Source of the DNA: a virus
IMG/VR virus record: IMGVR_UViG_3300023174_005350
Location: 1-64,000 of that record
Length of the DNA: 64,000 nt
Strand: one strand, 5' to 3'
Under the pieces are notes generated by a model. The model was not told the DNA's origin. It saw only the letters and a list, made by a program, of their open reading frames with translations, and ran no database searches. A program made the position numbers and the translations under genes. Positions 1 through 64,000 of the stretch are shown here, piece by piece. Positions within the stretch are counted from its first letter, which is position 1. Each line of letters opens with the position of its first letter.

Positions 1-29
1 AGATTGACAATCTCCAGATTGACGAGTTG

Positions 30-58
30 TTGCGTTCCCTTCGCAGCTAGGATATAAT
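30..58 (+). promoter_or_regulatory. sigma70-type early promoter, leaderless mRNA
   Basis: TTGCGT-17 nt-TATAAT; ATG 7 nt downstream of -10, no SD. Confidence 0.8.
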
Positions 59-65
59 AACCACC

Positions 66-263
66 ATGACCATCAACGTTAAGAATCGTGACACTGGCAA
101 GCTTGTTTACTGTGGCGATACCATTGTTGGAATCTATAACGAGCCGTGGATTTTTCTTGCTATGTCAAGCCCAATGACAGTGTGGGTTCGTGACCCGATT
201 ACTGGTGCGGTTGTTGACTTTGACCCGTCCACTATGGTAATCGACGTGGACGTGGTAGCCTAA
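66..263 (+). CDS. hypothetical early protein (65 aa)
   Basis: ORF starts at the predicted TSS of the 30-58 promoter. Confidence 0.75.
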   Translation: MTINVKNRDTGKLVYCGDTIVGIYNEPWIFLAMSSPMTVWVRDPITGAVVDFDPSTMVIDVDVVA

Positions 264-273
264 CCTGTAGCCT

Positions 274-345
274 TGGCACGGAGCTTGCACAGCCGCCGCG
301 CCGTAGGCGCGGCTGGCATTATATCATAATAAAAAATAAAAGCAA
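274..345. promoter_or_regulatory. convergent promoter/hairpin element U1
   Basis: + sigma54 consensus TGGCAC-N5-TTGCA (274-289); hairpin GCCGCGCC-GTA-GGCGCGGC (295-313); - strand TTGCTT-16-TATAAT with TG extension (345-318). Confidence 0.75.
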
Positions 346-480
346 GAGAAAAAAACTAATAATGTCCACCCACCCACGGGCAAACGGCGCATGTTAGTCC
401 ATCCAGCAACGGGAGTCAAGGACGAAAAAAAATGCATCCACCCTCTTGCACGCACACGGAAGCGCGTCTATAATAAGGGC

Positions 481-666
481 ATGACCAACCAAACCTGCAA
501 CGGACGGCACACGAAGAACGATGGTTCCTACTGGGTGAACGATGCGCGTGGTATCCCGCTTGCCCGCGTCTGCACCAAGTGCGAGGATGCGAAGCTTGCA
601 AAGTATCGGAAGGACGTTCGCACGAACTCTAACTATTGGGCAGACGAGATTGTTGACGGCGACTAA
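481..666 (+). CDS. small Cys/His-containing early protein (61 aa)
   Basis: TTGCAC(446)-17-TATAAT(469-474) then ATG 6 nt later; true start probably 481 rather than 391; CxxC motif. Confidence 0.75.
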   Translation: MTNQTCNGRHTKNDGSYWVNDARGIPLARVCTKCEDAKLAKYRKDVRTNSNYWADEIVDGD

Positions 667-721
667 GGTTCCAGCGTATAATATCCCGGCAGTTAACCCG
701 TAGCACAAACGAGAGAAAAAA

Positions 722-1024
722 ATGATCATCTTCCGTCGCCTCATCCGTTCCAAGGGTTCTCAGTCCGCGAAGCTTGTCGGTGGACACCGTTTCGCGGTGA
801 ATGTTAAGACGCTGATCGCTCATGCAAAGCAGACCCGTCACGTCTACGCTTTCATTGACGAGAACGGCAACGAAGGGACCATTCGTTCCGGTGTCCTCAT
901 GCGGACGGTTGATAGCCACGTTCGCAACACCCTGACGGTTCAGGATGCGATCCAGCGTCCCTTGCCGTTTTCGGTTGACAACACTCCCGAGGTTGTGATT
1001 CGGAATGGTGTGATTGCAGCCTAG
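722..1024 (+). CDS. hypothetical early protein (100 aa)
   Basis: promoter TTGACG(653)-18-TATAAT(677); leader shared with gene at 1732. Confidence 0.75.
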   Translation: MIIFRRLIRSKGSQSAKLVGGHRFAVNVKTLIAHAKQTRHVYAFIDENGNEGTIRSGVLMRTVDSHVRNTLTVQDAIQRPLPFSVDNTPEVVIRNGVIAA

Positions 1025-1139
1025 TTGACAACCCCTTGGCTCCCGTGCTAGAATAAGGCGGGAGCCTTGGCATAGAGGTTGCAGCCGCCCTTCGGGCGTC
1101 GGCTGGCACGATTATATCATGGGCAAAAGATAAAAGCAA
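1025..1139. promoter_or_regulatory. convergent promoter/hairpin element U2
   Basis: + TTGACA-18-TAGAAT (1025-1054); + sigma54 TGGCAT-N5-TTGCA (1068-1083); hairpin 1082-1105; - TTGCTT-17-TATAAT (1139-1111). Confidence 0.75.
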
Positions 1140-1209
1140 CTAAAAAAAGAAAAAAAGAAAGTGGTTCCACCCCCTTGCAATCGTATGGGAGCGCGCATAT
1201 AATATCGCC

Positions 1210-1377
1210 ATGACCCAGACCGAGTTTCCCTTCCTGAGCAAGATCCGCACCTGCGAGGTTTGCAAGCACTCTTATGTTTCCGTGCTTGTCAACTGGGATC
1301 GTTGCGGAGTGTGCGAGGAAAACGTTAGGAAAGAAAATCTGAAATCAATACTTGCACGCTTCAACGTGAAGGAGTAG
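1210..1377 (+). CDS. Cys4 zinc-finger microprotein (55 aa, absent from ORF track)
   Basis: MTQTEFPFLSKIRTCEVCKH...RCGVCEE; TTGCAA(1175)-17-TATAAT(1198), ATG 6 nt later. Confidence 0.8.
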   Translation: MTQTEFPFLSKIRTCEVCKHSYVSVLVNWDRCGVCEENVRKENLKSILARFNVKE

Positions 1378-1387
1378 AATAACCGCC

Positions 1388-1552
1388 ATGAACAAGCCAA
1401 AGCGAATCAAGATTGTTCTCCAGAAGAAGGCGTGCGTCAAGTGTCTGACGCAATGGCAGACTAGCAATAAGGATAGCAAGGTTTGCCCTTCGTGCGTCAA
1501 TGACCCTTCAACAATCCTCACGCGGTGCCTTGCAAACATTGTGAAGCTGTGA
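1388..1552 (+). CDS. Cys4 zinc-finger microprotein (54 aa, absent from ORF track)
   Basis: MNKPKRIKIVLQKKACVKC...VCPSC; TTGCAC(1352)-17-TAGAAT(1375). Confidence 0.8.
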   Translation: MNKPKRIKIVLQKKACVKCLTQWQTSNKDSKVCPSCVNDPSTILTRCLANIVKL

Positions 1553-1563
1553 GAGAATAAGAC

Positions 1564-1683
1564 ATGATCAAAGCAAAGCGGGTTGGCGGTCTTTACTTCC
1601 TGTCCATCGGTCGTCTCCAGATTTCATTTTGTGTCAAGCGTAAGCCTAGCAAGAAAAAGATGTTGGTCCCTCCGCAGTTCTGA
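1564..1683 (+). CDS. basic microprotein (39 aa, absent from ORF track)
   Basis: MIKAKRVGGLYFLSIGRLQISFCVKRKPSKKKMLVPPQF; TTGCAA(1530)-17-GAGAAT(1553). Confidence 0.6.
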   Translation: MIKAKRVGGLYFLSIGRLQISFCVKRKPSKKKMLVPPQF

Positions 1684-1731
1684 TGTATAATAACCCTCGC
1701 AGTTAACCCGTAGAACGAAAGAGAAAAAACA

Positions 1732-1968
1732 ATGGCTACTTTCCTTGACGTGGCAGAGAAGCTTAACTCCTACAAGCGTTCCAACGGTCAGCGCGTGCTG
1801 TATGTGACCGATGCAGCGATTGTGCTTGACAGTCCGGTAGTGAGCGGTAACGAGGTTGCCGCCGTTATTGAGGGTCAGGTTTGCACGTTCACTCTCGGTG
1901 TCAACTGCTATCGTATGCTCCGCACGCGCCGTGTTGAGACTACTGAAACGTGGACGCTGGACGAGTAA
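1732..1968 (+). CDS. hypothetical early protein (78 aa)
   Basis: TTGGTC(1663)-17-TATAAT(1686); leader shared with gene at 722. Confidence 0.7.
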   Translation: MATFLDVAEKLNSYKRSNGQRVLYVTDAAIVLDSPVVSGNEVAAVIEGQVCTFTLGVNCYRMLRTRRVETTETWTLDE

Positions 1969-1979
1969 GAAAATAAAGC

Positions 1980-2061
1980 TTGACAGCTTGCCGAGTCGGT
2001 GGCATAATAGCCGCCGATTTCGGCGGCTGCATATTATATCATAAGGAAAAGAATAAAGCAA
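1980..2061. promoter_or_regulatory. convergent promoter/hairpin element U3
   Basis: + TTGACA-17-CATAAT (1980-2008); hairpin AGCCGCCG-ATTT-CGGCGGCT; - TTGCTT-17-TATAAT (2061-2033). Confidence 0.8.
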
Positions 2062-2142
2062 TAAAGAAAAGCACGGGAAGATAAGAAAAAAAAGATGTGC
2101 AGGCTCTTGATTCCCGTAGAGATTCCAGCGTATAATATGGGC

Positions 2143-2274
2143 ATGAACGAGAACAACAGCTGGTGCAAGGATTGCGGCACGGAGAAGAACCTTGTCATTT
2201 TCTCCGAGGCTCCGAAGGTTGTCCTTTGCACGGAGTGCGCCATGTGGCGTGACAGCAAGATTGACAAGCGGTAA
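2143..2274 (+). CDS. Cys4 zinc-finger microprotein (43 aa, absent from ORF track)
   Basis: MNENNSWCKDCG...LCTECAMW; TTGATT(2107)-18-TATAAT(2131). Confidence 0.75.
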   Translation: MNENNSWCKDCGTEKNLVIFSEAPKVVLCTECAMWRDSKIDKR

Positions 2275-2296
2275 AAGCGCAAGGTATAATATCACC

Positions 2297-2527
2297 ATGA
2301 CCAACAACAACGGCGTCACCTTCTGCGATGTGTGCGACAACGAGTGCGAGCAGAGCGAGATCTCTGTGCGTGAGGACTTCAACGGTGAGTGCGAGGAAGT
2401 GTGCCGCACCTGCGTGGATCAGGAGAACATGACGGAGGATGAAGTGGACGAGATGAACATGTTGGAGGAGGAGTCTGACGCCGATGTGCGGGAAGATATC
2501 CTCGATATGTACTACAACGAATATTAG
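2297..2527 (+). CDS. Cys4 zinc finger plus highly acidic tail (76 aa)
   Basis: TTGACA(2261)-18-TATAAT(2285), ATG 6 nt later; CDVC...CRTC; D/E-rich C-terminus. Confidence 0.8.
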   Translation: MTNNNGVTFCDVCDNECEQSEISVREDFNGECEEVCRTCVDQENMTEDEVDEMNMLEEESDADVREDILDMYYNEY

Positions 2528-2613
2528 TTGACAGGCGTTGGGGGGTTTGCTATACTAGCCCCCCGCGCCGTAGGCGCGGCTGGCATTATACCCCATGTGT
2601 AGTGGCGAGTCAA
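2528..2613. promoter_or_regulatory. convergent promoter/hairpin element U4
   Basis: + TTGACA-17-TATACT (2528-2556); 28 nt identical to U1 (2563-2590 = 296-323); - TTGACT-17-TATAAT (2613-2585). Confidence 0.8.
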
Positions 2614-2683
2614 GCTAAAAGCGCAGCGTGGAAAAAATAAATAAATGCTTGCGTGTACCCCCGGTTCATGAGAGTATGTGCGT

Positions 2684-3049
2684 ATGACCAACAACAACAT
2701 GACCATCGAGATCCGCGTGGGCGACGAGCTTCAGGAGATTGTTGTGTCCACCAAGTGGGAGATTTGCGAGCGTTGCGAGGGCAACGGCAAGCACGACCCT
2801 GAGTCGTTCTCCAACGGCTTTACCCAGAGCGAGTTCTATGAACTCTTCGACGATGAGGAGGAGCGCGAAAACTATTTCAATGGCAAGCACGATGTTGCGT
2901 GCCGCGAGTGCAACGCCTCGGGCAAGGTGCGCGTGCCTGACCTTAGCTCTCTCACGGACGAGGAGCGCGAGGGCTACGAGCGTGCGCTGGAGGACCGTGC
3001 CGACTACGAGCGGGAGTGCCGCTACGAGCGCCGGTACCTCGGGTACTAG
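2684..3049 (+). CDS. DnaJ-type CxxCxGxG zinc-finger protein, acidic
   Basis: CERCEGNG and CRECNASG motifs; promoter TTGCGT(2649)-17-GAGTAT. Confidence 0.75.
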   Translation: MTNNNMTIEIRVGDELQEIVVSTKWEICERCEGNGKHDPESFSNGFTQSEFYELFDDEEERENYFNGKHDVACRECNASGKVRVPDLSSLTDEEREGYERALEDRADYERECRYERRYLGY

Positions 3050-3109
3050 TTGCCCCTGTCAAGGGGGTGGTGGTTGGCTAAATAAAAAAAATAAAAGCCT
3101 CCCACCCCC

Positions 3110-3205
3110 TTGACGAATATCCACAGGTATGGTAAACTAGCCGCCTCGTTCCTCGGCGGGAGGCTGGGACACCTATATTATATCACGGGTGGATAGGTAG
3201 CGCAA
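3110..3205. promoter_or_regulatory. convergent promoter/hairpin element U5
   Basis: + TTGACG-17-TAAACT (3110-3138); GC-rich imperfect hairpin starting AGCCGCC; - TTGCGC-17-TATAAT (3205-3177). Confidence 0.75.
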
Positions 3206-3281
3206 GAAATAAAAAAAGATATTCCACCACTTGCCCACCACCATCCTATCAAGGTAAGCTAGACACATAGGAGAAAAGATT

Positions 3282-3692
3282 ATGGCGAGCAAAGACTACG
3301 AGAAGAACGATAAGTATTATGCAAAGCTTGAGCAACAGATTGAACAGGTTGCACTTATCATGCATAGGCTTAACAACATGTGGAGCTTCACAGGTTCCCA
3401 GCTGTCCTATGCCTGTGACAACTACATGCGTCCCCGTGACCTTGCCACACTAGAGGAGCGTGTGCATTGCTTGGTGCAGGCTTATGCTGCGCTAACAAAG
3501 AGTGTCACCTTGTATACATCTCAGGGATATGTCCTGCCAGCTTTCTGGGATAGTACGTTTGGCAAGCTAGGACAAGATATAATCTTTACCTTGCCTGAGA
3601 TGCTGCATGTCAAAAAAGAAAAAGCCTTCTATAAAAATTTGATAAAGACCTTCACCCTTGCGTGGGGGGAGTCCCCCTCCCTCCCCCTGTAA
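3282..3692 (+). CDS. hypothetical protein (136 aa)
   Basis: AGGAG SD; promoter TTGCCC(3231)-18-TAAGCT. Confidence 0.7.
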   Translation: MASKDYEKNDKYYAKLEQQIEQVALIMHRLNNMWSFTGSQLSYACDNYMRPRDLATLEERVHCLVQAYAALTKSVTLYTSQGYVLPAFWDSTFGKLGQDIIFTLPEMLHVKKEKAFYKNLIKTFTLAWGESPSLPL

Positions 3693-3780
3693 CGTCCATG
3701 GACCAGAAATATAAGTCTCTATGCTCTTGACAAGCGCGCTAAAAGGTGCCTATGGTCTTAAATATACACGGGACTAAAAA

Positions 3781-4041
3781 ATGAAAAAATTCAAGTTCAA
3801 AATTGGTGATCTCATTGCATGTTATAATGATCCCGATAATTATAAAATAATACTCGGTTGGGTTGTAGACCGTTGGAAAAATAAAAAAGGCGAGAACAAC
3901 TACCATGTACATTGGAGCGATATAGCCGATAATTCGGATTATATACAAACGCCAATAGATGAATATGGCGTAAATGAGTGTTATAATTTACTACAAAAAG
4001 CCATCGAAACGGACACATGGCATGGTAAAAAAATTCTGTAA
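3781..4041 (+). CDS. small beta-barrel (SH3/KOW-like) 'IGDL' family protein
   Basis: FKIGDLIA...LGWVVD...YHVHW. Confidence 0.6.
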   Translation: MKKFKFKIGDLIACYNDPDNYKIILGWVVDRWKNKKGENNYHVHWSDIADNSDYIQTPIDEYGVNECYNLLQKAIETDTWHGKKIL

Positions 4042-4062
4042 AAAATTTTTTGGAAATTTTTC

Positions 4063-4326
4063 ATGAAAAAATCAAAGTACAATATAGGTGACTTGGTAGC
4101 AACCTATGTCCAATTTGATGATAAAAATGATATATTATTATTAGGATGGATAGTTAGTAAAAATATATATGTTACTATCAATAATAGAATGACGTGGATA
4201 TATGATATAGAATGGGCCGATGGTGAGCAGGAGGATGAAGTAGAAGAAGATGTTGTATATAATGTTATAAAGGCATTTCGGGAAGCAAAGCGCTATAAGC
4301 GTTGGACCCGAAGTAAATGGACATGA
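4063..4326 (+). CDS. small beta-barrel 'IGDL' family protein
   Basis: YNIGDLVA...LGWIVS...YDIEW. Confidence 0.6.
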   Translation: MKKSKYNIGDLVATYVQFDDKNDILLLGWIVSKNIYVTINNRMTWIYDIEWADGEQEDEVEEDVVYNVIKAFREAKRYKRWTRSKWT

Positions 4327-5042
4327 TATATACGGAAGATGAAATAAAAAAACGATGTGTAGAATTAGTGAACGGACCCCCTCTGCCGGTGCTTGGCAAG
4401 GGGGATAAACGTTTTGGCATGACGCTAGAGAGGTATATGAATATCGATATAAACTCTCGCGTAACAAGCGATATTGAAAGTCTTGATTTAGAAATAAAAG
4501 CAAAAATAAAAAAAGAAACAGACCTAACGCTTTTTTCAACAAAACCTGCTTTTCTACGCTTGAATAGCGATGAATTCTTTCGTATTCATAACAAATTAAA
4601 AGATAACACTGAATCCTTGTACACGGACGTAGGCGGCGGCGTGAACTCATTTGGTTTGCAAATAAGCATCCAACAGACTGCTGAAGATATAGAAATGATT
4701 ATCTATGATGCTGAACGGAATATAAATCGCGCTTCAATCAACTTTGGTCACATTAAACATATAGCAAAAATGAAAATGCGAAACCTCTTGGTCGCCTACG
4801 GCGACAGATTGGAGGTTGCGGGCGTCGAACATGTCCGGTTTGATTCAGTTCATATCCACCAAAATTTGAATTTGACGAACGAAAAGATTCGTGACTTTCT
4901 ACTTAATAATAAGATGGTTTATTCTTTCAGACAGCGGAAGCGTCATGGTAAATACAAAGACCATGGTAGTGCATTCCGTTTGACGGATCCAAAATATTTG
5001 AAAGAATTGTATAGCAGTTATGAAGAGATACAACGTAAATGA
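4317..5042 (+). CDS. MvaI/BcnI-family restriction endonuclease-like protein
   Basis: GxTLE...N..D...EIK...TLFSxxP and C-terminal DHGSAFRL motifs. Confidence 0.7.
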   Translation: MDMIYTEDEIKKRCVELVNGPPLPVLGKGDKRFGMTLERYMNIDINSRVTSDIESLDLEIKAKIKKETDLTLFSTKPAFLRLNSDEFFRIHNKLKDNTESLYTDVGGGVNSFGLQISIQQTAEDIEMIIYDAERNINRASINFGHIKHIAKMKMRNLLVAYGDRLEVAGVEHVRFDSVHIHQNLNLTNEKIRDFLLNNKMVYSFRQRKRHGKYKDHGSAFRLTDPKYLKELYSSYEEIQRK

Positions 5043-5242
5043 GAGATGATATTCCAATTGGAACATTGGTTTCCCTAAGTGGTGAAGACATAGGTATTGT
5101 TGTTGATCATCACTATATAAAAGCTTGGCCGGATGAAAGCGCAGATAACATAAGATATAAAGTTATCTATAAAATCAATATCATCAATAAAAATTTATAT
5201 AAATATTGCTATTCATATGAGATGGTAATATTAAGTGAATAG
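5039..5242 (+). CDS. small 'IGxLV' family protein
   Basis: IPIGTLV...IGIVVD. Confidence 0.55.
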   Translation: MRDDIPIGTLVSLSGEDIGIVVDHHYIKAWPDESADNIRYKVIYKINIINKNLYKYCYSYEMVILSE

Positions 5243-5429
5243 GCGATTCGATACAGGCGATCTTGTGCATTTCAAGATGGATAACGCATATTTTGGCTTA
5301 TGTGTTGTTACTGGTTTTGGAAAAAATTTTTTTAAAGATGGGCAATATACTGTAGTTAATTGTGCTTCTGGTGAAGTGTATATTGCTTTTGATTATGAAC
5401 TATTTTCCGTCGAAGAGTTTGGTATATAA
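5235..5429 (+). CDS. small 'GDLV' family protein
   Basis: FDTGDLVHF...LCVVT. Confidence 0.55.
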   Translation: MNRRFDTGDLVHFKMDNAYFGLCVVTGFGKNFFKDGQYTVVNCASGEVYIAFDYELFSVEEFGI

Positions 5430-5443
5430 AACTAATTATATAC

Positions 5444-5674
5444 ATGAGTCGTAAACTAAATGAATATATATATCCCTATAGAAAAATTAGTATTGGAAGC
5501 TTGGTAGAAGTAAAAATTATCAAACGTACAATAGATATATGCATTGTTACTGATAGAAATACTGGTTTACGAGAGAAAGACCATTGGTATATTGTTCGTA
5601 GCATATTTACCGATAAAGAATATGCCGCTTATCCTAATGAATTAAAAATTCTTAGTGGAGAAGTAGAAGACTAA
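5444..5674 (+). CDS. small 'IGxLV' family protein
   Basis: ISIGSLVEV...ICIVTD; ACTAATTA at 5431. Confidence 0.55.
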   Translation: MSRKLNEYIYPYRKISIGSLVEVKIIKRTIDICIVTDRNTGLREKDHWYIVRSIFTDKEYAAYPNELKILSGEVED

Positions 5675-5681
5675 TTATTGT

Positions 5682-6212
5682 ATGAATAAAAATAATTCCG
5701 CTGAATTTGATGCATACGTTGAGGAAATAAAAAAAGAATTTCCTAATTTTGAGATTGTTCCAAAACAAGATTCACGTTTAATGAAGTTTATATATAATGT
5801 AACGCTTATGCGTTTTTGGAATCCACAATTCATGGGATATTTTATAACAACTATGTTTGGTAAAGTATATATGCCTAAACAATATATTGGTATGCCTACA
5901 ATGGTTGATGTTTTACGTCATGAAGTTGTGCATTTACGTGATATGAAAAAATATCCTGTACTGTTTGAACTAACTTATATCCTATTTCCTCTGCCAATTG
6001 TCTTTACTATGCGTGCTTTTTGGGAATATCGTGGTTATTGTGAAAGCATTTTAGCTAATAATGATAGATATGGTTATATTTCTAGCAATAGTATTGATTT
6101 TTTTGTGGAACAGTTTACTGGATCGAACTATTTATGGATGTGTCCGTTTCCTAAATTTGTTAGAAATAAATTTCTAAAATTTGCTAAAAGTAAAAATATA
6201 AAGGTAATATAA
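5682..6212 (+). CDS. putative HExxH zinc metallopeptidase
   Basis: LRHEVVHLRD with downstream WEYRGY. Confidence 0.6.
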   Translation: MNKNNSAEFDAYVEEIKKEFPNFEIVPKQDSRLMKFIYNVTLMRFWNPQFMGYFITTMFGKVYMPKQYIGMPTMVDVLRHEVVHLRDMKKYPVLFELTYILFPLPIVFTMRAFWEYRGYCESILANNDRYGYISSNSIDFFVEQFTGSNYLWMCPFPKFVRNKFLKFAKSKNIKVI

Positions 6213-6214
6213 TT

Positions 6215-6679
6215 ATGAAAATTACAAAAGATTATTTACGTCAAGTGATTCGTGAAAGTTTAGAAGAAGTTGGCGAAAAAGAAAATACTAACCCATACTA
6301 TTTAGTTGGTAAGATCTTAGGTACATTGAGTGGTATACTTAGTCTTTTAAGTGTTAGAAACATAAAAGACACTGAAACTGAGTTGGAATATGCTATAACA
6401 ATAGTAAAAAAATTACAAGATAGATTAAGAAAAGAAAATTTACCAACTGTAAGTGAAAACAAGACTATATCCAAAGACTCAATCCGTCAAATGATTCGTG
6501 AAAGTTTGGAAGAAGCAGTATCTTCTGATCCTCGCATGGCTGTATATGATGAATTAATACAAGGTCTTAATAAAGTAGTAAAAAAATATAAAATTTTTCC
6601 CGATACCGATCAAGAAATGAATTTACTTATTGGTAAAGTACAACAACAATTAAGAGATATTAGAGATAATATAAAATAA
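6215..6679 (+). CDS. putative head-internal protein with duplicated KITK..L.Q.IRESLEE motif
   Basis: ITKDYLRQVIRESLEE and ISKDSIRQMIRESLEE. Confidence 0.55.
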   Translation: MKITKDYLRQVIRESLEEVGEKENTNPYYLVGKILGTLSGILSLLSVRNIKDTETELEYAITIVKKLQDRLRKENLPTVSENKTISKDSIRQMIRESLEEAVSSDPRMAVYDELIQGLNKVVKKYKIFPDTDQEMNLLIGKVQQQLRDIRDNIK

Positions 6680-6680
6680 C

Positions 6681-6908
6681 ATGAAACTTACAAAATCCTT
6701 TATTAAACAATTAATCCGTGAAGCAATAGATGATCCAAGTATTGCTGGTAGCCGTATGAGCGGAGAAGAAGTTTATCATGATGAAGAACGTTATAGAGAA
6801 GGCGAACAGGAAGAAAATGAAGTAATACGTGAACTAGAAGACGTTATTACTGGTTTAATGAATGTAAAAAGAAAGCTTGAATTAGCGCAAAAAAAAGAAA
6901 ATAAATAG
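6681..6908 (+). CDS. putative head-internal protein (MKLTK..IKQLIRE motif)
   Basis: same N-terminal motif as 6215 and 18642. Confidence 0.55.
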   Translation: MKLTKSFIKQLIREAIDDPSIAGSRMSGEEVYHDEERYREGEQEENEVIRELEDVITGLMNVKRKLELAQKKENK

Positions 6909-6918
6909 TTTTTAAGAT

Positions 6919-6977
6919 ACCCGCTCTGCCTCTATCCCTCGCTTCTGAGTGACATGCCCACTGATGGCGGGTTTTTT
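6919..6977 (+). terminator. terminator-like GC-rich element with unusually large structured loop
   Basis: ACCCGC...GCGGGT closing stem followed by T-tract. Confidence 0.5.
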
Positions 6978-7002
6978 ATTTTTTAAAAACTATTTATATA
7001 TT

Positions 7003-7206
7003 ATGTTCCGTAGAGCATGCTTTGTTAGCTTAGGTGATTTCGTGTATTCAAAAAAGGATACAGATCGAATCTATGGATACGTTACTTGGATAGATGAAAA
7101 TAGTGAAACAGGTGAATTCTACGTAGAAGTTCATCATGATGATGACGCCGATCCTCTTTATTTTTATGACAACGAATTAGTAGTCATGAGAATGGAAAAT
7201 GAGTAA
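7003..7206 (+). CDS. small 'LGDFV' family protein
   Basis: ATG 6 nt after ACTATTTA (6989); SLGDFVY...YGYVT. Confidence 0.55.
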   Translation: MFRRACFVSLGDFVYSKKDTDRIYGYVTWIDENSETGEFYVEVHHDDDADPLYFYDNELVVMRMENE

Positions 7207-7429
7207 AGATCATTTATTATTACACAATATAGGTGATTTAGTTTTAAGTAGAGATAAAAATAATAATATTATATTAGGATATATCACTGGAAAATTCGAT
7301 GGACTTACAACCACTTATTACGAAGTAGAATGGTTGCACGGTGAAGGTTATATGTTTTATGGTTATTATGACATAATAAAGATGAAAGGGGAATTATTAA
7401 AGTTTAAAGAGGAAAAAAAGATTGGATGA
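7199..7429 (+). CDS. small 'IGDLV' family protein
   Basis: HNIGDLVLS...LGYIT...YEVEW. Confidence 0.6.
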   Translation: MSKDHLLLHNIGDLVLSRDKNNNIILGYITGKFDGLTTTYYEVEWLHGEGYMFYGYYDIIKMKGELLKFKEEKKIG

Positions 7430-7655
7430 GCATAGTATTGGAGATTTGGTTTTATCTTATACATATAACGGAAAAGCCGTTCTAGGAGTCATTAGAAATG
7501 AACAAATCTCCCCTATTGACAAGACGCACAATCTTTATGATATATTGTGGTTAGAGAAAGAAGAAGAGATAGTTAGTGGTTATTACACGCATATAACTAT
7601 AACAAATCTTAAAAAGAATTTAGATAGTTATCTTTATGATTATGATAAAAAATAA
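7422..7655 (+). CDS. small 'IGDLV' family protein
   Basis: HSIGDLVLS...LGVIR...YDILW. Confidence 0.6.
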   Translation: MDEHSIGDLVLSYTYNGKAVLGVIRNEQISPIDKTHNLYDILWLEKEEEIVSGYYTHITITNLKKNLDSYLYDYDKK

Positions 7656-7795
7656 ACAAACATTAGAATTGCTATTGTATTCTTTAATAGCATTAAGTCT
7701 CATAACTGCTTCTGTATATCTTGCTTTTACATATCCTAACACGAAACCGGAGCCACGTTATAAAAATACAATACAACGTGATATAAATCCATAAT

Positions 7796-8434
7796 ATGAA
7801 AAAACTTTTACTTGCTATAGTTGTTTTGATGTGTACTGGCGTTGCTCCTGCGCCTATTATGAAGCCACTTGCATGGGAACAACCGGACAAACCGGGGCGG
7901 CAAAAATGGAGTGAACATACATTCCAGAATATATATCGTAATTTCGATAAGCTCGATAAAGCGATAGATATGCAATATTTTTGTCCTGAGTACAACAGGT
8001 TAAACCGTGATGAGCGTGTTAATGCTTGGGCGCAGCTTATAGCTGCAATCGCATGGTATGAGAGCGGTTGGAACCCCCGTGCCCGAGCCGTGCAGCCGTC
8101 TTTCGGCTATGATAAGGTAACGGGTGAAACTGTTGTGGCAGAAGGACTATTCCAATTAGGCTATATGGATTCGCTGTGGCGAGATTATTGCGAGTTCGAT
8201 TGGTATGGGGATAGAAATCTAAATGATGATGACCTAAGCCGTACCATGATTAATCCGCGTAACCAAATACGGTGTACGGTTGGCATCCTAGCAGACCAAG
8301 TGAATCGCCACGGGCGTATAGTGATACCAAATGGGGCATACTGGTCTGTGCTCATGGAAGGGCATCGGAATCAACGTATAGACGGTATACGGCGTATGGT
8401 GATGCGTATAAAGGGTTGTCTTAACGAGGAGTAG
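7796..8434 (+). CDS. secreted SLT-type lytic transglycosylase
   Basis: signal peptide; AIAWYESGWNP catalytic ES motif; GLFQL. Confidence 0.7.
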   Translation: MKKLLLAIVVLMCTGVAPAPIMKPLAWEQPDKPGRQKWSEHTFQNIYRNFDKLDKAIDMQYFCPEYNRLNRDERVNAWAQLIAAIAWYESGWNPRARAVQPSFGYDKVTGETVVAEGLFQLGYMDSLWRDYCEFDWYGDRNLNDDDLSRTMINPRNQIRCTVGILADQVNRHGRIVIPNGAYWSVLMEGHRNQRIDGIRRMVMRIKGCLNEE

Positions 8435-8443
8435 ATAATTTCT

Positions 8444-8466
8444 AGCGCGGCGTTGCCGCGCTTTTT
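8444..8466 (+). terminator. intrinsic terminator
   Basis: AGCGCGGC-GTT-GCCGCGCT followed by T-tract. Confidence 0.85.
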
Positions 8467-8499
8467 ATTTATAGTTAACTGTGTGGTATTATAATTGTT

Positions 8500-8820
8500 A
8501 TGGATAAACTAAAAATATTTCTAGTTGGTTTTGCTTTGGTGAGTAATGGTATTTTTGCATGCTTTTTATCGCGGGCTATACAAAATGGAAGCATGCCTTG
8601 GTGGGCTTCGTATTTAACGAGTTTTATAAGCGCTTCTATATTCGCTTATCAACTTAGGGCAAAGCTGCTGCCTCTAACTCTCATGTCAGTATTCCAAACA
8701 TTTTTCTTTCACGCCGCTTGGTATGCTACCGCCTTTTTTATATTAGGTAACGAATTAAAAGGTATTAAAATTATTGGTTTATTATTTGCATTTGTAGGTA
8801 TGATTATGATGAGTTTATAA
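8500..8820 (+). CDS. 4-TM membrane protein (DMT/SMR-like)
   Basis: four hydrophobic segments; GNELKGIKIIGLLFAFVG ending. Confidence 0.55.
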   Translation: MDKLKIFLVGFALVSNGIFACFLSRAIQNGSMPWWASYLTSFISASIFAYQLRAKLLPLTLMSVFQTFFFHAAWYATAFFILGNELKGIKIIGLLFAFVGMIMMSL

Positions 8821-8830
8821 GGAGATATAC

Positions 8831-9082
8831 ATGAATAAGTTAACACAAGCACAAGTCGAGAACGCAAAAAATTTATCTTGCGAAGTATGTAGTTGTGAAG
8901 TCATGAAACAAGGTTTTGTTATTAAAACTGTCTCTGGTCTTTTGACTGGTGATTCTAAGGATACATTTGTTCCTGTCCCGGTATTTGCATGCATGAGTTG
9001 CAATCATGTAAATAAATTATTTTCTGAAGAATTAAAAATATCCAATCGAACGTCAAAATCCATTGAGCATGTTCAAGTATAA
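8831..9082 (+). CDS. zinc-ribbon protein
   Basis: CEVC...CMSCNH; GGAG SD. Confidence 0.65.
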   Translation: MNKLTQAQVENAKNLSCEVCSCEVMKQGFVIKTVSGLLTGDSKDTFVPVPVFACMSCNHVNKLFSEELKISNRTSKSIEHVQV

Positions 9083-9117
9083 TTAATTAAGCGAGTATTG
9101 ACGCAGAGGAAAGGCCG

Positions 9118-9678
9118 ATGTATGATGAAGAACCTTCTTATGAGGTTTTAAATAACATGAAAGTACTTACTCTGGCTTCCAACTATGAACCGCTTGGTGT
9201 TGTTTCTTGGGAGCGTGCCATATCTTTAATTTTTTCCAATAAAGTCACCACTTTAGAAGAATACGATAATATTGTTCGCTCCCCTTCTCTCACCATGAAA
9301 ATACCAGCAGTTATTGTATTTAAAAACAATAAACGTGGTAAACAGAAAAATTCTGTACGATTTTCTAGAAAAAATGTATGGGTTCGTGATGAAGGAAGGT
9401 GTCAATATTGTCAAAAATACGTTTCAATATCAACATTTACAATTGATCACGTTAATCCTAAAACAGCTGGTGGAAAGACTGTTTGGGAAAATGTTGTTAC
9501 CTGTTGTTATGATTGTAATCAAGAAAAAGGCGATAAACAATTAAAAGATGTAAATTTTAAACTAATTAAGCTACCGAAGAAACCAAATAGACTTCCATAT
9601 ATTCAAGAAATTTCTGATGGTTATTATAATTTAGAAAAAAACATACCTCAATCTTGGAAATTCTATTTAGAAAGATAA
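9118..9678 (+). CDS. HNH endonuclease (McrA-like)
   Basis: RD.GRCQYC, TIDHVNP..GG...WENVVTCC..CN..KG. Confidence 0.85.
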   Translation: MYDEEPSYEVLNNMKVLTLASNYEPLGVVSWERAISLIFSNKVTTLEEYDNIVRSPSLTMKIPAVIVFKNNKRGKQKNSVRFSRKNVWVRDEGRCQYCQKYVSISTFTIDHVNPKTAGGKTVWENVVTCCYDCNQEKGDKQLKDVNFKLIKLPKKPNRLPYIQEISDGYYNLEKNIPQSWKFYLER

Positions 9679-9681
9679 ATA

Positions 9682-10293
9682 ATGTATATAACTGCTATCG
9701 ATACGGAAACTACTGGACTAGATCTCCGCAGGCATCAAATTATTCAACTAGGAGTAATTAAATATAAATTAGAAGATTGTGGTGATTTGAGAGTGTTAGA
9801 AAAATATCAACACAACATTAGGCCAACTAATATTAAAGCCGCCTCAGAAGAAGCATTAAGAATTAATGGATATAATGAAGAAGCTTGGAGAGATTCTGTT
9901 CCTTTTATCGATTGTTTTCCATTATTAGATAATGTATTTCAAACTTCTGAAGCGTTGATTGGTCAAAATCTTATTTTTGATTTACGTTTTCTTAAAAAAG
10001 AATATTGGCGTTATGGTCTTATTATGCCAAAAGTTCCAAAATATATTGATACAAAATATATGGGACAGCAACTGGTAAATGAAGGAAAAATTAAATCATG
10101 CTCTATGGACAGCATGTGTAAGCATTTTAGTATTAAATTTAAAGGTAGAGCGCATACAGCATTGACCGATTGCGAACGTACTGTTACAGTGTGGGAGCGA
10201 TTGACTAAATACACAGAAACAAAATATTTTACTTTTGAGGAGCCATACGATGCATTCAAAAAGAACCATTCAAATGCCGGAAACGTTATCTAG
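9682..10293 (+). CDS. DEDDh 3'-5' exonuclease (DnaQ-like)
   Basis: IDTETTGL, QNLIFDLRF, HTALTD. Confidence 0.9.
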   Translation: MYITAIDTETTGLDLRRHQIIQLGVIKYKLEDCGDLRVLEKYQHNIRPTNIKAASEEALRINGYNEEAWRDSVPFIDCFPLLDNVFQTSEALIGQNLIFDLRFLKKEYWRYGLIMPKVPKYIDTKYMGQQLVNEGKIKSCSMDSMCKHFSIKFKGRAHTALTDCERTVTVWERLTKYTETKYFTFEEPYDAFKKNHSNAGNVI

Positions 10294-10450
10294 TAAAGAT
10301 ATAGTAAGCATAGTCCATGTCTTTAAATCTATGTCTGGCGCTGCTAGACATGATTTTTTGTCTTCTCTTATGTTAGAGCATCCTAATCATTATAAAAAAA
10401 TTAGTAAAGCTTTGGGAAAAGAATATAAAAATTCAATTGGGCTAGCATAG
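10274..10450 (+). CDS. hypothetical protein
   Basis: ORF overlapping the exonuclease stop; probable start MPETL. Confidence 0.45.
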   Translation: MPETLSSKDIVSIVHVFKSMSGAARHDFLSSLMLEHPNHYKKISKALGKEYKNSIGLA

Positions 10451-10511
10451 AGAAATGAAAATTATGTAACTAAATATATAGTGAGGGAAAAATCCCTCGG
10501 GAGGGTTACAT

Positions 10512-10670
10512 ATGTTTATGCCAGCAATAATTAAACAACACGAGAAACAAGCTGAAAAACGTTTAGAAATACCCGACTACACACAACAATATTACGAATA
10601 TTTAGAAAAAAAGAAAGAAAAAGAAGAAAATAATAAACCAGAAACCGTAATTCACATCCAAATATACTAA
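10512..10670 (+). CDS. hypothetical protein (52 aa, absent from ORF track)
   Basis: GGAGG SD; MFMPAIIKQHEKQ...VIHIQIY. Confidence 0.6.
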   Translation: MFMPAIIKQHEKQAEKRLEIPDYTQQYYEYLEKKKEKEENNKPETVIHIQIY

Positions 10671-10696
10671 TTATTTAGAATTTTTAAGCTTAAGAG

Positions 10697-10732
10697 AACT
10701 ACTTATGTCATAGCGCATAAGTAGTTTTTTTT
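10697..10732 (+). terminator. terminator hairpin containing the late-promoter motif
   Basis: AACTACTTATG-8nt-CATAAGTAGTT perfect 11-bp inverted repeat plus T-tract. Confidence 0.65.
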
Positions 10733-10739
10733 ATTTCCA

Positions 10740-12014
10740 ATGAACCAACTTTTACTAGAAAATGTAAGTCACGAAGATCTAAAGAAATATCTTTTAGAGT
10801 TTTATAGCTATGCCTTAACAAAATTAAATATTAATAGACCACCAAAATTATTTTTTCAAAGAAATAAAATAAACGCAGATAACTTATTTGGAAAAACGGG
10901 TTATTATGATCCAGAAAAAGAGGAAATACATTTATTTATAACAGATCGACATGCAAAAGATATTATTAGATCTTTTGCACATGAATTAATTCATCATATG
11001 CAAAAATTAAAGGGCTTCGATCAAGAAATAGATTTATCTAAAACTAGCAGCGATCCTGCCTATGCTACAAATGATCCAGTATTAAGAAAAATGGAAAAAG
11101 AAGCATTTTTAGAGGGTAATATGTTGTTTCGTGACTGGACTGATATGAAAAAATTGGAGATGAAAAAAATGTTAAATGAAAAAAAAGAATCTACGTTTAA
11201 AGAAAAAGAAGCTGCTATTAAAAAAAGTTTAATAGATCAAGGAAAAACCGCTAAACAAGCTAAAAAAATAGCTCCTAAAATTGCAGGTGCAGAAGCTGCT
11301 GGTAGAACTTACCAAGGTCCGGGTAAACCCATGAAAGAAGTATCATACGAAAAATCTGGTCTTAATAATCCTACTAAGGCAGATCTTGATAAAAACCAAG
11401 ATATTAGCGGTTATGAAAAAGCTCGCGGTAAAGCTATAGAAAAATCTATGAAAGAGGAAAATAATATGAAAGTAAAAGTAAACGAAGTAGAAAAAGAAGA
11501 CACAGAAGAATTGTCCGGTACACCAGAAGATGTTGCTGGCTTAAAGGCAGGTTCTCGTAATCTAGGTGACGAACCAGAAGGCGTTGAACCAGAAGAAGAA
11601 ATGGAATTAGATGTATCTGATGAAGAAGAAAAATTAGGTGGTGGTTTGCCAATGAAGTCGGCAGAACAAATGGCATTTGAAAAAAGATTTGGTGATATGG
11701 ATCCAGAAATGCAAGGAAGATTTTTAGCTCGCTTAGCTCAACAGGCTAAAGATAAAAAAGCTGCAAAAATAGCTTTAAGTGCAGAATTAAATAGAGAAGA
11801 AAGAGCCGCACAAAAAGAAAAAGAAAGGGCTGGCTTTGCTAGTCTTCCCGGCGCTAAACCACCAATGGAAGAAGCATCGGCAACTTTAGCAGAAACAAAA
11901 CAAAATCCATATCCTGTTTTATTTGAAAAAAAGGATCGTTTATTAAAAGAAACATTTAACACAAGAGAAGAAAGAATTTATAACGAATTAGTTAAACGTT
12001 TTCTTAAAAAATAA
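10740..12014 (+). CDS. putative virion protein with N-terminal HExxH metallopeptidase-like domain
   Basis: IIRSFAHELIHHMQ..E.EA; charged C-terminal region with LxE motifs. Confidence 0.6.
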   Translation: MNQLLLENVSHEDLKKYLLEFYSYALTKLNINRPPKLFFQRNKINADNLFGKTGYYDPEKEEIHLFITDRHAKDIIRSFAHELIHHMQKLKGFDQEIDLSKTSSDPAYATNDPVLRKMEKEAFLEGNMLFRDWTDMKKLEMKKMLNEKKESTFKEKEAAIKKSLIDQGKTAKQAKKIAPKIAGAEAAGRTYQGPGKPMKEVSYEKSGLNNPTKADLDKNQDISGYEKARGKAIEKSMKEENNMKVKVNEVEKEDTEELSGTPEDVAGLKAGSRNLGDEPEGVEPEEEMELDVSDEEEKLGGGLPMKSAEQMAFEKRFGDMDPEMQGRFLARLAQQAKDKKAAKIALSAELNREERAAQKEKERAGFASLPGAKPPMEEASATLAETKQNPYPVLFEKKDRLLKETFNTREERIYNELVKRFLKK

Positions 12015-12286
12015 TGTCTAGAAGCTTCATAATACCTTATGATTTGTCAAGAGTAAGTGCCAGCGTTGCTAGCGCAACTAGTTACGTTGGCACGGCTCAA
12101 GATATAACAGGAGGTGTTTATTTATCTACTGTAGTTTTTGATTCTACGTCTTCTTATTTAGCAACTATACCACAAACAACCGCTACCGGTACTTATTACT
12201 ATCCAATAGTTGAGCAGCAAAATGCTGTTATAACAATTAAAAATAGTTTTTTACCTTATACATTAACGATTGGGAAAAAAGATTAA
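12014..12286 (+). CDS. hypothetical Ser/Thr-rich protein
   Basis: translationally coupled ORF. Confidence 0.55.
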   Translation: MSRSFIIPYDLSRVSASVASATSYVGTAQDITGGVYLSTVVFDSTSSYLATIPQTTATGTYYYPIVEQQNAVITIKNSFLPYTLTIGKKD

Positions 12287-12290
12287 TAAC

Positions 12291-13778
12291 ATGAAAGAAT
12301 TATTATTTGAAAAAACAATAAATACTCTGCATGAAAATGGAAAATTAACTTTTAAGCAATTAAAAGAAATGATTTCAACTTGCTCATCTTTTGTTTTGGA
12401 AAATAAAAATATAGATAAAAAGAAGCAAGTTTTATTATCTTATTCATGTAATGAAGGAAAAGTAATCGTTGCAGATAATAAAACTGATATTAAAGAGGGT
12501 GGAAAAAAAATAAATGAATATGTAAAGACCTGTGAAGATATGAAGGAAGAGGTCATGTATTCATTAACTAATTTAGAAAATAATATTAATAGCATGAACC
12601 ATGCTGATCAAGAGGAAATTTTCGGTCCAGCAGCTTCGATATATTATAAAATTAATATTTTAAAAAACCCAGAAGATGCTTTAAATTATAATACAAAAGA
12701 TGTAAATATTTTTCCAGAAGGTCATGGAGAATATAATAATGAAGGAAAATTATTAATTAATGAAGTAACCAATCAATACAATAAATTTAATTCTTTATTA
12801 ACTGAATGGCAGGCAAAAAATTTACAAGAAAAGTATAGTTCTGAATGTAACGCTATTGGAAAATTAAAAGAATTACATAATAAACAATATGTAAATTTAG
12901 CTAATAGCAAAATGAATAATTGTCTTTCATCTGTAAATTCATATATAAAAAATGATCGTTTTGCTTTAAACGATAATTCATCTATTAATGATTATATGTT
13001 GTCACGTATTTATATATTGCTAAACACTATTCTAGATCGATCAAAGACTGGCGAATATGGTGCTATAGCAAAGATGAATATGGCTAAACGCATTCTTGGA
13101 ATTGGTGGAATAAGTTATCAAGATATTAATAAAGTATTAGAACCAGAACAAATTTCTTATATTAAAGAAAATATATTAAATAATCAAAGCAAAAACCAAC
13201 TTCTTGAAACAGCGATTAGGCCAATAGAACAAGTAATAGTAGAATATTCAAGTAATATTTTAAAATCAACACAGTCTCTTTTATCTCTTAATGAAGATGC
13301 TTCTTCTAGAAGAGCTTATAAGCAAATTAATAATACTTTAAAATTTATAAATATGAGTAGCGGTTTAAGAACATTAAAAAATGAATTAAAAAATTTAAGA
13401 CATGTAGATAGAAATATAAATAATTATAACAAATCTTTTATTTATGAAGGTCAAATATACAAACCAAATTATTCTTATAAGCCAATAAACGAATTATTAA
13501 AATTATTTAAACCTTTAAATGAACAAGTTATACAAACAAAAATTGTAAATGAAAATAATATTTATGATATAATTAATGAAACAATAAAAAAACGTGGTAA
13601 TAAATATTGTTTAATTTCTAAACAAAATAAACGTAATTTGGGTTGTTATAACACAAAAGCTGGTGCGGAAAAAATAGAAAAACAAGTACAATATTTTAAA
13701 AATGTAAAAGAAGAAACTTCTATGTCGGGTGGTAGTGTTGCTATTGGTGCTGTTCCGAAAGAACAAACGGAGTCATAA
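12291..13778 (+). CDS. hypothetical (probable head-associated) protein
   Basis: long ORF with many (L/I)xE motifs. Confidence 0.6.
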   Translation: MKELLFEKTINTLHENGKLTFKQLKEMISTCSSFVLENKNIDKKKQVLLSYSCNEGKVIVADNKTDIKEGGKKINEYVKTCEDMKEEVMYSLTNLENNINSMNHADQEEIFGPAASIYYKINILKNPEDALNYNTKDVNIFPEGHGEYNNEGKLLINEVTNQYNKFNSLLTEWQAKNLQEKYSSECNAIGKLKELHNKQYVNLANSKMNNCLSSVNSYIKNDRFALNDNSSINDYMLSRIYILLNTILDRSKTGEYGAIAKMNMAKRILGIGGISYQDINKVLEPEQISYIKENILNNQSKNQLLETAIRPIEQVIVEYSSNILKSTQSLLSLNEDASSRRAYKQINNTLKFINMSSGLRTLKNELKNLRHVDRNINNYNKSFIYEGQIYKPNYSYKPINELLKLFKPLNEQVIQTKIVNENNIYDIINETIKKRGNKYCLISKQNKRNLGCYNTKAGAEKIEKQVQYFKNVKEETSMSGGSVAIGAVPKEQTES

Positions 13779-13781
13779 TTT

Positions 13782-14588
13782 ATGGATCAAATTAATGAAT
13801 TAAGAAGTTATATAAGAAGCGTATTGTTAAAGATACGCAATGAACAAAAACAAAATTTAAAACAAGAACTCCGTGAAGAACGCGCCTTGAGAAAATTAGT
13901 TCGTAAGATGCTATTTGAAGTAAAAGAAACATCTCCACATGAATTAACAGGAATTAACGTTTTAGAAAAACTTCTTGGAAATATCATGCCTGTAATTGAA
14001 ACAGGATATAAAAGCTTAACCACTGATCCACAGCAACGCAAGTCATACGGAGCGCACATTCTAAGAGCCGTACAGAATCTTCTAACTATTCCATCAATGT
14101 ATTTCAGTCTAGATAAAAAAACAGATATGAAGACTGGTGCTGGTGATGAAGAACAAAGCTTGGAAGAGAAAGAAGATGTTAAAGTAAAAATAGGTAAAAA
14201 CGTTCCAGATGAAGAAAAGTTTATTGATATAAATAAACAAAATAAAGAAGATACAGAACAAACTAACAAAGATCCCATGTTAGCCTTTCAAGAAATTAAA
14301 GGTGAAGATCATACTGGAAGGTCTTTCGCATTAGAAACTTTTAAAAAGGTACAAAAACAAATTCTTGAATCTTACTCAACTCTTTCTAACGAAACAGACA
14401 GAGAAGTTTTTGAAGAATATTTATTAACAAATATTAAGTTGTATCTAAAGAACTTTGAAGAAGAACTTTCCGATACTCCACCAGTTCCAACAACTCCATC
14501 TTATGAAGCTGCCGCATCAAAGGTTGATGCCGGTACGGTAGGAAGTGAAGCGCCGCCAGCGGAAGAGCCACCACCAGTAGAGGCTTAA
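13782..14588 (+). CDS. hypothetical (probable head-associated) protein
   Basis: LRSYIRSVL / LRKLVRKMLFE helices resemble the IRE motif. Confidence 0.6.
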   Translation: MDQINELRSYIRSVLLKIRNEQKQNLKQELREERALRKLVRKMLFEVKETSPHELTGINVLEKLLGNIMPVIETGYKSLTTDPQQRKSYGAHILRAVQNLLTIPSMYFSLDKKTDMKTGAGDEEQSLEEKEDVKVKIGKNVPDEEKFIDINKQNKEDTEQTNKDPMLAFQEIKGEDHTGRSFALETFKKVQKQILESYSTLSNETDREVFEEYLLTNIKLYLKNFEEELSDTPPVPTTPSYEAAASKVDAGTVGSEAPPAEEPPPVEA

Positions 14589-14675
14589 TAAGAAATAGGA
14601 TAATGTTGACGGCCAGCATTCAAACAGCATAAGACGCAAAAATTTGTTTGTTAACCCATCAAAAAAGGAAAATTT

Positions 14676-14948
14676 ATGAATCCAGCAAAACGTAAAAAGC
14701 TTTTAAGATTTAAATTAGATCAAGAAAAATTAGCTAAAAAAATAGAAGTAAAACCAGCTGAAGTATTAGTACAAGAAACTGTATTAGTAATTAAAGAAGA
14801 AATAAAAGAAGAAATCAGCGTTACTCAGGAACAACAAACTACTTTGGAAGTTTCAAATGTAGAGTTAGCTTTAAAACCAATTGAAACTGTAGAAGTTAGT
14901 GAGACTAAGAAAGAAAAGAAAAAGAAATGGTCTTCACAAGATGCATAG
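14676..14948 (+). CDS. hypothetical K/E-rich protein
   Basis: AAGGA SD; 90-aa ORF. Confidence 0.55.
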   Translation: MNPAKRKKLLRFKLDQEKLAKKIEVKPAEVLVQETVLVIKEEIKEEISVTQEQQTTLEVSNVELALKPIETVEVSETKKEKKKKWSSQDA

Positions 14949-14966
14949 TTGTGTTATAGTAGGATA

Positions 14967-15260
14967 ATGATAACTAAAACATATAAACAAATTGGTGAAG
15001 AAATTGGTAGTTTAGTAGATGAAAAAAATGCAGCATATGGTAGTTCATTTGCTGAGTCTTATAAAATTTTGAGCGTCCTGTATCCTAATGGAATTAATCC
15101 AGAGCAATATACGGACGCTCTTGCTATTATAAGAGTAATAGATAAATTATTTAGAATAGCTAATAAAAAAGATGCTTTTGGTGAATCACCTTGGAATGAT
15201 ATTGCCGGATATGCAATATTAGGGGTCGCTAATGACAGTTCTAAAAACTCATCTAAGTAA
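14967..15260 (+). CDS. Nmad1/DUF1599-like nucleotide-modification-associated protein
   Basis: KNAAYGSSF...DKLFRI...ES.WNDIAGYAILG; TG-TATAGT 6 nt before ATG 14967. Confidence 0.6.
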   Translation: MITKTYKQIGEEIGSLVDEKNAAYGSSFAESYKILSVLYPNGINPEQYTDALAIIRVIDKLFRIANKKDAFGESPWNDIAGYAILGVANDSSKNSSK

Positions 15261-15633
15261 AATAAAACAATATAAAGATAATACATGTAAAGATTATTCT
15301 ATCTCTAAATTATTAAGAGAGCAAAAAAAAAGTAATGATCTTTTTGAAACAATGCTTTGTAATATAAGTCTTGAAGATATAATAGCATTAAGACTAGAGT
15401 TGGCTTATAAATCAATTGGCGTAAGATTATATGGCTTTCCAATATGGAGAAGCACTAATTATATTGTTCAAGAAGCTTTATTAAAGTATGCAGTATCTAT
15501 AAGTACTTCTAAAGGTGAAGCGGCTAGATATCTTGGATTAAATGTTGATAAATTTATTAAATTTCTAAAAAAATATAAAATAGATACTTATTTTAAGAGG
15601 AAAGTAAATGCTGATCACCGAAACACAACTTAA
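15232..15633 (+). CDS. protein with C-terminal Fis-type HTH
   Basis: LKYAV...SKGEAARYLGL...LKKYKI. Confidence 0.55.
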   Translation: MTVLKTHLSKIKQYKDNTCKDYSISKLLREQKKSNDLFETMLCNISLEDIIALRLELAYKSIGVRLYGFPIWRSTNYIVQEALLKYAVSISTSKGEAARYLGLNVDKFIKFLKKYKIDTYFKRKVNADHRNTT

Positions 15634-16183
15634 AAAGATTTATCCTAATATAAAAAAAGATAAACTAGAATTATATGTTAAAGCTTTTAATAATGTTTTT
15701 CCTTCCTATGGCATCAATACCTCTAGACGGATTGCTGCTTTTCTTGGACAAGTTGGGGTCGAAAGCGGAGAACTCAAATACGACAAAGAACTAGCATCAA
15801 AATATAATAAAAAAGATCCTAGTAATCGATTTGAATCCGTTGGAACTTTATACGAAGGAAGAAAGAATTTAGGTAATACACAAGTTGGTGACGGTCCTAA
15901 ATTTATTGGTCGTGGCATTCTCCAATTAACTGGAAGAGCTAACTATGAAAGCATGTCTAAAATACTAGGAATTGATTTAGTTAATAATCCTGAATTAGCA
16001 TGTGATCCAGAAATAAGTACTAAAATTGCTTGTGAATATTTTAAAAAACGTGGATTATTAGAATTAGCTGACGAATGGAATCTTGATGAAATTACTCGTA
16101 GAGTTAATGGTAATGCAAAATTACATCACGATATAAGAGTTAAATATAGTGAGGCTGCTTTGAAAGTTTTAGATATTAAATAG
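15608..16183 (+). CDS. GH19 (chitinase-like) endolysin
   Basis: AAFLGQ..ESG, GRKNLGN..GDG.KF.GRG.LQLTGR.NY, TRRVNG. Confidence 0.9.
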   Translation: MLITETQLKKIYPNIKKDKLELYVKAFNNVFPSYGINTSRRIAAFLGQVGVESGELKYDKELASKYNKKDPSNRFESVGTLYEGRKNLGNTQVGDGPKFIGRGILQLTGRANYESMSKILGIDLVNNPELACDPEISTKIACEYFKKRGLLELADEWNLDEITRRVNGNAKLHHDIRVKYSEAALKVLDIK

Positions 16184-16497
16184 TTAATATTAGGTAGTTG
16201 GCTTAAAAGTAGCAATCTTTAATGAGTGAGACAAAATCCTTGGCTAGTAGATATATGTCCGTTAACAGCGGGGAGTTAAGTGTAGTTTGCCCGAAGAAAG
16301 CGCAACAAAACCCGAAGATAGTTGCGTAGACAACAAGCTGATAGGTAAGCTCCAATATATCATAAATCTTGGGGGTTGGGTAATAGGAAAGTCAGATTCG
16401 TTTGATGGGACAGAAATAAACTTAAGATATAATCATTGAAAAGATTGTATTGTTTACTTCCTCCCTCTCTTTGGTGTAGTAACACGCCTAATATTGA
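16184..16497 (+). ncRNA. structured RNA mimicking 23S rRNA H43-H44 (L11-binding GTPase-associated centre) with ~250-nt insert
   Basis: ~11-12-bp closing stem 16184-16195/16486-16497; AGUUGGCUUAAAAGUAGCAAUCUUUAAUGA and GUGUAGUAACAC map onto E. coli 23S 1058-1088 and 1091-1102. Confidence 0.75.
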
Positions 16498-16512
16498 TGT
16501 TGTTAAAAAAAT

Positions 16513-16782
16513 ATGAAAAAAATTAAAATTGGCAAATGGAATTATAGAGTTTTTAAAACTATTAAATCTAATGGCTTAGAAGAATATGGAATAGTCGAAG
16601 TATATTATGATACTAAAGACAATCCAGCCAGTTATACTGATTATCAGATTCCTTGGGGAGAATCTTTAAAAGATTTGAAATGGGAACTTTCTTCTATGTT
16701 AAAATCCTGTAGACAAGATGTATTAACAGAAGAAGATTTTAAACCGAGAAAAAAGAATGCAAGAAAAAAAATGGAAAGATGA
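16513..16782 (+). CDS. hypothetical protein
   Basis: ORF; WNYRV..YGIVEVYYD. Confidence 0.6.
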   Translation: MKKIKIGKWNYRVFKTIKSNGLEEYGIVEVYYDTKDNPASYTDYQIPWGESLKDLKWELSSMLKSCRQDVLTEEDFKPRKKNARKKMER

Positions 16783-16978
16783 AAAAATCTTCTCTTGTTT
16801 TGAAGAAGCAGAACAATATAAAAATACCTTACAAAACTCCCCAGAAGGTGCTACAATGGAGTATAAAATAAAACACAAAGATGGCGTTTTTATTATTAGA
16901 AGCAGAATACATCCAGAACTTATAGAAGCTGTTAAAGAAATAGATGAAAAGCTTTCAAAAAAGAAAGGTAAAATATGA
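16757..16978 (+). CDS. hypothetical protein
   Basis: overlapping operonic ORF. Confidence 0.55.
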   Translation: MQEKKWKDEKIFSCFEEAEQYKNTLQNSPEGATMEYKIKHKDGVFIIRSRIHPELIEAVKEIDEKLSKKKGKI

Positions 16979-17592
16979 GATTCATTAAACGATTAGAGGA
17001 AGCAGTAGAGCAAGAAACAAAAAAGCGTAAGACTAGTGAACGCGATGATCGTGATCTTGACGTTGAAGTAGATGATAACCATATTTATTTTTATACTGAT
17101 GTAACTAAAGAAAGCGTTCTTAATCTAAATAAAAATTTAGCTAAAATCGAAACAGATATGATGCATACTGGAAATGTTTTAGGTATTCCAACACCAGAAA
17201 TTAAATTACATATCAATAGTCCCGGTGGTAGCTTGTTCGACGGATTAGCAGCAGTAGATTATGTTCGTAGAAGCCGCGCACCAGTTCATTCTGTCATTGA
17301 AGGAATGGCAGCTTCTGCGGCAACACTTATATCAGTTATGGCTCATAAGCGCTCTATTAATAAACATTCATACATGTTGATTCATCAGCTTTCTTCTGGT
17401 GCTATTGGAAAGTTTGAAGAACTAATGGACGATATGGAAAATAATAAAGCTTTGATGAAAGCTATAAAGCAAATTTATCTGGAGCGCACAAAGATTCCAG
17501 AAAACTTGTTGAAAGATATCCTTAAAAAAGATATCTATTTTGACGCAAAGCAGTGCCTGAAGTATGGTTTAGTAGATCAAATTCTAGAATAA
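16975..17592 (+). CDS. clpP: ClpP-like (S14) serine protease
   Basis: INSPGGS, AASAAT, MLIHQ, YFDA...YGLVD. Confidence 0.85.
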   Translation: MRFIKRLEEAVEQETKKRKTSERDDRDLDVEVDDNHIYFYTDVTKESVLNLNKNLAKIETDMMHTGNVLGIPTPEIKLHINSPGGSLFDGLAAVDYVRRSRAPVHSVIEGMAASAATLISVMAHKRSINKHSYMLIHQLSSGAIGKFEELMDDMENNKALMKAIKQIYLERTKIPENLLKDILKKDIYFDAKQCLKYGLVDQILE

Positions 17593-17603
17593 AGGAAAAT
17601 AAA

Positions 17604-17918
17604 ATGAAGACACTCGTAATGACCGCAGTAGTAGCAGCAATGTTCGTAGGTTGCACTAGCAAGACCTCTGCACCAGCAGCAGGTTCTACTTCCACAACCG
17701 CTCCAGTAGTAGAAGTTTCAGCACCAGCAATCACCACACAAACTTCCCCTTCTGTAGCCGCTCCAGTTGCCCCACAAAGCGCTGTAGTGGCCCCATCAGC
17801 AGGTGGCGCAGCCTCTGCCGCAGCAGCATCTGGTAGTGCCTCTGGAAGCTCCACAGCAGTTTCTACTGGCGCAGCAGGCGCAGTTGCAGCACCAGCAGTA
17901 GCAGCAGATAAGAAGTAA
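17604..17918 (+). CDS. Ala/Ser/Thr/Pro-rich lipoprotein
   Basis: AAGGA SD; MKTLVMTAVVAAMFVG-C lipobox; low-complexity body. Confidence 0.7.
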   Translation: MKTLVMTAVVAAMFVGCTSKTSAPAAGSTSTTAPVVEVSAPAITTQTSPSVAAPVAPQSAVVAPSAGGAASAAAASGSASGSSTAVSTGAAGAVAAPAVAADKK

Positions 17919-17984
17919 TTTTTATTAATCCCGCAGGTGACGGCATGGGGAGTCTGTTTTTTAATAGACAAATAGATGTCGTCT

Positions 17985-18506
17985 TTATTGTTTCCATCTA
18001 CCATCTTTGTTTAAGAAGTGGTTTTCCATATGACAAGTAGGACATAATACTTCTAAATTTTCTATAGTATTATTTTCTCTGTTTCTATCTTTATGATGAA
18101 CTTCTAATACTTCTGGTATTTTAGAATAATCGCATTTTTCACATTTTACTGCTTTACTTCTAAAAGCTACATCTCTGTATGCCCTGCCAGCGTTTGTATA
18201 ATGCGGCGGTTGAATTTCTTTTATTCCACCAATTCTTTGAGCGATATCTTTGTGTTCCCTACAGCAAAAATATAAACCGCTTCTTGATATTTTCTTTTTT
18301 GATGGTGCTTTGTAAAACATCTTCTTACAGTAAGCACATTCAACGTTTGGTTGATTAATTAAAGCAAATTTTTCTATTTTTTGTTTTTTTATAGCTTCAT
18401 ATGTACATTTTTTGGTACAATACTTCCCGTTGCCTCTATTTACTTCTGATGAACGTGCTTGAAATTCTTTGTTACAGTTTAAGCATATTTTTAAATATGT
18501 AGTCAT
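17985..18506 (-). CDS. free-standing HNH homing endonuclease with zinc fingers
   Basis: CxxC repeats; EVHHKDRNRENN..ENL.VLCPTCH...H. Confidence 0.85.
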   Translation of the reverse strand: MTTYLKICLNCNKEFQARSSEVNRGNGKYCTKKCTYEAIKKQKIEKFALINQPNVECAYCKKMFYKAPSKKKISRSGLYFCCREHKDIAQRIGGIKEIQPPHYTNAGRAYRDVAFRSKAVKCEKCDYSKIPEVLEVHHKDRNRENNTIENLEVLCPTCHMENHFLNKDGRWKQ

Positions 18507-18517
18507 ATATATCCTTT

Positions 18518-18589
18518 GGGCTGATAGTTAAATTGGTATAACATTTCCCTTGCACGGAAAAATCTGGAGTTCGACTCTCCATCGGTCCA
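18518..18589 (+). tRNA. tRNA-Ala(TGC), CCA not encoded
   Basis: acceptor GGGCTGA/TCGGTCC with G3:U70; anticodon arm TTTCC-CTTGCAC-GGAAA; TTCGA T-loop. Confidence 0.9.
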
Positions 18590-18641
18590 CTTATAATTAG
18601 TGTAGATTAACTGTTTTGCACCAAAAAAAGGTATCTCCAAA

Positions 18642-18911
18642 ATGAAAATTACAAAAGAATCTTTAAAAAAATTTATTAAAGAAGAATTAGAAAAAGTTAC
18701 TGAAGAATTAAACCCTTTAGAAAAAGAAAAAGAATTAAAAAATAATATAGAATCTTATCTTTCCTCAATTGAAGAAAAAAAGAAAGACTTTGCAATAGAT
18801 GCTCTTATTTCTTTTTTAAATTACCAACGTCAAAGCACTAAAGATAAAATGGCTTTAGCAAAAGCTAGACAAACTAAAAAAAATCTACCATTTAGGTCAT
18901 ATACGCCATAA
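18642..18911 (+). CDS. putative head-internal protein (MKITK..LK..IKEELE)
   Basis: shared N-terminal motif. Confidence 0.55.
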   Translation: MKITKESLKKFIKEELEKVTEELNPLEKEKELKNNIESYLSSIEEKKKDFAIDALISFLNYQRQSTKDKMALAKARQTKKNLPFRSYTP

Positions 18912-18917
18912 AATTTT

Positions 18918-19109
18918 ATGAAACAAAATAAATCTAGCAATACAATGTGGCTAAGAATAATGGTAGTACTTAATACTATTGCTGTTGCTAGTTATATTTT
19001 TTACGGTGAGTGGGAAAAAAAACAACCACGGATGGTAAAACATGTTTGCCAAACCGTGGCTACTGACCAAGATAAAGGTTTGGTCGCCCTTACTTGCTTA
19101 GAAGACTAG
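18918..19109 (+). CDS. small single-TM protein
   Basis: hydrophobic segment near the N-terminus. Confidence 0.5.
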   Translation: MKQNKSSNTMWLRIMVVLNTIAVASYIFYGEWEKKQPRMVKHVCQTVATDQDKGLVALTCLED

Positions 19110-19924
19110 ACATTCTCTAGTTGCCACAATCCCTCTGCAAGTGCCAATAATGTTTTAGCATTCTCTAAACTAACACATATTGATATATGTTCATAATGAA
19201 CTGTACGCTTGCTTAATAAACCAATAACTTTGCCTTTATAAAAGATTCCAGAACCACTATGACCGGGAGCAGAAGGAAGAGTAATAATTTCTTCATTGTT
19301 TTCGTCTAATCCCATAAATCTACCATCTGTTACGATGAATATATTTTTTGGATGATATCCCAAAGCAGCACCAGAAATCATTACGCTAGCACCAACTGGT
19401 GGTAATTCATCAGCTAATTCTCTTGCTTCTCCTGCAATACAAGAGCTTTTAATAACTGATAAATCTTGTTTTTCGTTTCCTGCCATTGGAAATGCAACGC
19501 ATTTTTCACCATCTAATCTTTCAACCATCATTTCAATTTTATCTATTTGGAAGAAATAGAATCCGCTTTCGTCTATCTCTAAAGTTGTTTTTTGTGGATG
19601 TGTCACATGAGCAACGCTCAATATTAAACTTTCTTTTTTATTAAAGTTATTTCTGACTACAACGCCGGAACCCGTCCAGCTTTTTTCTTCACTCTTTTCT
19701 TTAGTTTCTTCTGGCATGCTTGCATTTATACCTAAAACGCTAGCTAAATTGGTCCTATGACCAGAAATTTTTGTATAAATCTTAACTGTGCTGCTCATTG
19801 CTTCTCTTGCATCGTATCCTTCTTGTGCAAATAGACCGCAACGTTTAAAACAACCGCTCATCATTACCAACATCATCGTTAAAACTATTAATTTGTGTTT
19901 AATCCATGCTTTATTCCCTTTCAT
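19106..19924 (-). CDS. trypsin-like (S1) serine protease, secreted or lipoprotein
   Basis: SVAHV, DLSVI, PGHSGSG triad motifs; MSGC lipobox-like signal; GGAG SD. Confidence 0.8.
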   Translation of the reverse strand: MKGNKAWIKHKLIVLTMMLVMMSGCFKRCGLFAQEGYDAREAMSSTVKIYTKISGHRTNLASVLGINASMPEETKEKSEEKSWTGSGVVVRNNFNKKESLILSVAHVTHPQKTTLEIDESGFYFFQIDKIEMMVERLDGEKCVAFPMAGNEKQDLSVIKSSCIAGEARELADELPPVGASVMISGAALGYHPKNIFIVTDGRFMGLDENNEEIITLPSAPGHSGSGIFYKGKVIGLLSKRTVHYEHISICVSLENAKTLLALAEGLWQLENV

Positions 19925-20076
19925 TAGATACTCTCCTCCCTATAAAAGTAGGGGCTGATCTATTATTAACTAGTAACGAAAAAAATGTTCGGCATTTTCA
20001 CTAAGTTTATACTATTTACTTCTTGGTCTTTTTTTATTTACAAACTTATAGAATTATGCAATAATATTAATATATT

Positions 20077-20163
20077 GGAGTGATGGCCGAGTGGCTGAAG
20101 GCACAGGTTTGCTAAACCTGCGTATTCGAAAGGATACCGATGGTTCGAATCCATCTCACTCCG
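20077..20163 (+). tRNA. tRNA-Ser(GCT), CCA not encoded
   Basis: GGAGTGA/TCACTCC acceptor; CAGGT-TTGCTAA-ACCTG anticodon arm; long variable arm; G73. Confidence 0.92.
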
Positions 20164-20190
20164 TTAACTATTTTAGTTACTAGTTAGTAT

Positions 20191-20400
20191 ATGATCATTC
20201 AGTTGAATCCAATGATTCCTGTTTATAGTCTAAAGCACAACATGAAAGGATATGCTTTTTTAGTTATAGACTATTCTCAAGAACATGATTTATTATTTAC
20301 TGTTGCGCTTGAAAATGGAGAAATATGGACTTTAAAAAATCAAGAACTAAGATTTTGTAAAAATATTTCTTTAGATAGGGAAAAAATGGAGAAAATTTAA
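20191..20400 (+). CDS. hypothetical phage protein
   Basis: ORF after ACTAGTTA; IDYSQEHDL. Confidence 0.6.
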   Translation: MIIQLNPMIPVYSLKHNMKGYAFLVIDYSQEHDLLFTVALENGEIWTLKNQELRFCKNISLDREKMEKI

Positions 20401-20621
20401 TGAGCGATATTAAAAATGTAGGCACTCTTAAAGTTTTAGAAATAGTAGACAATCCTGACGGTACAGCAACAATACATTTTGATATTAGTGAAGATTTTCA
20501 AGCAAATTTAGTACGTGAGATGGGTTGGCCTGAATGGTCACAAGAGAGATTTGAAAAATTAGTTTTAGAAGCATTAGAAAAAGCAGTAGCTACAAAGCTT
20601 GTTGACCGCGTAGAAGATTAG
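20400..20621 (+). CDS. hypothetical protein
   Basis: coupled ORF; IVDNPDGTATI. Confidence 0.55.
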   Translation: MSDIKNVGTLKVLEIVDNPDGTATIHFDISEDFQANLVREMGWPEWSQERFEKLVLEALEKAVATKLVDRVED

Positions 20622-20639
20622 TAGTATAGTGTTATCACT

Positions 20640-21230
20640 ATGCAAACCACCACCACTACCAACGAAACACTTAATACTCCTGATACTCGTAATATTGTTG
20701 ATAAATATAAATTCGATAGGCTTACTAAATGGACTACAGAATTGATTAAAAAAGACCTTCAACAAAAGTCTTTTCCATTTGCAGTTATGATGGAAAATCT
20801 TGTTGGTGATTTTAATTTGTCTTCTGTTCTGCGTTCTTGTAATGCAATGAATGGTCGTGAAATGTTCTATCTTGGTCGTAAACAATACGATAGACGTGGA
20901 ACCGTTGGGACTCATCACTATACCGATATAATCAATCTAAAGGACCGCGAGGAGCTTCTAAAGTTAAAGGAGCGTTATACTTTTGTTGCACTTGAGAACA
21001 GTGTCCCACAGGCAGAAAGTATTTACGATTTCCAATGGCCTGAGAATCCTCTTATTATCATCGGGGAAGAAGGTGTTGGAATTACTCAAGAGACTCTTGC
21101 ATTGTGTGATAGATTTGTTTATATCAATCAATATGGTAGCGTAAGAAGCATGAATGCAGCAGTAGCTGGAAGTATTGCTATGAATGATTTTGTAATGAAA
21201 TATGTAAAAAATAACAACAACATGCGTTAG
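20640..21230 (+). CDS. SpoU/TrmH-family RNA 2'-O-methyltransferase
   Basis: FNLSSVLRS, IIGEEGVGI, GSVRSMNAAVA SPOUT motifs; TTGACC-17-TATAGT promoter at 20602-20630. Confidence 0.85.
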   Translation: MQTTTTTNETLNTPDTRNIVDKYKFDRLTKWTTELIKKDLQQKSFPFAVMMENLVGDFNLSSVLRSCNAMNGREMFYLGRKQYDRRGTVGTHHYTDIINLKDREELLKLKERYTFVALENSVPQAESIYDFQWPENPLIIIGEEGVGITQETLALCDRFVYINQYGSVRSMNAAVAGSIAMNDFVMKYVKNNNNMR

Positions 21231-21274
21231 AATACTATTTATATCGTGCTAATAGCCGCACGAAGGAATACATA

Positions 21275-22588
21275 ATGTCTAAAAAATATTACGTGTTGGA
21301 CACAAACGTATATCTAAGCGATTGTGACGCAGTATTCGCGTATAAGAATAATAACGTAGCAATTCCATTAAAAGTATTAGAGGAAGTTGATAAACATAAA
21401 AAGCGTCAAGATGGTGTTGGAGCTAATGCAAGACAGTTTATTCGTACTCTTGATGAATTACGTGAAAAAGGTAGCCTTGACGAAGGTGCAAAGCTCGGCA
21501 AAGGAAAAGGAACCATCTCAGTAATTCCTTGTGACTTATCTCTATTACCAACTGGTTTCGAAAGGGATAATGCTGACAATCAAATTATTGCCGCCACTTT
21601 AACACTTATAAAAGAATTAGGCGATAACAAAAATGTATTCTTAGTATCTCAAGATATTAATATGAGAGTTAAGTGCGACTCTCTTGGTATCAATACCGCT
21701 GATTATATTCCAAATCAAATCGTAGAACGAGCAGAAGAAGTATTTACTGGCTTTACACAATACCTTGTAGATGATGCTTTTATTGATCGTTTCTATGCTG
21801 GCGAAAAGATTTTATTAGAAGAAAAAGATATTAAGCTCCATCCTAATCAATTCTTGATGCTTGTATCTAATGCTAACGATAAAAAAACAGCACTAGCTAG
21901 ATTTAGAGCATATAACTTACCTCTTACTAAAGTAAAAGAATATAAAAATGGTATTTGGGGTATACATGCAAAGAACAAAGAGCAACAGTTTGCTCTAGAG
22001 TTGTTGATGGACCCAGAAGTTAAGATTGTTTCTATTATTGGTCGTGCTGGTGGCGGTAAAACTCTTAACGCATTGGCGGCTGGCCTTCAGCAAATCCTTG
22101 ATGATAAGGTTTATAAAAAGCTAATCGTATCACGCCCAGTTCAACCAATGGGTAAAGATATTGGTTATTTGCCGGGAACACTAGAAGAAAAAATGTCACC
22201 TTGGTTAGCACCTGTTCAAGACAACCTTGAATTCTTAATGGGCGATGATAAAGCGCATCTACAGATGTTGATGGAAGCTGGAACAATTGAAATGGAAGCA
22301 TTGACTTATATTCGCGGTCGTTCTATTGCTAATGCGTTCATTATTATTGATGAAAGCCAAAACTTAACATCTCACGAATTAAAAACTATAATTACTCGCG
22401 TAGGTGAAGGTACAAAAATTGTATTAACTGGAGATATTGAGCAAATCGATAATGCATACGTAGACGCTACAACAAATGGTCTTACATATGCTGTAGAAAA
22501 ATTAAAACCATTTGAAATCTCTGGTCATATAACATTAAAGAAAGGTGAGCGCTCTGCTGTTGCAAGTTTGGCAGCTCAAGTATTATAA
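21275..22588 (+). CDS. phoH: PIN-PhoH (PhoH2-type) ATPase/RNase
   Basis: N-terminal VLDTNV PIN motif; GRAGGGKT; IGYLPG..EEKM; YIRGRS; IIDESQN. Confidence 0.9.
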   Translation: MSKKYYVLDTNVYLSDCDAVFAYKNNNVAIPLKVLEEVDKHKKRQDGVGANARQFIRTLDELREKGSLDEGAKLGKGKGTISVIPCDLSLLPTGFERDNADNQIIAATLTLIKELGDNKNVFLVSQDINMRVKCDSLGINTADYIPNQIVERAEEVFTGFTQYLVDDAFIDRFYAGEKILLEEKDIKLHPNQFLMLVSNANDKKTALARFRAYNLPLTKVKEYKNGIWGIHAKNKEQQFALELLMDPEVKIVSIIGRAGGGKTLNALAAGLQQILDDKVYKKLIVSRPVQPMGKDIGYLPGTLEEKMSPWLAPVQDNLEFLMGDDKAHLQMLMEAGTIEMEALTYIRGRSIANAFIIIDESQNLTSHELKTIITRVGEGTKIVLTGDIEQIDNAYVDATTNGLTYAVEKLKPFEISGHITLKKGERSAVASLAAQVL

Positions 22589-22836
22589 TGGAAAATCCTC
22601 AATTAGATGAAGTAGTTCAAAAAGTCAACCCAATGAAAGAATGGCTTGTTGATTACGTTGGAAACAAACTCCAGCCACAAAACAACGAAGTTACTGTAGC
22701 CATGCTCGTTGAAGCAATGGCTGATGAGTTCCCAGAGTTTGTTCTAGCAGTAGCAGAAGAGAATTTTATTAGAGGATATCAACAAGCCTTCGCAGATCTT
22801 GAATCAAAAGGTGAAATAAAAGAAACAAATGAGTAG
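22588..22836 (+). CDS. hypothetical protein
   Basis: coupled ORF. Confidence 0.6.
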   Translation: MENPQLDEVVQKVNPMKEWLVDYVGNKLQPQNNEVTVAMLVEAMADEFPEFVLAVAEENFIRGYQQAFADLESKGEIKETNE

Positions 22837-23512
22837 TATTAATTATGTCAAAAATTCTGCTAAAAAAAATCAAGCAGATTTTAAACAATTAAATTTGTTT
22901 AAAGACATAATGGTTGTCATTAAAGATCCACTACCAGAAGAATATAATCTAAAAACTATTCTAAAAAAAATAGAAAATAATATTCCAAGACATTTATTTA
23001 ATGATTTAGATATTGTTTATGTTGGTGCTTTTAAAGAATTAAAAGCTAGACAAGTAGAATCAGCCTATATGGATGGAGCGATATACTTAAGCAACGAACA
23101 ACCTAGTGAAGAAAATATATATAATTCAATAATACATGAATTAGCTCATAACGTAGAAAAAGTATTTGAATATGAAGTTTATGGAGATGATAAAATTCTA
23201 GAAGAATTTCTCTCTAAAAGAAAACAATTAAGAAGCATATTAGAATCAAACAATCTATATTGTGACTCAATCCTATACCTTAGACCGGAATTGACTAGAG
23301 ATTTTGATAATTTCTTATTTAAGACAGTAGGATATGATAGACTATCGTTGTTGTCAGCAAATCTTTTTATATCTCCCTATTCTGCAACTTCTTTAAAAGA
23401 ATATTTTGCATCTGGATTTGAGCATTATTTTGCAGATGAAAATCCTGAATACATTAAAAAGATATCTCCAAAATTATATAATAAAATTATTGCCTTGACA
23501 AAGATATATTAA
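22829..23512 (+). CDS. putative HExxH zinc metallopeptidase-like protein
   Basis: IIHELAHNV and EYFASGF. Confidence 0.55.
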   Translation: MSSINYVKNSAKKNQADFKQLNLFKDIMVVIKDPLPEEYNLKTILKKIENNIPRHLFNDLDIVYVGAFKELKARQVESAYMDGAIYLSNEQPSEENIYNSIIHELAHNVEKVFEYEVYGDDKILEEFLSKRKQLRSILESNNLYCDSILYLRPELTRDFDNFLFKTVGYDRLSLLSANLFISPYSATSLKEYFASGFEHYFADENPEYIKKISPKLYNKIIALTKIY

Positions 23513-23523
23513 TTAGATATAAT
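23495..23523 (+). promoter_or_regulatory. consensus sigma70 promoter
   Basis: TTGACA-17-TATAAT. Confidence 0.8.
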
Positions 23524-23547
23524 GTACCTAGAAAGTGTAGGTACAAA

Positions 23548-24321
23548 ATGTCTAATCATATATCTTTTTCTGCTTTAAAAATTTGGAATGATTGTCCTTT
23601 TAAGTATAAGTTAATTTATGTAGATAACGTTCAGAAATTTCGTGGTAGTGAACACACGGCTTTTGGAACTGCTCTCCATGAAGCTTGTGAAAAAAAACTG
23701 TTAGATAATAACATAAATGAAGTTGAATGTTTTAGCTCTAAGTTTGAAGAAGAACTAAATAAAATTCCTTCTGATATAACAGTAGATAATAAACTAATAA
23801 CTGAGATGAAAGAGCAGGGAAAACTGCTATCTACGATGGCGCTGCCCGCTCTTAAGGAAAAGTTTGGTAACTTTAAAGTATTATCTGCCGAAGAAGATAT
23901 TCTTGAAGCAATCAATAAGATCCCAGAACTAAGTTATAATTTTAAAGGATACATCGATTTAATTCTTCAAACTGAAGATGGGAAAATCCATATTCTAGAT
24001 TGGAAAACGTGTGCATGGGGTTGGGATGCAAAAAAGAAAAGCGATCCAATGATTACATATCAGCTTACCTTTTATAAGTATTTCTATGCTCAAAAGCATA
24101 AGATAGATCCAAAAAATATTGAAACATATTTTGCTCTCCTTAAGCGTACAGTAAAAAAAGACAATGTAGAAATATTTCGTGTAACTAGCGGAGATAAAAA
24201 AACAGAAAATGCATTTAACTTATTAACAAAAGCACTTTATAGTATTAATAAGAATTTTTTTCCAAAGAATCGCTTAAGTTGTAAATATTGCGAATTCAAT
24301 AATACAAAGGAATGCCCATGA
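23548..24321 (+). CDS. PD-(D/E)XK nuclease (RecB/AddB/Cas4-like, Fe-S Cys)
   Basis: CP at N-terminus, GYIDL, ILDWKT, QLTFY, C-terminal CKYC...CP. Confidence 0.85.
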   Translation: MSNHISFSALKIWNDCPFKYKLIYVDNVQKFRGSEHTAFGTALHEACEKKLLDNNINEVECFSSKFEEELNKIPSDITVDNKLITEMKEQGKLLSTMALPALKEKFGNFKVLSAEEDILEAINKIPELSYNFKGYIDLILQTEDGKIHILDWKTCAWGWDAKKKSDPMITYQLTFYKYFYAQKHKIDPKNIETYFALLKRTVKKDNVEIFRVTSGDKKTENAFNLLTKALYSINKNFFPKNRLSCKYCEFNNTKECP

Positions 24322-25298
24322 AAACAGCAGTCGTAACAGGAGTTACAGGACAAGATGGAAGTTATCTTGCTGAATTATTATTAGAAAAAGATTATAAGGT
24401 AATTGGTTTAGTTCGCAGAAGTGCAATGGAAGATAAAAAGTTTTATAACATAAGCCATCTTCTACAGAATCCTAATCTAATTTTAGAAAATGGAGATTTG
24501 ACCGACTCACCATCTTTATGGAGAGTCATAAAACAGTACAAGCCAGATGAATTTTATAATCTTGCTGCACAAAGTCACGTAGGCGCTTCTTTTACATCCC
24601 CCGAAAGCACTTTAGAAATAAATGCTACCGGGGTTTTAAATTGTCTAGAAGCGATTCGTAATCTAAAGCCAGATACAAAGTTTTATCAAGCGTCTACTAG
24701 CGAGATGTTTGGAGATAATATGAACGCACCACAGAACGAAGAAACAGTTTTATCTCCTGTTTCTCCTTATGCTTGTGCAAAAGTTTATGCACATAATTTG
24801 GTTATTAACTATCGCAAAGCTTATGACTTGTTTGCGTGTTCTGGTATTCTTTTCAATCATGAATCTCCCCGGCGTGGAGAACAGTTTGTAACACGGAAAA
24901 TTACCAAAGCAGCTGCTAGAATTAAGCTTGGTCTTCAAAATGAACTAAGGCTTGGTAATTTAGAAGCCAAACGCGATTGGGGATATGCAAAAGAATATGT
25001 AGAAGGAATGTGGATGATGATGCAATATCACACCCCGGATGATTACGTTCTGGGCACAGGCGTAACACATACAATAAGTGAATTTATTACTTGCATATCT
25101 GATATTGCTGGTTATAATTTATTTAATCATGTAGTTATTGATGATAAATTCAAACGTCCTAGTGAAGTTCCTTTATTGCTAGCAAATCCTTCAAAAGCAA
25201 AAAGAGTATTAGGATGGCAACCAAAAACAGATTTAAAACAACTAGCAGAATTAATGTATAATTCTGATCTAGAAAAGGAAAAAAATAATGTCAAATAA
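24318..25298 (+). CDS. gmd: GDP-mannose 4,6-dehydratase
   Basis: GVTGQDGSYLAE, LAAQSHV, QASTSE, NHESPRRG..FVTRKIT, RDWG. Confidence 0.95.
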   Translation: MKTAVVTGVTGQDGSYLAELLLEKDYKVIGLVRRSAMEDKKFYNISHLLQNPNLILENGDLTDSPSLWRVIKQYKPDEFYNLAAQSHVGASFTSPESTLEINATGVLNCLEAIRNLKPDTKFYQASTSEMFGDNMNAPQNEETVLSPVSPYACAKVYAHNLVINYRKAYDLFACSGILFNHESPRRGEQFVTRKITKAAARIKLGLQNELRLGNLEAKRDWGYAKEYVEGMWMMMQYHTPDDYVLGTGVTHTISEFITCISDIAGYNLFNHVVIDDKFKRPSEVPLLLANPSKAKRVLGWQPKTDLKQLAELMYNSDLEKEKNNVK

Positions 25299-25348
25299 AG
25301 TAGTTTGAGTTCCCACGCTGCTAATTATAAGCGTAGGAGGACAAACAA

Positions 25349-25987
25349 ATGATTAAAAATTGCATTATTTGTGAAAAACAATTTGAAGCAGCAAGCTGGG
25401 CAACAAAAAGTTGCTCCAAACAATGTAGATTAAAGCATAATAATAGTCGTAGAAAGAAAACAAATCTAAATCATTTAGATACATTTAACTGTAAAGAATG
25501 CGGTATAGAAGTTACAAGATATAGAATACGTAGCGGTTTTTGTTCTCGTTCTTGTGCATCAAAAAAATATATAGCTGATGGTACTTTTAATCAATGGAAA
25601 AAGTATATTCCTAAGAAAAGAACAGCAGAAGAAGAAGTAAATCTTAAATTAAGAAAAGGTGTTTCTAAGCTAATAAGGTTTTATTTATTTAAACAATTAA
25701 TACCAAAAACTTCTTCTACTTGGAAAAACCTACCGTATACGCCAAAAGATTTAAAAGAGCATCTAGAAAAACAATTTGATGATAATATGTCTTGGAATAA
25801 TTATGGAAAATATTGGACTATAGATCACATAATTCCGCAATCAAAGCTTTTGTTTAAAGATTTTAACGATGAAAACTTTTTAAAATGTTGGCGTTTAGAA
25901 AATTTAAGACCATTAGAAAAAATTGCTAATATAAAGAAAAGTAACAAAATTATAGGAGAAACAAATGGAACAGAAAAAGAAAATTAA
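25349..25987 (+). CDS. HNH-type homing endonuclease with zinc fingers
   Basis: CxxC repeats; HLEKQF..MSWNNYG..W.IDHIIP..NLRPL..N..K. Confidence 0.8.
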   Translation: MIKNCIICEKQFEAASWATKSCSKQCRLKHNNSRRKKTNLNHLDTFNCKECGIEVTRYRIRSGFCSRSCASKKYIADGTFNQWKKYIPKKRTAEEEVNLKLRKGVSKLIRFYLFKQLIPKTSSTWKNLPYTPKDLKEHLEKQFDDNMSWNNYGKYWTIDHIIPQSKLLFKDFNDENFLKCWRLENLRPLEKIANIKKSNKIIGETNGTEKEN

Positions 25988-27209
25988 GATTTTGACTCTA
26001 GGGGATCATCCTCTCTCACCATCTGGCGTAGGTAGTCAATGCAACTACATTTTCCAAGGGCTGTTAAAGACAGGAAAATATCAAATTATTTCTCTTGGTG
26101 GAGCTATCAAGCATCAAGATTATCGTCCAACTAAATTCCATGAATATGGAGATGATTTTGTTATTATTCCAGTTGATGGCTATGGAACTCCAGAACTAAT
26201 ACGTAATCTTTTAATGAAAGAAAAGCCAGATATCCTTTGGATGATGACCGATCCACGCTTCTACACTTGGCTTTGGAATATTGAACAAGAAATTCGTCCA
26301 AATATTCCAATTGTGTATTATCACGTATGGGACAACTATCCATATCCAAAGTTTAATCGTTCGTACTATTTATCAAATGATAAAATTGCTACTATTTCCA
26401 AGCTTACGAGCGATATAGTACGTGTAGTAGCACCAGAAGTAGAAGAAGAGTATGTTCCTCACGCAGTAAGTCCTGAATTGTTTAAAATTCTTGATGAAAA
26501 GGAATTTGCTCATTTACGCATTAAAGATAAAACTCTATTCTTCTGGACTAATCGCAATGCTCGTAGAAAGATGAGTGGAAGTGTTGTTTGGTGGTATAAA
26601 GAATTCCTAGATAAAGTAGGACACGATAAAGCATTTCTTTTGATGCATACTGATCCTAAAGATGTGCATGGTCAAGACTTGATTGCCATTGCAGAAGAAT
26701 TAGGTCTTACAAAAGATAATTTTGCCATTTCTCCCGGTAAAGTACCAGCAGCGGATATGGCAAAGTTTTATAATGCCGCAGATTGTACTATTAATATTAG
26801 TGATGCAGAAGGCTTCGGGCTTTCATGCTTAGAAAGCCTATCCTGTGGAACACCAGTTATAGCAAATAAAACTGGCGGCATGCAAGATCAATTAACTGAT
26901 GGCGTAGATACATTCGGCGTATTGATTGAACCAGCAAGCCGCGCAGTAATCGGTTCACAAGAAGTGCCATATATTTATGAAGATCGCGTTAGCAATACAG
27001 ACGTTGTGAATGCGATGATAAAGATTCATAATATGACCCGCGAAGAACGTAAGGCGCTTGGTAAAAAAGGTTATGATAATGTCCAAAAGAACTTTAACTT
27101 TCAAACATTCCAAGAGACTTGGGATAAACTATTCAGTGGCGTTCATGAAAAATTTGGTTCTTGGGAAACACGTAAAGGCTACAAATCTTGGAGCGTAAAG
27201 GAATTCTAA
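25965..27209 (+). CDS. GT-B (GT4-like) glycosyltransferase
   Basis: NRNARRK; AEGFGLSCLESLSCGTPVI. Confidence 0.85.
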   Translation: MEQKKKIKILTLGDHPLSPSGVGSQCNYIFQGLLKTGKYQIISLGGAIKHQDYRPTKFHEYGDDFVIIPVDGYGTPELIRNLLMKEKPDILWMMTDPRFYTWLWNIEQEIRPNIPIVYYHVWDNYPYPKFNRSYYLSNDKIATISKLTSDIVRVVAPEVEEEYVPHAVSPELFKILDEKEFAHLRIKDKTLFFWTNRNARRKMSGSVVWWYKEFLDKVGHDKAFLLMHTDPKDVHGQDLIAIAEELGLTKDNFAISPGKVPAADMAKFYNAADCTINISDAEGFGLSCLESLSCGTPVIANKTGGMQDQLTDGVDTFGVLIEPASRAVIGSQEVPYIYEDRVSNTDVVNAMIKIHNMTREERKALGKKGYDNVQKNFNFQTFQETWDKLFSGVHEKFGSWETRKGYKSWSVKEF

Positions 27210-27210
27210 A

Positions 27211-28437
27211 ATGAAAAAAATATTAATCAGCGGTCCAGTATTGAGCAGAAGCGGCTATGGTGAAATGGCACGTTTCGCATTACGCTCATTATCAAAACAA
27301 AATGTAGATTTATATGTATTACCTACTGCTTGGGGAAATACTGGATGGCTTCATGAATACAATGATGAAAGAAAATATATCGATTCTTTAATTTCTAAAA
27401 CACAAATTTATATTCAACAAAACAATGGACAACCTAAATTTGATGTTTCTGTGCAAGTGAGCCTGCCAACAGAATGGAAAAAAATGGCACTAATCAATAT
27501 TGGGTATACAGCCGGAATCGAAACTAATATTATTTCTCCAGCTTGGCTTGAACCATCACAACTAATGGACAAAATAATTGTCATAAGCAATCACGCTAAA
27601 GCAGGTTTTATAAATACAGTTTTTGGTGATCAAACAGGTCAGCAATATAGAGTAAAAACACCCGTAGAAGTAGTACATCTTCCTTATAGAAACGTAGAAA
27701 AGAAAGATTTAGATTTGCAATTAAAGTATGATTTTAACTTTTTATCTGTATGTCAATGGGGTCCAAGAAAGAATCTTGATCAAACAATCATTGGATTTCT
27801 AGAAGAATTTCGTAATGAAGAAGTTGGTTTAGTATTAAAAATTAATACTTCTAATGATTCTACTATGGATAGAAGTCTAACTCAAAAAAGATTAGAAAAT
27901 CTTTTAAGTAACTATCCAAATAGAAAATGCTCTATAACACTTCTACACGGTCATTTAAGCGATGGAGAGGTGGAATCACTATACACGCATCCAAAAATCA
28001 AGGCAATCGTTTCTACAACCCACGGTGAGGGCTTTGGGCTGCCATTACTAGAAGCAGCTGTTAATGTATTACCCGTAATAGCTACAGATTGGAGCGGACA
28101 TACAGATTTCCTATATCTACCAGAAAATGAAGAAAAAAAGCGTATGTTTGGTAAAATTGATTATGATTTAAAGCCAATTGAAGCTATTCATGTTTGGAAG
28201 GGTGTTTTGGAAGAAGGAACACAATGGGCTTATCCAAAGATGGTTAGTTATAAGGATAGATTACGTGATTGTTACAAAGATTGGGGACGTTATAAATCAC
28301 AAGCCAAAAAGCTATCACCTTGGATAAAAGAAAATTTTTCACAAGAAAAATTATTTTCTAAATTTACCGATAATTGTATTTTAAAAAATGAATATGATGA
28401 TATTATAAATAAATATGAAAATATGGATAAGATATAA
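27211..28437 (+). CDS. GT-B (GT4-like) glycosyltransferase
   Basis: SRSGYG; RKN; GEGFGLPLLEA. Confidence 0.85.
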   Translation: MKKILISGPVLSRSGYGEMARFALRSLSKQNVDLYVLPTAWGNTGWLHEYNDERKYIDSLISKTQIYIQQNNGQPKFDVSVQVSLPTEWKKMALINIGYTAGIETNIISPAWLEPSQLMDKIIVISNHAKAGFINTVFGDQTGQQYRVKTPVEVVHLPYRNVEKKDLDLQLKYDFNFLSVCQWGPRKNLDQTIIGFLEEFRNEEVGLVLKINTSNDSTMDRSLTQKRLENLLSNYPNRKCSITLLHGHLSDGEVESLYTHPKIKAIVSTTHGEGFGLPLLEAAVNVLPVIATDWSGHTDFLYLPENEEKKRMFGKIDYDLKPIEAIHVWKGVLEEGTQWAYPKMVSYKDRLRDCYKDWGRYKSQAKKLSPWIKENFSQEKLFSKFTDNCILKNEYDDIINKYENMDKI

Positions 28438-29612
28438 TGAAAATAGTATATATTGGACAATTTAATGATGCATGCGGTTATGCAAATGCGGCAAGAAAAT
28501 ATTTAAAGATTTTTGATAAAGACAAATATTTTAAAGAAAATCTCATTCTTGTAAGTGTTAATGCAGAAAAGAAAAATTATGCTTCTAAAGAAGAAACGGA
28601 TTTAATAAATAAATATCTTGTCAAAGATCCAGCATTGTTTAATGAATTAATTAATTCTGGGGAATACATTGTTTTAGTTCATTTTTTGCCTAATATAGCA
28701 ACAGACCCAGTAGTAAAACAAATTATAGAAAAGTCTAAAAAGAGCTTTAATATTGTTTATTGGGAAACAGATGCGCTTCCTAAACAATGGATAGAATTAT
28801 ATAAATCTAAAATATATGATGAAATAATTGTTAATTCAAAATGGAATCAAGAAATATTTAGCAGAGATGCCGGATTAAAAACTAATTTAACATATCTGCC
28901 ATATACGAAAAAAGAATTACAATTTAGTCACGGAGACAAATTTACTATCTTTGCCATGTCTCAATGGGTATTTAGAAAAGGCTTTGATATCCTTATAAAA
29001 GCATATACACAAGAATTTTTCCATAACACAGATACGCAGCTTTTAATTAAAACATATCGCTTTGAAACTACCTCAAGAGACTCAGAGGAAAATGAAAGGG
29101 CAATTATTTTAAAAGAAGCATCAGAATATAAAAAAAGTATTTATGATTATGGTAAAAATTCTGATACATCAATTTATATTATCACTGGTCATATAAGTGA
29201 CGAGAGAATACAAGATTTATATTCTAAATCAAATATATTTTGTTCTACAGCCAGATCAGAAGGGTTTGGAATGACTTTGGCCGATGCTTGTTCATATGGT
29301 ATTCCAATAGTCGCACTAAATACAACTGGTCATATAGATTTTATAGATCCAAAAAATTCTTTTCTTTATAATGGGCATCTAGTTCCAATCAGCAATCAAG
29401 GTTTTCATTTAAATTCTTTAAATATGAATTTTTATGAACCGGATATTTTATCTGTTAGAAAACAACTTAGAATATGTTATAATATTTGGAAAGAAGATAG
29501 AAATAAATTACTAGAAATTGGAAAAAACAATAGACATTATTCACTTTCTATTTTAAATGAAACAAATATTATAAATGATTTTATAAATATTTTAGGATTA
29601 AAAAATGAATAA
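28437..29612 (+). CDS. GT-B (GT4-like) glycosyltransferase
   Basis: GYANAAR; RKGFDIL; SEGFGMTLAD. Confidence 0.8.
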   Translation: MKIVYIGQFNDACGYANAARKYLKIFDKDKYFKENLILVSVNAEKKNYASKEETDLINKYLVKDPALFNELINSGEYIVLVHFLPNIATDPVVKQIIEKSKKSFNIVYWETDALPKQWIELYKSKIYDEIIVNSKWNQEIFSRDAGLKTNLTYLPYTKKELQFSHGDKFTIFAMSQWVFRKGFDILIKAYTQEFFHNTDTQLLIKTYRFETTSRDSEENERAIILKEASEYKKSIYDYGKNSDTSIYIITGHISDERIQDLYSKSNIFCSTARSEGFGMTLADACSYGIPIVALNTTGHIDFIDPKNSFLYNGHLVPISNQGFHLNSLNMNFYEPDILSVRKQLRICYNIWKEDRNKLLEIGKNNRHYSLSILNETNIINDFINILGLKNE

Positions 29613-30372
29613 AAAGATTACTTTCTGCACGTATGTATCAGATGATAAAATAACTTATTTTGGACTTTTAAAAATGTTAGCATCTTTTAAAAAATTCCAT
29701 CCAGATATTCCTATATATGTTTTAACTAATAAACATATCAATGCAGAACTTAAAAAATTACCAATGTTTAATAATTTTTATTATTTAAATCCAGTAATGT
29801 CCAATCTGTTAACCTCAAAATATGAAACAGTAGTTCATATTGATGCTGACTGTATAGTTACAGATAGATTAGACGAAATATTACAATGCGATTACGACGT
29901 TGCAGTTGTCAGAAATAATAGCGATAAACAAACTGCTGGAATGGGTCGGCCAGAAACTGCCGATGGAAAAGTAGACGTGTATAAATATATTAATTGCGGT
30001 TTAATAGCGTCAACAAAAAAACAATTTTGGGAAGAATGGATTTATAGAAACATAAAATTACAAAATAAATATAGACAGCACGAACAAGATATTGTAAATT
30101 TAATGCTAGCTGAAGGAAGATATAAAGTAAAAATATTAGATTCTATAAATACTAATCTTTATTATGGTGTTGCTAATGCTTACGGGACAAAATCTCATTG
30201 GGATAGTTGGAAAGAAATAACACTTGAAAAAGATAATAAACTTTATTTAAATAATAAATTAATTAAAGTTTTACATCATGCCGGTGGATTTGTCCAAGAA
30301 AAATTAAATATTGAAGAATTATTTTCACCTGAAGTGTCGGCACATTTAAAAGAATTGTGTGAGGATTTATAA
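29605..30372 (+). CDS. GT-A (GT8-like) glycosyltransferase
   Basis: HIDAD DxD motif; INCG; EQDIVN. Confidence 0.7.
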   Translation: MNKKITFCTYVSDDKITYFGLLKMLASFKKFHPDIPIYVLTNKHINAELKKLPMFNNFYYLNPVMSNLLTSKYETVVHIDADCIVTDRLDEILQCDYDVAVVRNNSDKQTAGMGRPETADGKVDVYKYINCGLIASTKKQFWEEWIYRNIKLQNKYRQHEQDIVNLMLAEGRYKVKILDSINTNLYYGVANAYGTKSHWDSWKEITLEKDNKLYLNNKLIKVLHHAGGFVQEKLNIEELFSPEVSAHLKELCEDL

Positions 30373-30373
30373 A

Positions 30374-31066
30374 ATGTCAAAAAATATTAATTTTTATTCT
30401 TGGGAAAAACAAGATGAATTTGCTTATAACTTAATAGGCGAAAACGGATTTTTTTTAGATTTAGGATGTAGCAGTCCAACGGATGGTAGTAATACGTATG
30501 GTTTAGAAAAGCTTGGTTGGAGAGGTATTTGTTTTGATATAAGAAATTGCGAAGCTGAATATGGCTGGAGCAATATCCGAAAAGAAAAATTTGTTCAAGC
30601 GGATGTAACATCAGATTATTTTTTAAATTTTATCGCTAATATAAAAAATGAAATTCCTGTTGTAGATTATATATCCTTAGATATGGATACAGCAGGACAG
30701 AATTTCGCTTTATTTGGTCTTAACAATATTCTTAAATCTGATATTAAATTTAAATGCTTAACTTTTGAGCACGAATTTCATTATTATGGAGAAAGAAATA
30801 AACTAGAAGGAAAAAGAATGCTTGAAAAAGCAGGATATTTTTGTCTTTTTGATGATGTAGTACTGGTTCAAGATGCTATTCCGCCTTCAAATTATCCCGG
30901 TAAATATTTTGAAGATTGGTATATAAATCCAGAGTTTTTTGATAAATCGATTATTGATTTGGCAACTTCTAAAAAAGATTATAATCTTTGTATTGATTTA
31001 TTAAAAAATTATTTTAATAGGAGTTATACTGCAAATTATATAAATTGCAAAGGCGTACAAAGATGA
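30374..31066 (+). CDS. FkbM-like SAM-dependent methyltransferase
   Basis: QDEF; FFLDLG...GSNTY.LE..GWRG; DYISLD; EDWY. Confidence 0.7.
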   Translation: MSKNINFYSWEKQDEFAYNLIGENGFFLDLGCSSPTDGSNTYGLEKLGWRGICFDIRNCEAEYGWSNIRKEKFVQADVTSDYFLNFIANIKNEIPVVDYISLDMDTAGQNFALFGLNNILKSDIKFKCLTFEHEFHYYGERNKLEGKRMLEKAGYFCLFDDVVLVQDAIPPSNYPGKYFEDWYINPEFFDKSIIDLATSKKDYNLCIDLLKNYFNRSYTANYINCKGVQR

Positions 31067-32019
31067 AAAAAATTGTTTATATAACTGGATGTTTGGGATT
31101 TATTGGCTCACATCTTACAAGAAAATGTTTGGATCTTGGTTGGTTTGTTAAAGGCATTGATAAAGTTACCTATGCGGCTAATTTACATGCTTTAGAAGAG
31201 TTTAAAAAATATAAAAACTTTTCTTTTGAGCAAAAAGATATTAATGATTTACATTTTTTGTATGATTGTGATTATGTTATCAATACTGCCGCTGAAACAC
31301 ACGTTGATAATTCCATAGTTGACAATAAGGATTTTCTAAAAAGCAACATCGATGGCGTACACAATCTATTAGAATTAATAAAAAATAATAGAAATAATAA
31401 TAAGCCAATTTTTTTACACTTTAGTACTGACGAAGTATATGGCGATATTGATTTTGGATCACATAATGAACTTTCACTTTTAAAGCCAAGCAATCCTTAT
31501 TCAGCTACAAAAGCAGCAGCTGATATGATGATTCTTGCTTGGGCAAGAACATATGATATTAAATATGTAATCGTAAGGCCATCTAATAATTATGGCATTG
31601 GTCAATATGTAGAAAAACTAATTCCTAAAACTTGTAAATATCTTTTCTTAGGTAGAAAAATTCCTTTACATAATAACGGTACTCCAATAAGAACTTGGCT
31701 TCATGCCGATGATACAGCAGAAGCTTGCATTAAAATAATTAATAGTGGCAAAACAAACGAAATATATAATATATGCGGCTCAGAAGAAAAAACTAATATT
31801 GATACTATAAAATCTATAATCAAAGAATATTTTAATTTTAAAGATAAAGAATATGATATCAACAATTATGTTGATATGTCTTATACCAGAAAAGGGCAAG
31901 ATGTTAGATATTCTGTTGAAGATAAAAAATTAAGACAATTAGGTTGGAAAAATACTAAAAAATTTGATGAAGAAATAAAGTCAATAGTAGAGTACTATAA
32001 GGATAATTTTATATGGTAG
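31063..32019 (+). CDS. rfbB: dTDP-glucose 4,6-dehydratase
   Basis: TGCLGFIG, TYAAN, AAETHVDNSI, STDEVYG, PYSATKA, NNYG. Confidence 0.9.
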   Translation: MKKIVYITGCLGFIGSHLTRKCLDLGWFVKGIDKVTYAANLHALEEFKKYKNFSFEQKDINDLHFLYDCDYVINTAAETHVDNSIVDNKDFLKSNIDGVHNLLELIKNNRNNNKPIFLHFSTDEVYGDIDFGSHNELSLLKPSNPYSATKAAADMMILAWARTYDIKYVIVRPSNNYGIGQYVEKLIPKTCKYLFLGRKIPLHNNGTPIRTWLHADDTAEACIKIINSGKTNEIYNICGSEEKTNIDTIKSIIKEYFNFKDKEYDINNYVDMSYTRKGQDVRYSVEDKKLRQLGWKNTKKFDEEIKSIVEYYKDNFIW

Positions 32020-32648
32020 ATAAAAAACTAAAGAAAAGACTTTTAGAAATTTGCTACAATCATAAACTTCATCACTTGGGTAGTTATTTTTCTTCATTAA
32101 ATATTATTGATGAAATTTATTCTGAAATGAAAAAAGATGATATTTTCATTCTTTCTTCTGGTCATGCTGTTGTGGCACTATTTGTAGTTTTAGAAAAATA
32201 TTATGGATTCAATGCAGAAGAATTATTGAAAAAACACGGCGAGCATCCTAAATTAGATGAAGAGCATAAAATCTTTTGTTCTACTGGAAGCCTTGGTTTA
32301 GGATTACTAGTGGCAGTTGGTCGTGCGGTCGCAAATAAAAATAGAAACGTTTATTGTTTGATTTCTGATGGTGAGACAGCCGAAGGAAGTATATGGGAAG
32401 CTTTAAGATATGCCAAAGAATCCAAATTAGATAATTTAAAAGTTTTCGTGAACGCGAATGGCATTTGTGGTTATGATACCGTAAATGTTGATTATTTAGA
32501 AAAAAGAATTAAAGCATTTGATGAAAAAATAAATTTTGTTATTACTACTGTAGAACAAATTCCCGCTCTTAAAGGCATAGAATCTCATTATTGCACATTG
32601 AGCGAAAAAGATTATTTACACGGGTTAGAATATATAAATAGAGAATAA
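32013..32648 (+). CDS. split transketolase, N-terminal TPP-binding subunit
   Basis: HLGS, LSSGHA, STGSLGLG, SDGE.AEGSIWEA...N. Confidence 0.85.
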   Translation: MVDKKLKKRLLEICYNHKLHHLGSYFSSLNIIDEIYSEMKKDDIFILSSGHAVVALFVVLEKYYGFNAEELLKKHGEHPKLDEEHKIFCSTGSLGLGLLVAVGRAVANKNRNVYCLISDGETAEGSIWEALRYAKESKLDNLKVFVNANGICGYDTVNVDYLEKRIKAFDEKINFVITTVEQIPALKGIESHYCTLSEKDYLHGLEYINRE

Positions 32649-32651
32649 AAA

Positions 32652-33128
32652 ATGAGAAAAACTTTTGCTACTTTATTACATGAAGAAATGAAAGAAAATA
32701 AAGATATTTATTTGCTTACCGGCGATTTAGGATTTAGACTTTGGGATAATATTAAAAATGATTTTCCTAATAACTATATTAATCCCGGTTCCGCTGAACA
32801 ACTATTGATTGGTATGGCAACTGGATTAGCGTTAGAAGGTAAAATACCTGTTGTGTATTCTATAACTCCTTTTCTTATCTATAGACCGTTTGAAATTATA
32901 AGAAATTATATGCATTACGAAAAGATACCTGTAAAGTTAATTGGCGGTGGCCGTGGAAGAGATTATGGCGTTTTAGGATACACTCATTGGGCCGAAGAAG
33001 ATGAAAAAATTATTGATATATTAAATAACATAAAGCAATATAGACCAGAAAAAAATGAAGATGTAAATTCTTCTTTTAAAGACTTTCTATATTCTAAACA
33101 ACCATGCTATATGAATTTAAAAAAATAA
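32652..33128 (+). CDS. split transketolase, pyrimidine-binding subunit (short)
   Basis: LTGDLG, AEQLLIG.A.GLA.EG, GYTH. Confidence 0.85.
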   Translation: MRKTFATLLHEEMKENKDIYLLTGDLGFRLWDNIKNDFPNNYINPGSAEQLLIGMATGLALEGKIPVVYSITPFLIYRPFEIIRNYMHYEKIPVKLIGGGRGRDYGVLGYTHWAEEDEKIIDILNNIKQYRPEKNEDVNSSFKDFLYSKQPCYMNLKK

Positions 33129-33129
33129 C

Positions 33130-33987
33130 ATGTTAAATATAATGGTTACTGGCGGCAATGGATTTCTAGGTAAAGAAATCTTATCGTCTTATTTAAAAGA
33201 TAAATATAAATTATTTAATATTAATAGATCTTTATTAGATATTACAGATTTTAATAAAGTAAAAAGTTTTATTTTACAAAAAAATATAGATGTTATTATA
33301 CATTGTGCAGTAAAAGGCGGCAGAAGAAATAGAATAGATACTGCACAAGATTATTATGATAATATTCTAATGTTTGAAAACTTAATTAATAGTTTATCTA
33401 ACATATCTCTTTTTATAAATTTTGATAGCGGCGCAGCATTTGACAGAAGACAAAACATACATCGTTTTAAAGAAGAGCAATTAGGTGATTCTGTACCAGA
33501 CGATTTTTATGGTTCTTCTAAATATACTATATCTAAAAGAATTCTTAATTTAGAAAAAAGTATCAATTTAAGAATATTCGGTTGCTTTTCAGCTAATGAA
33601 GACGAAACAAGATTAATTAAATCAAATATAAAAAAATATATATCTAATGAAGACTTAGTACTTCATCAAAATAGAGAAATGGATTTTATATATTCCAAAG
33701 ACGTTATCTCAGTTGTAGATTTTTATCTAAACAATAGAATAATTTTAAATAAATTACCTAAAGATATTAATCTTTGTTATGAAGAAAAAGCTTCTCTTTT
33801 GCATATATTAAATATAATAAATAATTTGTCAGATAAAAAAAGTAATATTGTTACAAATAATAATAACGATGGTTTATCATATTCAGGTGATGGAAAAAAA
33901 TTAAGTTCTTTAAATATAAAGTTACTTGGTTTAGAATACGGTATAAATGAAGTATACAATACCTTAAGGAAACAAAATGACCAATAA
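33130..33987 (+). CDS. NAD-dependent epimerase/reductase (SDR)
   Basis: TGGNGFLG; YGSSK. Confidence 0.85.
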   Translation: MLNIMVTGGNGFLGKEILSSYLKDKYKLFNINRSLLDITDFNKVKSFILQKNIDVIIHCAVKGGRRNRIDTAQDYYDNILMFENLINSLSNISLFINFDSGAAFDRRQNIHRFKEEQLGDSVPDDFYGSSKYTISKRILNLEKSINLRIFGCFSANEDETRLIKSNIKKYISNEDLVLHQNREMDFIYSKDVISVVDFYLNNRIILNKLPKDINLCYEEKASLLHILNIINNLSDKKSNIVTNNNNDGLSYSGDGKKLSSLNIKLLGLEYGINEVYNTLRKQNDQ

Positions 33988-35272
33988 AACAGATATCGAA
34001 AAATTTGTTGAAGATATTTATAAAGAAGAAAAAAGCTTTCCATATCTAATAGGTTCTAAAATAAAACCTAAAAACTCTATTCCATATTCTGGCCCATTCT
34101 GGGATCAAGAAGAATTAAAAGCAGTTTTCTCCAGTTTAATTATGGGTAAATGGTTTCCTAGTGGTGGAGAAGTGGCAAAATTTGAATCCAAATTTTCTAA
34201 GATGTTTAATTTGGGCTTTTCTTTAATGGTTAATTCTGGTAGCTCTGCCGATCTTTTAATGATTGCTGCTATTAAAAAGGTATTATCTTGGCAAGATAAT
34301 GATGAAGTAATTTTATCTGTTGTAGGATTTCCCACCACCTTATCCTCACTAGTTTTAAATAAATTGAAACCAGTATTCTGCGATATTGAAATGGAAACAT
34401 TAAACTTTGATATTAGCAAAATAGAAGAATTGATAACTTCTAAAACAAGAGCTATATATATTTCTCCTGTACTCGGAAATTCTCCTGATATGGATGAATT
34501 ATTAAAAATTAAAAATAAGTACAATATTGAGCTTATTTTAGATAACTGCGATTCTTTAGGAAGTAAATGGAAAGGTAAATTTTTAAGCGATTATGCTATA
34601 GCTTCTTCATGTTCATTTTATATGGCACATCATATAGCTACCGGAGAAGGTGGGATGGTTTCTTCTAATAATGAAAAAATTGTGGAAGAAGCTAGAAAAA
34701 TGTGCTGGTGGGGTAGGGATTGTTATTGTGTCGGCAAAAACAATACTTTACCATGCGGAACTTGTGGGCAAAGATTTTCTAAATGGATTAAAGAATATAA
34801 TTATGAGATTGATCATAGATATTTCTTTACATCAATGGGATATAACTTAAAACCATTAGATTTTCAAGGTGCTATAGGATTAGTGCAATTAGATAAATTT
34901 CCTAAAATTGAACAATTAAGAAAAAAGCATAAAAAGGCTATTGAACAATATTTTGTAGATAATGTATCCAACGTCAGATCAATTAAAGAATTGTATCATT
35001 CAGATACATCTTGGTTCGGTGTACCAGTAATTTGTAATACGCCAGAAGACAAAAGAAAGTTAGTTAAGTATTTAGAAGATAACGGTGTTCAAACAAGAAA
35101 CTATTTTGCTGGAAATATTTTATTACAGCCAGCTTATAAAGATTTGGGCGATTGGAAACAATATCCTAATGCTAATAAGGTATTAGATTTAGTATTTTTT
35201 GTTGGCTGTGCGCCATTTTATGATGACAATGATTTAAATTATTTTGAAAATATACTAAAATTATATAAATAG
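33977..35272 (+). CDS. rfbH: NDP-4-keto-6-deoxyglucose 3-dehydratase (E1, DdhC/RfbH-like)
   Basis: DegT fold VNSGSSA, DNCDSLG, SFYMAHHIATGEGG (His in place of Lys), Fe-S Cys cluster GRDCYC..CGTC. Confidence 0.85.
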   Translation: MTNKTDIEKFVEDIYKEEKSFPYLIGSKIKPKNSIPYSGPFWDQEELKAVFSSLIMGKWFPSGGEVAKFESKFSKMFNLGFSLMVNSGSSADLLMIAAIKKVLSWQDNDEVILSVVGFPTTLSSLVLNKLKPVFCDIEMETLNFDISKIEELITSKTRAIYISPVLGNSPDMDELLKIKNKYNIELILDNCDSLGSKWKGKFLSDYAIASSCSFYMAHHIATGEGGMVSSNNEKIVEEARKMCWWGRDCYCVGKNNTLPCGTCGQRFSKWIKEYNYEIDHRYFFTSMGYNLKPLDFQGAIGLVQLDKFPKIEQLRKKHKKAIEQYFVDNVSNVRSIKELYHSDTSWFGVPVICNTPEDKRKLVKYLEDNGVQTRNYFAGNILLQPAYKDLGDWKQYPNANKVLDLVFFVGCAPFYDDNDLNYFENILKLYK

Positions 35273-35280
35273 GAGATAAT

Positions 35281-35463
35281 ATGAAACTTTCAAATCAAGC
35301 ATTAACTTGTGTAATGGTCGCCCTTCAAAAGAGTCTTATGGAACAAACAGATATTGTTCCACTTTTAAAGGGATTCGATATGGTATTAGAAGGTGAAGAA
35401 TTGATTGTAGCCAATCCTCCAACTACTATTGCCGCAAAACCAATCACTACAGAAGAAAAGTAA
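35281..35463 (+). CDS. hypothetical protein
   Basis: AGGAG SD; 60-aa ORF. Confidence 0.6.
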   Translation: MKLSNQALTCVMVALQKSLMEQTDIVPLLKGFDMVLEGEELIVANPPTTIAAKPITTEEK

Positions 35464-35464
35464 T

Positions 35465-35719
35465 ATGCCAACCTATATCTATAAATGTGATAAGTGTAAT
35501 AACACATTTAAAGCTTTTCATGGAATGAATGATACTCTTACTGAGTGTTTAGATTGTCATGAAGTAGGACACACACATAAAATACCAACGTTACTAACGT
35601 CTCTACCAGAACGAGATAAGCAACAAACGGCGGCTGGCACTCGGGTTAAAGAAGCTATAGAAGATAATCGACAGCTATTATTAGATAGCAAACAGGAACA
35701 CCTTAGCAAAAAACTATAA
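35465..35719 (+). CDS. FmdB-like zinc-ribbon protein
   Basis: MPTYIYKCDKC...CLDC. Confidence 0.7.
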   Translation: MPTYIYKCDKCNNTFKAFHGMNDTLTECLDCHEVGHTHKIPTLLTSLPERDKQQTAAGTRVKEAIEDNRQLLLDSKQEHLSKKL

Positions 35720-35720
35720 T

Positions 35721-36098
35721 ATGACTATATTACTATCTATTTTATTGGTATTATCTTTAGTTGGAAACGGTATATTGATTTGGTATACCCGTAAATTAGT
35801 ACAAAATCTATATTATGGTGTAAATAATGCTGATGAAATGCAGAAGTTGCTAAACGAATACTATGATTTGCTAGAGCCATTAGCAACTCTTGAAAACTAT
35901 TATGGTGAACCAGCTATAACATCTGCTATCGCCAATACAAAGTTGGTTATGGAAGCTTGCAAGACATATAAAAACTCAATTATAGAAAGCGACAATGAAG
36001 AAAATCAAGAAGCAGAATCCACCAAAGAAAGTCAAGAAACAAAAGCCAATCAAAGTACCCAGCAAAAAGACGTTAAAACAGCCTCAGTTGGCGCTTAA
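35721..36098 (+). CDS. single-TM membrane protein
   Basis: N-terminal hydrophobic helix. Confidence 0.55.
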   Translation: MTILLSILLVLSLVGNGILIWYTRKLVQNLYYGVNNADEMQKLLNEYYDLLEPLATLENYYGEPAITSAIANTKLVMEACKTYKNSIIESDNEENQEAESTKESQETKANQSTQQKDVKTASVGA

Positions 36099-36879
36099 AA
36101 AGCGTAAATCGAGAAAGTCAAAGACGGGTATAGTGATTAAGCCAAACCTTTCTATAGAGCCTCCAAAGCCATTAGAAAGCAAAAATCAATATTTCACGAA
36201 AGAGCATGAAAATGCCATCTTGGAATATGCTTCTATATTAGATAATAATAGAAAAACAATATTATATATTAATCTTATACAACCTGCATTTAATGAAATG
36301 GTTGAAAAGATAGTTTATACCTATAAATTCAATAGTTTACCTAATATAGATGATTTAAAAAGTGAATGCAAGATATTTCTTACCACAATATTAGATAAAT
36401 ATGATACTTCTAGAGGCTCTAAAGCCTTTTCTTATTTTAGTGTAATCACCAAAAACTGGTTTATACACAAAGTAAAGAAAAATAATAATAAAAAAGAAGT
36501 ATACATAGAAGATATTAAAGACACTTCGCAGGAAGAAGAACTTGTCTATGAAGAATCATATGTTCATAATCGAGAAAAAGAAGAGTTTTGGGCAGCTTTA
36601 GAGAGTGAAATGCATGGTTGGTTTGATAAACGCTTAAAGGAAAATGAAATAAAAGTCTATAAAGCCATAGTTATGCTTTTTAAAGAAAGCGATTCAATAG
36701 AAATTTTTAATAAAAAGGCTATTTATTTATATATGAGAGAAATAACGGGATTAAATACAAAACAGGTTGTAAATAATCTTAAGAAGTTTCGTTATAAATA
36801 TGAAGAATTTAGAGAAAATTGGTCTAATGGAAACATATCACATATAAGAACTAAGGTCTATGTAGATGAGCAATCATAA
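35995..36879 (+). CDS. phage late sigma factor (T4 gp55-like)
   Basis: sigma region-2-like DDLKSE...KYDTSRGSKAFSYFSVITKNWFI. Confidence 0.7.
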   Translation: MKKIKKQNPPKKVKKQKPIKVPSKKTLKQPQLALKKRKSRKSKTGIVIKPNLSIEPPKPLESKNQYFTKEHENAILEYASILDNNRKTILYINLIQPAFNEMVEKIVYTYKFNSLPNIDDLKSECKIFLTTILDKYDTSRGSKAFSYFSVITKNWFIHKVKKNNNKKEVYIEDIKDTSQEEELVYEESYVHNREKEEFWAALESEMHGWFDKRLKENEIKVYKAIVMLFKESDSIEIFNKKAIYLYMREITGLNTKQVVNNLKKFRYKYEEFRENWSNGNISHIRTKVYVDEQS

Positions 36880-37168
36880 AAAAAATCTTGAAGAATATAT
36901 AGCCGAAACGACAAACAATATCGAAAATGATAGAGCTTTGGCAACAAAGCTTTTAGTAGATTTAATGTCATATATGGAAAAAAATAAAGACGATAAATAT
37001 GTACATAAAAACTACGGTGAAACAGCGGCAATGTATTTAGAAACATTGCAGAGATCAAACGAACAATTAGTTAAATTAACAACCATCGTTCAAAGACAAG
37101 AAGGTGGAAAAGAGGGCATGTCAAAGAAAGAGAGGGATGATTTATTTGACATGATCAAGGAAAACTAA
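36866..37168 (+). CDS. hypothetical coiled-coil protein
   Basis: operonic ORF. Confidence 0.6.
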   Translation: MSNHKKNLEEYIAETTNNIENDRALATKLLVDLMSYMEKNKDDKYVHKNYGETAAMYLETLQRSNEQLVKLTTIVQRQEGGKEGMSKKERDDLFDMIKEN

Positions 37169-37171
37169 AAC

Positions 37172-38521
37172 ATGTCAGGTCAAACTCCAAATAACTCTTA
37201 TATATCTTCGCTTCTTAATGGGGTAGCTAGGCAAGTATTAGATTTAAAAAATACTTCCGTCGAATCAGCATTACGCTTAATGATGACGGAATTTTTTAAA
37301 AACGACACATTAAAAAATGTACAAGAATTTCAAGGAGAAATAGTTAGAATTGTAGAAGATAAAAAAGAATTTAATTTTTCTCCATTTAATATAATTAATA
37401 ATTTATCTAATACAAATAATTTTAGATATAAAGTTTGGATACCAGATCTTGGAAGTCTTTTAATTAATAAAACCCCATCTGATAATAATCCAAAAGAATC
37501 AATAATAATTGATTTATTGCCAGATTTTGTTATTGCTGATTCATCTATTACAAACTTGGCTGTTAAGGATATAGTTACGGTATCTTTTTTAGACCCAGTT
37601 AATTTTAAAAATGGCGTTATAAAGTCTAAAGCTAATAAAAGCTCTACTGGAGAAGCTGGATCAAATAATAATGGCAATAAGCCATCAAATCCATCTGGCG
37701 CTTTTCCAACACCATCACCAACTCCACCAGAAAAACAAGCCACAGGACAAAATGGCGATACGCAACCACGCCCTGATGATATAGATTTAATAATCTACAA
37801 ATGGGATATACCAGCACCTAGCGCCACAGCCACCCCACCAGACGCTAACGCTTCATCGGATAAGAAAAAGAAACCTAAAAAACCAGTAGGAGAAAATCAG
37901 GGAAATGGAAACGTAGTGCCATCTGGAAAAACAATAAAAGGTAGAAAAATACCAAAAACTCCAAGCGAAGAAGATGAAAAATATGTGGTTATTGAAGCTG
38001 CTGAAGCATTTAAAGAAATGGCTAAAGCGCTTAAAGATCAAAAAGGTTTAACTCTTACAGCTAATTCAGGCTATAGAGGCGCAGAAAAACAGATAAAATT
38101 GTTTAATGAAAGATGGGATATAAAATATGAAGCTAATAGACCAAAAAGATTAAGTAAAAAATCATATAGTAAAATTGGTGGAGAAAACGCACTTAATGAA
38201 AGAGGATTAGCAGAAGGTGTAGCCTGCGAACCTAGCCCAACTGGTCCGCATTTAAAAGGTAAGGCTATTGATATCTATGTTGGAAGTGTTTCATATCCCA
38301 AGGGACAAGAACCTAAAACATCAAAACAAAAACTTTTAGGAAAATTTAAATCAGATATATATTTATGGCTTAAGGATAATGCTTATAAATATGGGTTTTT
38401 TAATACTGGTGCCAATATAGAAACCACACCAGAAGCTTGGCATTGGTCTTATATAAAAGAGTGGAAAGGTAAAAAAGAACAGATAATACTTCCTCCAAAT
38501 AGCTTAGAGCAGGACAAATAA
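37172..38521 (+). CDS. baseplate hub/spike-associated protein with M15 (VanY-like) peptidase domain
   Basis: SGYR..Q, HLKGKAID, WL..NAYKYGF, EAWHW; Pro-rich linker. Confidence 0.7.
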   Translation: MSGQTPNNSYISSLLNGVARQVLDLKNTSVESALRLMMTEFFKNDTLKNVQEFQGEIVRIVEDKKEFNFSPFNIINNLSNTNNFRYKVWIPDLGSLLINKTPSDNNPKESIIIDLLPDFVIADSSITNLAVKDIVTVSFLDPVNFKNGVIKSKANKSSTGEAGSNNNGNKPSNPSGAFPTPSPTPPEKQATGQNGDTQPRPDDIDLIIYKWDIPAPSATATPPDANASSDKKKKPKKPVGENQGNGNVVPSGKTIKGRKIPKTPSEEDEKYVVIEAAEAFKEMAKALKDQKGLTLTANSGYRGAEKQIKLFNERWDIKYEANRPKRLSKKSYSKIGGENALNERGLAEGVACEPSPTGPHLKGKAIDIYVGSVSYPKGQEPKTSKQKLLGKFKSDIYLWLKDNAYKYGFFNTGANIETTPEAWHWSYIKEWKGKKEQIILPPNSLEQDK

Positions 38522-38565
38522 AATATTTCTATTAATTTTGTATTAAAATTAAAAACTTAAAAATT

Positions 38566-39459
38566 ATGAATAATGTTTACGAAACATCATCTTCAATTGA
38601 TATAAATAAAAAAAACGCAGAACATGGTTTTTTTAATAAACCATTATATGAGCCATCTAACCAAGTGGTTTTTAATAGCTCTATTGCGGAAAAAGTTATA
38701 TATGGAGAAAATAATACATATATTGTGCTTGGACGCGATAGGCCAAGCACATTAACTTCTGGATATGGCGGACTTGGACATAGTAAAGCGGGAGCAATAG
38801 ATATCGTAGTAGGGAGAGTATCTGCGGTCAATGGTAATGAGATAAAAGAAAACAAAGTAAATCCATCATTCTCAGCCGATGCTGCAAGAATTTATTTAAG
38901 TCAAAAATCTAATATAGATGAATATTTTCAAATCGGCTCAAATCCAATAAAAAATGGTTCTAAAGCTTTATCTGCTATTGGAATAAAAGCTGATGATATA
39001 AGAATTATAGCTAGAAATAGTTTAAAAATAGTTACTAGAACTGATCCATTGCTATCTAATAAAAATGTTCCGTATGACACGATGGGAATACAATTAATAG
39101 CAAATAACGATGAAGAAAGTTTACAGCCAATAGTATTAGGAAAAAATTTAGAAACAGCATTAAAGTCTTTACATAATCATTTACAAGATATTGTTTCACA
39201 TATAAAAAATTATGTTATTATACAGAACAAATTTAATGAACAAATATCGGATCATACACACTTTTCTCCGTTTTATGCTCAAAAAACTTCCATTGATCCA
39301 AAGGTGATGATGGAAGCTAAAAAGGCGGCTATAAAGACTTTTACTAATGTAGAAGATCAATTAATGAAAGATTGTAATAATTTAACCAGTTGGTTATCTA
39401 CTTATCTAGTAAACAATAAAAATAACTATATAAATAGTAAATATAATTTTTCAAATTAA
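38566..39459 (+). CDS. probable baseplate spike (gp5-C-like) protein
   Basis: IVLGRDRP, IKADDIRIIAR, VLGKNL, HTH metal-tip motif; context. Confidence 0.5.
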   Translation: MNNVYETSSSIDINKKNAEHGFFNKPLYEPSNQVVFNSSIAEKVIYGENNTYIVLGRDRPSTLTSGYGGLGHSKAGAIDIVVGRVSAVNGNEIKENKVNPSFSADAARIYLSQKSNIDEYFQIGSNPIKNGSKALSAIGIKADDIRIIARNSLKIVTRTDPLLSNKNVPYDTMGIQLIANNDEESLQPIVLGKNLETALKSLHNHLQDIVSHIKNYVIIQNKFNEQISDHTHFSPFYAQKTSIDPKVMMEAKKAAIKTFTNVEDQLMKDCNNLTSWLSTYLVNNKNNYINSKYNFSN

Positions 39460-39466
39460 GGCTTAT

Positions 39467-42400
39467 ATGAATAATTTTGATGATGTTAAGTATCCAAATA
39501 ATACAGGGCCAACGCATTTCTTAAATAAAGAAGAAGCTATCGTTGTAACCACTAGAGAAAAAATATTAACTTCTGGAGTTGTTGCTCTTGTTGGAAATAG
39601 ACGCTTGCCTAAAGATACAAAAGTTATTGTTTTGGAAGAATGTCTAGGATTAAGTTCAATATGGAGTTATGTAAAACTTCTAGATGATACATATGGATAC
39701 ATTATCAATAATAGCTTAAGTCCATTACCAAGTACTAAACAGTCATTTTCATGCTCAACAGACAATCAGCATCAGCCGGATCCACTTACACCAGCTATTG
39801 ACTGGAGAGAGCAAAAGCCAAATATCGTTTATATTGATAAAAATTCTGGTAAGGCATGTGTACATTTAGAACTTGAATATCAAACTGTAAACGGCAAAGA
39901 AGATTTAAAAGAAAAAATTAAAGAAGGTTATTATTTAGGTACTTCTCTAATATTACATGAAAATAATAAAAGATACGATAGACAATATGTGGAATATTTA
40001 ACAAATAATTTTTTCTTATTTGCTCAAGCAGAAGAATATTATTTTCCATTAAGAAACTGTTCTACATTAAGAGTTTATGTAACAATACCTATTAGATATT
40101 TATATAGCAATTCAATACCACCATCAGAAGTTCCAGCAGATAACACAGAAGCAGATTTAGAACAATTATTTGGTCAAGCTGCTGTAAACTTCGATGATAC
40201 GCTTTTTTCCGAAAAAGATATAGAACAAACTAATACAACAAACGCCACTGAACAACCGAAATATACTGAAAGAATATTTAAAGATTATTCACAATTTGAT
40301 AATTTTATTAAAGCACTAAGCTATGACTTAGGACAATATCAATTATTATATGCATCTGGCGAATGGGATATTTTACCAGAAGGAATAAACATAAATTTTG
40401 TTGCTGAAATAGCTAATTTAAATATATTTTTTAAAAAAATAAATACTTTTATATATGATAATATATCTAATGCGGGCACCGCAAATGCTTTAACCCCATA
40501 TGTTAATTTATTTACCTTTCAAGACAATAAATGGAAAGGAAAATTAAAGTTTTATATTGACACAGAAGATCTAAAAATAGTTGATATAGTTTTATTTGAT
40601 GAACTAACTGATAAAAAGATTCCATTAAATGCAGGCTATTATTCCACTTTAAATGATGAAATAATAAAAAATAAAACTATAGTAAATTATTTATTAAAAA
40701 TACAAAAAAGCAGTATATTAGAAAATATAGTTGGCGATATTGGTGAAAAAGTTGGTGAAGCGGTTAATACAGTAGCGCAAACAGCGAATGCAACTGGTAA
40801 TAATATTTCTGCTGGTATTAATCAAGCTATAAGTTCTGGTTCTGCTACCATAGGCTCTGTAAGCCAAGATGGTGCTATACAGAATATAGCTGGAAGCATA
40901 TCAGAACAAGCAGCCAATGCGGCTAATAGTTCTTTAGATGCGGCACAGAATGCATTAAATAACGCCAATGTAACCCTTAAGATGTTAAATCCAGATGAAG
41001 GCATGAGAGTTTTTCTCTTAGAAAAACATGAGCCAGTAGTTACTTCGATAAACAGGCGTTCTATGGATTTAGCGAAATGTATACAATCAAATTATGAATT
41101 ACTAACTGATGTAACTAAAAATTATAATAATCCAGCCTTAATAAAACAATATAATGATGCCAGAAAGACAACCGCAGCAAAGCAAAGAGAATTAGAAGGA
41201 GATTTTTTTCAAAAAGCACTATCAAATGATATTAGTAAAATATCTGATAGAAGACTTAGAAAGTTATTTGGTCTTGATCCATTAGTGTCCAAGCCAAATG
41301 ATCCTATTGGTCAATTAAATGAGATATTAGAGATAATAAACTTATTTGATATTCAAAGATTTCTTTTAGAATATTTAAAATGCCAAACGATAGATTTTAA
41401 TCCGCAGCAATTTAATGAACTAATAAGCAAATATCAAAATGTAAAAAAAATGCTAGACGAATTAGCAATTACAACTGTTTGCAATCCATATTTTAAAAAT
41501 ACATTAAAAACTTACTCAACCTTTACTATACCCGTTTTACCAACGCAAAATTCAAATCAATCTTTAATTGAACAATTATTAAAATTAGTATTCAAAGTAA
41601 CTAATGATTTAATAGTATTAGGTATAAGACAACTTTTAACACAATCATTTAAAAATTGTATTGATGATAAAACAAGAAATAATACGCCAAATGGATTTAC
41701 TAATAATCTAGATCCAGCTGCTGGCGTCAATGATCCTGCCATAAATGATTTACTAGATGATTTATATGGTGGGATATATGACGAAAATGGCGATATTGAT
41801 CCTAAAGCACAAGAAGCGGCAAAAGAAAAATTAAAAAATCTATTAGATGAATTGAGTAATTGTTTATCTACTAGAGAATTATGTGCATTGTTAACTGGTA
41901 AAGCTATTAATGATTCTGTTATTGATGCAATAATATCTTTTATAAAAATAAAATATCCTGATCTTGCGGGTAAATTTAATAACAAAGATTATATAGTAAA
42001 TTTCTTCCTTATCTTAGGTAGCAATATTGGCGAAGAAGTAAAAGTTTGCGATGATTTGACTTTTGACTCTACTTTTAACAAGAATCCTCTTTGCGACGAT
42101 GGAACAATACAAAATCTTAGAGATGCTTTATTATCTGGAAAAGGCTTAACTCCTGATCTAGTAAATGATTTATTAAATGATATAAATGATAAGAAAGCAA
42201 AAAACTTAGATGATTTATTAAAGTTCCTAGATTCAGACGAGCCATTTGATTTTAATAATATTCCATCTATCCTATGCCAAAACGGCGTACCGCCAGCTAT
42301 AAAAATTTCACCATCCATGGATAGCTTCAAGACATTATTAAATACATTATTAAAAGATGTATATAATACTTTTGATGCTGAAGCAAAAAATTGGTATAAA

Positions 42401-45073
42401 ACAACTTATTCAATTAGTAGTTCAAGTCCAAATTCATTAAAATTTGATGATAACGGACGAATAGTGACTAATGTATCAAGTGATTCTCTTGGAAATAATG
42501 ATGGAGCACAAAGTGGATCTCAAGAGTTTTTACCAAGTTATTTATTCAATAAAAACATAAACAATATTTCTTCGTTAACAACAGGAACTGAAGATTACAA
42601 ATATATTTCCTATAATATATTCTTGAATGGAATATCACAACAAGAATTAGACATTAATTTAATAGAAATAGGTACAAGAGAAAATATAAAAAACGCAGAA
42701 GATATTCTAAGAAAATTCTTAGGTAAATATAATAATTTATATAATCAATATTTAACTTTTGTCATAGCAGCCGGTGGTTTAGAGGGCATTAGAACTTTAA
42801 CTACTTCTACACAACAGACAAACCAGAGAAATAATACTGGAAATGCTGTTTCTAATACTCTTGATGCATTTGGTAAATTTGTCGGTGGTTTATACGGCTC
42901 ACAATTTGGATCTGAAATATCTAAATTTATAAGAGCGCAAGATATGTTTTTAATGAATAATCTTGTAGATATAAAAGATCAAAATAAAGAAAGCATTGCT
43001 GCAAATGCTTTATTGATGGCAGATTCTGGAATACCAGTATATTTGACGATTATGGATTTTTTGTCTAAATCACAAAGCCAGATGAAAAGTTTGATACAAT
43101 TAATGGCTAATAAACTTAGACCTTCTTCACAAAGTACATTTTTAGATAATGGAGTTGTCGGAAGCTATTCAGACATTAGTATTTTATTGGATGATGCAAT
43201 AAGAAGTTATAATTCTGTTAAAGAAAGTTATGATGTAATATTAAATTCAACAATTAAATATCCAAGTTTTGATATAAATTATGATAATGGTATAAAAGAA
43301 TATTTTAGTTTAAAAAATTACGATGAAACAAATCTATATGATATTAGTAGAATATTAGTAAAGAAAAATTCTAATAATTATTTAAGAATCGGCACAAGAA
43401 CGAAATTAAATGAAGAAACTACTAAGTTTATTTTTAATGATTTAAAAATAAATAAAAAAGATTTTAATAAAATTAAAGTTCTTGATTCATATATTGCATA
43501 TAAAAAAGATTTGTATAATAATGAAATAATTGAAGACATTACAGAAGAAGCTAATTTTGATTCCGCAAGTCTATATTCTTCTTTAGATAATTTATCTTTT
43601 AATAATTTAAAGAAAAAAATTGATAATAAAGATAATTTATTTAATAATTTACACATCCTTCCAATTACTAGCGGTTCTTCACCTAAACAGCCATATACAT
43701 ATTATTTTGGTGATAAACTGGTTATTAAACAAACCCAAGAACAAAAAGCATGTGGCGTTAGACCACATTATTTAGATATAGATAGTATTAAAGAAGATAT
43801 AATAAATGAAAAAGAAAAGAGTTTATGTTCTATAGAAGAAGTAAAAGATGAAAGATTATTAGCTAATCAACCAATAAATACTTCACAATTAGAAAATGTA
43901 GAAACATCCGAAACTCAAAATATAATCCTAAATGGCACATTTAGATTAGCAATCAGAACATATTTACACGACATATTACTTCGTAGCATTAATTTATTTT
44001 CCTATTTTGATCCACAAAGCTTAAGAAAAGAACAAAATTTTATTGATTTTATGGCATATCTAGTAGAATCGGAAATGCGCGGAACAGATAATACTTTCTT
44101 CAATTTAATGATTAACCATTTTAATAAAATGGCTAATTTAACTAATACTAAAACGCAAGAAGAAATACAATTTTTACAAAGGGATATGTTCCGCGACACA
44201 GTTGAAAAAGAACTGCAAAATTATGTATTGCCAAAATTAACAAAAAGAATTTGGGAAGATACAAATGCATATTTAATAAATCAAAAAGTAATAAAACCAG
44301 AACAAAAAATAAAATTAAATAATGTGCTAGATGAATATATAAAAGCTAATAATATTTTAATAGCAAAAAATAAATCAGTATATTTAAGAATTGATAAAGC
44401 AAAAGCAATAAAAGTATTTGATGGTGAATTACAAGCCTTTAGAAGTACAACAGATTATGATCTTTTATTTAATTATCTTTTCCCGCAAACTAAACAATTA
44501 AATTTCTTGTTTATGATGAGCGCTTTGTCAACTTCAACAAGACGCTCAGTAATAGAAGCCTTTAAAGATACTAAATCGTCTATTAGAAATTTGGCAATTA
44601 TAACGCAAACAAACGGTGCAGATGTCGTGCCTGATTTGACAAATGCTCAAGATATTGTCAATACAGATGACGAAGAAATGATAAAAAAATTCCTTTTTGA
44701 AGCTTTAATAAAGACTCCTTACTTAATTTTCAAAGGATATGCTGAGTCATCAGAACCAAACTTATTAATTTCTTCTGGTGTTTACAGAATATTAAGCGCG
44801 ATAATACCAGAAACTCCTTCTCTTATGATACCTGCAAATTCTGGTCTATTAGCTTTAGCAGGTCTATTGCCAATAAATCCAATAGTATATGGAATATATT
44901 TAGCTGGTTTATTCTGGTATGAAGATAAGTCCAGTAATAAAGACGCTGCCACTAAGTCCATGTTGTTAAACATGTTAGAAAAGTCAACTTCTGATATGAA
45001 TTGCGAAACTGTAACTAATAATAATCCAGATAAAATCGTATTAAATCAAGAAGGTATATACGAAACTAAATAA
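39467..45073 (+). CDS. large virion structural protein (1868 aa), N-terminal SH3-like segment
   Basis: size, position in baseplate cluster; WSYVKL...YGYI. Confidence 0.5.
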   Translation: MNNFDDVKYPNNTGPTHFLNKEEAIVVTTREKILTSGVVALVGNRRLPKDTKVIVLEECLGLSSIWSYVKLLDDTYGYIINNSLSPLPSTKQSFSCSTDNQHQPDPLTPAIDWREQKPNIVYIDKNSGKACVHLELEYQTVNGKEDLKEKIKEGYYLGTSLILHENNKRYDRQYVEYLTNNFFLFAQAEEYYFPLRNCSTLRVYVTIPIRYLYSNSIPPSEVPADNTEADLEQLFGQAAVNFDDTLFSEKDIEQTNTTNATEQPKYTERIFKDYSQFDNFIKALSYDLGQYQLLYASGEWDILPEGININFVAEIANLNIFFKKINTFIYDNISNAGTANALTPYVNLFTFQDNKWKGKLKFYIDTEDLKIVDIVLFDELTDKKIPLNAGYYSTLNDEIIKNKTIVNYLLKIQKSSILENIVGDIGEKVGEAVNTVAQTANATGNNISAGINQAISSGSATIGSVSQDGAIQNIAGSISEQAANAANSSLDAAQNALNNANVTLKMLNPDEGMRVFLLEKHEPVVTSINRRSMDLAKCIQSNYELLTDVTKNYNNPALIKQYNDARKTTAAKQRELEGDFFQKALSNDISKISDRRLRKLFGLDPLVSKPNDPIGQLNEILEIINLFDIQRFLLEYLKCQTIDFNPQQFNELISKYQNVKKMLDELAITTVCNPYFKNTLKTYSTFTIPVLPTQNSNQSLIEQLLKLVFKVTNDLIVLGIRQLLTQSFKNCIDDKTRNNTPNGFTNNLDPAAGVNDPAINDLLDDLYGGIYDENGDIDPKAQEAAKEKLKNLLDELSNCLSTRELCALLTGKAINDSVIDAIISFIKIKYPDLAGKFNNKDYIVNFFLILGSNIGEEVKVCDDLTFDSTFNKNPLCDDGTIQNLRDALLSGKGLTPDLVNDLLNDINDKKAKNLDDLLKFLDSDEPFDFNNIPSILCQNGVPPAIKISPSMDSFKTLLNTLLKDVYNTFDAEAKNWYKTTYSISSSSPNSLKFDDNGRIVTNVSSDSLGNNDGAQSGSQEFLPSYLFNKNINNISSLTTGTEDYKYISYNIFLNGISQQELDINLIEIGTRENIKNAEDILRKFLGKYNNLYNQYLTFVIAAGGLEGIRTLTTSTQQTNQRNNTGNAVSNTLDAFGKFVGGLYGSQFGSEISKFIRAQDMFLMNNLVDIKDQNKESIAANALLMADSGIPVYLTIMDFLSKSQSQMKSLIQLMANKLRPSSQSTFLDNGVVGSYSDISILLDDAIRSYNSVKESYDVILNSTIKYPSFDINYDNGIKEYFSLKNYDETNLYDISRILVKKNSNNYLRIGTRTKLNEETTKFIFNDLKINKKDFNKIKVLDSYIAYKKDLYNNEIIEDITEEANFDSASLYSSLDNLSFNNLKKKIDNKDNLFNNLHILPITSGSSPKQPYTYYFGDKLVIKQTQEQKACGVRPHYLDIDSIKEDIINEKEKSLCSIEEVKDERLLANQPINTSQLENVETSETQNIILNGTFRLAIRTYLHDILLRSINLFSYFDPQSLRKEQNFIDFMAYLVESEMRGTDNTFFNLMINHFNKMANLTNTKTQEEIQFLQRDMFRDTVEKELQNYVLPKLTKRIWEDTNAYLINQKVIKPEQKIKLNNVLDEYIKANNILIAKNKSVYLRIDKAKAIKVFDGELQAFRSTTDYDLLFNYLFPQTKQLNFLFMMSALSTSTRRSVIEAFKDTKSSIRNLAIITQTNGADVVPDLTNAQDIVNTDDEEMIKKFLFEALIKTPYLIFKGYAESSEPNLLISSGVYRILSAIIPETPSLMIPANSGLLALAGLLPINPIVYGIYLAGLFWYEDKSSNKDAATKSMLLNMLEKSTSDMNCETVTNNNPDKIVLNQEGIYETK

Positions 45074-45103
45074 AAACACTAATTATTTGCAGGGAATCAA
45101 AAA

Positions 45104-45478
45104 ATGATCGGATATTCACCAAAGTTACCTCTTGCATATGATAGATCAGATGGTCCTTATCTATTAACAAAAGATATTAAAGAATTAACAAAGCAAAATT
45201 TAAAGATGCTTTTACTCACAGCACCGGGTGAAAGAGTAATGATTCCTAACTTTGGCGTTGGGTTAAAGAATTATCTTTTTTCGCAAGATAATGGAGAATT
45301 AAGACAAAAGCTAAATCAAGAAATTTATAAACAAGCTGATCAATATATACCTTATATAACCATCACTGAATTAGTATTTTCTCCTGTAGATTCTAATGAT
45401 TATAATACGCTTTATATATCAATAAGATATTCTATTGATGGTTTATCTATTAATGATGAATTAAATATCCAAATATAA
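45104..45478 (+). CDS. baseplate wedge protein, gp25-like
   Basis: QNLKMLLLT.PGERVM.P.FGVGL..YLF. Confidence 0.85.
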   Translation: MIGYSPKLPLAYDRSDGPYLLTKDIKELTKQNLKMLLLTAPGERVMIPNFGVGLKNYLFSQDNGELRQKLNQEIYKQADQYIPYITITELVFSPVDSNDYNTLYISIRYSIDGLSINDELNIQI

Positions 45479-45507
45479 TCTATTTATTTATATTTGAGGC
45501 TAAATAA

Positions 45508-47313
45508 ATGGCAAAAAAAATCGTACCTATTAAATATACCAGCAGAGACTATGAAAGTATTAGAAATGATCTAATACAGCACGCTAAAAGATACTATCCA
45601 GAAACTTATAAAGACTTCAGCGAAGCATCTTTTGGTTCTCTAATGGTTGATACGGTAGCTTATGTAGGAGATATTTTATCTTTTTATTTAGATTATCAAG
45701 CAAATGAATCTTTTTTAGATACTGCATCTGAATTTAATAATATATTAAAGCTAGGCAGACAAACTGGCTATAAATTTTCTAATTCTAATTCATCTACCGG
45801 TATAGCTTCGTTTTATATATCTATTCCTGCAAATTCATCTGGTTTAGGGCCAAATATGGATTATGCCCCAATTCTTAAAAAAGGTAGCACTTTTAGTACC
45901 AATACAGCCGTCAGCTTTATATTAAATGAAGATGTGCGTTTTGATGATCCAAGAAATGAAATAAGAGTATTAAAAGTGGACGTTGATACAGGCACTCCAA
46001 TATTTTATGCTATAAAAGCAAAGGGTTCCGTTATATCTGGTGTTATAGGGGTAGAAAAAATACAAATTGGAGCTTATGAAAGATTTAAAAAAATAGCCTT
46101 GCAGCAATTAGATATTATAGAAATATTATCCGTATTTGATAACGAAGGTAATGAATATTACGAAGTGGATTATCTATCACAAAACATAATTTATAAATCT
46201 ATACCAAATAACAATATTCAAGAGTCTGGAATGGCAAAAGAAATTTTGAAACCATATTTAGTCCCAAGACGTTTCGTAGTAGATAATACGTTAAGAGAAA
46301 CCAGTTTGCAATTCGGCGCTAGCTCAGATCAGATTGTTCAAGATGATATGTCCATGATTGCAGAGCCAACTAATGTGGTATTAAATTTATTTGGTAAAGA
46401 ATATATTTCTAGTGATTCATTCGATCCAACAAGATTATTAAATAGTGATAAGTTTGGTGTTGGTCCTTCTGATACTACTTTAACTATTACTTATAGATAT
46501 AAAGATAGTAATACTCAAGTAAACTTTGCTGCTAATTCATTAACTAGAGTCAATAAAGCAGATTTATTATTTACCGATGAACAAAGTTTAAATGCAACAT
46601 TAAAAAATTCTATCATTAACAGTGTTGAAATCAATAATGATTCTCCGCTGTTAGGCGACAATACAGTTATAGACTCGGATGAGTTAAAAAGAAGAATAGA
46701 GAATGCTTTTGCATCACAAAATAGAGCAGTTACAGAAGCAGATTATAAGTCATTAACATACTTAATGCCACAAAAATTTGGTGCAATTAAAAGAGTAGCA
46801 GTAAAAAAAGATATTAATTCTCCAAGAAGAAATTTGAATCTTTATCTACTATGCGAAGGCTCAGACGGTTATCTAACTTCACCAAATCAATCAGTAAAAA
46901 ATAATTTAAAGACTTGGTTAGATAAAAATAGAATGATTAATGATACAATTGATATATTAGATGGTAAAGTGGTTAATTATGCTATAAATTTCGCGGCTGT
47001 TGGTTCTAGCAATAGGTCTAAATATGACATTTTAACTGATGCGATAAATCAAATAAAAATTGATTTTGCAACATTACCTGATTTTGGCGAACAATTTACG
47101 ATAACTAATGTTTACGATAGTTTAAAAAAAGTAGATGGCTTAATTGATGTAACATCCGTAACAATCGAAGAAAGAGTCGGCGGTCTATATTCAGACGCAC
47201 AATTTAATTTTAAAGCTTATACATCGCCAGATAATAGATATATTAAAGTACCTGATAACGTAATAATGGAATTAAAATATCCTAATAGTAATATTAAAGG
47301 AACTATTTTGTAA
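45508..47313 (+). CDS. baseplate wedge protein, gp6-like
   Basis: YTSRDYESI...DFSEAS.G..AYVGD.LSFY.D; QNRAVT..DY. Confidence 0.85.
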   Translation: MAKKIVPIKYTSRDYESIRNDLIQHAKRYYPETYKDFSEASFGSLMVDTVAYVGDILSFYLDYQANESFLDTASEFNNILKLGRQTGYKFSNSNSSTGIASFYISIPANSSGLGPNMDYAPILKKGSTFSTNTAVSFILNEDVRFDDPRNEIRVLKVDVDTGTPIFYAIKAKGSVISGVIGVEKIQIGAYERFKKIALQQLDIIEILSVFDNEGNEYYEVDYLSQNIIYKSIPNNNIQESGMAKEILKPYLVPRRFVVDNTLRETSLQFGASSDQIVQDDMSMIAEPTNVVLNLFGKEYISSDSFDPTRLLNSDKFGVGPSDTTLTITYRYKDSNTQVNFAANSLTRVNKADLLFTDEQSLNATLKNSIINSVEINNDSPLLGDNTVIDSDELKRRIENAFASQNRAVTEADYKSLTYLMPQKFGAIKRVAVKKDINSPRRNLNLYLLCEGSDGYLTSPNQSVKNNLKTWLDKNRMINDTIDILDGKVVNYAINFAAVGSSNRSKYDILTDAINQIKIDFATLPDFGEQFTITNVYDSLKKVDGLIDVTSVTIEERVGGLYSDAQFNFKAYTSPDNRYIKVPDNVIMELKYPNSNIKGTIL

Positions 47314-48743
47314 TGTCAATAAAGAGATATGTAGCAGATAAAGATACAACTATTACAGACGCCTTTAAGGAAAATCTAATTACTCGCGCCAAAGAATCAA
47401 ATATGGGCGCAGCTGATTCCTTAGAAGTATTTACTATTTATGGTCAAGCAGCTACTTCTTCTCTAGAAAAAAGCAGAATATTGGTTCAATTCCCAATAAA
47501 TGATATATCATCAAGCAGAGACAGTGGCTCATTGCCTGCAAGCGGAAGTGTAAAGTTCTTTTTAAGAATATTTAACGTTGAGCATCCATTTTCTGTACCT
47601 AGAGATTTTACATTATCTATCAATCCTGTATCTCAATCATGGGAAGAAGGCTATGGCCTTGATATGGAAACATATTCCGATAAGGGCTTTGTATCTGGAT
47701 CTGGCGGTTTTGGTGCTACATGGCTAGCAGCAGGAAGCGGTTCTGATTGGTTTAGTGAAGGCTCTGATTATCTAACTGGTTCTGGAAACGATTATACGTA
47801 TTATTTCTCTAGCGGTTTAGAGGATATAGAGTTAGATATTACAGAACTAACAGAACGTTGGATTGATGGTTCTTTAGCAAATAATGGTCTATTAATAAAA
47901 TTATCATCTTCTCTAGAGAATGGATCTACGCTAACAAGTTATTATACAAAGAAATTCTCTGCAAGAGGATCTGAGTTTTACATGCGCAGACCCTGCATTG
48001 AAGCGCGTTGGGATCCATCCGTCACAGACGATAGAAATAACTTTTATGCATATAGCAACTTGTTATCACCTGACGATAATAAAATGAATTTATATTTCTA
48101 TAATAAAGTCAATGGTGCATTAAAGAATATCTATAATAATCCCACATTAGATATAGAGTTTTATACAGATTCTGGTTTTACTAACCAAATAAGCGCTAGT
48201 TACGTTAATGTTACTAATCCGCTTCCCGGTATTTATAGAGCACAAGTTAGCATAGACACAACTTCTAGCGTTCTTTATGATAAATGGGTAAATTCTTTAA
48301 CTTCCTCAACTAAATATTTTTCTGGTTCTTTAGACGTATACCAAAGAGAAGCCGATTCCGTTAGCGATCTCCCTCAGTATATTGTCAATATAACAAATTT
48401 AAAAACTGCTTATTATCAAAATGAAAACGCTAGATTTAATATTTTTGTTCGTGAACGTGATTGGCAACCTAATATTTACACAGTTGCATATAATAATGTA
48501 GAAAATACTGCAATTCCTAATTTATATTATAAAATTTTCCGATATAATGATAATTATACAATAGTAGATTATTCAACAGGATCCCTAGCATATACTAAGA
48601 CATCATATGATTCAAATGGAAATTATTTTGAATTAGACATGAATATTCTTGAAAAAGATTATGGATATGGTATAAAATTAGCAACTTGGGATGGTTCTGT
48701 TTTACGAGAATTTAAAGATACATATAAATTTAGGATTCAGTAA
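47313..48743 (+). CDS. virion structural protein (DNRLRE-like beta domain)
   Basis: ADKDTTI, SRILVQF, SWEEG.G, NNGLLIK; SGS-rich. Confidence 0.55.
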   Translation: MSIKRYVADKDTTITDAFKENLITRAKESNMGAADSLEVFTIYGQAATSSLEKSRILVQFPINDISSSRDSGSLPASGSVKFFLRIFNVEHPFSVPRDFTLSINPVSQSWEEGYGLDMETYSDKGFVSGSGGFGATWLAAGSGSDWFSEGSDYLTGSGNDYTYYFSSGLEDIELDITELTERWIDGSLANNGLLIKLSSSLENGSTLTSYYTKKFSARGSEFYMRRPCIEARWDPSVTDDRNNFYAYSNLLSPDDNKMNLYFYNKVNGALKNIYNNPTLDIEFYTDSGFTNQISASYVNVTNPLPGIYRAQVSIDTTSSVLYDKWVNSLTSSTKYFSGSLDVYQREADSVSDLPQYIVNITNLKTAYYQNENARFNIFVRERDWQPNIYTVAYNNVENTAIPNLYYKIFRYNDNYTIVDYSTGSLAYTKTSYDSNGNYFELDMNILEKDYGYGIKLATWDGSVLREFKDTYKFRIQ

Positions 48744-48745
48744 AT

Positions 48746-51700
48746 ATGTCATTAAAAGATCTTTTTGGTAATGCCTCTGATAAAGTAATTTCTAATAAAC
48801 AGCTACAAGATTTATACGATCAAGCTGAATCTGAAGGATATTTAGAAGAATTACTAGAGGATAAGGAACGATACCAACCAGCAATTGATTTCTCAGATCC
48901 TGCCAATTTTGCTGTTTATGGTTCTGCTGAAAGATATTACGTTGACGGTATTACAAACATATATCAAAATTATCCATATGATGGTTCTAAAAAAGAAAAA
49001 CAGGAATGGAGAAACTTATCTTCTCAATTAGATAATTATATTTTTGATAATATATACCCAAAAACTACTGGATATGTAACTTTTTCTGGTTCTACTCCAT
49101 CAGTACTTTCTACTTATCGCTCTTCTTCTAATGCTCAATACGTTATAGTAAAAGGCGGACCAAACCCTTCTCCAACTGGTAAATTTGAAACAGCAAACAT
49201 ATATGATTTAAATACCAATAGAGAAAGCAATCTTCGAATTTCAGAACATGGTAACACGGTAGAGTTTTGGTTTAAAGATAATACAGTTTCTGGCAGTGCA
49301 TTTTCTCAAGCGAGATATGCTTTGTTTGATTTGTGGAATGGCGTAAGTAACGTAGCAAATAACTATACAAGATTATTAATTGCGAAAAAAGAAAGCGCAA
49401 CAGAAAATAAATTTATTGTTACATATGCATCCGGTTCTAATGGTATAGATGAACATGAATTATCATACAACTTTGATCCCTTCAACTGGCATCATTATGC
49501 GTTTACGTTTGGCAACACAGGTCCAAATCTAAACGATTTGGAAGTATGTTTATACGTCGATGGCGCTTTAGTATCAAGAGATGTAGTAACTAATGGCGGC
49601 GGCATCTCGCTTGCAGATAACGCCAATCTAATAGCCTTCTTGGGCGCTTATAGGTCAGATCCAAACGGTTCTGCTACTAATCTTGCGGGGCTAGGAGCTA
49701 GCTTTGGTTCTTATGATGAATTTAGATTCTGGAAGGCCACAAGAACATCTAGACAAATTTATAGAAATTGGTTTACACAAGTCGGCGGTGGAACAAACAC
49801 TGACGATTCCAATACAAGTTTAGGTGTATATTTTAAATTTAACGAAGGCATAATTGATACCGGTTCTATCAATTCTTTGGATGCTGTTTGTGTAGATTAT
49901 AGCGGAAGAGTATCTAACGGAACTATAAATAATTATAGCTTGAACTGCAAATCTACTTCTTCTGCTATCGATATATATTTCGATAAGACTGTAGAGGGAA
50001 TGGAGCCAAAAGATCCAATTATTTTTTCTTCTAATCCTCTAGTTCAAAACGTATTAACACAATATGCAGAAACTGGATTCCAGTACGATGTGACTAGTAC
50101 TTCTGGGATTTATAAAAAAATCCCTTCATGGATAACGGAAGATGCTGAGAAGGAAAATTATCCAGACTTACAAAGATTAGTCCAGATTATATCAAGCTAT
50201 TTTGATACTCTACAATTGCAGATAAGTAAGCTTTCTTCTATTAAAGATATTGAATATAGCGCACAAACCGACAAACCAAAACCATTCTATTCTAATATTT
50301 TAAATTCTCATGGATTTGATAATATTGAAATTTTCAATGATACAACATTCTTAGAAGATGTTTTGTCCAGAAACGAATCTAGCCAATTTGAAGAAAAAGT
50401 AAATAACATAAAAAATATTATTTACCAAAATATATATAACAATCTTTCCTATATTTACAAGAGCAAAGGTACTGAAAAAGCCTTTAGAAATCTTATTAGG
50501 TCTTTTGGTATAGATAATGAATTAGTAAAAATTAATCTTTATGCTAATAATGCCGAATATGACTTCAGCAATAAATACAACTACACATCGGTATCAAAAA
50601 AGTTTGTTGATTTCAATAGTCCAGATAGAAATAGTGGTGCAATAATACAAAAAAACAAGTCTGGTGATTCTAATACCAGAGGATATATTGCTGGCGTTGC
50701 TTCTGGTAAATTAGATTATGCACCAATTACTGTACAAGCAGAAGTAATATTTCCCAAAAAATCTGATGGCGAATTTGATAGTTATTACACCACTAATTTT
50801 ACTGATGTTTCTTTGTTTGGATGTCATACGGCTGACAGCAACGACTCTATATTAACTTGGCATAATAATGATAACTTTAACTTCCAAGTATATGCCATAA
50901 AGAGCGACATAAACAGTCCAGACGTATATTTTAAATTAACCGGCTCTTTATCTGGTTCAGGTTTTAATATAACTTCCAGTGTCTATAAACACGTATATGA
51001 TAATCAAAAATGGAATTTAGCTGTAAGAATTAAGCCAGAGAAACTTGGTTTTATATCATATTCTTCTGGTAGTTATGAAACAGATTATGTAGTAGAATTT
51101 GTTGGCTTTAATAGCTTATTAGACACAGCCGTAAATGATACATTCATCTTAACGGCATCTATTCCTAAAGACGATGCGCAATCAGCCTTACGAGAAAATA
51201 AAAGATTATACGTAGGTGCTCATTATGACAACTTTAATCCTTCCAATTTATTATCTCAAACAGACGTAAAGATTTCTTCTGTTAGATATTGGTTAGATTA
51301 CTTAACAAATGAAGAATTACAAGTTCATTCGTTTGATGCATCAAACTATGGTACAGTCCATCCTAACTGGAAACCAGAGTTTATAACTGACAGCTTAATA
51401 ATAACAAAAGCTGATATGTTATTGCTTAATTGGACTTTTGATAATGTAACTTCTTCAAATATTAGCGGAGAATTTACTGTAGATGATATATCATCTGGTT
51501 CTCTTGCATTAACAAATAGATATGGAATTGGATGGCTTGGAGATGTTGTTGGATATCAACAATCAGGCTATGGCTTTGGCTTCGATGCATCAGACGCCCA
51601 AGTAACAAACAAAGAATATATCTATTCAGCCAAAGTAGCTACGCCGGAAATATTTAATGGCTCTGACATGATTCAAGTGCCAGATACTGATGATTTTATC

Positions 51701-54700
51701 AGAGAAAAAACCCCAAAGCCACTTTCTTTCTATTTCTCAATAGAAAAGAGCATGGCACAAGTTATTAACGATGAAATATTAAATTGGTTTGCTACAATTA
51801 AAAATTTCAATAATTTAATCGGTCAGCCAAATCAACGCTATAAGAAAGAATATTCAGATCTCGTTCATTTAAGAAAACTTTTCTTTGAAAAAGTAAACAA
51901 TGAACCAGATTATGAAAAGTTCTTAGAATTCTATAAGTGGATTGACTCATCTATATCTATGATGATCGGCCAATTAGCACCAGCATCTTCTAATGTAAGT
52001 GATAAAGTAAGAAACATTATAGAAAACACTGTATTAGATCGTAATAAGTATGAAAATAAAGTAGCTACAATAGAATATAAGGACACTATTGTTCCGCTAG
52101 TTAGCACAGCACAATCATTTAGCTATCCCTTACAAAACGCCCCACATAGCCCAGCCGGTGTTTTATGGTATAAACAAAGAGCCATACGTACTCAAGAAGT
52201 AAGTGGTGGAACAGAAACAATTACTACTCCATTAGAACCACAAAACGACATAGATAGAGAAATTATTAGACAAGTAATAAACTATTCTTCATACGGCAAG
52301 GGAGTACAATTCTACGATACTGGTAGTGACTCCTTCTATGAAGGAAATAAAGATTTAAATAGAAGTTTCTCAAGGCATTATAAATTAGTAGCAGATAAGC
52401 TTCTAATTATAGATGGAACAATTGTTGGCAATGAAATAAGCAATGTTTCTTCTAGCAATGTTTTCCAATTTGCTGGAGATATAGCTGCTTCTTCCAATCA
52501 AACACAAGTAATAGATCCATTTAATTCTAGATTCTCTATTAATTCTAGGCCACAATTATTTGACATAGCTACTTCTGCATCCTATGAAGGTGTTAGAAAA
52601 AGCTCTAAGAGTGTATATAAGTTCAAAAATCCATATGAATATTTCCAAACATCTGGACGTAGCACAAACAATAAATCATTTGTAGATTTAGAAGGAAATG
52701 TATTCTTAGAATATTCTATTAATCCTTTAAATATCGTTGAAAGAGCATTACCAAACAGAGCAATGGAAAATGGTGGGGCTCGCAAGACAATTTTTGTTGA
52801 GCGCTTTAGTGCCCCCGGAGGCTCAGAAGTAAATGCCCGTGGTATGTTGGATCCAGTAGCCGAAGAATTTTCAGTATACAATGGCTTGAACAATAGAAAT
52901 CTTCGCGTAAGGAAATTCTTAGATAGTTGGATGAGAGAATCTGGCAGTATTGATTCTAGCTATCCCTCTTATCATAAGATTATTAAAAACGTTGTTCGTT
53001 ATCCCGGTGATGAAACTGGCACAACAGTAAACGAACAAACGGATAACGGATTTATCAGCCACGCCATACCACGCAGCGATTCACAATATGCTTGGATTAG
53101 TGCATCAATGTCAGGAAATAGCATATTTAGCGGATATGATAGTGAATATGATAACTTAAATAAAGGTTATCAATTCTTGAGCGGAGCTAAAATATCAACA
53201 TATATTTTACCATTTATAAATTATAGATTTTTTGGTAATAATTCATTAGATCAGTATATATCAGATAAAAATATCTATACTTCTTCTAATCTTATTTCAA
53301 CTGGCACTTTACAACCTTTAACCGCACTTAATGCTGCAAATCAATTAAGGTCTTATATATTAAATTTAAATGGTCCTTATCAATATCCTTCTTGGAAACA
53401 AATAAGAAATAGCGAAAATTCGCTAACTATTTTATCAAGAAAGAATAACAATATTACTGTTCAAGATACGCCAACAGTTTTAGATAACCGTTCAGATACT
53501 TTTAAAACATTTAGAGAACCACCAGTAGAATATAACACTCCCATGAAACACACGGTAGATGTTAGTGGATCTACTGGTTCTTTTGATGTGATTAGTTCTT
53601 ATGATAACAACAAGGATAAGTTTGCTAATCCCGCTTTAATGAGCGCTACGGGCCAGTCTAAGCGTGATGAGAAGCAGGCTCATGAAGTACTAATATCTTT
53701 AGCGAACGGCGAATATAAGCCAGAACCAAGAATATTAAACGCTTCTTACACAAGCATGATATTACCAACTAAACAACACGTTGGGTTAAAAGAAACAAGA
53801 ACACGCCCTAGCTACACAGAAGAAGCAGGCACTGGCTCTAATGGATATGATAGAAATGTTGCTGAAATTAGAACTTTCTGGCGTGATTCACTAGCAAATA
53901 GAAAGCGTACAAATGCATTCTATTCTTCTAGCAAAACTGGTTCATTGAACAGTTTAAATATTGCACAATTAAGTGCATCAGCTACATCGTCTGCATACAC
54001 GGGTTATATTCGTTATAGTGGTACATTATTATATGTCCCACAAATTACAGCTAGTAAAAATTATCAAGAATATTACGATGCAGTTAATTCTTTAGAAAAT
54101 AATAATTCTTATTCTATTAATTTAGTTAGCGGCACTGATTATACCCAAAATCAACTATCTATTGATTCTTCTATAATGGGCGATTTAGCTGGATTTGACG
54201 AAATAGAGGCTAGAAACTTTTTAGCTGCTCAAAGTGGCACATATTACTTACAAAATGTTACTAAATCAGATAATGTTGAACAGGTAGAATATTTTAAATA
54301 TGATCCAAGTTATAATTTTGTAAGACCAAAACCATCATATACTTATAAAATTCATTATCCAAGTTGTACATCTGTATATGGTTTTCTAACACCAATATCT
54401 CCGGGTGTAACTTCTTCATATACGGGTTTTAAATATAGACAATTTATAAATGAAGGAATGACTTATAATACTAATATTATAGCAGGGAAGAATCCTTGGT
54501 ATAATACTTATGAACAATTTTTTGAAGATTTAAGACCCTATTCAGCCAATAAAACTATATTACCAGAATATAATTTTAGCGAACACGGCGATTATTATAT
54601 AAAAGAAAAGAATGGCGATTATACATCACAGCCGCCAGAAAATTATATTTCATTTGACGGAAGCGATGTGTCCGTTAATTCTATAGATGGCGCTTATAAT

Positions 54701-57325
54701 ATCACCGATAAATTAGATAATTTTATATTAAATGATTTAGAAGGTGAAAAGAAGATAAAATTACAAATAGATGGTATTAAAAAATTATTACCATATAAAG
54801 GATTTTATCCACAAGAAAGAACTGTTCAAATAGTTGATTTATTTCAAAAGTCTTTCTTTGATATATCAATGAGTGATATAACTGGGGGATATCCAACATT
54901 AGTCGGTAATAAAGATAGAGTTAGGGCTGGTTACCAAGAAACATCAGGTTCACCATTAATACAACAAATGCAAACTTTATTGCAACCTTATTTTGCTCCG
55001 GGTATATTATTTAATACTATAAAATCTGGAATAGCCGTTGATTGGCCAACAATGTATTCAGGAGCTTTTAATTATTATAATAACAAACAATGGGTTTTAC
55101 CGGGCGGTCCTCCTCCGTATGCTGTTCCGTTCCCAATGCGTAAACATGTTACGTCTTCATTTGCAAATTCTTCTACAGATAGCAACATTGTAGTGCTAAG
55201 TGGGAATTTTGATATAAGAGTTCCATTTGAATCTTTATTAGATTTACGAGGATATGATGAAGATATCAATAAATATTTAAATTATTTAGATCCTACTCGA
55301 TATTCTAAAGAAACAAATTTTTTGTATTCAAGTGATTTAAGAAAAAATCCTTTATTTTCTTTTAATAACAAGTATTCAAAAAATAATCAAGGAAAAAAGT
55401 TTATTGATGACAGATATACATTAGCTATAAACAATTTCCTAGCAGAAACACCTAGATTCTTTTTAAAAGATCAACAACTAACAAGTTTTGATAGCGGAAA
55501 ACAATCAAAAGATTTAAATTTCAAAGCTGGCGTGTCATATGAAATGTATGTAAAAATTGAAGCAACCCCAGATTTTAAAATGGTATTAGATACTACTAGC
55601 GAATATAATTACAATTTTGATGTTTACACGGGACTAGTGCCAACTTTTAATACAGTTAAAATTCCAGCTGCTTCTACTTTTGGTCCTCCGACACAATTCT
55701 TCAATTCTTCAACAGGCTCAGAGATTATATATGGCCATAAAGCATATGATGCAGCGGCGTATGCGCCATATGTTCCACCTTATTATTATGGCCCACAATA
55801 TATAAAATTACAATTTGTTCCTACATCAAGTGGAAATTATAAATACGAAGATATTATTTATCAATTAACAGTATCATGCGAACCGGCAACTAGAGATTTA
55901 AATTATTATTTTAGCTCATCAATAAATTCTCTTGGCGGTGATGCATCAACTGGAGATTTTACCGGCTCTACCGCTTATGCTAATAGAATGCCTTTAAGTT
56001 CAAGTATTTTATATAATGTATTAGTTGATGATAAACAAGTTGCTTATAAGTTATCTGGAGAAGTTCAAACTGCAACACAAACTACTGATACATCATTAAG
56101 TCGTTGGAGAATACAAACAAAATTTGAAACCCCAGTATTAAATTTTAATACTGATTTAAATAAATCTATAAGCGTTCTTTATGAAACCGGCTCTCAATTT
56201 TCTACTACTACGCCTAAAGTTGGTGGCGGATTTACTACTATAAATCACAGTTCATCAATAACAAAGTTTGGTTTCACGGGTATGTGGGGCGGATATGCTC
56301 AAACAGGCTCTAATTCTGGCGTAAAATTATCTATTGAACCCGGAAAAGTAGCACCATATAACGAAATAGCGCCAACTGACGACTTAGCTTCTGCTTGCGG
56401 ATTTGATACAAGCGCACAATCAAAGAAATATATTGGTCAAATAGCTCAAAAGAAACAAATCGGTGAAGCAATAGTCATGATTCCATTTACAAAGACTAGA
56501 AATCACATAGGAACTGATGAAAAGAAGGTAGACATAAATAAAGCCATCACAATTCCAGAAATTATTGGAGAAAACGGAAAGACATCCAATAACGTTACTA
56601 ATGGACCATATTATTTTAATGTAGATAAAAATGTAATTAATGATGTTTTCAAAGATAATAATATATCTATTGATTTTAGAGATACAAAAATAACATACCA
56701 AGATATTAAAAATTTGCTTTCAAATACACAAAATATATCTAATAATTCAATTCTAAACTCAATGAAATTAATGACGCAATACGTCGTTCCTCCACATTTA
56801 GATTGGATTTTCGATAGAACAATTAAGCCTTTTGCAATGTATATTTTTGAATTCACACATGATTTAGACGGCGGCGAGTTAGCAGATATATGGCAAGGCG
56901 TTATGCCCACGTCAGCAATGGCTGCGACAAAAGATTCTGTCAGTATCGAACATGCATTTACAGAAAAAGAATTCTTCCACGGTAAAAAACTGCCAGATGA
57001 TATTCAGTGGAAAGTATTTAAGGTAAAGAAACGTGCAAATTATCTATATGATAGCTTGATTAACGGCAAAGAAGAACGCTTTGTGTTTAATCCGGGAACA
57101 TCAGAAGAATTAGTATATTCTTATAATTGGCCTTATGATTATTTCTCACTAGTTGAACTAGTTAATATTAAAGCTTCTTTAGAAGTTGATAACACTAATT
57201 TACAAACACAAGAAACAATAATAAACCCTTCAGAAATAGTTAAGGCTTTACAACAACCAGATTCTCAAAAAAGAATTGCAGAATTAGGAAAAAATACAAA
57301 TAAAAAATTAAAAGGTGTTAAATAG
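48746..57325 (+). CDS. giant baseplate/tail protein with LamG (ConA-like) domains (2859 aa)
   Basis: TVEFW, WHHYAFTF..LYVDG, DEFRFW; YKSKGT..RNLIR.FG wedge motif. Confidence 0.65.
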   Translation: MSLKDLFGNASDKVISNKQLQDLYDQAESEGYLEELLEDKERYQPAIDFSDPANFAVYGSAERYYVDGITNIYQNYPYDGSKKEKQEWRNLSSQLDNYIFDNIYPKTTGYVTFSGSTPSVLSTYRSSSNAQYVIVKGGPNPSPTGKFETANIYDLNTNRESNLRISEHGNTVEFWFKDNTVSGSAFSQARYALFDLWNGVSNVANNYTRLLIAKKESATENKFIVTYASGSNGIDEHELSYNFDPFNWHHYAFTFGNTGPNLNDLEVCLYVDGALVSRDVVTNGGGISLADNANLIAFLGAYRSDPNGSATNLAGLGASFGSYDEFRFWKATRTSRQIYRNWFTQVGGGTNTDDSNTSLGVYFKFNEGIIDTGSINSLDAVCVDYSGRVSNGTINNYSLNCKSTSSAIDIYFDKTVEGMEPKDPIIFSSNPLVQNVLTQYAETGFQYDVTSTSGIYKKIPSWITEDAEKENYPDLQRLVQIISSYFDTLQLQISKLSSIKDIEYSAQTDKPKPFYSNILNSHGFDNIEIFNDTTFLEDVLSRNESSQFEEKVNNIKNIIYQNIYNNLSYIYKSKGTEKAFRNLIRSFGIDNELVKINLYANNAEYDFSNKYNYTSVSKKFVDFNSPDRNSGAIIQKNKSGDSNTRGYIAGVASGKLDYAPITVQAEVIFPKKSDGEFDSYYTTNFTDVSLFGCHTADSNDSILTWHNNDNFNFQVYAIKSDINSPDVYFKLTGSLSGSGFNITSSVYKHVYDNQKWNLAVRIKPEKLGFISYSSGSYETDYVVEFVGFNSLLDTAVNDTFILTASIPKDDAQSALRENKRLYVGAHYDNFNPSNLLSQTDVKISSVRYWLDYLTNEELQVHSFDASNYGTVHPNWKPEFITDSLIITKADMLLLNWTFDNVTSSNISGEFTVDDISSGSLALTNRYGIGWLGDVVGYQQSGYGFGFDASDAQVTNKEYIYSAKVATPEIFNGSDMIQVPDTDDFIREKTPKPLSFYFSIEKSMAQVINDEILNWFATIKNFNNLIGQPNQRYKKEYSDLVHLRKLFFEKVNNEPDYEKFLEFYKWIDSSISMMIGQLAPASSNVSDKVRNIIENTVLDRNKYENKVATIEYKDTIVPLVSTAQSFSYPLQNAPHSPAGVLWYKQRAIRTQEVSGGTETITTPLEPQNDIDREIIRQVINYSSYGKGVQFYDTGSDSFYEGNKDLNRSFSRHYKLVADKLLIIDGTIVGNEISNVSSSNVFQFAGDIAASSNQTQVIDPFNSRFSINSRPQLFDIATSASYEGVRKSSKSVYKFKNPYEYFQTSGRSTNNKSFVDLEGNVFLEYSINPLNIVERALPNRAMENGGARKTIFVERFSAPGGSEVNARGMLDPVAEEFSVYNGLNNRNLRVRKFLDSWMRESGSIDSSYPSYHKIIKNVVRYPGDETGTTVNEQTDNGFISHAIPRSDSQYAWISASMSGNSIFSGYDSEYDNLNKGYQFLSGAKISTYILPFINYRFFGNNSLDQYISDKNIYTSSNLISTGTLQPLTALNAANQLRSYILNLNGPYQYPSWKQIRNSENSLTILSRKNNNITVQDTPTVLDNRSDTFKTFREPPVEYNTPMKHTVDVSGSTGSFDVISSYDNNKDKFANPALMSATGQSKRDEKQAHEVLISLANGEYKPEPRILNASYTSMILPTKQHVGLKETRTRPSYTEEAGTGSNGYDRNVAEIRTFWRDSLANRKRTNAFYSSSKTGSLNSLNIAQLSASATSSAYTGYIRYSGTLLYVPQITASKNYQEYYDAVNSLENNNSYSINLVSGTDYTQNQLSIDSSIMGDLAGFDEIEARNFLAAQSGTYYLQNVTKSDNVEQVEYFKYDPSYNFVRPKPSYTYKIHYPSCTSVYGFLTPISPGVTSSYTGFKYRQFINEGMTYNTNIIAGKNPWYNTYEQFFEDLRPYSANKTILPEYNFSEHGDYYIKEKNGDYTSQPPENYISFDGSDVSVNSIDGAYNITDKLDNFILNDLEGEKKIKLQIDGIKKLLPYKGFYPQERTVQIVDLFQKSFFDISMSDITGGYPTLVGNKDRVRAGYQETSGSPLIQQMQTLLQPYFAPGILFNTIKSGIAVDWPTMYSGAFNYYNNKQWVLPGGPPPYAVPFPMRKHVTSSFANSSTDSNIVVLSGNFDIRVPFESLLDLRGYDEDINKYLNYLDPTRYSKETNFLYSSDLRKNPLFSFNNKYSKNNQGKKFIDDRYTLAINNFLAETPRFFLKDQQLTSFDSGKQSKDLNFKAGVSYEMYVKIEATPDFKMVLDTTSEYNYNFDVYTGLVPTFNTVKIPAASTFGPPTQFFNSSTGSEIIYGHKAYDAAAYAPYVPPYYYGPQYIKLQFVPTSSGNYKYEDIIYQLTVSCEPATRDLNYYFSSSINSLGGDASTGDFTGSTAYANRMPLSSSILYNVLVDDKQVAYKLSGEVQTATQTTDTSLSRWRIQTKFETPVLNFNTDLNKSISVLYETGSQFSTTTPKVGGGFTTINHSSSITKFGFTGMWGGYAQTGSNSGVKLSIEPGKVAPYNEIAPTDDLASACGFDTSAQSKKYIGQIAQKKQIGEAIVMIPFTKTRNHIGTDEKKVDINKAITIPEIIGENGKTSNNVTNGPYYFNVDKNVINDVFKDNNISIDFRDTKITYQDIKNLLSNTQNISNNSILNSMKLMTQYVVPPHLDWIFDRTIKPFAMYIFEFTHDLDGGELADIWQGVMPTSAMAATKDSVSIEHAFTEKEFFHGKKLPDDIQWKVFKVKKRANYLYDSLINGKEERFVFNPGTSEELVYSYNWPYDYFSLVELVNIKASLEVDNTNLQTQETIINPSEIVKALQQPDSQKRIAELGKNTNKKLKGVK

Positions 57326-57334
57326 GTAAATAAA

Positions 57335-58321
57335 ATGTCTTTTTTTGATAGCAAACAAGAAACCATCAATATAGAGCTTACATCTTATGGCAAACTTTTG
57401 CTATCAAAAGGTAAATTTAAACCTGTTTATTATGCATTTTTTGATGATGATGTTGTGTATGATTCTTCTTATATTCAGATAAGCGAATCACAAAACGATA
57501 TACAACAGCGTATAATGAATGAAACACCCATAAATAAACCGCAAACTATATTTACTGGTGCAGATAAAACAGTTAAACAAAATACAGAATTATACACAGA
57601 ATACCAAAAAATATATAATAATATTTTGCAAGAAAACGAAATATTAAAATTAGTCGAGCAACAGGTAGAATCAGAAAAGAACTATGCTCTTTGTTTTCCA
57701 ATAGGTAAGTCTTCATTTAATAGCGAATACCATCCCGCGTGGAACATCAATTTTATAAGCGGTGCATTATCTTCATCTGCTCCATATGTTGATAATTCAA
57801 ATGGTAAAAGCGGTTCATTGCAACCATATCTAAAAATACCACAATTAAATTTAAAAGACAGCGTTCAAGATGTTTTATTAATAAAAGAAGATGGATTCGT
57901 ATTACCCCCAGAAGAATATGAAAATGTTGGTTTTTTAATAGACGAAGAGGGAAATACTACTACCATTAATATAAAACTAGATCAATATTTATTAGAAGTT
58001 TTAGAAAAAAATGTTGATGACGCAAAAGAAAATTTTGATATGGAAGTGTTTATCGAAGAACCAAATGTATTAGATCCAAATTCTAATTACTGGAGGCAGC
58101 TTAATTTTATAAAAAAACCAGTTATAATTAAAGATAATATTCTTTTAGATAAACCAGAAATACCAGAGAATATTGAAAATTTATATAAAAATCCAAACTT
58201 TGTCGAACACTACTTAAATATATTAATAGACGATGAAATCATTTTACCAGCTAAACAACAAATTAAGGTTGGAACATATGATTCTAATATTACGCCAAGT
58301 TCTATCGGAGAAGATTGTTAA
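57335..58321 (+). CDS. virion structural protein
   Basis: LTSYGK.LLSKG.F...YYAFFDDDV.YD. Confidence 0.55.
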   Translation: MSFFDSKQETINIELTSYGKLLLSKGKFKPVYYAFFDDDVVYDSSYIQISESQNDIQQRIMNETPINKPQTIFTGADKTVKQNTELYTEYQKIYNNILQENEILKLVEQQVESEKNYALCFPIGKSSFNSEYHPAWNINFISGALSSSAPYVDNSNGKSGSLQPYLKIPQLNLKDSVQDVLLIKEDGFVLPPEEYENVGFLIDEEGNTTTINIKLDQYLLEVLEKNVDDAKENFDMEVFIEEPNVLDPNSNYWRQLNFIKKPVIIKDNILLDKPEIPENIENLYKNPNFVEHYLNILIDDEIILPAKQQIKVGTYDSNITPSSIGEDC

Positions 58322-61300
58322 TGTTTTTTGCATTTAATAAAGAACAAATAAAAGCTGCAAAAGATACAGTTTTTCCAAGCGCTGGATATATTAACTTATC
58401 ATCGGCTATTATCGATAATTATGGTCCTAATTATACATCTATAAAATTGTCGTATATTTTGCAAGACGTTTTAGGAGATTTAAAAGTTTTTAATGTTTTG
58501 ACAGCAAAAAAAATGATGAATCTCAGAATTTTTGAAATTTCCAGTCAACAAATGCAGGATGAATTAGCAAACATAAAAAATATTAAAGACTTAAATTCAC
58601 TCTTAAAAAGTTATGGAGTTTATTATAAGGACGTTAATGCTGCTGTATCATTCGTAGGCGATCCATATAAGCTAGAAGAGCATTATGTACAAAATAATAA
58701 TGTATTTTTAAATTATAATTTTGATTTCTTATTAGCAAAAAAAGATCCAGAATATTTGTCATTTGGCTGCGTATTTTATTATGATGTAAGTGAATATTGT
58801 TTAGAAAATGAAGTATTACAAGACAACGTAACTTACGAAGCTATTTTTGGTGAAATAAAAACTTTTAATTTAATTAACGCTAAAAAACCAGCTTCCGCAT
58901 CATTAAAAGATTTAAGAATAGTAAAAGATATATTTGCGATAGATAGACTTTATGAACAAACGAGTCTTAAAACTACTGGTGTAAAAATACAGAGCGTAGA
59001 TAATAAAAAAATACCTAATAAACAATTTTTTTCTAATATATATTACACAAAAAAAAGCAGCACAGAATTATCAGCTTTATTTAATTTAGACTTTTTTAAA
59101 TTAGTATATGATAATTCTCCTTTAAGAGAAGTAATATATAAAAGCGATTCTGTTGAAAAATTATTGAATCAATCGACAATAAGCCATTTCAAGTTTAAGA
59201 GAAGATTAGTTAAAGAACAATTTAAAAATTACGTTCCAGTAGAACAAGAAAGTTCAGATGTAATTCAAACATATGAAAATACATCAACTGGTTTATTGAC
59301 AAGCGTTGATGATAGTTTCGGTTCTGTAAAAGAATCAGCCATATATACTAATGAAGATTTAAAAATCAGGACTTTTCAACTTCTAGATAAGAAAGTATAT
59401 TCTACTAAAAAAGGTATATATCAATATGGTGTTGAGCTAAAGGTAGTAGATGGCTTAATAGAATATCTATACAACTTAACAGATCAACTTTTGCTTGATA
59501 GCAGTTTATTAAAAAAATATTTATCTGAAACAGATAAGTTTGTAACGATACCAAAAGATTCAAGAAATATAAATCCACATTTATTGCTTAGTTCAGCAAT
59601 AAAGACTGGCTATTATGATCCTTTAAGTGCTCGATTCACGCCAGCATTTTTATATAACGTATTTCCACAACAATATCAAAGCGATATATTAAAGGTAATT
59701 GCGAGATATGTCGAGTCTTTAAGTATATTGGGCATGTTAAAAACATCTGTAGAGGATACAACTTCAGTATTTACTTCTCTTTTAAATCCTTCTTTTGCAA
59801 CAGCTCAAACTATTTCTTATTTTATAAAAGCACATTCTAAGTTAATATCAGAAATTAACAAGATATTAAAAGAAACAAAAAACAACTATTATAAATTAGA
59901 ATATTGGTTTGAAAATGATTACGTAGATGCTTCATATGATTCTTCACTTGGTTATGAATTTATAGAATATGATTCTAATACTGTTATGCAAACAGCAACA
60001 GATGATTATATCAAGATTAGAACCGATGAAGAAATAAAGAAATATTCTAATAATGGTTCAATAAGCGCCGAGCAACAAAAAAATAAATATGCATTTTTAT
60101 CACCAATAAAAGTAACCGCTAGAACTAAAACATTAGAATTAGATAAATTGCTTGAAGAAAAAAATACTTTTGCTTTGCAAGAATATAAAGATACAGAATT
60201 AGATATAAAAAGATATAATTTATTAAAAGATGCCGATAAAGAAGTAATAGTAAGCGATTTAACCAAAGGCTTGAGTGCAGAACAGCAAAAACAAATATTA
60301 AAGAGCAACAGAATATTTAATAATAAATCTGTGTCTCTTGAGATAGTTCAAGATAAAAATGCATTAGTTAGCGGCAGTGAATATAAGGTTATTGATTATG
60401 TCGATCCAACTATGTTGCAATTAGGCTTATCAAAATATATTAATTACTCTAATAATAGTTTTATAAACAAAGCCACTAGTTTATCGCAATCTTATAGCTT
60501 ACAAGCTGACTTGCTAAAGCAAAATAACAGTAGATATTTTGATAATACAAGTGATTATTTAAATGATTTAGATATTAATTCTAAATATCTGTTCTTATAT
60601 TCTTCAATTCATCAAATAGAATATTTAACTTATAAACAAAATTTGAAAGATGAAGTATGGAAATTGTTTGATGAAGAAGCATACCGCAATCTATCAAATA
60701 CTAAAACATTGTTTTGTCGTTTAAAGTTAGTAGATAATCCATTATTTGATCAAATAAAATTACCAGTATTTAATAGTTATTTCTTATTAAATTATATAGA
60801 AGGTGAAAAAACAAGTTCTAGAATGCCATTAGATAAGATACCAGAGGAACCACCAAGAGCACAATTTTTGCCATCGCTTCCTCCATATGTTCCACCAAAA
60901 AAACCTTTTGGTTTATCTAAAAAAGATATTAACCCGTCCGTGATGAACATTTTTAAAGCACCAGAAGATGATATTTATGATTTAGGAACACGTACTGGTA
61001 CAGGAGTTAATGCAGAACAGGATGCTGCATATGAGGCTTATTTAAATAGTTTAGCTTCAGGTCCAGAGTTGCCACAAGAAATATCTCTTCCAACAGATGG
61101 TGCAACACCCAATGTTCCCGGCGATACATATGATAGTGACTCTGCTATGAGTATATTGGCACCAGATACAAGATATTCAATGTATGAAAATCAAGAAATA
61201 AGATTTGGTAACAATAATGATACTATTTTATTGAGATCACAAAATAAAAAGTATCGTTTAGTAGGAAGAAAATATGGGTTATTTTTGCAAGAAGTAGTAA

Positions 61301-61692
61301 TTGATTCTATTGACTCTACAGAATCTGGCATAACATTGTGGGAAATTAGTGATGCGGAAGGTGCCCCAGATGGATTGAAAGATTTCGTAAAAGATAATGT
61401 TTGGGAAATATATGAAAATGGAACCGGAATAAGTAAGCTTGCTATCTTTGCTGGTACTTTATATGTTAGTAGCAATAAAAAATTAATAGCAAGATTATAT
61501 GATAGTAGTTCTATAAATGGAGATTATACAAATAAATTAATTTTACAAGATGATGGTAATTTAGTATTTTATACTAGCGATTATCAAAAACTTTGGGCTA
61601 CTAATACTGATGGTGGTAAAAAATCTTATGCGCCCCAAAATTATAAAGGTCGCGCCGCAAAAGCATATGGGGATAATATAAAAGTTTATTAA
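58321..61692 (+). CDS. virion protein with C-terminal bulb-type (B) lectin motif
   Basis: LILQDDGNLVFY....LWATNT (QxDxNxVxY). Confidence 0.6.
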   Translation: MFFAFNKEQIKAAKDTVFPSAGYINLSSAIIDNYGPNYTSIKLSYILQDVLGDLKVFNVLTAKKMMNLRIFEISSQQMQDELANIKNIKDLNSLLKSYGVYYKDVNAAVSFVGDPYKLEEHYVQNNNVFLNYNFDFLLAKKDPEYLSFGCVFYYDVSEYCLENEVLQDNVTYEAIFGEIKTFNLINAKKPASASLKDLRIVKDIFAIDRLYEQTSLKTTGVKIQSVDNKKIPNKQFFSNIYYTKKSSTELSALFNLDFFKLVYDNSPLREVIYKSDSVEKLLNQSTISHFKFKRRLVKEQFKNYVPVEQESSDVIQTYENTSTGLLTSVDDSFGSVKESAIYTNEDLKIRTFQLLDKKVYSTKKGIYQYGVELKVVDGLIEYLYNLTDQLLLDSSLLKKYLSETDKFVTIPKDSRNINPHLLLSSAIKTGYYDPLSARFTPAFLYNVFPQQYQSDILKVIARYVESLSILGMLKTSVEDTTSVFTSLLNPSFATAQTISYFIKAHSKLISEINKILKETKNNYYKLEYWFENDYVDASYDSSLGYEFIEYDSNTVMQTATDDYIKIRTDEEIKKYSNNGSISAEQQKNKYAFLSPIKVTARTKTLELDKLLEEKNTFALQEYKDTELDIKRYNLLKDADKEVIVSDLTKGLSAEQQKQILKSNRIFNNKSVSLEIVQDKNALVSGSEYKVIDYVDPTMLQLGLSKYINYSNNSFINKATSLSQSYSLQADLLKQNNSRYFDNTSDYLNDLDINSKYLFLYSSIHQIEYLTYKQNLKDEVWKLFDEEAYRNLSNTKTLFCRLKLVDNPLFDQIKLPVFNSYFLLNYIEGEKTSSRMPLDKIPEEPPRAQFLPSLPPYVPPKKPFGLSKKDINPSVMNIFKAPEDDIYDLGTRTGTGVNAEQDAAYEAYLNSLASGPELPQEISLPTDGATPNVPGDTYDSDSAMSILAPDTRYSMYENQEIRFGNNNDTILLRSQNKKYRLVGRKYGLFLQEVVIDSIDSTESGITLWEISDAEGAPDGLKDFVKDNVWEIYENGTGISKLAIFAGTLYVSSNKKLIARLYDSSSINGDYTNKLILQDDGNLVFYTSDYQKLWATNTDGGKKSYAPQNYKGRAAKAYGDNIKVY

Positions 61693-61698
61693 AAATTT

Positions 61699-63663
61699 AT
61701 GTCAAAAATAGATAAAAAAGTAAGAATCTTGTCCAACGATATTTATGAATTTTCTAAAGATCCATTTAGAAAGCTTGTGAGCGATTTGGATCCAAATACA
61801 TTAGAAATAAAACTAAAGCCAGAATTTAACATATTTAATTATAATGAAGGATATGACAAAAATAATCAGATTCATTTTGGATTTTTTGAAATGAATTGTG
61901 CTAATGGTGCCGCATCTGCATTAGTTAATAGCATTAATAGTATCAAAGATCAAGAAATATATAATACTAATTTATTGTGCTATAACCATAAAGAAATAAA
62001 TGAAGAAGTTAAGAAACAAGGCGAAGAAAATCTATCATTTACGTTAAAATTTGATACTAAATTTATCTATAGCTATCTTTCTAAAAATTATGAAACGTTC
62101 TTGAATGATAACAAAAATATTTCTGAATTAAAGCAGCCAAATTTTTATCAATTCTTAGGCGACAAATATATTAACAACACATTAAAGAAATTTATCGGTC
62201 AAGAATATTTTGTAGAACCACAAAATGTTATAGATTTAAATAACACCAGACCAGAGTTAAAAAATCTTACATTTGATTCAAAATTAGCTTTCAATAATAC
62301 TCTAGCTAATTATAATGGCGTTCTTGGACTTTTTAATACTTTTGCTCCTCAGTTTCCATTTTATTCAGATATTAAAATAGATTATCATTATAAACCAGAA
62401 AATAATATCAGTGATTTATTTCATGATAAAAATTTATATCGTTTGTTATTAGAATATGCTAGCAAATATAACACAACAGATAAAGTCGCTGTATCAAATA
62501 GCGGATTGTTTACGGGAATTCAGCAGATAAATAAAACATATATTCAAAATAATTCCACATTACAACAAACATTAATTAATAAAAATGTCGGTAGTGGCTT
62601 TTTTGACAAATTATTAGAATCTACCAAAATAAATACTAGAAGACTCCCTGAAATAATTGATGGCGCAGAAACATATTCAGAAGTAATAGGTTATGTTTTA
62701 AATAAGTATGATACATTTGGTCCTAAATCTACTCCAATACAACAAATAATATTTCCAAATTTGGGTAATAACTCGTATGTAAATTACATCGATACCCAAA
62801 TAAAATATAATAAAAGATATAAATATACAGTAGATTTATTAGTTTTGTCTGTAGGTGTTTTGTATAAGTATAAGTCCGCAGCAGCTACTTCTAATACAAC
62901 AATCTATGTAGATTACTCTTATCAACCAAGAACTTCATTTTATTTAATTAAAAACAACGTAGAATATACAAATAAATTGTTAAGCTATCCGCCTGTTAAA
63001 CCTTATGTAGAATTTTTACCATATGTTGATACGGATAATAAATTTAAATTAACATTATACAGAAATAGCGTACAAAAAACAATAGAAAAACCAATAAGTA
63101 TTAACGCCTCTGATGAGACTATATTTGAAGATCTAAAAGAAGTACAAAATTCTTTGGATAATACAATTACTTTTACATATGATGATGGAAATGCGACAAA
63201 ATTTGAAATATATAGAACTGTCGATAAACCTTCGGCGTATACAGATTTTAATGGTAAATTGTTAACAATAATAGAAGCTAATGATTTAGATAATATTAGT
63301 TATCAAGATACAATAGCACCAAATAAATATTACTATTATATCTTTAAGGCTATAGATTACCACAATCAATTTTCAAATCCAACAGAGATATATGAAGTTA
63401 TATATTCAAACGGTTCTTTAAATATCAAAACTTTAGATATAAAAATTCCGGAACAAGAATCAGCCCTAACATTTAGAAGATTCTTACAAGTTTCACCATC
63501 AATTGCTCAATTAGAAGCACAAGAAGGAACAAATGATGTAGTTTTGGGTATCATTAAAGATTCATTGTGGGACAAAAAGTTTAAGATTAGATTAACTTCT
63601 CGCTCAACTGGTAAAAAAATCGATTTTAATTTAACTTTTAAATATAATAAGAGATATAATTAA
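61699..63663 (+). CDS. virion structural protein (FN3-like segments)
   Basis: YIDTQIKY.K.YKY; FEIYR; YQD.I.PNKYYYY.F. Confidence 0.55.
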   Translation: MSKIDKKVRILSNDIYEFSKDPFRKLVSDLDPNTLEIKLKPEFNIFNYNEGYDKNNQIHFGFFEMNCANGAASALVNSINSIKDQEIYNTNLLCYNHKEINEEVKKQGEENLSFTLKFDTKFIYSYLSKNYETFLNDNKNISELKQPNFYQFLGDKYINNTLKKFIGQEYFVEPQNVIDLNNTRPELKNLTFDSKLAFNNTLANYNGVLGLFNTFAPQFPFYSDIKIDYHYKPENNISDLFHDKNLYRLLLEYASKYNTTDKVAVSNSGLFTGIQQINKTYIQNNSTLQQTLINKNVGSGFFDKLLESTKINTRRLPEIIDGAETYSEVIGYVLNKYDTFGPKSTPIQQIIFPNLGNNSYVNYIDTQIKYNKRYKYTVDLLVLSVGVLYKYKSAAATSNTTIYVDYSYQPRTSFYLIKNNVEYTNKLLSYPPVKPYVEFLPYVDTDNKFKLTLYRNSVQKTIEKPISINASDETIFEDLKEVQNSLDNTITFTYDDGNATKFEIYRTVDKPSAYTDFNGKLLTIIEANDLDNISYQDTIAPNKYYYYIFKAIDYHNQFSNPTEIYEVIYSNGSLNIKTLDIKIPEQESALTFRRFLQVSPSIAQLEAQEGTNDVVLGIIKDSLWDKKFKIRLTSRSTGKKIDFNLTFKYNKRYN

Positions 63664-63717
63664 ATAAATATCTATTTTTCATACTAGTTATAGGAAAAGA
63701 ATCAAGAGGAAATAAAT

Positions 63718-64000
63718 ATGGCATTTTTGGACAATTCTGGTGATATCATTTTAGACGCTGTTTTAACTGATACTGGTCGCATGAGATTAGCCAAGGGAGA
63801 TGGTTCATTTAGAATAGTAAAATTCGCATTAGCAGATGATGAAATTGATTATACTACATATAATCGTAACACAGGCTCTGCTTTTAGTGATTTAGAAATA
63901 TTACAAACACCCGTTTTAGAAGCATTTACAAATAATTCCGCAACAATGAAAAGCAAATTGATATCTATCAATCGCAATAATTTGCTATTCCTCCCAGTAA
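63718..64000 (+). CDS. virion structural protein, truncated by window end
   Basis: GAGG SD; ACTAGTTA at 63683; MAFLDNSGDIILDAVLTDTGR...KFALADDEIDY. Confidence 0.7.
   Translation, partial: MAFLDNSGDIILDAVLTDTGRMRLAKGDGSFRIVKFALADDEIDYTTYNRNTGSAFSDLEILQTPVLEAFTNNSATMKSKLISINRNNLLFLPV

Follow-up and report, generated by a model that had tools for sequence, protein, structure and literature searches.

Five hairpin-centred convergent promoter cassettes in the early region of a freshwater phage as candidate transcription-unit boundaries

The DNA studied here (IMGVR_UViG_3300023174_005350:1-64000, in the following called the window) is a stretch of 64,000 nucleotides of viral origin, and five similar units, U1 to U5, lie among the early genes in its first 3.2 kb. 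They sit where the original prediction, made from the sequence alone, had placed them (positions 274-3,205), and share one plan, in which a forward promoter slot is followed by a GC hairpin and the hairpin by a conserved backward promoter on the minus strand. RNA folding places this GC hairpin (B) between both promoters in 5/5 units. Two features absent from the original prediction are a second stem-loop (A) around the forward -10 box and the stop codons at 263, 1024, 1968, 2527 and 3049, which immediately precede the cassettes. Downstream of the cassette follows an A-rich tract and then a separate proximal promoter, the distance to this next plus-strand promoter varying from 78 to 151 nt; the A-tracts upstream of the next promoters form families D1/D4. 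The early region has a GC content of about 50%, compared to about 30% genome-wide. The predicted features are as follows.

274..289, plus strand: U1 forward slot, sigma-54 type -24/-12 site TGGCACGGAGCTTGCA; exact match to TGGCAY-N5-TTGCW, with such sites in the same slot in relatives
291..317, plus strand: U1 GC hairpin B, 8-bp stem GCCGCGCC/GGCGCGGC (RNA folding)
318..345, minus strand: U1 predicted backward promoter TTGCTT, 16 nt, TGATATAAT (pattern scan and copy comparison)
1025..1054, plus strand: U2 predicted forward sigma-70 promoter TTGACA, 18 nt, TG-TAGAAT (consensus scan; invariant in 5 orthologues)
1038..1066, plus strand: U2 stem-loop A GGCTCCCG/CGGGAGCC with the forward -10 in the loop (RNA folding, orthologue alignment)
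1068..1083, plus strand: U2 sigma-54 type site TGGCATAGAGGTTGCA (pattern match; orthologues vary at non-consensus positions only)
1083..1104, plus strand: U2 GC hairpin B (RNA folding, orthologue alignment)
1111..1139, minus strand: U2 predicted backward promoter TTGCTT, 17 nt, TGATATAAT (invariant contact positions, scrambled spacer)
1980..2008, plus strand: U3 predicted forward sigma-70 promoter TTGACA, 17 nt, TG-CATAAT (consensus scan)
2009..2028, plus strand: U3 hairpin B AGCCGCCG-ATTT-CGGCGGCT (RNA folding)
2033..2061, minus strand: U3 predicted backward promoter TTGCTT, 17 nt, TGATATAAT (pattern scan)
2528..2556, plus strand: U4 predicted forward sigma-70 promoter TTGACA, 17 nt, TG-TATACT (consensus scan)
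2557..2584, plus strand: U4 hairpin B (RNA folding)
2585..2613, minus strand: U4 predicted backward promoter TTGACT, 17 nt, TATAAT, lacking TG; GGGTATAAT (consensus scan, copy comparison)
3058..3114, plus strand: U5 perfect inverted repeat, 13 bp, with an A-rich loop, its 3' arm overlapping the forward -35 (repeat search)
3110..3138, plus strand: U5 predicted forward sigma-70 promoter TTGACG, 17 nt, TG-TAAACT (consensus scan)
3139..3168, plus strand: U5 hairpin B, weaker than the others (RNA folding)
3177..3205, minus strand: U5 predicted backward promoter TTGCGC, 17 nt, TGATATAAT (pattern scan)

The forward sigma-70 promoter of U2 abuts the stop codon at 1022-1024, and the stem-loop A of this unit, with the -10 box in its loop, has the arrangement described for the promoter-early stem-loop (PeSL) cassettes of T4-type phages (PMC2839356). 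In U3, the upstream spacer CGGTGGC can pair alternatively with the 5' arm of hairpin B to form a stem-loop A around the -10 box, and in U4 folding gives a G6/C6 stem-loop A in the same place. The weaker hairpin B of U5 has a perfect 9-bp stem in its orthologue in the relative L116.

A motif search across the contig and relatives, of the kind the original prediction had proposed, found the cassettes confined to the early region and conserved in relatives, which the prediction itself did not report. The pattern GGCTG-N(2-12)-ATTATA has five plus-strand matches in the 75,005-bp contig (at 311, 1101, 2025, 2578 and 3162), all within the first 3.2 kb, and one further match elsewhere on the opposite strand. 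As a search motif, GGCTG-N(2-10)-ATTATATCA was discarded as too loose, with more than 100 chance loci, and a tighter DNA pattern recovered this lineage and chance terminators only. A nucleotide search of the phage collection gave no match to the stretch, and the sequencing runs containing it are freshwater DNA metagenomes only, with no RNA run among those listed.

The minus strand holds no credible ORF, as originally stated. A 261-aa minus-strand ORF (1624-2409) was rejected as a gene by a codon test, with 2 synonymous vs 35 non-synonymous codon changes between relatives, the plus-strand gene showing 17 vs 19 over the same comparison. Small ORFs in the A-rich tracts were also rejected; they are not conserved, and the ATG at 362 is lost in the relative L119. 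Pfam searches with ten early proteins yielded weak zinc-ribbon and DUF7307 matches only. Among cultured phages, the closest relatives have Microcystis and Flavobacterium as hosts, and neither host would be expected to read both a TTGACA/TATAAT promoter and a sigma-54 site. Ribosome-binding-site usage is intermediate. In the Microcystis phage Mel-JY01, TTGAC-type promoters were not in excess over the control, so this phage provides no model system.

On the minus strand, the pattern TTG-N16/17-TGATATAAT occurs four times vs 0.11 expected, namely three times with N17 (U2, U3 and U5; 0.09 expected) and once with N16 (U1; 0.02 expected). Conservation was counted over 18 non-redundant copies (clusters below 85% identity), related freshwater contigs included. 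The backward -10 box TATAAT is present in 18/18 clusters (A at position 2, T at position 6), as is a -35 TTG at 16-17 nt, and the TGn extension is found in 17 of them; the spacer measures 17 nt in 14/18 and 16 nt in 4/18. Upstream of the -35 box lies a T-tract resembling an UP element. The distance between hairpin and -10 box floats from 0 to 11 nt among the same clusters. In the alignment of U2 orthologues, substitutions concentrate in the spacers of both promoters, and the hexamers, the TG, the stems and the GG/GC blocks of the sigma-54 site are free of them. The original reading of this half as a minus-strand promoter is borne out by relatives, in which -35, TG, -10 and spacing are kept despite spacer turnover. 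As evidence against itself the prediction had named relatives that keep the hairpin and lose the -35/-10 spacing; the opposite pattern is found, and copies with a decayed hairpin B (L119:268 and the L144 orthologue) still keep the backward promoter. Since contact positions are kept while the spacer is scrambled, the sequence comparison indicates that the backward element is under selection as a promoter, transcription itself being predicted. The predicted starts of both promoters lie about 3-25 nt apart, in keeping with the closely spaced start sites proposed before.

A consensus scan returned 14 promoter-like sites in 4 kb compared with 3.7 in shuffles. On the forward side it identified sigma-70-like sites in U2-U5, with TTGACA or TTGACG, a spacing of 17-18 nt, and TAGAAT, CATAAT, TATACT or TAAACT, each with TG. 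The pattern TGGCAY-N5-TTGCW matches twice in 64 kb (U1 and the second slot of U2), vs 0.07 expected, and in these sigma-54 type sites, of the form TGGCAC-N5-TTGCW, the GG and GC doublets are separated by 10 nt. Non-orthologous copies of such sites, varying at the N5 and Y positions only, occur in relatives too. The forward slot can therefore hold a consensus sigma-54 type site alone or in tandem with a sigma-70 promoter. A sigma-54 activator (PF00158) was not matched in the 75-kb contig or in a 119-kb relative, which represent 41% and 65% of the respective genomes; an activator may also be supplied by the host. The original statement that both promoters are gene-less stands for the backward promoter and fails for the forward ones, which are predicted to read into the next genes; as they are co-directional with these genes and no terminator lies between, they may be regarded as upstream tandem promoters.

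The RNA fold is more stable on the plus strand in 14/18 clusters, with 55 vs 27 G-U pairs. Hairpin B begins at the base that follows the forward -10 box, and stem-loop A brackets that box. A U-tract directly 3' of the stem is absent, and a loose terminator scan was passed by U3 only; canonical terminators are present elsewhere in the phage. Termination at the cassettes is therefore proposed by analogy with PeSL. No minus-strand terminator was found at the cassettes, and Rfam searches of both strands gave nothing near threshold. With intrinsic (bidirectional) terminators the cassettes share the GC-rich hairpin, the A/T-rich flanks and the position at a putative transcription-unit end, but they lack the U-tract, their A/T word stands at variable distance, and they are flanked by -10 boxes, each having a -35 at the distance usual for promoters.

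Freshwater relatives with 77-89% nucleotide identity have the same cassettes, and the blocks of homology that relatives share end at cassette edges (window 269-273, 1968/1969, ~3043 and 2626-3053); in L144 the alignment remains over the cassette only, and in one contig a different hairpin B is fused to the same ATTATA at 1111. Contigs aligned to the window showed strain variants as well as joints, and some mosaic joints lie away from cassettes. A sigma-54 site and hairpin without backward promoter are seen at L119:1655 and in L144, and a cassette without forward promoter at L142:142, so the face-to-face pair is not obligatory, its parts also occurring separately.

We consider it about an even chance (probability roughly 0.5) that U1 to U5 are composite cassettes marking boundaries within the early region of this phage, an uncultured freshwater myovirus, where they would serve as transcription-unit insulators and exchange linkers. 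Among the functions originally listed, the insulator and the T4-type promoter/stem-loop cassette fit best. The early region would be transcribed by the host RNA polymerase, with each cassette immediately behind the stop codon that ends the last gene of an early group. The forward half would be a PeSL-type composite, in which a GC stem-loop encloses the -10 or the start site; its promoter may be of sigma-70 type (consensus -35, extended -10), of sigma-54 type (-24/-12) or a tandem of the two. RNA arriving from upstream would fold the stem-loops and be attenuated or stabilised at its 3' end, while RNA initiated at the cassette would start within the stem and continue into the next genes. Directly behind the hairpin and facing it would stand a strong backward sigma-70 promoter (T-tract, TTGCTT, 16-17 nt, TGnTATAAT), and forward and backward polymerases could not occupy the DNA simultaneously. 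A polymerase bound or firing there would counter upstream read-through, and such an opposing block would let the hairpin function without a U-tract; short, probably dead-end, antisense transcription may in addition dampen the upstream unit. The conserved cassettes would also act as homology linkers for swapping gene cassettes among related phages. More tentatively, a backward promoter set against a GC hairpin may be a dedicated, undescribed phage way of ending transcription units, in which a parked or head-on polymerase replaces the U-tract pause. The pausing polymerase might be in an open complex with sigma-70 or, on the opposite side, in a closed complex with sigma-54, and hairpin plus convergent overlapping promoters would then amount to a protein-roadblock terminator and insulator.

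The closest known elements are the PeSL cassettes of the T4-type myoviruses RB49/phi1, PST and nt-1 (Arbiol et al. 2010, PMC2839356; Comeau et al. 2014, PMC4122927), in which a stem-loop, often of a G-tract and a C-tract, lies over the -10 box and termination was demonstrated. Shared with these are a near-consensus sigma-70 promoter (TTGACA, 17-18 nt, TG-TAnnnT, U2-U5) with a GC stem-loop, the location of the stem-loop between -35 and -10 or over the -10, often as G-tract/C-tract, many copies between small orphan early genes, and cassettes that coincide with the joints of insertions, deletions and replacements when close relatives are compared, some joints here lying elsewhere. A search of PMC2839356 and PMC4122927 turned up no mention of an antisense promoter. 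In contrast to PeSL, the present cassettes have a conserved backward promoter behind the stem-loop, a possible sigma-54 site in the forward slot and a second hairpin on the start site. A PeSL cassette ends in a ribosome-binding site and start codon, whereas here there follow an A-rich tract and then another promoter, whose gene is mostly leaderless. PeSL phages are T4-type, which this phage may not be. By sequence, the cassettes resemble known T4-type PeSL, with the backward promoter and sigma-54 type sites as apparent additions. Face-to-face promoter pairs are known from coliphage 186 (pR/pL), P22 (Pant/Psar) and IS10 (pIN/pOUT), where they work by interference or antisense RNA. The cassettes resemble these in having convergent sigma-70 promoters so close that polymerases or transcripts would collide within some tens of bases. 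A stable stem forms part of the backward RNA of IS10 and P22. All three pairs are single switches for one gene or decision with starts 36-62 bp apart and a defined antisense RNA, whereas here five or more copies stand at unit boundaries with predicted starts about 3-25 bp apart.

The likeliest alternative, improbable as we judge it, is that the backward promoter would make an RNA product that silences or times early genes post-transcriptionally. This product would be a short 5'-hairpin RNA (about 25-40 nt) or else an antisense transcript of greater length over the 3' end of the upstream group, with P22 sar, IS10 RNA-OUT and the antisense RNAs reported over early genes of Pseudomonas phages as models. 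The backward promoter is predicted to be strong and is conserved, and because its predicted start lies just outside the hairpin in most copies, a minus RNA would open with a stable stem; in sigma-70-only cassettes, the complement of the forward -10 would provide an AU-rich stretch right after the hairpin. For some phage antisense RNAs the start sites have been mapped (PMC10914365). Folding, however, favours the plus strand, and at L119:3198 the hairpin abuts ATTATA, so that the predicted start falls inside the stem and the minus RNA would not always include the hairpin. Upstream genes vary among relatives while the cassette stays constant, which leaves no conserved antisense target, and neither the missing minus-strand terminator nor the empty Rfam search speaks for a defined product.

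Rather improbable is that the minus-promoter likeness is incidental, ATTATATCA and AAGCAA serving the plus strand as a terminator's AU-rich tail, as a processing site of the RNase E type or within the UP element of the next forward promoter. In phiKZ, terminators do take the form of a GC hairpin with TTAT behind it (PMC10914365), the next promoters here have A-tracts upstream, and in the unrelated phage L122 A-tracts and TTGACA promoters come after GC hairpins that lack T-runs. Against this, the hairpin-ATTATA distance floats (0-11 nt) while ATTATA-CAA is fixed at 16-17 nt, the wrong pattern for a terminator tail; the distance to the next plus-strand promoter is likewise variable, full conservation falls exactly on the sigma-70 contacts TTG, TG and TATAAT, and the promoter outlasts loss of the hairpin.

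We give equally little credence to the idea that the cassettes serve chiefly for recombination, as linkers in the manner of PeSL, and that the backward promoter is simply carried along with no regulatory role of its own. It would account for the mosaic breakpoints at cassettes, for one hairpin and downstream half being joined to two different upstream halves (L130:774 vs L142:142), and for replacements bounded by cassettes in lake populations, but it predicts even conservation. Instead, spacers are scrambled, and since only promoter contacts and stems are fixed, selection appears to act on function and not on homology length.

In T4, origins start replication from an RNA primer and the MotA box stands 11-13 nt from the -10; a sigma-54 closed complex is stable without activator. 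Polymerase sinks, or primer or origin sites, titrating holoenzyme or priming replication are nevertheless very improbable and the original titration and primer ideas found no support, for although overlapping promoters are mutually exclusive, a sigma-54 closed complex is stable and TGCTT resembles the MotA box (PMC4122927), five to eight sites per genome are few against cellular polymerase numbers, the DNA downstream of the backward promoter is GC-rich, unlike an unwinding element, and TTGCTT was rejected as a MotA/AsiA-type middle promoter, with TGCTT about 15 nt from the -10 and no MotCF (MotA) or AsiA matches found.

If the backward promoters of the boundary cassettes act as proposed, conflict of polymerase against polymerase would be a routine design of phage early regions, by which small, possibly toxic early genes are isolated without sole reliance on classical terminators. 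The PeSL concept would then reach beyond T4-type phages, the cassettes could supply portable, compact insulator parts for synthetic biology, and the phage would offer one of few cases of sigma-54 sites within a lytic phage early control region, sites which hint at early expression tuned to host physiology. As the promoters are near the consensus of E. coli, these predictions are open to direct in vitro tests for which no phage culture is needed.

The five units that the original prediction described as sharing one architecture are real. The motif GGCTG-N(2-12)-ATTATA matches the plus strand of the contig five times, each time at one of the five cassettes, and in all of them (5/5) a GC-rich hairpin starting with AGCC (hairpin B) lies between opposed promoters:

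U1, 274-345, plus strand: cassette with a sigma-54 consensus match
U2, 1025-1139, plus strand: cassette with a sigma-70 forward promoter and a sigma-54 match as second slot
U3, 1980-2061, plus strand: cassette with a sigma-70 forward promoter
U4, 2528-2613, plus strand: the same, with the backward promoter TTGACT, 17 nt, TATAAT
U5, 3110-3205, plus strand: cassette with a sigma-70 forward promoter

The backward pattern TTG-N16/17-TGATATAAT has four minus-strand matches (0.11 expected), and the sigma-54 consensus TGGCAY-N5-TTGCW has the two matches in U1 and U2 (0.07 expected). The forward promoters of U2 to U5 read TTGACA/G, 17-18 nt, TG-TAnnnT. The sigma-70 cassettes contain a further stem-loop (A) surrounding the forward -10 (GGCTCCCG/CGGGAGCC, G6/C6, CCTGCCCA/TGGGCAGG and others); its sequence differs among paralogues and its pairing is always kept. 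Hairpin B begins at the first base after the forward -10, or 1-3 bases after the sigma-54 TTGC. The two -10 elements of a sigma-70 cassette are separated by 24-49 bp, and the sigma-54 TTGC lies 21-29 bp from ATTATA.

Conservation was counted over 18 clusters with less than 85% identity to each other. The backward promoter retains TATAAT and TTG in 18/18 (TTGCTT in 13) and TGn in 17/18, with a T-tract upstream and a spacer of 17 nt (14 clusters) or 16 nt (four). Five orthologues of U2 show no change in either stem, the TG, the hexamers or the GG/GC blocks of the sigma-54 site, and the spacers of both promoters are scrambled. Hairpin B is lost in two orthologous cassettes of relatives (L119 position 268 and its counterpart in L144), with a direct repeat in place of the inverted one; the backward TTGAC(T/A), 17 nt, TG-TAnnnT is retained there in different letters. 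Thus, relatives keep the -35/-10 spacing even without the hairpin, the reverse of what would have spoken against the proposed minus-strand promoter, and the comparison argues that the backward element is under selection as a promoter. A terminator tail as explanation for ATTATA was ruled out by its floating distance from the hairpin (0-11 nt).

The window makes up the initial 64 kb of one viral contig of 75,005 bp (CheckV completeness 41%) encoding PhoH, glycosyltransferases and a baseplate wedge protein whose nearest cultured relatives are Microcystis phage Mel-JY01 and Flavobacterium phage immuto (30-32% amino-acid identity). The metagenomes in which a search of sequencing runs found near-identical DNA all come from lakes, freshwater or estuaries. 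The GC content drops sharply from about 50% (1-3700) to about 30% in the remainder (3700-64000, and on to contig position 75005); independent assemblies of the relatives L116, L118 and L119 show the same step, which therefore is not a chimera. Matches to sigma-70-type promoters are almost confined to this first 3.7 kb of the contig, which we take to be an early region transcribed by host polymerase; its genes are tiny, and several are zinc-ribbon-like. Many of these matches stand 5-8 nt ahead of an ATG, so that most early genes look leaderless; in the AT-rich part this arrangement is nearly absent (one case, contig position 74848).

TATAAT/TAGAAT 5-8 nt before ATG: 53-68, 469-483, 1198-1212, 1375-1390, 2131-2145, 2285-2299
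Box of A-tract, about 6 nt and (T)CCACCC(C)C: 424-451, 1153-1180, 3088-3115, 3208-3236

The repeated box, kept in relatives, abuts the -35 TTG of proximal early promoters and may be a factor site or UP element. Two weak matches fell under the cut-off: the early protein at 722-1024 to DUF7307 (cyanophage Pam3 gp33-like, E 1.9e-4), and a 294-aa ORF at 35995-36879 to Sigma70_r2 (E 3.8e-4). This ORF may encode a sigma factor of the phage, serving the AT-rich genes, which are poor in promoters. No sigma-54 activator gene was found in the available genome parts (this contig and the 119-kb relative), and no MotA/AsiA homologue was found.

Relatives were gathered by protein and pattern searches, and cassettes are present in all of those found: the 119-kb contig L116 (about 89% nucleotide identity), six contigs with 77-86% identity and mosaic gene content (L118, L119, L125, L127, L136, L145), several short contigs, and L144, whose nucleotide alignment to the window is limited to the cassette. 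This contig and L116 have the same first position, which lies within the early region; since other contigs run on upstream, it marks an assembly break, probably at a repeat, rather than the end of the genome. In L119 and L144, the early region extends upstream of our first base with additional cassette copies. At its start in L144 (reverse strand, about 9240-10100) are a sigma-54-type site, a long hairpin (AGCCGCCAATAGATATA...TATATCTATTGGCGG) with TATAAT in the loop and a CATATG-rich repeat block, which may be a terminus, origin or entry signal. As a contrast case, the unrelated 157-kb phage L122 (IMGVR_UViG_3300047548_001271) carries repeated GC hairpins without T-runs, then an A-tract (about 30 A in one case) followed by TTTGACA, 17 nt, TATAAT ahead of each early unit, but has no backward promoter.

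Among the rival readings, the backward promoter might serve to make an antisense or small RNA. It was proposed to be gene-less, and this holds: the long antisense ORF at 1624-2409 was rejected as a gene, evolving like non-coding DNA (2 synonymous versus 35 non-synonymous changes over 1732-1968; 17 versus 19 for the plus-strand gene). The genes upstream of the cassettes vary among relatives. RNA folding favours the other strand, the plus strand being more stable in 14/18 clusters (G-U pairs 55 versus 27). The forward promoters are not gene-less; no terminator separates them from the next genes, of which they are thus extra upstream promoters. A polymerase sink or origin was also considered as a rival reading of the cassette. 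A pure recombination linker would fit the homology blocks that stop at cassette edges (269-273, 1968/1969, about 3043), the replaced gene between U4 and U5 (2626-3053) in lake contigs, one lake contig with a different hairpin B fused directly to ATTATA at 1111, and two relatives (L130 position 774, L142 position 142) sharing hairpin B and everything downstream with unrelated upstream halves; some other joints lie within genes, and the fixed promoter contacts beside scrambled spacers speak against such a pure linker. An incidental likeness to a minus-strand promoter is at odds with the retained promoter spacing.

Termination of upstream transcription has been shown for the promoter-early stem-loop (PeSL) cassettes of the T4-type phage RB49 (PMC2839356; PMC4122927). 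A search of these papers turned up neither a conserved backward promoter nor a sigma-54 alternative, and no account of either emerged from wider literature searches. The forward half of our cassette, in which stem-loop A brackets the sigma-70 -10, resembles PeSL and is a new lineage of it. From canonical spacing, forward start sites would lie inside hairpin B, so that RNA derived from upstream would hold full stems and cassette-started RNA would not. Forward and backward starts would be about 3-25 bp apart and, judged from known footprints, the two polymerases would have to exclude each other. Cassette parts also occur separately, so the promoter pair is modular and not one indivisible device. 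Our favoured reading, given an about even chance (0.5), is that the cassette is an insulator at unit boundaries: stem-loops and the opposing polymerase would block read-through, the forward promoters would re-initiate from within the stem, antisense transcription would be short, and the conserved cassette would double as an exchange linker.

What the first reader, a model, noticed from the sequence alone, without database searches (positions are those of the whole stretch)
274..1083. Consensus sigma54 (-24/-12) sites fill the forward-promoter slot in two elements
Seen: TGGCACGGAGCTTGCA (274-289) and TGGCATAGAGGTTGCA (1068-1083), both preceded by AGCCT, both with exact GG-N10-GC spacing, directly before the hairpin where U3-U5 have a sigma70 -10. 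Established: sigma54 holoenzyme forms stable closed complexes that cannot fire without an enhancer-binding ATPase. Inference: these sites could be sinks for sigma54-RNAP, so the elements would target two host holoenzymes. They also point to a sigma54-reliant host.
Basis: partly seen in the sequence, partly recalled or inferred. Interest (0 to 1): 0.75.

Follow-up and report, generated by a model that had tools for sequence, protein, structure and literature searches.

The report
Sigma-54 boxes in phage early cassettes
Two textbook docking sites for the bacterial sigma-54 RNA polymerase sit in the repeated control cassettes between the first genes of an uncultured lake phage; relatives keep them under clear selection, so the phage probably engages this unusual host enzyme, but the host and the purpose are unknown.

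Summary
TGGCACGGAGCTTGCA (274-289) and TGGCATAGAGGTTGCA (1068-1083) are the only exact sigma-54 consensus matches in the 75-kb record (0.07 expected). Each abuts a GC hairpin, in the position where three sister cassettes carry a sigma-70 -10 box.

Relatives make the sites more than chance. Five related IMG/VR contigs and 18 metagenome contigs carry the same box, giving 15 different 16-mers in about 24 distinct hairpin-adjacent contexts. All are on the gene strand and all lie in the early region. TTGGCA and TTGCA are invariant while the bases between them vary. That is the constraint expected of a two-part -24/-12 site.

The elements are a variant of the PeSL promoter/stem-loop cassettes of T4-type phages, and this phage is a distant T4-type myovirus.

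The "sink" idea is plausible but untested:
- No activator gene and no sigma-54 gene were found in the phage records.
- No RNA data exist.
- The host is unknown. Pelagibacteraceae, the only host lead, lack sigma-54 in 0 of 81 genomes searched.

This scan has already noted similar sigma-54 boxes in early cassettes of other lake phages. I found no paper describing them. Phage YuA is the only published phage sigma-54-type promoter I found.

The parts
274..289 (+). Sigma-54-type box of cassette U1 (TGGCAC-N5-TTGCA). If read as a promoter, the predicted start is near 300.
   Evidence: The orthologous box in L018, L030, L025 and L039 has different N5 bases.
292..317 (.). GC hairpin of U1: 11 pairs, one bulged T, loop GTAG.
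   Evidence: The loop and some stem bases differ in relatives, and pairing is kept.
318..345 (-). Reverse-facing extended -10 sigma-70-type promoter of U1 (TTGCTT, 16 nt, TGATATAAT). It aims into the hairpin and the box, with a predicted start near 311.
   Evidence: The same element follows nearly every cassette hairpin in relatives.
1025..1054 (+). Sigma-70-type promoter TTGACA-18-TAGAAT of U2, 13 nt upstream of the box.
   Evidence: It is conserved in all 12 type-B variants.
1038..1066 (.). Inverted repeat that encloses the TAGAAT -10 box of U2.
   Evidence: Four different stem sequences in relatives all keep complementarity.
1068..1083 (+). Sigma-54-type box of cassette U2 (TGGCAT-N5-TTGCA). 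If read as a promoter, the predicted start is near 1094.
   Evidence: Twelve orthologous variants keep CTTGGCA and TTGCA unchanged while the Y and the first four N positions vary.
1082..1105 (.). GC hairpin of U2 (CAGCC/GGCTG and GCCC/GGGC with a 3-nt bulge). Its first pair uses the C of the -12 GC.
   Evidence: The 25-nt core is identical in 18 metagenome contigs.
1111..1139 (-). Reverse-facing extended -10 promoter of U2 (TTGCTT, 17 nt, TGATATAAT), with a predicted start near 1104.
450..666 (+). Gene served by cassette U1: its own promoter TTGCAC-N13-TATAAT (13-nt spacer, not 17) and a leaderless 61-aa zinc-finger ORF (ATG 481).
1175..1377 (+). Gene served by cassette U2: promoter TTGCAA-17-TATAAT and a leaderless 55-aa zinc-ribbon ORF (ATG 1210).
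1980..2041 (.). Sister cassette U3: forward sigma-70 promoter (TTGACA-17-CATAAT) in the slot, hairpin 2009-2028, reverse TGATATAAT 2033-2041.
2528..2613 (.). Sister cassette U4: forward TTGACA-17-TATACT, hairpin 2563-2579, reverse TTGACT-17-TATAAT.
3110..3212 (.). Sister cassette U5: forward TTGACG-17-TAAACT, weak hairpin, reverse TGATATAAT 3177-3185.

Best explanation
The two sites are genuine, selectively kept binding sites of the sigma-54 (-24/-12) class. They are built into a variant of the PeSL promoter/stem-loop cassettes that separate the small early genes of T4-type phages.

Each cassette has this order:
1. The stop codon of the upstream gene.
2. A forward slot holding an RNA-polymerase site whose downstream edge abuts a GC hairpin.
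3. The hairpin.
4. A strong sigma-70 promoter facing back into the hairpin.
5. An A-rich stretch.
6. The next gene's own promoter and leaderless start codon.

In U3-U5 the slot holds a sigma-70 promoter. In U1 and U2, and in most cassettes of relatives, it holds a sigma-54 box.

I infer that host sigma-54 holoenzyme docks there as a closed complex. The DNA it would have to melt (-10 to +3) is the GC stem. No activator gene or conserved activator site is visible. A convergent promoter starts about 10 bp from the predicted start. For these reasons I think the docked enzyme is mostly parked. It would act as a boundary block against read-through and antisense transcription, and would incidentally tie up a scarce host factor. 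It would fire only if a host activator acts from solution.

Shown: the motif, its slot, its strand bias and its pattern of conservation.
For: Motif and chance:
- There are two exact matches against 0.07 expected, and none elsewhere in 75 kb.
- In five relatives' whole records the motif is confined to the early region. 17 of 19 hits are on the gene strand, and the reversed control gives 0.

Conservation:
- About 24 distinct hairpin-adjacent contexts hold 15 different 16-mers, in at least four different upstream contexts.
- I collected type-B cassettes by their hairpin alone, not by the box. All 12 variants keep CTTGGCA and TTGCA, while the Y and the first four N positions take 2-4 different bases.
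- Positions outside my search pattern also fit the extended consensus as I recall it: T before TGGCA in all hairpin-adjacent copies, and mostly G then a purine after TGGCAY.

Slot equivalence:
- The same position holds a sigma-70 -10 box in sister cassettes.

Cassette context:
- The phage is T4-type: gp6-like wedge, gp25, a gp55-like factor and TATAAATA-type late promoters.
- Genes between cassettes are replaced or inserted relative to L018, as described for PeSLs (PMC2839356, PMC4122927).

Literature:
- Sigma-54 holoenzyme binds promoters in an inactive state (PMC4591121 abstract).
- A phage sigma-54-like promoter is on record for YuA (PMC10914365).
- Sigma-54 was found in 110 of 121 sampled Pseudomonadota genomes.
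Against: - The host is unknown, so the presence of rpoN is untested.
- The only host lead is Pelagibacteraceae (47% identity, weak). None of 81 genomes of that family searched has the sigma-54 DNA-binding domain.
- Actinomycetota and nearly all Cyanobacteria, which are common lake hosts, also lack rpoN (PMC12316311).
- No enhancer-binding ATPase and no sigma-54 gene were found in six phage records. All are incomplete: CheckV estimates 9-65%.
- No RNA run holds the region, so no transcription start is known.
- The two nearest cultured phages have no such motif.
- One relative carries the box inverted in the same slot (L017 2550-2565). That fits docking but not a promoter.
- Parking, the boundary role and the sink role rest on geometry alone.
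Confidence: 0.55

Rival explanations
1. The boxes are ordinary enhancer-dependent sigma-54 promoters. A host activator, possibly one that works without a nearby binding site, fires them. The downstream early gene then gets a second, condition-dependent transcript with a long A-rich leader, which couples part of the early programme to host physiology.
For: - All hairpin-adjacent boxes but one point with the genes.
- A gene lies 190 nt (U1) or 125 nt (U2) downstream.
- The slot otherwise holds a sense sigma-70 promoter.
- Phage YuA has a mapped sigma-54-like promoter (PMC10914365).
Against: - No conserved upstream activator site is visible. The sequence upstream of the box differs between cassette types and is coding in U1.
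- No activator gene is present.
- The region to be melted is a run of G-C pairs, and the start would fall inside the hairpin.
- A consensus extended -10 promoter fires head-on from about 10 bp away.
- Each downstream gene already has its own consensus promoter and is leaderless.
Confidence: 0.2
2. The bipartite motif is read by some other DNA-binding protein. It could be a phage early protein, for example one of the many zinc-finger microproteins, or a host regulator that binds two direct half-sites one helical turn apart (TKGCA-N6-TKGCA). On this view the likeness to sigma-54 is coincidental and the host may lack rpoN.
For: - The two halves are similar (TGGCA and TTGCA) and 11 bp apart.
- The host lead and several abundant lake lineages lack sigma-54 (PMC12316311).
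- The early region encodes many small zinc-binding proteins of unknown function.
- The box plus GCCGCC-hairpin composite is specific to this clade in IMG/VR. It occurs in 66 contigs against 43 for the reversed control, and the non-clade hits have no hairpin.
Against: - The match covers every specified position of the sigma-54 consensus TGGCAC-N5-TTGC(A/T) (PMC12316311), and also the flanking preferences.
- The box occupies a slot otherwise filled by an RNA-polymerase site.
- No candidate reader has been identified.
Confidence: 0.15
3. The conserved letters act in RNA, not DNA. They would form a single-stranded linker next to a stabilising or terminating hairpin, either at the 3' end of the upstream mRNA or in the antisense RNA made from the reverse promoter.
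For: - The hairpins carry stable RNA-type loops such as UUCG, and the pairing covaries.
- In U2 the box lies between two hairpins.
- The antisense-strand folds are more stable than shuffles, with z of -2.3 and -2.7.
Against: - Boxes also occur where there is no reverse promoter (type D: L017 3346, L019 1495) and where there is no upstream hairpin.
- The interior five bases vary freely, which is unlike a pairing seed.
- In sister cassettes the same RNA position is a sigma-70 promoter with no shared RNA feature.
- There is no Rfam match.
Confidence: 0.06
4. The boxes have no function. They are passengers in cassettes that spread by recombination, or chance matches in GC-rich DNA.
For: - The cassettes are clearly mobile and mosaic.
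- GC-rich coding sequence in the same region throws up look-alike boxes through codon constraints (window 549-564; L019 4043 and 1739).
Against: - A passenger would keep or lose all its bases alike. Here the specified bases are invariant and the unspecified ones vary, within flanks that are otherwise identical.
- The box recurs in four unrelated upstream contexts.
- Chance expectation is 0.07 per window.
Confidence: 0.04

Closest known systems
Bacterial sigma-54 (RpoN) -24/-12 promoters and silent sigma-54 binding sites (E. coli genome-wide maps, PMC4591121; cross-phylum consensus, PMC12316311)
   Same: - The two-part sequence is the same: TGGCAC-N5-TTGC(A/T) with fixed GG/GC spacing and a free spacer.
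- Holoenzyme is known to sit on such sites without firing.
- Many mapped sites have no obvious gene to drive.
   Different: - These sites are in a phage, inside repeated intergenic cassettes.
- They are fused at -12 to -8 to a GC hairpin and face a convergent sigma-70 promoter about 10 bp from the predicted start.
- No activator or upstream activator site is visible.
PeSL (promoter-early stem-loop) cassettes of T4-type phages RB49, phi1, PST and nt-1 (PMC2839356, PMC4122927)
   Same: - They occur in a T4-type phage, in a hyperplastic region of tiny orphan genes.
- They are composite repeats of consensus early promoters, an AT-rich tract and a GC stem-loop lying between one gene's stop and the next gene's start.
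- Genes are swapped or inserted at cassette boundaries.
   Different: - Published PeSLs have only sigma-70-like promoters, with the stem-loop between or over the -35 and -10 boxes and a Shine-Dalgarno site.
- Here the stem-loop follows the promoter, and a second promoter faces backwards.
- The genes are leaderless.
- The slot often holds a sigma-54 box.
Sigma-54-like promoter of Pseudomonas phage YuA (Ceyssens et al. 2008, as cited and re-mapped in PMC10914365)
   Same: It is a phage site with the host sigma-54 promoter motif.
   Different: - YuA has a single mapped promoter that drives genes, in a siphovirus of a known rpoN-carrying host.
- Here there are repeated boxes in boundary cassettes, with no transcript evidence and an unknown host.
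Face-to-face overlapping promoter pairs such as IS10 pIN/pOUT and the P2/186 switch promoters (my own knowledge, not checked here)
   Same: Two polymerase sites point at each other at close range, so occupancy or firing of one interferes with the other.
   Different: - Those pairs are both sigma-70 sites, and each drives a gene or a regulatory RNA.
- Here the predicted starts are only about 10 bp apart across a hairpin, and one partner may be a non-firing sigma-54 complex.

Membership tests
Sigma-54-dependent (-24/-12) promoter | TGGCAC-N5-TTGC(A/T), with GG and GC 10 nt apart | tested here: met
   both sites match every specified position.
Sigma-54-dependent (-24/-12) promoter | The -24 and -12 elements and their spacing are conserved in homologues while the spacer varies | tested here: met
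   15 different 16-mers, with invariant TTGGCA and TTGCA.
Sigma-54-dependent (-24/-12) promoter | The host encodes sigma-54 (rpoN) | not testable with these tools
   The host is unknown. The weak Pelagibacteraceae lead has 0 of 81 genomes with the domain. In sampled Pseudomonadota it is 110 of 121.
Sigma-54-dependent (-24/-12) promoter | A cognate enhancer-binding AAA+ activator and an upstream activator site | tested here: not met
   There is no PF00158 match in six phage records. There is no conserved sequence upstream of the box across cassette types. A host activator acting from solution cannot be excluded.
Sigma-54-dependent (-24/-12) promoter | Transcription starts about 12 nt after the GC, and a gene is transcribed | not testable with these tools
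   No RNA run holds the region. Orientation with the genes is met. The predicted start lies inside the hairpin.
PeSL cassette of T4-type phages | The carrier is a T4-type myovirus | tested here: met
   The phage has a gp6-like wedge, gp25, a weak gp55-like match and TATAAATA-like sequences before late genes. It is very distant: 30-32% identity to cultured phages.
PeSL cassette of T4-type phages | A repeated intergenic composite of a consensus sigma-70 early promoter, an AT-rich tract and a GC stem-loop, among small orphan genes | tested here: met
PeSL cassette of T4-type phages | Gene gain, loss or replacement at cassette boundaries between close relatives | tested here: met
   relative to the window, L018 has replaced genes at 1228-1374 and 2309-2503, and an inserted gene plus sigma-54 cassette.
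PeSL cassette of T4-type phages | The stem-loop lies between or over the -35 and -10 boxes, and a Shine-Dalgarno site precedes the start codon | tested here: not met
   The stem-loop follows the slot promoter, and the genes start 6-7 nt after their own -10 box. I therefore call this a variant, not a member in the strict published sense.

The most novel reading that the evidence does not exclude
The box-plus-hairpin unit is a purpose-built trap for host sigma-54 holoenzyme. The inverted repeat begins at -12 to -8, exactly where sigma-54 grips the nascent fork. An extruded or breathing hairpin would mimic the early-melted junction and lock the enzyme in place.

A few sites per genome, multiplied by phage replication, would then soak up a factor present at only about a hundred copies per cell. 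This would silence sigma-54-dependent stress and repair responses. At the same time the locked complexes would insulate neighbouring early cassettes from each other.
Probability: 0.15. Interest if true: 0.85.

Novelty: new variant of a known kind. Interest (0 to 1): 0.6.

Why it matters
Sigma-54 is the one bacterial sigma factor that binds DNA tightly yet cannot start transcription unaided. Phage use of it is almost undocumented. I found one mapped promoter, in phage YuA.

If these boxes are read by sigma-54, a widespread group of lake phages has written this enzyme into the modular cassettes that organise their early genes. It could serve as a conditional switch, a protein roadblock or a sponge for a scarce host factor.

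The boxes would also give a sequence-only clue to the host of an uncultured phage: rpoN present. That rules out Actinomycetota, nearly all Cyanobacteria and the Pelagibacteraceae genomes searched here.

The claim is cheap to test, because sigma-54 holoenzyme from model bacteria recognises the same consensus.

Tried and rejected
Searches that gave nothing or little:
- DNA searches of the early region and of 20 kb of the body against 50,697 phage records found no match.
- An exact 27-mer of the U1/U4 hairpin had no hit in IMG/VR.
- A hairpin-end plus reverse -10 pattern gave 15 contigs, of which only five are real relatives.
- RNA evidence: no RNA holder listed.
- Rfam gave only two sub-threshold chance hits.
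- The IMG/VR-wide composite (box plus GCCGCC) gave 66 contigs against 43 for the reversed control. None of the non-clade hits has a perfect stem of 6 or more pairs after the box. The composite is therefore clade-specific, not a general viral motif.

Host identification attempts:
- The GDP-mannose dehydratase gave only two Pelagibacteraceae hits at 47% identity, which is too distant to assign a host.
- tRNA-Ala found nothing in 61 Pelagibacteraceae genomes.
- No psbA was found in five records.
- Early proteins hit no phage, or only Serratia phage Parlo at 47% over 60% of the query.
- The nearest cultured phages, Microcystis phage Mel-JY01 and Flavobacterium phage immuto, lack the motif.

Readings considered and dropped:
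- TTGGCA or TTGCA as -35 hexamers: no -10 box lies 16-18 nt downstream.
- A nut-like boxA/boxB site: the loops vary freely.

Method notes:
- My first hairpin-anchored frequency table was muddled by off-register words and bulged stems, and I did not use it.
I stopped that form of the step and recomputed the column variability from the stored loci by coordinates.
Full report
**What is there.** The window is the first 64 kb of a 75-kb linear IMG/VR virus record. Bases 1-3700 are about 50% G+C and the rest is about 30%. The GC-rich part is packed with tiny genes, several of them zinc-finger or zinc-ribbon proteins. Most start 6-7 nt after a consensus TATAAT, so they are leaderless, and each has its own TTGACA-type promoter.

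Five repeated intergenic elements (U1-U5) lie between some of these genes. In + strand order, each has:
- a forward promoter-like site;
- a GC hairpin;
- the complement of a consensus extended -10 promoter, TGATATAAT preceded by TTGCTT at 16-17 nt, which is a strong promoter pointing back into the hairpin;
- an A-rich stretch.

**Check of the observation.** TGGCACGGAGCTTGCA (274-289) and TGGCATAGAGGTTGCA (1068-1083) are present as described.
- The pattern TGGCAY-N5-TTGCW has only these two matches on both strands of the window, against 0.07 expected from shuffles.
- There are none elsewhere in the 75-kb record.
- Allowing one mismatch adds two sites at chance level.
- Both boxes abut the hairpin. 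In U1 the stem begins 3 nt after the box. In U2 the C of the -12 GC is already the first paired base.
- In the alignment of the five elements the boxes occupy the place where U3-U5 have an extended -10 box next to the hairpin.

**Relatives.**
- A 136-aa early protein led to three related viral contigs.
- A DNA pattern from the cassette found two more.
- The 25-nt hairpin core of U2 found 18 metagenome contigs from several lake and estuary projects.
- In the whole records of five relatives the motif occurs 2-7 times. It is confined to the early region, 17 of 19 hits are on the gene strand, and the reversed control pattern gives zero.
- Across all loci there are 31 distinct contexts with an exact box. 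About 24 of them abut a GC hairpin, all on the gene strand, and they hold 15 different 16-mers.
- The remaining exact boxes lie in coding sequence. There a CxxCAK or RGIPLA codon string happens to spell the motif. I regard those as chance.

**The decisive comparison.** I collected type-B (U2-like) cassettes by their hairpin core only, so the box was not part of the selection.
- All 12 distinct variants carry CTTGGCAY-N5-TTGCA directly against the hairpin.
- Column by column, CTTGGCA and TTGCA are invariant. The Y and the first four N positions take two to four different bases.
- The neighbouring sigma-70 promoter shows the same signature: fixed hexamers and a variable spacer.
- The box also recurs in at least four unrelated upstream contexts:
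  - after direct GTAGCC repeats;
  - after the sigma-70 promoter whose -10 box sits in the loop of a covarying inverted repeat;
  - after coding sequence;
  - in cassettes that lack the reverse promoter.
- This pattern fits a protein that contacts two patches one helical turn apart. It does not fit a passenger sequence or a base-pairing RNA seed.

**What occupies the slot.** I took a census anchored on GC hairpins. The position just upstream on the gene strand holds one of four things:
- a sigma-54 box, perfect or with one mismatch in the TT of the -12 element;
- a sigma-70 promoter whose -10 box ends 2 nt before the stem;
- in two cases, a TTGAC hexamer;
- in one relative, the box in inverted orientation (L017 2550-2565).

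The slot is thus always filled by an RNA-polymerase-type site. This is the strongest internal argument that the box is read at the DNA level by a polymerase holoenzyme.

**What kind of phage and element.**
- The 601-aa protein at 45508-47313 is a gp6-type baseplate wedge. It is 32% identical to Microcystis phage Mel-JY01 and 30% to Flavobacterium phage immuto.
- A gp25 domain, a weak gp55-like late sigma match and TATAAATA-like sequences before late genes fit a distant T4-type myovirus.
- T4-type phages are known to carry PeSL cassettes. These are consensus sigma-70 early promoters plus a GC stem-loop plus an AT-rich tract, lying between small orphan genes, and they mediate modular shuffling (PMC2839356, PMC4122927).
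- The cassettes here match that description and that behaviour. Against the 89%-identical relative L018, genes between cassettes are replaced, and one gene plus a sigma-54 cassette is inserted.
- They differ from published PeSLs in four ways: the stem-loop follows the promoter, a second promoter faces backwards, the genes are leaderless, and the slot often holds a sigma-54 box. I therefore call them a variant of the PeSL kind.
I read the papers myself.

**Who reads the box.**
- The sequence equals the sigma-54 consensus as stated in PMC12316311. It also shows the flanking preferences I recall from the classical compilation (my own knowledge).
- Sigma-54 holoenzyme is known to bind such sites in an inactive state (PMC4591121 abstract).
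- A sigma-54-like promoter has been mapped in phage YuA (PMC10914365).
- Against this, no sigma-54 gene and no PF00158 activator are found in six incomplete phage records.
- No conserved activator site is visible upstream.
- No RNA data exist.

**The host.**
- The host is unknown.
- By my own knowledge, the consensus TTGACA/TATAAT early promoters argue against a Bacteroidota host, whose main sigma factor reads a different motif.
- Actinomycetota and nearly all Cyanobacteria lack rpoN (PMC12316311).
- The one host lead I obtained is a GDP-mannose dehydratase whose only seeded genomic relatives are two Pelagibacteraceae, at 47% identity.
- None of 81 Pelagibacteraceae genomes searched has the sigma-54 DNA-binding domain. 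In contrast, 110 of 121 sampled Pseudomonadota genomes have it.
- That lead is weak. The identity is low, the phage tRNA-Ala finds nothing in 61 genomes of the family, and no psbA is present either.
- So the boxes predict an rpoN-carrying host. They do not show one.

**How it most likely works.**
- If the box were a promoter, the start would fall near 300 (U1) and 1094 (U2), inside the hairpin. The -10 to +3 segment that must melt is almost pure G-C.
- The reverse promoter's predicted start is near 311 and 1104. This is about 10 bp away on the other strand.
- The footprints of the two enzymes would therefore meet at the -12 element.
- Each downstream gene already has its own promoter.
- The phage uses ordinary U-tract terminators elsewhere, for example 8444-8462. 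Terminator-like sites number 20 against 8 expected in 6-25 kb. The early cassettes therefore use a different boundary design on purpose.
- I infer that the slot's job is met by a bound polymerase rather than by its transcript.
- A sigma-54 closed complex is stable and silent. It would block antisense transcription from the reverse promoter and read-through from upstream.
- In U2 it would also compete with the overlapping sigma-70 promoter.
- A sink effect on a low-copy factor is conceivable once the genome replicates (inference; copy number from my own knowledge).
- A conditional promoter fired by a host activator from solution remains a serious rival. The near-uniform sense orientation favours it.
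- I put 0.55 on sigma-54 docking that is mostly parked, 0.2 on a true enhancer-dependent promoter, 0.15 on another reader, 0.06 on an RNA-level role and 0.04 on no function.

**Breadth and novelty.**
- The exact composite (box plus GCCGCC stem) is specific to this clade in IMG/VR. It gives 66 contigs against 43 for a reversed control, and the non-clade hits have no hairpin.
- Earlier notes of this scan report sigma-54 boxes beside other hairpins in early cassettes of several other lake phages. So the scan has seen this kind of thing before on other DNA. Those notes are leads, not evidence.
- In the papers I could search I found PeSLs with sigma-70 promoters only, and one phage sigma-54-like promoter.
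- I rate the finding as a new variant of known kinds. Interest is moderate to high, because binding can be tested directly with standard sigma-54 holoenzyme.

Noticed in passing
window 1-3700 versus 3700-64000: The early region is about 50% G+C inside a 30% G+C genome. The change is sharp, near 3700-4000. The cassettes and tiny leaderless genes are confined to the GC-rich part.
   Followed up: partly
window 4317-5042 (+): The first gene after the GC-rich island encodes an MvaI/BcnI-family restriction endonuclease (Pfam E 5e-16). The GC-rich island itself contains CCSGG sites, so the phage DNA may be modified or otherwise protected.
   Followed up: no
window 1038-1066, and type-B cassettes in L017, L019, L025, L040: An inverted repeat encloses the TAGAAT -10 box of the sigma-70 promoter. 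Four different stem sequences in relatives all keep complementarity. This points to a selected structure whose level, DNA or sense RNA, is unclear.
   Followed up: partly
L017 2550-2565 (+), in the same slot as a type-B box: One relative carries the box inverted (TGGCAC-N5-TTGCG on the antisense strand), with its TGGCA end against the hairpin. This fits docking better than a promoter.
   Followed up: partly
L026 995-1010: Here a slot sigma-70 promoter (TTGACA-17-TATGCT) also spells a near-consensus sigma-54 box (TGGCAT-N5-ATGCT). It could be a transitional form or chance.
   Followed up: no
window 549-564; L019 4043-4058 and 1724-1739: Sigma-54 look-alike words occur inside the zinc-finger genes. 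They are produced by conserved codons (RGIPLA; CNECAK on the other strand) and should not be counted as sites.
   Followed up: yes
window 1 and L018 1: The window's contig and the 119-kb relative both begin at the same base. In a third relative the early region lies mid-contig, with more cassettes upstream. The shared start may be an assembly break at a repeat or a physical end.
   Followed up: no
window 8444-8462 (+): A canonical intrinsic terminator, a GC stem followed by TTTTATTT, lies in the AT-rich part. The same element is present in relatives. It contrasts with the U-tract-less hairpins of the early cassettes.
   Followed up: partly
window 424-448, 1153-1177, 3088-3112: Each gene promoter is preceded by an A-run and a CCACCC(C/T)C word that runs into the -35 TTG (families D1 and D3). 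This is a further conserved module of the cassette, of unknown role.
   Followed up: no

Follow-up and report, generated by a model that had tools for sequence, protein, structure and literature searches.

The window analysed here, a 64,000-nt stretch of DNA from an uncultured freshwater phage, contains a gap between two genes, and we asked what this gap encodes. The stop codon TAG of the endolysin (GH19) gene lies at 16181-16183 and the following ORF begins at 16513. The ORFs within the gap do not exceed 50 aa on either strand, in agreement with an earlier note that described it as gene-free. ARAGORN called only tRNA-Ala and tRNA-Ser in the window, and not the element in the gap. The earlier note had proposed a folded ncRNA that rebuilds H43-H44 of 23S rRNA around an insert at positions 1089-1090. 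H43 and H44 belong to the GTPase-associated centre (GAC), the 58-60-nt domain that binds uL11 and thiostrepton and is contacted by the translation GTPases (E. coli 23S 1051-1108). This proposal was borne out by covariation among at least 162 homologues, a concerted switch of a base triple, a partial match of a family member to the Rfam bacterial LSU model, and the reciprocal finds of R1, a model of phage members only. The element occupies 16184-16497 on the + strand (314 nt); its parts described below and the ORF at 16513-16782 are on that strand too. It is strongly supported that its 5' 42 nt and 3' 24 nt form a self-closed replica of the GAC (H42 top, H43 and H44), and a structured lineage-specific domain grows from the H44 arm at the site of rRNA A1089-A1090.

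When the element was aligned locally to full-length E. coli 23S rRNA, the best match placed 16197-16225 on positions 1059-1088, as had been claimed for the H43 arm. The score of the window copy was 33, compared to 21.1±2.0 (maximum 27) for 200 shuffles. Two relatives (L001 and L018) scored 43, and the best 23S match across the elements was 1055/1059-1088. The closing stem P1, which corresponds to the upper end of 23S H42 (to G1055-G1056), consists of 11 pairs between UUAAUAUUAGG (16184-16194) and CCUAAUAUUGA (16487-16497), and 9 of 9 scored pairs were changed on both sides in relatives. The H43-like hairpin (16195-16218; 23S 1057-1080/81) was delimited from the local 23S alignment and the pair tables of the family; the rRNA hairpin pairs 1057-1059 with 1079-1081 and 1062-1065 with 1073-1076. 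It has a lower stem of A16196-U16218, the flipped 1058-1080 pair reported earlier, and G16197-C16217; an upper stem GGCU/AGCA; and a 7-base loop UAAAAGU, in which A16205, G16209 and U16210 correspond to A1067, G1071 and position 1072. The junction strand UUAAU follows (1082-1086, with A16221 and A16222 as A1084 and A1085), and then G16224 (G1087) and A16225 (A1088), the whole segment spanning 16219-16225.

The H44-like hairpin (16474-16486) was recognized from the family loop consensus and the linked triple states. It shows the pairs G16474-C16483 (1091-1100) and U16475-A16482 (1092-1099) and the loop GUAGUA (16476-16481), with A16478 as A1095; then come A16484, C16485 (C1102) and G16486 (1103). 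The kept positions U16198/A16225 (U1060/A1088) and G16224-C16485 (G1087-C1102) were found as described. The equation of 16474-16485 (GUGUAGUAACAC) with 1091-1102 was initially doubted because the loop varies inside the close clade, but it was accepted because the consensus of the wider family, GUAAUA/GUAACA, matches 23S. A rejected arrangement placed the insert inside the H44 loop, with the stem at the insert base (S1) as H44 and an extra GUGU-NNNN-ACAC hairpin; it was ruled out by the GUAAUA loop of the wider family and the triple linkage. Deviations of the window copy from rRNA are a G16200·A16214 mismatch at 1062-1076, a lower H43 3' strand shorter by one base, and U·U (16219/16223) at 1082/1086; its 1056/1103 position, G·A in 23S, is G·G.

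The family is very large: at least 162 distinct phage RNAs are built alike, from closing stem, H43 copy, variable insert and H44 copy. It occurs on hundreds of phage contigs of lakes, guts and soils and in cultured phages of Pseudomonas, Cronobacter, Acinetobacter and Aeromonas, including unannotated copies in Pseudomonas phage pf16 and Cronobacter phage GAP32. Inserts are present in all members and range from ~40 to >400 nt on one constant frame; the minimal member, L153, is 107 nt in total with a short, hairpin-sized insert. The inserts form classes: the window clade carries the invariant strands CAAAAUCC and GGUUGGGKAAUAGGA, and other classes have UUGCGAG or GAAUCG as their hallmark. In some relatives (L003, L014 and L050), the 3' strand of H43 holds a second insertion close to the presumed L11 site. 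A homologue from a Prevotella Lak phage has a different loop, GUAGAGU. Flanking 23S sequence is absent from all of the at least 162 members. Of 162 elements, 63 lay no more than 50 nt from a tRNA or tmRNA gene, compared to 31 expected for random placement, and all 84 elements within 200 nt of such a gene were co-oriented with it; in the window clade, the element comes after tRNA arrays or a phage tmRNA gene. A blastn search of INPHARED with the window element gave no match, and a pattern scan of genome contigs gave chance or weak partial matches only.

Covariation was scored for 25 pairs in 25 short members. The assigned partners were paired in 95.3% of cells, compared to 66.6% after shuffling, and the covariation score was 0.739, compared to 0.194 shuffled (reached by 0 of 500 shuffles) and 0.135 to 0.195 for slid partners; two-sided changes occurred in 19 of the 25 pairs. 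The H43/H44 pairs and the triple, on whose covariation in homologues the earlier note had let its proposal depend, do covary, with at least 162 homologues now at hand. Helix 2 (H43) was 97.7% paired, and two-sided changes occurred in 4 of its pairs. Among the 162 members, 1055-1104 was G-C in 122 and A-U in 27, whereas 1090/1101 was never a standard pair (G·A in 144 and A·A in 18). The family counts were U-A 56, G-C 38, A-U 31 and C-G 7 for 1058-1080; C-G 139, A-U 17 and G-C 5 for 1064-1074; and G·A 81, A·A 52 and G·G 18 for 1056/1103. The junction pair 1082-1086 was U-A in 87, C-G in 25 and A-U in 15 members, and U·U in 22 of 27 short members.

Among single positions, U1060/A1088 was invariant in 162 of 162 members, an invariance that gives no covariation, with 1060 fixed by some search patterns and A1088 by only one retrieval/parsing pattern. 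G1071 and G1091-C1100 were invariant in the 162 parsed members at positions fixed by parsing patterns, one of which fixed G1091, G1093 and C1100; A1084/A1085 were invariant in the parsed set, both being fixed by the 5' parsing pattern. A1098, which is not fixed by the parsing pattern, was kept in 161 of 162. The family H44 loop reads G-U-A-R-Y/A-A. Sampling without the 3'-half constraint gave A1095 in 89 of 98 members, sampling without the 5'-half constraint gave G at 1067 in 30 of 45, and positions 1068-1070 were variable. As a side observation, 23S rRNA of Bacteroidota has G1067 and a GUAACA loop, and 26 of 32 phage members with G1067 have C1097; host tracking of position 1067 is a lead only.

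The triple at 1072/1092/1099 had been read in the window as U·U-A (U16210 / U16475-A16482) in place of C1072 / C1092-G1099, and its linkage holds across the family. Of the 162 members, 91 showed U,U,A, 65 showed C,C,G, 4 showed U,U,G and 2 showed C,U,A, and none combined U1072 with C-G. Among members retrieved by the 5' motif only, all 33 with U1072 had U1092, and 64 of the 65 with C1072 had C1092 (Fisher p = 3e-25, uncorrected for relatedness). Both states were found inside two insert classes and inside one 76%-identical cluster. These data show that the RNA of this family is conserved and that its helices and GAC-specific tertiary partners covary.

We searched the 4227 models of Rfam 15 against the whole window at gathering score and against 16100-16600 at E <=10. 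The gap gave noise only, with no match to GOLLD, ROOL or a leader family, and the phage record gave no LSU match at gathering score. Whether the RNA belongs to a described class, which the earlier note had left open, can be answered in the negative for Rfam, since no full-length family match was obtained. The Rfam model LSU_rRNA_bacteria, however, aligned a family member at its GAC positions 1092-1152 (E = 1.6e-5). In the reciprocal test, R1 matched stretches of 63-67 nt in 73 of the 151 Bacteroidota genomes searched; the single match that was checked lies inside the 23S gene at ~1050-1110, and R1 found no insert-bearing copies in these genomes. R1 gave no match on the whole window with default filters because the 234-nt insert exceeds the model span; an own-genome search recovered both halves of the window element. 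A relation to T4 rnaC/rnaD was considered and rejected, as R1 matched nothing in the tRNA region of T4 (its best E, 0.16, fell outside this region). No description of a phage GAC-mimic RNA family was found in the full-text literature searched.

The insert is based on S1, in which GUGAGA (16226-16231) pairs with 16466-16471; the 3' strand UCUCUU is followed by U and by G16473 at position 1090 (16466-16473). S1 covaries in relatives, from GAGA/UCUC to GCGG/CCGC, and all four S1 pairs in alignment A2 were changed on both sides. The 234 nt between its strands (16232-16465) appear to fold, in outline, as a three-way junction. Stem S2 (16238-16241 with 16372-16375) closes the 5' sub-domain, its partners covarying across relatives as U-G, U-A, A-U and C-G when read by eye, and S3 (16386-16389 with 16458-16461) closes the 3' sub-domain. 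The strands CAAAAU and UUGGGUAAUA (16376-16385) form invariant columns in alignment A1. Twelve relatives keep the inner stems 16250-16256/16355-16361, 16272-16275/16350-16353, 16300-16306/16321-16327 and 16429-16434/16443-16448, and several of these stems show two-sided changes. Of the insert stems listed earlier, GATATAT/ATATATC and GCGCAAC/GTTGCGT (both with two-sided changes) and ATAATC/GATTGT are kept, whereas only the first four pairs of AGGAAAGT/ACTTCCT stand.

The surroundings of the window copy offer a few further clues. No promoter or terminator consensus was found adjoining it; in L016, L018 and L020, TTGACA-N17-CATACT lies upstream of the element (read by eye). In one river metatranscriptome run, a 255-nt contig of a close relative spans 16226-16398; the contig carries no information on level, ends or strand, and the same run gave nothing reliable from the genes flanking the element. 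This single contig is weak backing for expression of the window copy. Neither a uL11 gene nor a MazG gene was found in the phage record, which is estimated to be 41% complete. The SpoU methylase (20640-21230) was rejected as a general partner, its gene being present only at the loci of three close relatives.

We lean towards a stable phage ncRNA as the best explanation, in which the GAC replica would act off the ribosome on the GAC's own binders. The RNA would adopt the compact GAC fold and may be cut from phage transcripts by the maturation enzymes of the neighbouring tRNAs. It would then bind the partners of the real GAC, host uL11 being the first candidate because it is the domain in its folded form that uL11 recognises; RelA or the translation GTPases could be reached via uL11 and the kept A1095. 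In the rRNA domain, A1095 makes no tertiary contact and contacts cofactors, and the folded GAC alone suffices for L11 binding (PMC6239185). The phage might thereby titrate or redirect part of the host translation or stringent-response machinery, with the insert possibly contributing a lineage-specific function or partner. The phage record without its own uL11 gene counts for this off-ribosome reading. A plain uL11 sponge, however, is complicated by an insert in every member with several conserved classes and by the frequent G at 1067, and the variable 1068-1070, the non-standard 1090/1101, the G·A and U·U of the window copy, the second H43 insertion of some relatives and the weak expression evidence also count against the explanation. 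If fold and binding hold, this would be the first known case of a free-standing RNA that reproduces an entire ribosomal functional centre. It would make the dealings of phages with uL11, host translation factors and the stringent response directly testable, provide natural variants of a long-used system for RNA folding (among them the U·U-A triple and a site that tolerates insertion), and explain unannotated gaps in many phage tRNA arrays.

A wider and rather doubtful version of this reading would make the RNA a previously unrecognised takeover device common to phages of many bacterial phyla. A processed RNP, encoded in tRNA arrays and built on the replica of the factor centre, would capture uL11, stripping or starving ribosomes, and via uL11 RelA or translational GTPases; it might disarm the stringent response or re-tune elongation, with the inserts as effector or targeting modules.

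Unlikely, in our judgement, is a decoy or tight-binding inhibitor of a GAC-attacking enzyme (a defence or competitor toxin such as an RNase, ADP-ribosyltransferase or methyltransferase) or of a thiopeptide-like compound, which would let host ribosomes keep translating much as phage tRNAs replace defence-cut ones. The location of members within phage tRNA arrays and the retention of A1095, a functional base unneeded for folding, would suit such a role. Defence nucleases that cut tRNA or rRNA are an emerging theme (bioRxiv 10.64898/2026.07.14.738597), and phage RNA mimicry against abortive infection has been described before (PMC3475682). However, the literature consulted names no defence system targeting H43/H44, a stoichiometric decoy is poorly suited against a turnover enzyme, the spread over phages of many hosts demands an equally widespread attacker, and the insert is left unexplained. 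We give about as little weight to the GAC fold as a chassis only, that is, a compact, nuclease-resistant and perhaps uL11-capped clamp for a lineage-variable insert that would be the working part. The conserved insert classes, the covarying insert stems and the size range of the insert on a constant frame are what this would produce; minimal members such as L153, the selection that keeps the non-folding base A1095, and the lower cost of a GC clamp than of a 58-nt tertiary domain argue against it.

Very improbable is a cis-acting, protein-binding leader of the 16513-16782 ORF, by analogy with ribosomal-protein leaders that imitate rRNA. This ORF encodes 89 aa (phrog_21321; PHROG match E = 6e-8), its start codon lies 15 nt after the P1 3' strand, and tblastn synteny placed the same ORF family 8-40 nt downstream of the element in 11 of 11 sub-clade relatives. 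The AF2 model of the protein is confident (pLDDT 86.8), and no fold match was found (Foldseek against PDB, best E 0.27; VIA-align wide, best Z 2.7). Beyond the sub-clade, however, the element is followed by a tRNA, by a different gene or by no conserved neighbour, some members possess a promoter of their own and have unrelated genes downstream, and no ribosomal-protein gene was found near the element. A functionless scrap of captured host rRNA, or chance resemblance, can practically be dismissed: real 23S fragments do occur in some 'phage' records (Paenibacillus phage Pd_22F and small INPHARED records), but this reading is already contradicted by covariation, the fold being kept by compensatory change in distinct sequences whose closing stem and insert are foreign to rRNA and none of which has 23S flanks.

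The off-ribosome GAC replica that we favour can be compared with known RNAs. With the 23S GAC it shares the three-helix plan, a near-identical H43 sequence, the 7-base H43 loop frame, the H44 hexaloop GUAAUA/GUAACA, the bases U1060 and A1088, G1071 with G1091-C1100, and the triple of 1072 with 1092-1099 in either its C·C-G or its U·U-A state. The mini-hairpin 1082-1086 with A1084 and A1085 is probably common to the 23S GAC and the family at large; in rRNA, U1082-A1086 closes A1084/A1085 among the tertiary features of the GAC (PMC2952862). In contrast to the 23S GAC, the phage RNA is free-standing and phage-encoded, has its own variable closing stem and always carries the 1089/1090 insert (234 nt in the window). 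Its A1067 is often G, positions 1068-1070 are unconstrained, a G·A or A·A occupies 1090/1101, and the window copy has a lower H43 one base short and U·U at 1082/1086. The window element is flanked by the endolysin gene and a small ORF rather than by the remainder of domain II of 23S rRNA.

Ribosomal-protein leaders such as the L10 leader (RF00557) and the L1-binding leader of the L11 operon likewise reproduce an rRNA protein-binding site outside the ribosome; we know of no mimic that binds uL11. These leaders are cis-acting, lie 5' of cellular operons and copy a small binding motif, whereas the phage RNA stands alone, lies in tRNA arrays and copies a whole tertiary domain. GOLLD and ROOL are also highly structured RNAs of phages and prophages, often beside tRNA genes, but the phage GAC RNA has no match to their models, a different architecture and an identifiable rRNA-derived core. 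6S RNA is a promoter mimic. Bacterial Y RNAs are tRNA mimics (PMC4201824), and phage pseudo-ToxI is a further decoy or mimic RNA (PMC3475682). All of these imitate the binding surface of another nucleic acid, as the phage GAC RNA would; it differs from them in that the object imitated is a ribosomal functional centre and that its partner is putative.

The GH19 endolysin gene of the window (15608-16183; Pfam PF00182) terminates with a TAG stop codon at 16181-16183, and the following ORF begins at 16513. The gap of 329 bases between them contained only ORFs of 50 aa or less on either strand, and its G+C content was 0.41 compared to about 0.28 in the surroundings. The + strand fold of the gap showed a long terminal stem, with an MFE of -79.6 kcal/mol (z = -2.3). 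The Rfam check proposed in the earlier note (LSU, GOLLD, ROOL, etc.) yielded no family matching this element: Rfam 15 at the gathering score found two tRNAs only in the whole window, and nothing but noise in the gap at E values up to 10.

The sequence comparisons indicate that the resemblance of the element (16184-16497, + strand) to 23S rRNA is real. In Smith-Waterman alignments with the whole E. coli rrlH, nearly every member of the family described below matched best at 23S 1055/1059-1088. Two relatives, L001 and L018, scored 43 compared to 21.1±2.0 (maximum 27) for shuffled sequences, and L018 was identical to 23S rRNA at 29 of 34 ungapped bases. The Rfam bacterial LSU model aligned another relative, L267, at model positions 1092-1152, which correspond to the GTPase-associated centre (GAC), with an E value of 1.6e-5 and a bit score short of the gathering cut-off; the closing helix and H43 were in register, and the insert was skipped. 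We also considered an insert stem as the H44 equivalent and dropped it, because the 3' hairpin of the family has the 23S hexaloop GUAAUA or GUAACA and a closing pair tied to position 1072. On this basis the 3' hairpin is H44, as originally assigned.

In the window, all on the + strand, the closing stem P1 (16184-16194 with 16487-16497) is equivalent to the top of H42. The lower H43 pairs are A16196-U16218 and G16197-C16217 (1058-1080 and 1059-1079 in E. coli numbering), followed by the long-range partner U16198 (U1060) and an upper stem with one G·A mismatch (16200-16203 with 16211-16214). The H43 loop UAAAAGU includes A16205, G16209 and U16210 (A1067, G1071 and 1072). The junction UUAAU (16219-16223; 1082-1086) leads through G16224 and A16225 (G1087 and A1088), at the entry to H44, into S1, the base stem of the insert (16226-16231 with 16466-16471). 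The H44-like hairpin (16474-16485; 1091-1102) contains the pair U16475-A16482 and A16478 (A1095). The window copy falls within a 27-member sub-variant that has one base less in the lower H43 3' strand and, in most cases, U·U at 1082/1086. The insert (16232-16465) reads as a three-way junction from its conserved strands and stems: CAAAAU, invariant in the clade; stem S2 (16238-16241 with 16372-16375), for which covariation was seen across the clade; the invariant strand UUGGGUAAUA; and stem S3 (16386-16389 with 16458-16461). Of the inner stems listed in the earlier note, three were kept in 12 relatives, and the fourth amounted to four pairs only.

The element is one member of a very large phage RNA family. 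In IMG/VR, 71 loci matched the H43-like motif with U at 1072, and over 120 matched it with one of the other bases (C, A or G) there; for the 3' motif by itself there were over 118. Parsing of the motif loci yielded 162 distinct, complete elements, 107-423 nt long with a median of 244 nt, all with the same plan: a variable P1, the 5' motif (GG-NN-GU-N-[4-bp stem]-U-R-NNN-G-Y-[stem]-AUC-N-UUUAAAGAGU), a stem-closed insert, the 3' motif (YUUURG-Y-GUAAYA-R-CAC) and the P1 3' strand. When the GAC secondary structure was imposed on an alignment of 25 short, non-redundant members, 95.3% of cells were in standard pairs, compared to 66.6% with shuffled 3' partners and 40-53% with partners slid by 1-3 columns. 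The covariation score was 0.739, as opposed to 0.194 for shuffled (0/500 reached the observed value) and 0.135-0.195 for slid partners, and 19 of the 25 pairs changed on both sides. Among the 162 elements, pair 1058-1080 was U-A in 56, G-C in 38, A-U in 31 and C-G in 7; 1057-1081 was A-U in 131 and C-G in 9; 1064-1074 was C-G in 139, A-U in 17 and G-C in 5; and 1087-1102 was G-C in 152.

The family also tracks the tertiary features of the true GAC, as known from the structures of the E. coli and H. marismortui domains (PMC2952862). The triple 1072·(1092-1099) was U·(U-A) in 91 members, C·(C-G) in 65, U·(U-G) in 4, C·(U-A) in 2 and U·(C-G) in none. In loci retrieved by the 5' motif alone, the linkage held in 33/33 and 64/65 cases (Fisher p = 3e-25, uncorrected for relatedness). 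Both states occurred in two insert classes and in one 76%-identity cluster, indicating that the switch arose more than once. The junction mini-hairpin pair 1082-1086 was U-A in 87, C-G in 25 and A-U in 15. G1071, G1091-C1100 and U1060/A1088 did not vary in the parsed set, but they are mostly fixed by the retrieval or parsing patterns, so that little information comes from any of them but A1088. Among unconstrained members, A1095 was kept in 89/98 and G was found at 1067 in 30/45. Comparative analysis showed that the RNA gene is conserved and that its ends retain the GAC pairing partners, both secondary and tertiary.

A covariance model built from phage members only (R1) matched 73 of 151 Bacteroidota genomes, each in a 63-67-nt stretch at 34-52 bits. 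The one match inspected (genome G001) fell near position 1074 of the 23S gene, and none of the 151 genomes showed a copy with an insert. On the phage's own record, R1 found this locus only, split into two matches (16185-16321 and 16365-16495) with E values of about 5e-5. In the 23S sequences of three Bacteroidota genomes (L463, L464, L466), position 1067 is G, the H44 loop is GUAACA and U1078 is followed by an additional U. The combination of G1067 with C1097 is also common among the phage members, which may reflect host tracking, although the loop of the Lak-phage homologue L488 is GUAGAGU.

A related endolysin was encoded at 17 IMG/VR loci, most of which contained the element, with identities from 78-90% down to patchy matches. 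Pattern scans of IMG/VR and metagenomes extended this close clade to 20 distinct sequences. The place of the element was constant in close relatives, whereas the upstream neighbour changed: the endolysin stop codon in the window, L001 and L004; a tRNA array Thr-Ile-Leu-Gly in L002, L003 and L006; tRNA-Leu in L026; and a phage tmRNA gene in L008, L018 and L020. At these loci (L008:3563-3908, L018:6844-7132, L020:2311-2600) the tmRNA genes, with tags ANDNVELSDYALAA and VNDDVEFESYALAA, lie immediately 5' of the GAC-like element. By eye, a promoter-like TTGACA-N17-CATACT was seen just 5' of the element in L016, L018 and L020. Three clade members (L003:4269-4614, L014:4599-4910, L050:1433-1759) are interrupted a second time, in the H43-like 3' strand, where a small UCC-GNRA-GGA hairpin and then a longer hairpin are inserted between U1078 and C1079; the frame thus tolerates two insertion sites. 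Directly after the element in the window is an 89-aa ORF (16513-16782; phrog_21321, no function assigned), which follows it in 11/11 relatives of the sub-clade, in many cases as two paralogues in tandem (see also 16757-16978 in the window). Its AF2 model was confident (pLDDT 86.8), and no PDB fold match was found (best Foldseek E 0.27; best VIA Z 2.7). Further downstream, a G+C-rich island (17600-17900; 0.52-0.59 versus about 0.30 around), whose ORFs had no Pfam matches, lies just upstream of an HNH endonuclease gene (17985-18506, - strand). A bare SpoU-family methyltransferase (20640-21230; PF00588, E = 6e-24) was conserved only in the loci of three close relatives (L072, L020 and L043) and did not generally co-occur with the RNA family.

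Across phages, a tRNA or tmRNA gene lay within 50 nt of 63/162 elements, compared to 31 expected from random placement in the same tRNA-rich loci, and was on the same strand in all 84 elements within 200 nt of one. Among cultured phages, unannotated members were found in Pseudomonas putida phage pf16, between tRNA-Asn and tRNA-Pro (R1 90 bits, E = 1e-21), Cronobacter phage GAP32 (R1 83 bits), Aeromonas phage 4_4572 and Acinetobacter phage ME3. Blastn matches to the H43-like motif alone suggest that Ralstonia RSP15, Xanthomonas XacN1, Serratia BF, Pectobacterium CBB and Erwinia jumbo phages probably have members too. Prevotella Lak megaphages contain a 390-nt homologue of one insert class. A 174-kb viral contig carries a pair of GAC-like elements in the same orientation, separated by 318 nt (L311:5135-5155 and 5453-5473). 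Genuine 23S sequence is present in the Paenibacillus phage Pd_22F record (L485, MZ092003.1 83277-84712), and several 2-7-kb INPHARED 'phage' records (e.g., OR845016.1, OR847528.1, KM209255.1) are probably 23S fragments, judging from size, motif match and a 23S rRNA annotation in one; such sequence looks like contaminating or packaged DNA of the host.

The isolated 58-60-nt GAC folds by itself, L11 binding requires just this fold, and A1095 makes no tertiary contact yet touches cofactors (PMC6239185). The phage RNA would fold likewise and bind uL11 off the ribosome; since no uL11 gene was found in the phage record, the partner would be host uL11. Through uL11 and the kept A1095, it would engage the partners of the real centre, so that host uL11, translational GTPases or RelA would be titrated or diverted. 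We give this proposal as a whole a slightly better than even chance. It leaves unexplained why an insert is obligatory and falls into several conserved classes, why G is frequent at 1067 and why the 1090/1101 pair is non-standard. That the element is a decoy for GAC-directed toxins or defence nucleases is unlikely: nucleases cutting translation RNAs are a real theme in defence, but the literature read names none directed at the GAC. We assign a similarly low probability to the idea that the insert is the functional part and the GAC fold only its stabilising chassis. A cis-leader of the downstream 89-aa ORF is very improbable, as the element-ORF synteny is limited to a sub-clade. A functionless rRNA scrap is contradicted by the covariation and can practically be dismissed.

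Full-text literature searches found no description of the family, and it was absent as an annotation from the GenBank records inspected and as a family from Rfam. The T4 species 1 and 2 RNAs (rnaC, rnaD; L487:2909-3172) were rejected as members, with the best R1 match (E of 0.16) elsewhere in the locus. These long-unexplained RNAs likewise lie at the end of a tRNA array.
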